A model generated the notes under the pieces. The model was given only the letters and a program-made list of their open reading frames with translations, ran no database searches and was not told the origin of the DNA. The position numbers and the translations under genes are program-made. From assembly GCA_043799385.1 (NCBI GenBank), contig JAZDNV010000026.1, positions 1 to 13,420 on the forward strand: a stretch of 13,420 nucleotides of DNA. The letters are read 5' to 3'. Of this stretch, positions 1 to 13,420 are shown piece by piece (within the stretch, counting starts at the first letter, position 1; every line of letters starts with the position of its first letter). Origin of the DNA: Candidatus Aenigmatarchaeota archaeon (GTDB lineage Archaea > Aenigmatarchaeota > Aenigmatarchaeia > GW2011-AR5).

Positions 1-540
1 ACAGCCAAGATTGACTATCGTTTCCAGTTCGCAATCGACATTCCTTCTCAACTTCTCTAGTGCAGCAAGCATGCGGTTGAAATTCGGCGGCAGCGTTATG
101 CGTTCGACGCCTATATCTTCAAAATATTTCGCTGTGTTTGCCGAATTGACTCTTCCGAAGAGCCCGAGTTTTATCCTCCAATGCGGGTATTCTTTTCTCA
201 CTAGCTCCACTAAATATGGATTCGATACGGTTATTATGTCAGCGTTCAGGTTATTTACCCACTCAAGATACTCGAACATCCCTTTCCTAAAATCTTTGTC
301 GAACTCCTTTCCGCCAAAACAAGGCGCGTTCACAAGATAGTTAAACTTAATTCCACATGAGTGGACGAAATCTACATGTTCCTTTGCCTTCTCTTCATTA
401 ACACTTGGTAGTGTAGATGTCGGTCTACCACCGCCCACGATGCTAGTACTTGTACAACCGTAGACTTCGCGGACGTTTTGAAATGTTTTTAGTTGCTCGA
501 TTAAATCGTCATCCCAAGAAGTTGGAACAGAGAATTTCAT
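1..540 (-). CDS. U32 peptidase-family protein (Fe-S hydroxylase-like), 5' part only, runs off the window start
   Basis: Manual translation from the ATG at 540 is open to position 1 (180 codons): MKFSVPTSWDDDLIEQLKTFQNVREVYGCTSTSIVGGGRP...HVDFVHSCGIKFNYLVNAPCFGGKEF...IITVSNPYLVELVRKEYPHWRIKLGLFGRVNSANTAKYFEDIGVERITLPPNFNR...CELETIVNLGC. GGGR, H.xG.KFNYLxN.xC, GVxRIxL...NR and NxGC are typical of U32. It is missing from the ORF track because it has no stop in the window. It starts 4 bp after the upstream stop codon. Confidence 0.85.
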   Translation of the reverse strand, partial: MKFSVPTSWDDDLIEQLKTFQNVREVYGCTSTSIVGGGRPTSTLPSVNEEKAKEHVDFVHSCGIKFNYLVNAPCFGGKEFDKDFRKGMFEYLEWVNNLNADIITVSNPYLVELVRKEYPHWRIKLGLFGRVNSANTAKYFEDIGVERITLPPNFNRMLAALEKLRRNVDCELETIVNLGC

Positions 541-544
541 TCTT

Positions 545-1504
545 TCACGCAATCTCTAGTATAACGTCTTCCAGTTGCGGAACATTTTCGGATATATTAT
601 AATTTTTACAGAGACCGAACTCATATTTCATGACATCTTTCCTGTTTTCATTCCATGGAACATAAATCCTGAACTCGCTTGATTTGTACGCGTTCATTTT
701 GTCTGTTATGTTCAATCCGTATTCTTCGTAATAAGCCCCGACGACTTTATCGGAATTGTTATAAGTTATTGCAAGTGCTTTGTCGAGCGAGCCTGCAACC
801 GCTTTTATTGTATTTTCATCAATGCCTTTCTTCGCAGCTATGACAGAAGGCATGAGGTACGTTCCGTACAGTTTTATGCATTCCTCATCCATATCAACAA
901 TCTTCTTTAACTTCAACCTCTCCACGTCCGGAACGTTTTCGACTGAGAGCATGCCTGCGTCTACATCACCCTTCTGAATCAACTGGGGTATGACCGGCAG
1001 CGGTTTTGCTATCAGAGTGACATCATTCAAGCTCATGTTGTTTTTTACAAACAAGTCTTGCAAGAATAAGGTTGAGAGCCATGTCAGCCCACCGATTGCC
1101 ACAGTCTTGCCTTTCAGGTCCTTTATCGATGTTATGTTTGAATCCTCCCTTGCAAATATGATGCTGTATGTCCTTCCATGCGGATATAGAATCCTCCAAT
1201 CATTATTTTTGTTCCAGGCTATCGTGAATACAGGAAGCGTGACCATGCCCATGTCTGCTTCGCCGTTGATGAACATGTCGTTCCATCGTTCTGACGGCAC
1301 AAGGTTTATTTCAACGTTTTTTGGTAATTCAACAAGACCATTATCTACACTCCACTTGAATCCATAACTCCATGCGTTGTTCATGAAAACAAGCTTAACC
1401 TTTTCTTCTTTTTTGCTGCTTGTAGAATTCAACGCATAGATGGAAAAAATCGCAATTATTGCAATAATCAGAACTGCTATTATGATATATTTTTTAGACA
1501 TCAT
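545..1504 (-). CDS. ABC-type substrate-binding protein, SsuA/TauA/NMT1-THI5-like (PBP2 fold), with N-terminal membrane anchor
   Basis: The N-terminus is basic then hydrophobic (MMSKKYIIIAVLIIAIIAIFSIYA). It carries the motifs NGEADMG, SNITSIKDLKGKTVAI and IQKGDVDAG. The start is set at ATG 1504 (ORF track: TTG 1507; 1501 also possible). Confidence 0.85.
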   Translation of the reverse strand: MMSKKYIIIAVLIIAIIAIFSIYALNSTSSKKEEKVKLVFMNNAWSYGFKWSVDNGLVELPKNVEINLVPSERWNDMFINGEADMGMVTLPVFTIAWNKNNDWRILYPHGRTYSIIFAREDSNITSIKDLKGKTVAIGGLTWLSTLFLQDLFVKNNMSLNDVTLIAKPLPVIPQLIQKGDVDAGMLSVENVPDVERLKLKKIVDMDEECIKLYGTYLMPSVIAAKKGIDENTIKAVAGSLDKALAITYNNSDKVVGAYYEEYGLNITDKMNAYKSSEFRIYVPWNENRKDVMKYEFGLCKNYNISENVPQLEDVILEIA

Positions 1505-1526
1505 CAACAGAAATTACGTTTTTGCG

Positions 1527-1535
1527 TATTTAAAA
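1527..1535 (-). promoter_or_regulatory. Putative archaeal TATA box for the substrate-binding protein/U32 pair
   Basis: TTTTAAATA on the minus strand, 22 bp upstream of ATG 1504. Confidence 0.5.
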
Positions 1536-1550
1536 CCATTCCTATCGTTT

Positions 1551-2861
1551 CTATAAATCCAAGCCAAACAGATGCAGCGTGTAAAATGGCATTGGCTTTG
1601 CGAATAAGTTCAGCGGCGGCGGGTCATGGAACGTTGGCTCAAGCAAATCAGTGTCTTTATTTATTCCATTATTCTTTAATGCAATCTCTGCTATCTTTGT
1701 ACGCGGAAAGATGTGTATCCTGCTGAATTTTACGTAACCACTTAACCCAAGTTTGCGTATTTTATCCACTAATGCAAACGTTTCACCTAACGTGCCCATC
1801 GTTTCTCCAGGCACGTTTAGCAGCATGTTGAACAACGTATTAACCCCTTTGAAATCCTTCATCACGTTGGCGGCTTTCAGGATATCCTTAGTCGTCAACT
1901 CTTTCTGCAGTGTTTTCAGCATCTTGTCCGATCCGCTGTCCGGCGAGAACGTGAACTCGTTGCAGCCAGCTCTTACGGTCTTTTCAACAAGCCTTTTGCT
2001 TATTATGTCTTCCCTGAAATGGGTCGACCAATTCATACCAACCTTACTCTTTATCAGCGAATCGCATATATTTTCAATATGCGATTTCGGATGAAATATA
2101 CAGTCAGCCAAAAAAACATTGCTTATTCCAAAATTATTCCTTAAAATTTCAAATTCACCGACAACTGATTCTGGCGACCGCAGCCTTATGCATGAGCCCT
2201 GGATTATCGAGTACATGCAATAAATACATTTGAAGTTGCATCCGCGCCGCGTTTCCACTCCAATGCCGTCATAAACGCTGAAGTCTTTCGGCAATCCCTG
2301 CAATTCGAAATCCGGAATGAAGTCTATATTCTTCATCGGCTCGCGCTTCTCGGTGAAGACTACTCTGCCATTCTTCCTATAACAAATACCTTTGACTCTT
2401 TCAGGATTGCTCAGGTTTTTCAGCAGGTCAAGGAACGTCTCCCCGCCTTCGCCGACGATGCCGACGTCGATATCGAACCGTTCCATGAGCTCATTGGCAA
2501 ATGCGGTAAAGCTGGCTCCGCCGACTATCACCTTTGAGCCAGATTCTTTCACGATTTTTATTGTTTCATCGAATACTTCCAGCTGTGCGTCTGCTGGAAC
2601 GCCTCGTATGTAAAGGTTTCTCAATGAAATGCCAACGACATCGTAATCTTTTTTTTCCAGTCGTTTCCTCAACTCAGAAAAAGGGTTGCTGACGAGATTC
2701 ATGTCGAATATCTCTGCAGAGTGGCCGTGCTTTTCCAGGTATGTCCCAATCTTCGCCAGCCCGATTGGAAAAAATCTCTGGTTGGGATTGACGTCCCAGT
2801 ATTTGTTCGAGCGTACTTTCTCAGGTTTCTGGCTCAGCAAATTTATCAGTAAAACGTGCAT
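1551..2861 (-). CDS. Cobalamin-binding radical SAM protein (VGISLRN-type, resembling TsrM-like or lipid-associated B12 rSAM families)
   Basis: The N-terminal B12-binding domain shows FPIGLAKIG, DVVGISLRN, VIVGGASF and GIVGEGG. The rSAM motif is ETRRGCNFKCIYC (CxxxCxxC), followed by RSPESVVGE and NVPGET. The likely start is ATG 2861 (MHVLLIN) rather than TTG 2879. Confidence 0.88.
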   Translation of the reverse strand: MHVLLINLLSQKPEKVRSNKYWDVNPNQRFFPIGLAKIGTYLEKHGHSAEIFDMNLVSNPFSELRKRLEKKDYDVVGISLRNLYIRGVPADAQLEVFDETIKIVKESGSKVIVGGASFTAFANELMERFDIDVGIVGEGGETFLDLLKNLSNPERVKGICYRKNGRVVFTEKREPMKNIDFIPDFELQGLPKDFSVYDGIGVETRRGCNFKCIYCMYSIIQGSCIRLRSPESVVGEFEILRNNFGISNVFLADCIFHPKSHIENICDSLIKSKVGMNWSTHFREDIISKRLVEKTVRAGCNEFTFSPDSGSDKMLKTLQKELTTKDILKAANVMKDFKGVNTLFNMLLNVPGETMGTLGETFALVDKIRKLGLSGYVKFSRIHIFPRTKIAEIALKNNGINKDTDLLEPTFHDPPPLNLFAKPMPFYTLHLFGLDL

Positions 2862-2883
2862 GAAATCAACTATCGGCAAATAA

Positions 2884-2892
2884 TTTTATAAA
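2884..2892 (-). promoter_or_regulatory. Putative archaeal TATA box
   Basis: TTTATAAAA on the minus strand, 22 bp upstream of ATG 2861. Confidence 0.5.
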
Positions 2893-2898
2893 TGAAGT

Positions 2899-4464
2899 TT
2901 ATTTATCGTACCAGCTAGGTTTTCTTTTTGCCACACCCTCCTCGTTGAAAAGACCTGGCGCAACCGCTCTCGAAATAAACGGGTCGAAAAACAATCTCAT
3001 CATCAGGGCAAGCGGACTCCTACTCCTGATAAAGTATTTGAATCCCAGCAACTTTACGTTATCAATATCCATGAAAGGCATTTTTTTCATATACCTCAGG
3101 AATTGATAAAAATAAAATTTGATTGTGACGTAGTTCCTTAACTCAATCATCTCCTTTTTTGTGAGGTATTTTGTGCGTATTATCGGCTCTGATGTAAAGT
3201 CGTACTTCCTGAAGTCGTAATTCTCTATCAATCCATCTTTTTTTGCTTTTTTCCACAAATCTGAACCAGGCAATGGCGTGTAAAACTGGAATGGTGATAT
3301 ATCCATCTTTAATTCAAGCGCATATCTTAGTTGTCTTAGCATTGACTCCCGCGTTTCATCTGCTATGCCAACTATGAAGGTCCCCTGTTTCATAACTTCA
3401 GGATACCTCTCGTTCATTATCCGAGCACACTCTTTTACTATGTCAACGTTCTTGTGTTTTGCATTCATGTCCTCAAGCTCTTCAGTTGTTGCCCTTTCTA
3501 CGCCTATCAGTACCTGACGCAAGCCCGATTCAACCATCTTCTTGAAAATGCCAAGTTTCTCGTCCCTTACTATATCCTCAGCGCGCATGCCGTTTGAGAA
3601 CCATACTATATCTAAATTTTTCTCTATCAATTTTTCCGAGAATTCCCTGCTCCATTCCGGGTTAACGTTCCACGCGTCGTCTGTAAAGAAGAAAACCCTG
3701 ACCTTATATTTATGATACAGGTTCTCTATTTCCCTTATAGTTCTGTCAACACTCTTCGTTCTCCATCTTGAATATCGGCAAAGGCGACCCTTGGTAATTC
3801 TTTCCTCTGCCATCTGTGGCCAGCATATGCAGAATTTGCAGTGGCCAATACAACCGCGGGAGTGGTGCAAAGTGACCATCGGATTTAACACAAAGCTATT
3901 TTCAGTATACCTATGCATCGGCATAAGTTCGTATGCAGGAAACGGAAGATCATCAAGATTTTCAATAAGAGGTCGTGGCTTTGTTCTAATTATCTTTTCG
4001 TTTTTGCCCTTGTATGCAATGCCTTTTATCTTCCTAAATTTTTTCCGCGGTTTCTGTAGCTCTTTAACTAATTCCAGCAATGTGTATTCGCCTTCACCCC
4101 TGACGATGAAGTCTATCGGATATTTGCTCAAGCTGTCTTCAAACATGCTGGAGTGGTGGATGCCGCCGGCAACTGTCACGGTCTTTGGGTTTATTTCCTT
4201 TGCCATTTTGAAGAGCTTGCCGTCTTCATGCGAGTAGCAGGTTTCAGAGCCAGCACCAATCACGTCTGGCTTTTTCTTTTCGATTATTTTCCTTAAACTT
4301 TTCCATCCTATCTTCTCTATACAACAATCGATAACTTCTACTTTGATATTATTTTCTTTCAGAATACTCGCTAAGCATAGAAGGTTCTGCGGCATCATGA
4401 AGTTCTCGAATTCCTCAAACATCGTCCATATGAATTTTGGTGGTCTGACAAGCAAGACTTTCAT
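2899..4464 (-). CDS. Cobalamin-binding radical SAM protein (class B / BchE-like architecture)
   Basis: 521 aa. It begins MKVLLVRPP and the B12 domain shows KPDVIG, VAGGIH, IVRGEGEYT and LDDLPFPAY. The rSAM motif is SRGCIGHCKFC (3829-3852), followed by FTDD, IGVE, FIVG and YTPLPGS. Confidence 0.9.
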   Translation of the reverse strand: MKVLLVRPPKFIWTMFEEFENFMMPQNLLCLASILKENNIKVEVIDCCIEKIGWKSLRKIIEKKKPDVIGAGSETCYSHEDGKLFKMAKEINPKTVTVAGGIHHSSMFEDSLSKYPIDFIVRGEGEYTLLELVKELQKPRKKFRKIKGIAYKGKNEKIIRTKPRPLIENLDDLPFPAYELMPMHRYTENSFVLNPMVTLHHSRGCIGHCKFCICWPQMAEERITKGRLCRYSRWRTKSVDRTIREIENLYHKYKVRVFFFTDDAWNVNPEWSREFSEKLIEKNLDIVWFSNGMRAEDIVRDEKLGIFKKMVESGLRQVLIGVERATTEELEDMNAKHKNVDIVKECARIMNERYPEVMKQGTFIVGIADETRESMLRQLRYALELKMDISPFQFYTPLPGSDLWKKAKKDGLIENYDFRKYDFTSEPIIRTKYLTKKEMIELRNYVTIKFYFYQFLRYMKKMPFMDIDNVKLLGFKYFIRSRSPLALMMRLFFDPFISRAVAPGLFNEEGVAKRKPSWYDK

Positions 4465-4490
4465 AATTATTCCTATAACTGTGATATAAG

Positions 4491-4497
4491 ATTTAAA
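4491..4497 (-). promoter_or_regulatory. Putative archaeal TATA box
   Basis: TTTAAAT on the minus strand, directly after the chorismate mutase stop and 26 bp upstream of ATG 4464. Confidence 0.4.
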
Positions 4498-4794
4498 TCA
4501 TTCAGTTTCAGAATAGCAGGTTTTATCTTTTCTATTGATTACGTTTTTCTGCGTTTTTATAGAATACTTTATTATCTCTTTCATCAATCTCTTTCCAAAG
4601 GCAGGGTCTATACCTTTTTTACCGCAGTTATCGGCGAATTTTTTCAGGACTACTTCCTCTCTTTTCAGGTGCCTTAATTTAATTCCGCGGGATTTCTTGT
4701 ATTTCGCCATCTCCTCGACAATTTTCATTCTCCTGCCGAGCACTTCTGCCAGCTCATAATCAATTGAATCTATCTTCTTCCTCAGTTTCTCCAT
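4498..4794 (-). CDS. Monofunctional chorismate mutase, AroQ class (type II)
   Basis: MEKLRKKIDSIDYELAEVLGRRMKIVEEMAKYKKSRGIKLRHLKREEVVL...IIKYSIKTQ. Equivalents of E. coli chorismate mutase residues R11, R28, K39, R51, E52, S84 and Q88 are recognisable. The start is set at ATG 4794 (98 aa), because the ORF-track start at 4839 overlaps the divergent gene. Confidence 0.88.
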   Translation of the reverse strand: MEKLRKKIDSIDYELAEVLGRRMKIVEEMAKYKKSRGIKLRHLKREEVVLKKFADNCGKKGIDPAFGKRLMKEIIKYSIKTQKNVINRKDKTCYSETE

Positions 4795-4801
4795 ATTCCA
4801 C

Positions 4802-4832
4802 TTATATATTTCTTCCTGCATATTTTTAATAA
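4802..4832. promoter_or_regulatory. Pair of interleaved divergent TATA-like boxes
   Basis: On the plus strand, TTATATAT at 4802-4809 lies 24 bp before ATG 4834. On the minus strand, TTATTAAAAATA at 4832-4821 lies 26 bp before ATG 4794. Confidence 0.45.
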
Positions 4833-4833
4833 G

Positions 4834-6300
4834 ATGCAAATGAAAATAGAACGCTACGAAAAATTTATAATTTTATCCATACTCTTGTGCATGCTTTTGC
4901 TCAGGGCATACAAAATAACCGTTGCTCCGGGCTTAGAAGCTCCGCAGAGCCTTGACGAGAATTACATAGGGATGTATGCAGCAAAAGTCATGAACGGCGA
5001 GATGATAACATCGCTTTTTTACTACATAGGACCCCATGGGATATATATCGCCACAATTTCATCCTATATATTTAATTTAAACATATTTTCCATTAGGTTT
5101 ATTTCCGTATTGATATCAATATCATCTTTCTTGATTCTTTACTATCTTGTAAGGGACAGGTACGGGTTCAAGACAGCTGTCATATTTTCGTTAATGCTCC
5201 AATTGCTTCCGTCATACATTATACAGATAAGACCGTTCTATACCCACATGATTAATTACCTCCTGTTTATACTGATATTCTACCTGTTGTTCAAATTTGA
5301 CGCTACAAAGAACAGGAACATAATTTATCTCATCGCATTCCTGATAGGTTCTTCCATAGCAATACACATACACGCAATTTACTTCATCGCAGCGCTGCTC
5401 GTCTCGTCAATAATCTTGAAAATTACAATACCAAAAAAATATATCATATATTCGCTGCCTTTCCTTTTGATAGGAATGATTCCTTTTATATATTATAACC
5501 TGACCCCGTGCGATACAGGAGAACTGTTCTGCACGTTCAAGTACGTACAATCCAATGTTTTTCTTACCGGAAAGGGCATATATAACATAGAAACAATGCA
5601 GAATTTTATAGGACTTTCGAAAGTATTTTTATTCAGTTCTTTTAACATATGGCCAAGTTTGGATTACCTTTCTCCACCGGAAATTTTTATATCGTGTTTG
5701 TCTCTATTCACATTTTTTATACTAATAGCGGCTTCAGTGATTTATGCGGCGATGAAAAAAAACAAGACTGATTTATTTTTGATATTCTTCTTAGGCATTT
5801 TTTTCATTGAGAATATATTCACTTTAGGCGGTATAGGGCCGTTCACATTATTGATTCTGCTACCCGTCTTATTTATTCTAATTTCAAACCTTATATCAAA
5901 ATTTAAAATTCATATAATTGCTTCGATAATAATTTTTGTAATTGTATTGAATTCATTAGCCTTTATGAAATATTTCGATAATTTCAAAGATAACGATGTG
6001 GCAAGCATTGAAAATGTGGCAGAATACGTCAAAGATGCTCAAAAGAAGAATGTCGTGGTCGACGATTGGATAGTATATTATGCGATGGTATTCCATGTCG
6101 GGAATGAAAAGAATGTCTACCGATGCTACAGTTATAATGAAACAGAAGACAGCGTGTTCGTCTTTTATAGCATACCAGCGTTTGCGCAGGAATGGTTCAC
6201 CATGAAGGGAACATACATAGCGTGCAGTGATGAATTTTATTCGTGGGTGAATCAATACCTGAGCCCAAAAACAATCGGAGAATACAATATTTTTAGCTGA
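4834..6300 (+). CDS. GT-C fold integral membrane glycosyltransferase (ArnT/PMT-like)
   Basis: 488 aa with many hydrophobic segments. The first TM helix ends in LLRAY, the external loop has an acidic DE motif (QSLDENY), then come IFSIRFIS...LYYLVRDRYG and a soluble C-terminal domain. An alternative start is at 4840. Confidence 0.8.
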   Translation: MQMKIERYEKFIILSILLCMLLLRAYKITVAPGLEAPQSLDENYIGMYAAKVMNGEMITSLFYYIGPHGIYIATISSYIFNLNIFSIRFISVLISISSFLILYYLVRDRYGFKTAVIFSLMLQLLPSYIIQIRPFYTHMINYLLFILIFYLLFKFDATKNRNIIYLIAFLIGSSIAIHIHAIYFIAALLVSSIILKITIPKKYIIYSLPFLLIGMIPFIYYNLTPCDTGELFCTFKYVQSNVFLTGKGIYNIETMQNFIGLSKVFLFSSFNIWPSLDYLSPPEIFISCLSLFTFFILIAASVIYAAMKKNKTDLFLIFFLGIFFIENIFTLGGIGPFTLLILLPVLFILISNLISKFKIHIIASIIIFVIVLNSLAFMKYFDNFKDNDVASIENVAEYVKDAQKKNVVVDDWIVYYAMVFHVGNEKNVYRCYSYNETEDSVFVFYSIPAFAQEWFTMKGTYIACSDEFYSWVNQYLSPKTIGEYNIFS

Positions 6301-6595
6301 CTTTCTTGAATAAAGAAAGCATGAACTCTTTATTTTTATACATGGCCAGTGCAAACAATACCAAATTCAAGAAAGTGGTTTCCAGAAATATGTTCATCTC
6401 ATTCACTGGTATTTTTAAAATTATCATGGAAGAGAACATCATAATAGGTATTATCACGATGCTAAGGCCGATGCTCACTCCTATCCTTTCCAGAATATTC
6501 AGTTCATCCTTCTTGAAAATACAATAGGTCATAAGAAGTCCTGGTATGAGGAAGAAGTAAACTATGCTGAAAGCAGCCTTCAAAACCTCTATCAT
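6293..6595 (-). CDS. Small membrane protein, DUF1616-like
   Basis: 100 aa with about three TM segments. It has the motifs FFLIPG and LNILERIGVSIGLSI seen in archaeal DUF1616-type proteins. It overlaps the glycosyltransferase 3' end convergently by 8 bp. Confidence 0.7.
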   Translation of the reverse strand: MIEVLKAAFSIVYFFLIPGLLMTYCIFKKDELNILERIGVSIGLSIVIIPIMMFSSMIILKIPVNEMNIFLETTFLNLVLFALAMYKNKEFMLSLFKKVS

Positions 6596-6667
6596 GATAA
6601 TAATTGCAGCTCAGATGTTAAATAACTTATAACCAGAATAACCTACAATTCCCAGCTGAAAAAAATC

Positions 6668-6675
6668 TTTAAATA
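6668..6675 (+). promoter_or_regulatory. Putative BRE/TATA promoter for the wHTH-adhesin unit
   Basis: TTTAAATA preceded by purine-rich GAAAAAAA, which implies a transcription start near 6698-6700. Confidence 0.5.
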
Positions 6676-6697
6676 TCACGTTTTTGCATAAGTTTAG

Positions 6698-6771
6698 TAA
6701 TGTTAGTCATTAATATAAATCATTAACGATTGACATTGATGTCAGTTAATAGACATTAATGACTAACATTA
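6698..6771. repeat. Perfect 17-bp inverted repeat with 40-bp spacer
   Basis: TAATGTTAGTCATTAAT (6698-6714) and its exact reverse complement ATTAATGACTAACATTA (6755-6771). Confidence 0.9.
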
Positions 6772-6776
6772 ATGTC
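6706..6776. promoter_or_regulatory. Array of 12-bp palindromic operator-like sites (consensus GACATTAATGTC)
   Basis: GTCATTAATATA at 6706, ATCATTAACGAT at 6719, GACATTGATGTC at 6732, GACATTAATGAC at 6752 and AACATTAATGTC at 6765. The spacing is mostly 13 bp and the array lies directly upstream of a wHTH gene. Confidence 0.6.
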
Positions 6777-6788
6777 GAGAAGAGAAAA

Positions 6789-6995
6789 ATGGAGTCAATT
6801 TTGACAGAGGAATTAATCCTCGACATCCTGCGTAGGGCTGAAACTAGCCTTACCATTCTAGAACTTGCTAAAAGGGCGAATCTGCATCGCGTGACTGCAT
6901 CTAAATATCTTGCTGTTCTTGAAGCCAAGGGCTTGATTAAACGACGTGATGTCGGCAAGGCTAAATTATATTCGTTGAGTGATAGGAATGGCTAA
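6789..6995 (+). CDS. Small winged helix-turn-helix DNA-binding protein
   Basis: MESILTEELILDILRRAETSLTILELAKRANLHRVTASKYLAVLEAKGLIKRRDVGKAKLYSL: an HTH followed by a beta-wing. The start is set at 6789 (68 aa), because the ORF-track start at 6759 lies inside the palindromic array. Confidence 0.85.
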   Translation: MESILTEELILDILRRAETSLTILELAKRANLHRVTASKYLAVLEAKGLIKRRDVGKAKLYSLSDRNG

Positions 6996-9900
6996 AATAA
7001 AGAGTAAAGGTTCGGTAGAGCCGTTCATACTCATAGCGATACTGCTGCTTGCAGGATTGGGAATAGCAGGCAACCTCATATGCGGTGCCGGCTCGACTGG
7101 CACATGTCCGACAGTAGGCAACGAGTGCACTGGCGCAGTGCTATGCAATTATCCTACATGCACGTGCATTGTTACAACCACCCAGACAATAGACTATAGT
7201 GCGATATACAATTTCACTAATCTCACGATAAATTCAGGCGTTACTGTCAGCGTTAATCAGGCTGTTGGAGGTGGCGCAGGAGGTGCTGGTGGCTGTAATG
7301 CTGCTGCAGGCGGTACAGGCAGTCCAGGCACAAGTGGTGCAGGTGCAGCAGCAGGCGGCGCAGGTGCTACTGCTTCTGGCGCAGGCGGCAATAATGCAGG
7401 TGGTGGCGGCGGTGGCGCAGGCGCAACAGGTGATACTTATGGTGGTTATGGCGGTGGCGCAGGCGGCGCAGGCGGCGCAGGCGGCTCAACTATGGGTGGT
7501 GGCGGAGGCGGCGGCGGTAAAGGAGGTTTAGGTGATAGTGGCGGTTGTGGACCAGCAGGCGGCGCAGGCGGCAACGGTGGCGGAAAAATCACGATTTATG
7601 CGAATAGAATCAATGTAATAGGCACTTTTAATGCAGTTGGCTCAACAGGAGGTTCGGTAAGCGGTGGTGGTGGTGGTGGCGGCGGTGGCGGAAATATCCT
7701 ATTATATGGTAACTATATCGCAATAAGCGGTACTGTCAGCGCTACAGGCGCTACAGGCGGTACAGGCAACCAGCAGGGCGGCGGCGGTGGCGGCGGTTAC
7801 GTTCTAAGAACATCTTCATGCTCGGATTCATTAACTGGTTCGGTATCCGTAGCAGGCGGCTCGCCTTCAGGTGGAGCAGGTACGAGCAGCACAGCGTCAG
7901 GCAGCGGCTGGTTCAACGTGACGAGCAATTGTACAGTCAACTGCGAGTGCGCTTCGAATAACTGCATATCGGATTACGATACTTACGGGCAATTTTGCTG
8001 TGCCTCTGGTCAATGCACTCATAATAACAACTGCTTCAGCAACGGCCAGACGTCAGAAGGCTATTCATGCTCGAGCGGCACGTGGGTCGTGCCTGCATTT
8101 GCAATAATATCGCCGGCGAATACAACACTAACCAAATCTGCGGTTGACTTCAACGTGAGCACTGGAATGAACACGAGCTGGTGCGGTTTCTCGTTGAACG
8201 ACACCGCGAACGTAACGATGACGAAATTAAACACAACCTATTTCAACTACACGAACTCATCGATGATCAATGGCTACTGGTATGTTAGATTCTACTGCAA
8301 CGACACAGGCGGCAGGATGGGCAACACGACTGCCAGGTACTTCACCGTTTTGTCATACACACCTATAATAACAAAGAATTCGCCGCTGAACAGAACGTAT
8401 TCATCATCTAATATTGACTTCAATGTCTCGTTGAACATAAATGGCAGCTGGTGCGGTGTGAGCATAAATGAAACAGCTAACATCACGATGGAAAGAGGAA
8501 CGCCAGTCACAAGCAGCGGCGGAACAACAACGACATCATCGAGAGCCTGGTGGAACACATCATTCCCGTACAGAAAAGCGATAACCATATGGAACACTGC
8601 AGGCGACCAAACGAATTATCAGGCCGCAGTGAATGTGAGCAATGCGACGTATGATAACAACGGATTAGTCGGCAGCTGGCACTTCTCCGAGTCCTCTGGC
8701 AACCTTTCAGCTGATAGTTCCGGCAGCGGCAATGACGGAACATGCACGAACATGCCTAACTCAAATTGTAACTTTACGACTGGAAAATATGGAAACGCAT
8801 TGAGCTTTGACGGAAGCGATGATTACGTTAGTAATACCGGGCTCAGTCCAAATATTAACGGAAATCTCACTTTAGCGTTTTGGTTTAAAGGAAATTTCAG
8901 TCATGCATATCAAGCAAGAATGATGGACTTGGCTCAATCATCTTCAACAGGTTTACAGCCGTCTATGACCACTTCCGGAACAGTAGGTATTGATAATGAT
9001 GGTGGACCTCTGACCACAATCTTTACGTCAACTTCTAAGAGTGACGGAAATTGGCATCACTTTGTTGTAACAAGGAGTGAAACAAACTATAGTGTTTATG
9101 TTGACAATTCGTATGTTGGTTCAGTAATTGGAACGGTTCCGACTTACACAAGGATTTTTATTGGTACTAGGTCTGGACTATCTAGTTATTTCAACGGCTC
9201 AATCGACGAGGTCCGCATATACAACCGCGCGTTATCCGCGTCAGAAATCGCCGACCAGTACAGTGCAACAAAATCGCGGCTCGATTACGGAGATTTGCGT
9301 TTCACTTACTACAACTCGACGTCAGGAAATGAAACGTTACTGAACCATTGGCAGGAGAACGACAACAAGGTCTGGGTCAATGTAACGTCGCTGGTCAATA
9401 ACACGAATACGACAATCTACATGTATTACGGCAATGCTTCTGCGAATTCGACGAGCAACGGCACGGCGACGTTCGAGTTGTTTGACGACTTTGACAATTT
9501 GAACAGTTGGACACAACAAGCAGGAACTTGGACCGTTGCCAATAGTATATTGACGGTACCTAATAGTGCAAATGTTTATCTACGGCATAATACACCAATC
9601 TCTCAATCCATATACGCAGTAGAAAGCAAATTCAAAATTACTACTGGCGTACGACAAGTAATGGATGTTGAAGCTAACAACCCTATGATTAATACCGCTG
9701 CACTGGAGGCAGAATATCGTAGTGATGAGGATAAAATATATTTACATTCAGATGCGATTAATCCTGCCAGTGCTAACTATACAATAGATACCAACACATG
9801 GTATATAAGAATCATAAAGGTTAAGTCTGGAGCCAATAAAGTTGGTATAGATTCAGCTACAAGGTCAAATTATACTGAAGTTACCCAAACCAACGATGGC

Positions 9901-12900
9901 TCAGGTACAGGCAATTATTTGGGGTTCCGCGAGAATAATGGTGGTCAGTCAGAGTGCGCTTGGATATTGGTCCGCAAATACGCATCATCAGAACCATCCC
10001 CGTCAATCGGCAGCGAAGAGACGTACAGCTGGTGGAACACATCATTCCCGTACAGGAAGCCAATAACGATATGGAACACTGCAGGCGACCAAACGAATTA
10101 TCAGGCCGCAGTGAATGTGAGCAATGCGACGTATGATAATAACGGTCTTGTTGGTTCGTGGCACTTCAGCGAGTCCTCTGGGAATCGCACAGCTGATTCG
10201 TCTGGAAATAGCAATGACGGAACTGTATATGCTGTCAACAACGATGACCCGTCTTCTGCCATGCTGAGCCAATCCGGTCTGGTTGCGTGGACTCCTGCAA
10301 ATCTTGTAGACAACGTTGTGACTACGGCCGGTTTCCATACTGATTCATCAGGAATAGGAAGTTACTTCAAGATAGATTTGGGTGCAGGCAACGCAAAGGA
10401 ATATGTCAAGGCAAGATTGTACGCTTATTCATCTACAGTCTATGCGACATGGGACATCTGGTATTCAGACGACAACTCAGCATGGACAAAAGTCTATACA
10501 GGAATGAGCATGTCAGCAGTGGGTGCGAATGCTTGGCAGAGTACAACATGGGATCCTGCAGGAGCGCACAGATATTGGATGTTCAACAAAACCGATGCAG
10601 CAGCAGGCGGTGGCTATCACGGCGAGCTCGAGATGTATTCATTGAATCGGACGACCGGGAAATACGGGAACGGTTTGCAGTTTGATGGTGTGAATGATTT
10701 TGTTAATATTACAACAATAAGTGTCCCAAGCAGCATTACTGTTTCGGCATGGGTGTATTCCACCAACTTCAGCGCTCCGATGATGGTTGTGGAAAAATCA
10801 CCTGTCAATGCCCAATGGGAACTCTACTTTGAAAATAACGCAGGAGTAACACGTGGAATAAAATGGAGAGGGGGTGCAGCTGATGAATCATGTGCCTCAG
10901 GCGACTGGCCGACAAGCTTGAATAATCAGTGGCATCATGTTGTTGCGACACAAAACGGAACCACATGCAATCTTTACATTGACGGCGTTCTAAATAAAAC
11001 TGCGACAATAAACGCTATAGGCAACGGTGCAGGCCCAATTTATATCAGCAGTTACGATGCAACTTCATATTGGTTCAACGGCACCATCGACGAAGTCCGC
11101 ATATACAACCGCGCATTATCTGCGAGTGAAATTGCTGACCAGTACAATGCAACGAAATCAAGATTGGATTACGGAGATTTGCGGTTCACATACTACAATT
11201 CATCGTCTAATACTGAAACATTATTGAACCACTGGATTGAGAACGACAATAAAGTGTGGGTGAACGTCACATCATTGCTCAACAACACGAATACGAAAAT
11301 ATTCATGTATTACGGAAACGCTTCTGCAAATAGTACGAGCAACGGAACGGCGGTGTTCGACTTCTTCGATGACTTTTCTGGCACGGCGATAGATACAACA
11401 AAGTGGGATGAGACCGATTCAGGTAGCTATATTTATCAGAATAATCGACTCATAATAAGTGAGGGTCCTGGTAACTGGGGTAATGTAGCTTTATTTAGTG
11501 ACTCTACTTTTGCTCGCACTTCAGGTAGTCTTTATAGAGAACTCATATTCAAGATGCAGTCGATGTGCCAGAGGGGCGCATCATATACAGAGACTACCAT
11601 GTGGGGCTGGAAAGATACAGGAGCAGGCGTCAGCTATACAGATATGCCACATGCTTTGTACCATTATAACAGTGGAACACCTACTGTAGATATTTATGAA
11701 GATGGTACAAGTCGTGGTACTTTTGGTACCTTTGTTTGTGGCACCCAGTACTGGGGCAAGGTATCTCTAACCGCAAACGGAGCAAAATATTACAAAAGCA
11801 CAGATGGAAATAGCTGGACACTTATCTACACAGGAACAGCTTCTAGCGAGACACCGCTTAAGGTAGGTTTAACACATTATCAGGGCGGGGATAGCTATTT
11901 CGATGATGCATTTGTCCGCAAATACGCATCAACAGAACCATCAGTATCGATGAACAGTCAGGAAGGCTACACAGGAACCACAATACAAACCGTTGCAGGA
12001 CAGACAACGACATATCCTTTCAACCTCACGAAGAGCATGGCGGATGGAACGCACTCTGTGATGTTCTACTGCAACGACACCGTAATCGGCGATATGGGCA
12101 ATACGCCACTCACGTACTTCAGCGTTGATACGGTTCCGCCAACCCTCACTGCATTATCACCAAGCAACACGACATACTCCACAACAGCAATGAATTATTC
12201 GGTAAATGCAAATGAGGAAGTCTCGTTCTGCTCGTATTCGTTGAACGACGGAGCGAACCAAACGATGAACAAACTGAATGCAACGTCATACAATGTAACA
12301 GCAGCGACAACAGATGGATTCAAGAAGCTCGTGTTCTACTGCAACGATACCGCGAACAATACTGGAACATCGAGTGCAAGTTACTTCACTTTAGATTTAC
12401 CGCCGACAATAACAATAGTATCGCCGCTGAACAAGACGTACACGAATACAGTGATAGATTTCAACGTATCCTTAGATCAGACAGGCAGTTGGTGCGGCGC
12501 ATCGATAAACGAGACTGCGAACATAACGATGACAAAATTCAATAATACTTACTTCAATCTTACAAAAACATTGCCTGAAGGTCTACACAACGTAACGTTC
12601 CACTGCAATGACACGAATGCAATGATGGGCAACACTACAAAGAATTTCTTCACAATTACTGTGATAACTGTTGCATCCGGGCTCACGATGAAGTCAGAAA
12701 CGCACAACCTCACGTTCGAGATAGAAATGAATTCGACAATCGCTGCAGGAACGCTCGCGACTGTGAACTACACGATATTCAATCCTGATCCGTATTGCAG
12801 CGATAACCTGACGACTGGCTATTGCGACAAGAATCATACTGATTACATAAACGCATCTGAAATCCGTCTGTGGTTCGGCGAAAATCTTACGTATCAGACG

Positions 12901-13420
12901 CTGTCGATATTGATACAGGGATACGAAGAAATCCTTGGTCGTTACACAGTTGCAGTGCCGTCAACTGACACGAACTGCATTGACATCAAAGCAGAATTAG
13001 TTTACAACGACAAGTTCAACACGACGAGATTCGTAACTTCGAATATTCTGCAGCGCGGGTCGTGCCCGTCGTTCAGAAACGCAACGAACGCAACGTGCCG
13101 CTATGCGCACGACTGCTTAGAGGGATTATACTGCCTCGACTCAAATAATGATACGATACCTGACACGTGCAAGAACCAGACAGCGAGCTTGAATAATTCT
13201 CATTACGGCTATCTATGCGATTACAGAAGCGCTGCAATGGAAGAGCGCGTTGACATAAATGGCCAGTGCAAGTTCGCGTCAGCAGGAACACACCACCGAA
13301 ATCTGCCAAACGGATACAACTGCGAATATGAAGACGACTGCCTCGGTTACTATTGCTGGGACACCGATGGCGATCGCATCAAAGAATGTACCAATACTGC
13401 GACAGCAGGAAACGCGACAG
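6988..13420 (+). CDS. Giant secreted or surface glycoprotein, putative adhesin (>2144 aa, runs off the window end): Gly-rich, Cys-rich, Ig-like, DUF2341-like, LamG and discoidin-like domains
   Basis: Read codon by codon from ATG 6988 with no stop before 13420, and absent from the ORF track. It starts MAKIKSKGSVEPFILIAILLLAGLGIA. SD-like GAGTGA is at 6977-6982 and the gene overlaps the wHTH stop by 8 bp. LamG motifs (LVGSWHF, FDG.DDYV, WHH.V, FNG.IDEVRIYNRALS) occur twice, and so do DUF2341-like motifs (WWN..FPYRK.ITI, DYGDLRF, VWVNV, IYMYYGN, FDDF, VRKYAS.EP). Confidence 0.92.
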   Translation, partial: MAKIKSKGSVEPFILIAILLLAGLGIAGNLICGAGSTGTCPTVGNECTGAVLCNYPTCTCIVTTTQTIDYSAIYNFTNLTINSGVTVSVNQAVGGGAGGAGGCNAAAGGTGSPGTSGAGAAAGGAGATASGAGGNNAGGGGGGAGATGDTYGGYGGGAGGAGGAGGSTMGGGGGGGGKGGLGDSGGCGPAGGAGGNGGGKITIYANRINVIGTFNAVGSTGGSVSGGGGGGGGGGNILLYGNYIAISGTVSATGATGGTGNQQGGGGGGGYVLRTSSCSDSLTGSVSVAGGSPSGGAGTSSTASGSGWFNVTSNCTVNCECASNNCISDYDTYGQFCCASGQCTHNNNCFSNGQTSEGYSCSSGTWVVPAFAIISPANTTLTKSAVDFNVSTGMNTSWCGFSLNDTANVTMTKLNTTYFNYTNSSMINGYWYVRFYCNDTGGRMGNTTARYFTVLSYTPIITKNSPLNRTYSSSNIDFNVSLNINGSWCGVSINETANITMERGTPVTSSGGTTTTSSRAWWNTSFPYRKAITIWNTAGDQTNYQAAVNVSNATYDNNGLVGSWHFSESSGNLSADSSGSGNDGTCTNMPNSNCNFTTGKYGNALSFDGSDDYVSNTGLSPNINGNLTLAFWFKGNFSHAYQARMMDLAQSSSTGLQPSMTTSGTVGIDNDGGPLTTIFTSTSKSDGNWHHFVVTRSETNYSVYVDNSYVGSVIGTVPTYTRIFIGTRSGLSSYFNGSIDEVRIYNRALSASEIADQYSATKSRLDYGDLRFTYYNSTSGNETLLNHWQENDNKVWVNVTSLVNNTNTTIYMYYGNASANSTSNGTATFELFDDFDNLNSWTQQAGTWTVANSILTVPNSANVYLRHNTPISQSIYAVESKFKITTGVRQVMDVEANNPMINTAALEAEYRSDEDKIYLHSDAINPASANYTIDTNTWYIRIIKVKSGANKVGIDSATRSNYTEVTQTNDGSGTGNYLGFRENNGGQSECAWILVRKYASSEPSPSIGSEETYSWWNTSFPYRKPITIWNTAGDQTNYQAAVNVSNATYDNNGLVGSWHFSESSGNRTADSSGNSNDGTVYAVNNDDPSSAMLSQSGLVAWTPANLVDNVVTTAGFHTDSSGIGSYFKIDLGAGNAKEYVKARLYAYSSTVYATWDIWYSDDNSAWTKVYTGMSMSAVGANAWQSTTWDPAGAHRYWMFNKTDAAAGGGYHGELEMYSLNRTTGKYGNGLQFDGVNDFVNITTISVPSSITVSAWVYSTNFSAPMMVVEKSPVNAQWELYFENNAGVTRGIKWRGGAADESCASGDWPTSLNNQWHHVVATQNGTTCNLYIDGVLNKTATINAIGNGAGPIYISSYDATSYWFNGTIDEVRIYNRALSASEIADQYNATKSRLDYGDLRFTYYNSSSNTETLLNHWIENDNKVWVNVTSLLNNTNTKIFMYYGNASANSTSNGTAVFDFFDDFSGTAIDTTKWDETDSGSYIYQNNRLIISEGPGNWGNVALFSDSTFARTSGSLYRELIFKMQSMCQRGASYTETTMWGWKDTGAGVSYTDMPHALYHYNSGTPTVDIYEDGTSRGTFGTFVCGTQYWGKVSLTANGAKYYKSTDGNSWTLIYTGTASSETPLKVGLTHYQGGDSYFDDAFVRKYASTEPSVSMNSQEGYTGTTIQTVAGQTTTYPFNLTKSMADGTHSVMFYCNDTVIGDMGNTPLTYFSVDTVPPTLTALSPSNTTYSTTAMNYSVNANEEVSFCSYSLNDGANQTMNKLNATSYNVTAATTDGFKKLVFYCNDTANNTGTSSASYFTLDLPPTITIVSPLNKTYTNTVIDFNVSLDQTGSWCGASINETANITMTKFNNTYFNLTKTLPEGLHNVTFHCNDTNAMMGNTTKNFFTITVITVASGLTMKSETHNLTFEIEMNSTIAAGTLATVNYTIFNPDPYCSDNLTTGYCDKNHTDYINASEIRLWFGENLTYQTLSILIQGYEEILGRYTVAVPSTDTNCIDIKAELVYNDKFNTTRFVTSNILQRGSCPSFRNATNATCRYAHDCLEGLYCLDSNNDTIPDTCKNQTASLNNSHYGYLCDYRSAAMEERVDINGQCKFASAGTHHRNLPNGYNCEYEDDCLGYYCWDTDGDRIKECTNTATAGNAT
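7267..7908 (+). other. Glycine-rich domain of the giant protein
   Basis: Poly-Gly and GGA runs alternate with beta-strand segments (GGGKITIYANRINVIGTFNAVG, GGGNILLYGNYIAISGTVSATG, GGGYVLRT). Confidence 0.8.
8092..12660 (+). repeat. Four Ig-like repeats of about 85 aa (SP.N.TY...FNVS...WC..S.N..AN.TM...FYCNDT...MGNT...YF)
   Basis: Repeat 1 is at about 8092-8349. Repeat 2 is split between about 8362-8490 and 12019-12129. Repeat 3 is at about 12136-12396 and repeat 4 at about 12400-12660. The Ig-like fold is inferred. Confidence 0.75.
8548..11964 (+). repeat. Intragenic tandem duplication of a DUF2341/LamG unit (copy 1 about 8548-10020, copy 2 about 10030-11964)
   Basis: 71 bp are identical at 8587-8657 and 10069-10139. 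The block 9190-9492 is highly similar to 11074-11376, and GTCCGCAAATACGCATCA occurs at both 9970 and 11914. The segments between these blocks are divergent. Confidence 0.92.

Follow-up and report, generated by a model that had tools for sequence, protein, structure and literature searches.

A chorismate mutase gene grouped with B12-binding radical SAM enzymes and a U32-family protein in an Aenigmatarchaeota contig: a possible O2-independent tailoring cassette

Introduction

In a contig of a Candidatus Aenigmatarchaeota archaeon a chorismate mutase (CM) gene stands first in a row of five genes, followed by genes for two B12-binding radical SAM enzymes (rSAM1 and rSAM2), a solute-binding protein and a U32-family protein. 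What does a chorismate mutase do in such a setting? In UbiU/V-dependent hydroxylation the oxygen donor is prephenate, and the authors of that work propose that this chemistry is common to U32 proteins; in vitro hydroxylation is there described as yet demonstrated for no U32 protein (PMC10990095). TrhP (tRNA ho5U34) and RlhA (23S rRNA ho5C2501) are described as depending genetically on prephenate and Fe-S (PMC11574389, PMC5727448). A sequence-only reading of the locus had seen in it a candidate hydroxylation and methylation pathway, with CM as dedicated prephenate supplier.

Layout of the gene cluster

The window, i.e., the whole stretch of DNA analyzed, is 13,420 bp and has the same extent as the contig. 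ORF and Pfam checks gave the gene identities of the sequence-only reading, and all five cluster genes are on the minus strand. The PMT_2 gene abuts CM divergently and may belong to the same unit.

4498..4794, minus strand: AroQ-class chorismate mutase, 98 aa from ATG 4794 (Pfam CM_2)
2899..4464, minus strand: rSAM1, B12-binding radical SAM enzyme, 521 aa (Pfam B12-binding and Radical_SAM)
1551..2861, minus strand: rSAM2, B12-binding radical SAM enzyme, 436 aa from ATG 2861 (Pfam Radical_SAM and B12-binding)
545..1507, minus strand: NMT1/SsuA-type solute-binding protein with N-terminal membrane anchor, 320 aa (Pfam NMT1)
1..540, minus strand: U32-family Fe-S protein, N-terminal ~180 residues, cut by the contig end (Pfam Peptidase_U32)
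4834..6300, plus strand: PMT_2 (GT-C) membrane glycosyltransferase, divergent (Pfam PMT_2, 37.8 bits)

If the most probable start codons are taken (CM ATG 4794, rSAM1 4464, rSAM2 ATG 2861, binding protein 1504 and U32 ATG 540), the intergenic gaps from CM to U32 are 33, 37, 46 and 4 bp, in agreement with the 4-46 bp given previously. Alternative CM starts are ATG 4821 and TTG 4839. The rSAM2 ORF extends to TTG 2879 (442-aa form; the 436-aa form is database entry P0001), and the open-ended U32 ORF, 184 aa, extends to TTG 552. No run of five or more T is present in any of the four gaps. TATA-like boxes are found 27-35 nt before the start codon in four of the five cluster genes:

4822..4829, minus strand: TTAAAAAT, 35 nt upstream of CM ATG 4794
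4491..4497, minus strand: TTTAAAT, 33 nt upstream of the rSAM1 ATG
2885..2892, minus strand: TTTATAAA, 31 nt upstream of rSAM2 ATG 2861
1527..1534, minus strand: TTTAAATA, 27-30 nt upstream of the binding-protein start

Because four genes each have their own TATA-like box, co-transcription of the cluster is unproven, a caveat already attached to the sequence-only reading. Other ORFs of the window are a DUF1616-like fragment, a small wHTH protein and, after the PMT_2 gene, a giant LamG/DUF2341 surface protein whose sequence has 88 N-X-S/T sequons. ORF and Pfam analysis of the 13,420 bp revealed no further aromatic amino acid gene, as had been stated, and no gene for a prenyltransferase, decarboxylase, prephenate dehydrogenase/dehydratase or aminotransferase. 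tRNA and Rfam matches are also absent from the window.

The U32 protein belongs to a distinct subfamily

The window protein matches Pfam Peptidase_U32 with 37.7 bits (cutoff 22.4) and is 57-58% identical to a 392-aa relative (P0119). Its assignment to U32 thus holds, but the window has only an N-terminal piece of the gene. The fragment keeps the invariant residues of its subfamily and stops at the first cluster cysteine, so that its own cysteines beyond the first are not visible. The subfamily is large (329 proteins at E≤0.001), and of 606 sites in genome_contigs found by pattern matching, 595 code for a relative.

Full-length relatives display eight near-invariant cysteines, whose number and arrangement suggest two clusters; the subfamily has CX3CP...H...H...C plus a C-terminal, ferredoxin-like CX3-4CX2CX2C. 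These cysteines are other than those of the published motif: CX6CX15CX3/4C, which most U32 families, RlhA among them, are reported to have, is absent from the full-length subfamily relatives, and of the subfamily cysteines only the first can be aligned to the motif of UbiU, TrhP and RlhA. The window protein scores 31.3 with the NCBIfam TrhP model (cutoff 534) and 17.9 with UbiU (cutoff 440), and no RlhA-type model matches it at all; none of six subfamily members tested has an NCBIfam match at E≤1e-10. Membership in RlhA, TrhP or UbiU/V, to which the protein had been likened, is ruled out by these scores and by the cysteine pattern. Judged by sequence, it is a member of a distinct uncharacterised subfamily. 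Since the published motif is absent, prephenate-dependent hydroxylation by the window U32 is an extrapolation.

Among solved structures the subfamily profile finds only the Methanopyrus kandleri U32 domain (PDB 5D88; 79 bits, E 1.9e-21, profile positions 49-200). The chain represents the N-terminal domain only, and its aligned part is without the CX3CP and C-terminal Cys motifs.

The subfamily shares the Peptidase_U32 domain and Fe-S-type cysteines with UbiU/UbiV, which act with UbiT in O2-independent, prephenate-dependent ubiquinone hydroxylation, and both systems are linked to chorismate/prephenate metabolism. Paralogous U32 pairs are common in the related loci, another likeness to UbiU/UbiV. 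However, the window U32 has B12-rSAMs as partners, whereas the Ubi pathway uses none, and no SCP2/UbiT gene was seen. The U32 domain is also common to TrhP and RlhA. In this comparison no DUF3656 was seen, and the gene neighbors of the window subfamily are metabolic, not RNA-related.

Chorismate mutase

CM has a Pfam CM_2 score of 72.7 bits (cutoff 27). The alignment shows R11, R28, K39, R51, E52 and Q88 (E. coli PheA numbering) to be invariant; thus the catalytic residues are intact. The CM_2 fold and these residues are common to AroQ enzymes such as the E. coli PheA CM domain and the archaeal monofunctional CM. The window enzyme differs from the known ones in being monofunctional and first in a cluster not devoted to aromatic amino acids, and in falling below the cutoff of its best NCBIfam model, CM_archaeal (57 bits; cutoff 66.95). 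PchB-type isochorismate lyases have the same fold as AroQ CM, and the window CM may therefore act on a chorismate analogue.

B12-binding radical SAM enzymes

Both proteins have the N-terminal B12-binding domain, radical SAM core and CX3CX2C motif of class B rSAMs (BchE, HpnJ, HpnR, BzaD, the TIGR04072 "lipid biosynthesis" rSAM, archaeal GDGT methylases and the Ted desaturase), and both fall below every curated NCBIfam cutoff.

rSAM1 (B12-binding 59.7 bits, Radical_SAM 56 bits; motif CIGHCKFC) is BchE/HpnJ-like, but membership in either family is ruled out by its scores (BchE 215.6, cutoff 481; HpnJ 164.5, cutoff 578). Its orthologues (380-408 bits; 43% identity) are found inside U32 clusters at four loci of Omnitrophota and Planctomycetota, e.g., with 43% identity over 458 aa in an Omnitrophota MAG (L039:4614-6179). 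rSAM2 (Radical_SAM 62.4 bits, B12-binding 53.1 bits; motif CNFKCIYC) resembles BzaD and TIGR04072 but scores below both cutoffs (299.8, cutoff 450; 223.8, cutoff 360). Among the fetched loci its top match is the rSAM of Promethearchaeota clusters (27% identity, 174 bits), where the matching genes adjoin two to three U32 genes.

Archaeal B12-rSAMs are described as methylating and desaturating lipids anaerobically; the anaerobic OH-GDGT route known from the same source involves Ted and an AttH hydratase, and no U32 (bioRxiv 10.1101/2025.10.20.683597).

Binding protein

The binding protein matches NMT1 (48 bits), Phosphonate-bd (31.9 bits) and VitK2_biosynth (28.2 bits). Its N-terminus is hydrophobic, and relatives have an anchor or a lipobox; thus the protein is probably extracytoplasmic. 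Its closest Atlas clusters consist of archaeal ABC substrate-binding proteins, and only 18 clusters among 1.84 billion representatives match at E≤1e-10. A relative occurs in just one of 77 loci of the U32 subfamily. It is not a recurrent U32 partner, and its place in the proposed pathway is weakened.

Gene neighborhoods of the U32 subfamily

In the 77 loci surveyed, B12-rSAM genes (at least 50 bits to the rSAMs of the window) occur at 32, from at least 10 phyla. At 18 loci the two genes are co-oriented and no more than 200 bp apart, with start/stop overlaps in L052, L056 and L060. The U32–B12-rSAM module is thus well supported: the subfamily is found beside B12-rSAM-type enzymes in many anaerobic microbes. 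The remaining 45 loci, including all 22 from Chloroflexota, have no B12-rSAM at this threshold. No paper was found that describes the U32–B12-rSAM(–CM) combination, in keeping with the sequence-only reading.

The link to CM is narrower. CM is near U32 at 7 of 77 loci, from only two lineages besides the window: six from Syntrophaceae or related bacteria, the seventh from Nanoarchaeota. At the Syntrophaceae-type loci CM follows U32-rSAM in the same orientation, at a distance of 300-500 bp (L042, L055, L061, L070), ~3 kb (L056) or ~5.6 kb (L052). At the deltaproteobacterial loci aroC and aroA adjoin CM, which may therefore be a housekeeping enzyme there. The other 70 loci have no CM within 10 kb. 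A dedicated prephenate supply by CM, as first proposed, is plausible but unproven.

Possible function of the cluster

Our leading interpretation, held tentatively and with somewhat less than even confidence as a whole, is an O2-independent tailoring cassette with a local prephenate supply. In an anaerobic host, the cluster would add hydroxyl and methyl groups to a target molecule in the absence of O2. The two cobalamin-dependent rSAMs would carry out radical reactions at unactivated carbons, C-methylation being the most likely; the U32 Fe-S protein would be the O2-independent hydroxylating or oxidising partner, and CM would provide prephenate locally, the oxygen donor proposed for U32 enzymes. 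Four points of this reading are inferred: a hydroxylating activity of U32, its use of prephenate, methylation by the rSAMs and one substrate shared by all. The genes of aromatic metabolism near U32 in L008, L053 and L017, described below, also speak for it. Going by the neighborhoods of relatives, candidate substrates are aromatic or prenylated small molecules, lipids or lipid-linked envelope glycans. It is speculation that two electrons from a U32-type oxidation feed the two electrons consumed by B12-rSAM methylation; if so, this would explain why both families travel together.

CM may instead, or in addition, supply the carbon skeleton, with the cluster tailoring a chorismate/prephenate-derived aromatic such as a quinone-like cofactor or secondary metabolite, whose ring U32 would hydroxylate and the B12-rSAMs would methylate. 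We regard this as unlikely, although several neighborhoods are suggestive. ABBA prenyltransferases (PTase_Orf2) are inside U32/B12-rSAM clusters at three Promethearchaeota loci and one Clostridia locus. L017 has a subfamily U32 and a second U32 among genes for a UbiD/MqnL-type decarboxylase, a UbiA-type prenyltransferase and a UbiE-type methyltransferase, i.e., the quinone-type setting where UbiU/V hydroxylate. Paenibacillaceae loci combine KS-KS, cupin, amidohydrolase_2, FMN reductase and HemN-like rSAMs with U32 and two B12-rSAMs. An ADH synthase, above its own cutoff, is 143 bp downstream of U32 in L008, and a dehydroquinate synthase II family gene adjoins U32 in L053. The best curated rSAM2 match, BzaD, acts on an aromatic base, but rSAM2 is far under its cutoff. 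Most of the 77 loci are without an aromatic-pathway gene, and the window itself lacks the prenyltransferase, decarboxylase and other genes listed above.

Similarly improbable, in our estimate, is a cluster that modifies an envelope lipid or lipid-linked glycan, its core being the rSAM1-type enzyme, U32 and GT-C, with CM and the binding protein as irrelevant neighbors. At all four rSAM1-orthologue loci there are PMT_2 or DUF2079 genes, accompanied by GT1, GT2 or GT9 glycosyltransferase, polysaccharide deacetylase or GDSL genes, and GT-C genes (PMT_2, PMT or DUF2079) are found at 10 of 77 loci. The PMT_2 gene and sequon-rich surface protein of the window fit this setting, as do the 22 Chloroflexota loci, where U32 is beside an AMP-ligase and at many also beside KS, SDR, ACP and PlsX genes, and L057 (Nanoarchaeota), where genes for a DegT sugar aminotransferase and an APH kinase precede rSAM-U32-U32. 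However, the window PMT_2 has no sequence-level orthologue among the fetched loci (0 matches at E≤1e-3), so the GT-C link exists only at the family level, and PMT_2 genes are common. Furthermore, nine of the ten GT-C loci are from Omnitrophota and Planctomycetota (the tenth is from Minisyncoccota), and the tight CM-rSAM1 spacing is left unexplained.

Less probable still is a U32 subfamily that serves as Fe-S redox or scaffold partner of B12-rSAMs, e.g., as electron donor or cobalamin reactivator, and not as hydroxylase. The eight conserved cysteines, a pattern unlike that of the hydroxylase families, and the frequent translational coupling to B12-rSAM genes are consistent with such a role. Against it are the 45 loci without a strong B12-rSAM; L017 is one such locus, and there the missing function is a ring hydroxylase.

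A coincidental juxtaposition of unrelated, separately transcribed genes (CM for Phe/Tyr synthesis, an ABC importer binding protein, rSAMs for, e.g., cobamide or lipid modification and U32 for RNA hydroxylation) would accord with the TATA-like boxes, the 70 loci without CM and a binding protein that resembles ordinary archaeal NitT/TauT-type proteins, but it is equally doubtful, because chance can hardly account for U32–B12-rSAM adjacency in several phyla or for U32 clusters with an rSAM1 orthologue in two bacterial phyla, and because the TrhP and RlhA-type models fit the U32 protein so poorly.

Organization of the gene cluster

Five genes on the minus strand are transcribed in the order chorismate mutase (CM), rSAM1, rSAM2, binding protein and U32, rSAM1 and rSAM2 being two B12-binding radical SAM proteins. 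The window is a complete contig of 13,420 bp, and the U32 gene runs off its end. The features are as follows.

4794-4498, minus strand: chorismate mutase (CM), alternative starts at 4821 and 4839 (Pfam CM_2, 72.7 bits)
4464-2899, minus strand: rSAM1, 521 aa (Pfam B12-binding and Radical_SAM)
2861-1551, minus strand: rSAM2, open reading frame to 2879 (Pfam B12-binding and Radical_SAM)
1507-545, minus strand: NMT1-type binding protein, 320 aa (Pfam NMT1, 48 bits)
540-1, minus strand: first ~180 residues of a U32 protein, open reading frame to 552 (Pfam Peptidase_U32, 37.7 bits)
4834-6300, plus strand: PMT_2 glycosyltransferase, divergent from CM (Pfam PMT_2)
6293-6595, minus strand: membrane open reading frame of 100 aa, a possible fragment (DUF1616, 26.7 bits against a cutoff of 31.6, first third of the profile only)
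6759-6995, plus strand: winged-helix protein (MarR/IclR/TrmB-like), 78 aa, directly upstream of the giant surface-protein gene and overlapping its start
6979-13419, plus strand: giant open-ended surface protein, >2,147 aa (LamG and DUF2341 domains)

Gaps between the cluster genes, measured from the likely starts, are 33, 37, 46 and 4 bp, in agreement with an earlier sequence-only reading that described five co-oriented genes with gaps of 4-46 bp. The same reading cautioned that a single operon is not proven, and the caution holds. The genes for CM, rSAM1, rSAM2 and the binding protein each have their own TATA-like box 27-35 nt upstream of the start codon, and these four boxes are among only six matches to the TATA pattern in 4.9 kb of minus strand. 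Thus, with separate promoters, the operon is unproven. The spacing of the boxes looks like that of archaeal leaderless transcription. The best-scoring CM model (CM_archaeal), the 93-100% archaeal Atlas clusters nearest the binding protein and the sub-threshold DUF1616 match also suggest an archaeal source, whereas the bacterial label of the closest named U32 relatives speaks against it. No T-runs of 5 or more were found in the intergenic gaps of the cluster, and no tRNA or Rfam family was found in the window. At most about 39 bp separate the start codons of CM and the divergent PMT_2 gene (4794-4840), and their longest open reading frames overlap; each promoter therefore lies partly within the coding region of the neighboring gene.

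The radical SAM proteins

Both radical SAM proteins match PF02310 and PF04055 above the cutoffs and display CX3CX2C motifs (CIGHCKFC and CNFKCIYC). As judged from sequence, they are class B cobalamin-dependent radical SAM enzymes. The rSAM2 protein, which is 436 aa in its database form (P0001), scores below the equivalog cutoffs of BzaD (TIGR04385, 299.8 vs 450) and of TIGR04072 (223.8 vs 360), and rSAM1 scores below those of BchE (TIGR02026, 215.6 vs 481) and HpnJ (TIGR03471, 164.5 vs 578).

A distinct U32 subfamily

The 184 aa U32 fragment exceeds the Peptidase_U32 (PF01136) cutoff (37.7 vs 22.4 bits) and is 57-58% identical to a full-length relative of 392 aa, P0119. In a FastTree phylogeny it groups with P0119 and P0121-P0124 (support 98); as the window is represented by 180 residues and several branches are long, the tree is used for this nearest-neighbor statement only. 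The subfamily comprises 329 proteins at E<=0.001, and a relative is encoded by 595 of the 606 matches that a subfamily pattern gave among GTDB representative genomes. The closest named relatives carry the label "MAG: bacterium". Three of the relatives, P0121, P0122 and P0123, are paralogs on one 8,016-bp contig, with 59-61% identity to P0119; thus the closest relatives of the window U32 occur in arrays.

Against NCBIfam, the fragment does not reach the cutoffs of TrhP (NF011996, 31.3 vs 534) or UbiU (NF047963, 17.9 vs 440), and none of six full-length subfamily members tested matches any NCBIfam model at E<=1e-10. A PDB sequence search returned a single solved relative, the M. kandleri U32 domain (5D88). 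The window U32 is accordingly placed, at the sequence level, outside the characterized hydroxylase families UbiU/UbiV, TrhP and RlhA.

The cysteines differ as well. The U32 [4Fe-4S] motif is given as CX6CX15CX3/4C in two sources (bioRxiv 10.1101/587956; PMC11574389), the first of which also lists the variants CX6CX16CX38C for UbiU and CXnCX12CX3C for UbiV. In an alignment with E. coli UbiU, UbiV, TrhP and RlhA, the subfamily has only the first cysteine of this motif in common. The window U32 ends at this cysteine, and the rest of the pattern is read from 30-37 full-length relatives. Conserved in these, in P0119 numbering, are C78, C184-X3-C188-P followed by two conserved histidines, C221, and a C-terminal CX3-4CX2CX2C, eight cysteines altogether. 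The proposal of a hydroxylating U32 in the sequence-only reading depended on Fe-S cysteines in the full-length protein; suitable cysteines are present in the relatives, but the published motif is not. Eight conserved cysteines suffice for two clusters, and we infer that subfamily members would carry two. In its action the protein may resemble a U32 Fe-S oxidase.

Recurrent association of U32 and radical SAM genes

Gene neighborhoods were compared at 77 loci, each comprising a member of the U32 subfamily and at most 10 kb of flanking sequence in either direction. The open reading frames were searched with the window proteins, and clustered neighbors were annotated with Pfam and NCBIfam; gene calls were a greedy choice of open reading frames and may be wrong in places. 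The loci were picked by way of U32, which is therefore present by construction, and the informative part is the recurrence of the radical SAM genes. B12-binding radical SAM genes with at least 50 bits to those of the window are found in 32 of the 77 loci, from Omnitrophota, Thermodesulfobacteriota, Bacillota, Elusimicrobiota, Planctomycetota, Promethearchaeota, Thorarchaeota, Myxococcota, Minisyncoccota and Armatimonadota. None at this threshold is found in any of the 22 loci from Chloroflexota. In 18 of the 77, U32 and the radical SAM gene share a strand and are at most 200 bp apart, and in three (L052, L056 and L060) the start and stop codons of the two overlap. One locus (L039) has three alternating U32-radical SAM pairs and further radical SAM genes, and another (L033) has about eight radical SAM and two U32 genes. 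Complex prediction for the translationally coupled pair of L052 (alignments A5 and A6) scored 0.00 and weighs neither way.

Thus the linkage between U32 and B12-binding radical SAM genes, for which the sequence-only reading had suggested a neighborhood search, does recur. The best-supported conclusion of the analysis is that this U32 subfamily and the class B radical SAM enzymes belong to one functional module that turns up repeatedly, with one version of it in the window. Clear orthologs of rSAM1, with 380-408 bits and 43% identity over 458 aa, are encoded at four of the U32 loci, which belong to Omnitrophota and Planctomycetota. For rSAM2, the 77 loci give their best matches in Promethearchaeota (164-174 bits, 27% identity), where the genes sit with an ABBA aromatic prenyltransferase gene and two or three U32 genes; its closest relatives, P0002 and P0003, are encoded on a 252-kb contig.

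Chorismate mutase

The window CM passes the Pfam CM_2 cutoff (72.7 vs 27 bits). In an alignment (A7) of the window CM with residues 1-100 of E. coli PheA and four U32-linked CMs, R11, R28, K39, R51, E52 and Q88 are invariant. These we take to be the active-site residues of the E. coli CM (1ECM), and because they are invariant the window CM is probably active. No curated CM equivalog cutoff is reached; the best NCBIfam model is CM_archaeal (TIGR01791, 56.6-57.2 bits against a cutoff of 66.95). A PDB sequence search gave weak CM/PchB matches only, and PchB-type lyases share the fold of the window CM.

With a profile built from CMs, a CM gene was found near U32 in seven of the 77 loci. Six of these are from Syntrophaceae or related loci, where CM follows the U32-radical SAM genes in the same orientation, at 300-500 bp in L042, L055, L061 and L070, ~3 kb in L056 and ~5.6 kb in L052. 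It faces convergent aroC and aroA genes in L055 and L061, and aroC in L070, where the contig ends. In the seventh locus (L057, Nanoarchaeota), CM is one gene away from a row of APH, DegT, radical SAM and two U32 genes. The linkage appears from the tree to have arisen at least twice, because the L057 U32 lies in a clade beside the window group and the deltaproteobacterial clade is distant. The sequence-only reading had taken CM as a dedicated prephenate supplier and leaned on a recurring CM-U32 linkage; it does recur, but 70 of the 77 loci are without CM.

The binding protein

The NMT1-type protein (48 bits) has a hydrophobic N-terminal segment that serves as an anchor, and its relatives carry anchors or a lipobox. 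Structure-based Atlas neighbors (TM 0.69-0.77) are all NMT1 families, and the nearest clusters are 93-100% archaeal. It resembles archaeal NitT/TauT-type ABC binding proteins in its NMT1 type II fold and its anchor. No ABC permease or ATPase genes were found in the window, in which only 540 bp follow the binding-protein gene before the contig breaks off within U32. The family is rare: of 1.84 billion cluster representatives, 18 reach E<=1e-10. A comparable protein is near U32 in only one of the 77 loci (L053, a lipoprotein with 25% identity), and a role as a conserved U32 partner was rejected on this count. In spite of the 4-bp gap between its gene and U32, the protein is regarded as probably located outside the cytoplasm and as no core partner. 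An identity as MqnA/VitK2_biosynth (28 bits) was set aside, as the protein and its relatives have export anchors and resemble ABC binding proteins.

Possible roles of the cluster

The reading that we favor, although we give it somewhat less than an even chance, is that the U32 protein hydroxylates with prephenate as oxygen donor and that CM is there to supply the prephenate. It is drawn by analogy to UbiU/V, TrhP and RlhA (PMC10990095), from CM linkage in three lineages including the window, and from a quinone-type cluster with two U32 genes in an unclassified bacterial MAG (L017:304-8318). One of these U32s is UbiU/TrhP-like and the other is of the eight-cysteine type. The cluster also encodes a menaquinone-type (MqnL-type) UbiD decarboxylase (598 bits, above cutoff), a UbiA-type prenyltransferase, a UbiE/MpqE-like methyltransferase, a sugar-phosphate isomerase-like TIM barrel and a GFO/IDH oxidoreductase.

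CM could instead provide an aromatic skeleton, which we consider unlikely. Two loci bear on this reading and on the favored one: an ADH synthase gene follows U32 by 143 bp in L008, and a dehydroquinate synthase II family gene is beside U32 in L053. Shikimate genes overall are found in about nine of the 77 loci, which is not clearly above chance expectation for 20-kb windows, and only nearness of CM and immediate adjacency are regarded as suggestive.

An envelope lipid or glycan pathway with CM incidental is likewise given a small probability. Ten of the 77 loci, among them the four that have rSAM1 orthologs, encode GT-C glycosyltransferases (PMT_2, PMT or DUF2079), and alongside them are glycosyltransferase, deacetylase, GDSL and amine-oxidase genes. 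However, a phmmer search with the PMT_2 and DUF1616-like proteins of the window against all locus open reading frames gave no matches, and the GT-C link is therefore at the family level only.

In the prephenate reading, and speculatively, a two-electron oxidation by U32 might feed a two-electron methylation by the B12-binding radical SAM enzyme. That U32 is a redox partner and not a hydroxylase seems improbable. Coincidental neighborhood of the cluster genes seems equally improbable given the 18 loci with closely spaced same-strand pairs.

More broadly, the eight-cysteine U32 and class B radical SAM proteins could be a widespread and unrecognized pair for O2-free C-H functionalization, by hydroxylation and methylation, possibly exchanging electrons, with prephenate as oxygen donor and lipids, glycans or aromatic metabolites as substrates. 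Such a pair would extend over Asgard and DPANN archaea, Omnitrophota, Planctomycetota, Elusimicrobiota and Syntrophia, with the window as a self-sufficient form having a dedicated CM. We consider this full proposal unlikely.

Prephenate is known as an organic oxygen donor from three U32 systems only, and most U32 subfamilies are without an assigned function (PMC10990095). A full-text search of main articles on U32 in connection with radical SAM enzymes, B12, lipids, prephenate, gene clusters or archaea gave only reviews and papers on UbiUV, TrhP and RlhA; the sequence-only reading, too, did not recognize the combination as a described pathway. A term search of the ladderane-cluster paper (Rattray 2009, PMC2649909) gave no peptidase or collagenase gene. 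New here are a distinct U32 subfamily, its cysteine pattern and its partner family. A large subfamily in many anaerobic phyla, recurrently accompanied by cobalamin radical SAM enzymes, is a place to seek oxygen-free hydroxylation chemistry, and also new lipids, quinone-like cofactors or envelope glycans in lineages that are poorly known, among them Asgard, DPANN, CPR and Omnitrophota. The window cluster with the full-length U32 of a relative makes a small expressible cassette.

Other gene neighborhoods

In 22 loci from Dehalococcoidia/Chloroflexota (L003, L004, L009, L010, L016, L024, L034 and others), nearly every U32 gene is transcribed away from a neighboring AMP-ligase gene, and many also adjoin the fatty-acid genes KS-SDR-ACP-PlsX. 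Behind the AMP-ligase, L004, L009, L010 and L037 have a B12-radical SAM-like gene of low score.

Loci from Paenibacillaceae/Clostridia (L040, L050, L058, L073, L069, L013 and L022) encode a longer U32 of ~480 aa, extended at the C-terminus by a DUF2621-like segment. The cluster there has KS-KS, cupin, amidohydrolase_2, FMN reductase and HemN-like radical SAM genes and two TIGR04072-like B12-binding radical SAM genes (297-315 bits against a cutoff of 360), with an additional ABBA prenyltransferase in L022. The gene content in Paenibacillaceae suggests an anaerobic cluster for an aromatic polyketide.

A family without a Pfam match (c43, about 336-345 aa; L015, L044 and L046) flanks U32 in Omnitrophota and Paceibacterota, and the Atlas structural neighbors of P0119 include clusters of "hypothetical protein" of ~337 aa (TM 0.72-0.83). 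The c43 proteins may be divergent U32-like barrels. In two Asgard loci (L026:14511-17485 and L012:17252-18193), several genes for small Ras/Arf/RagA-family GTPases are a few kb from the U32 cluster and are unrelated to it.

The giant surface protein of the window has a signal-like N-terminus, two Laminin_G_3 and two DUF2341 domains and 88 N-X-S/T sequons. A Gly-rich stretch lifts the local GC to 0.56, and there is a long internal duplication in which a segment starting SWWNTSFPYRK is present twice.
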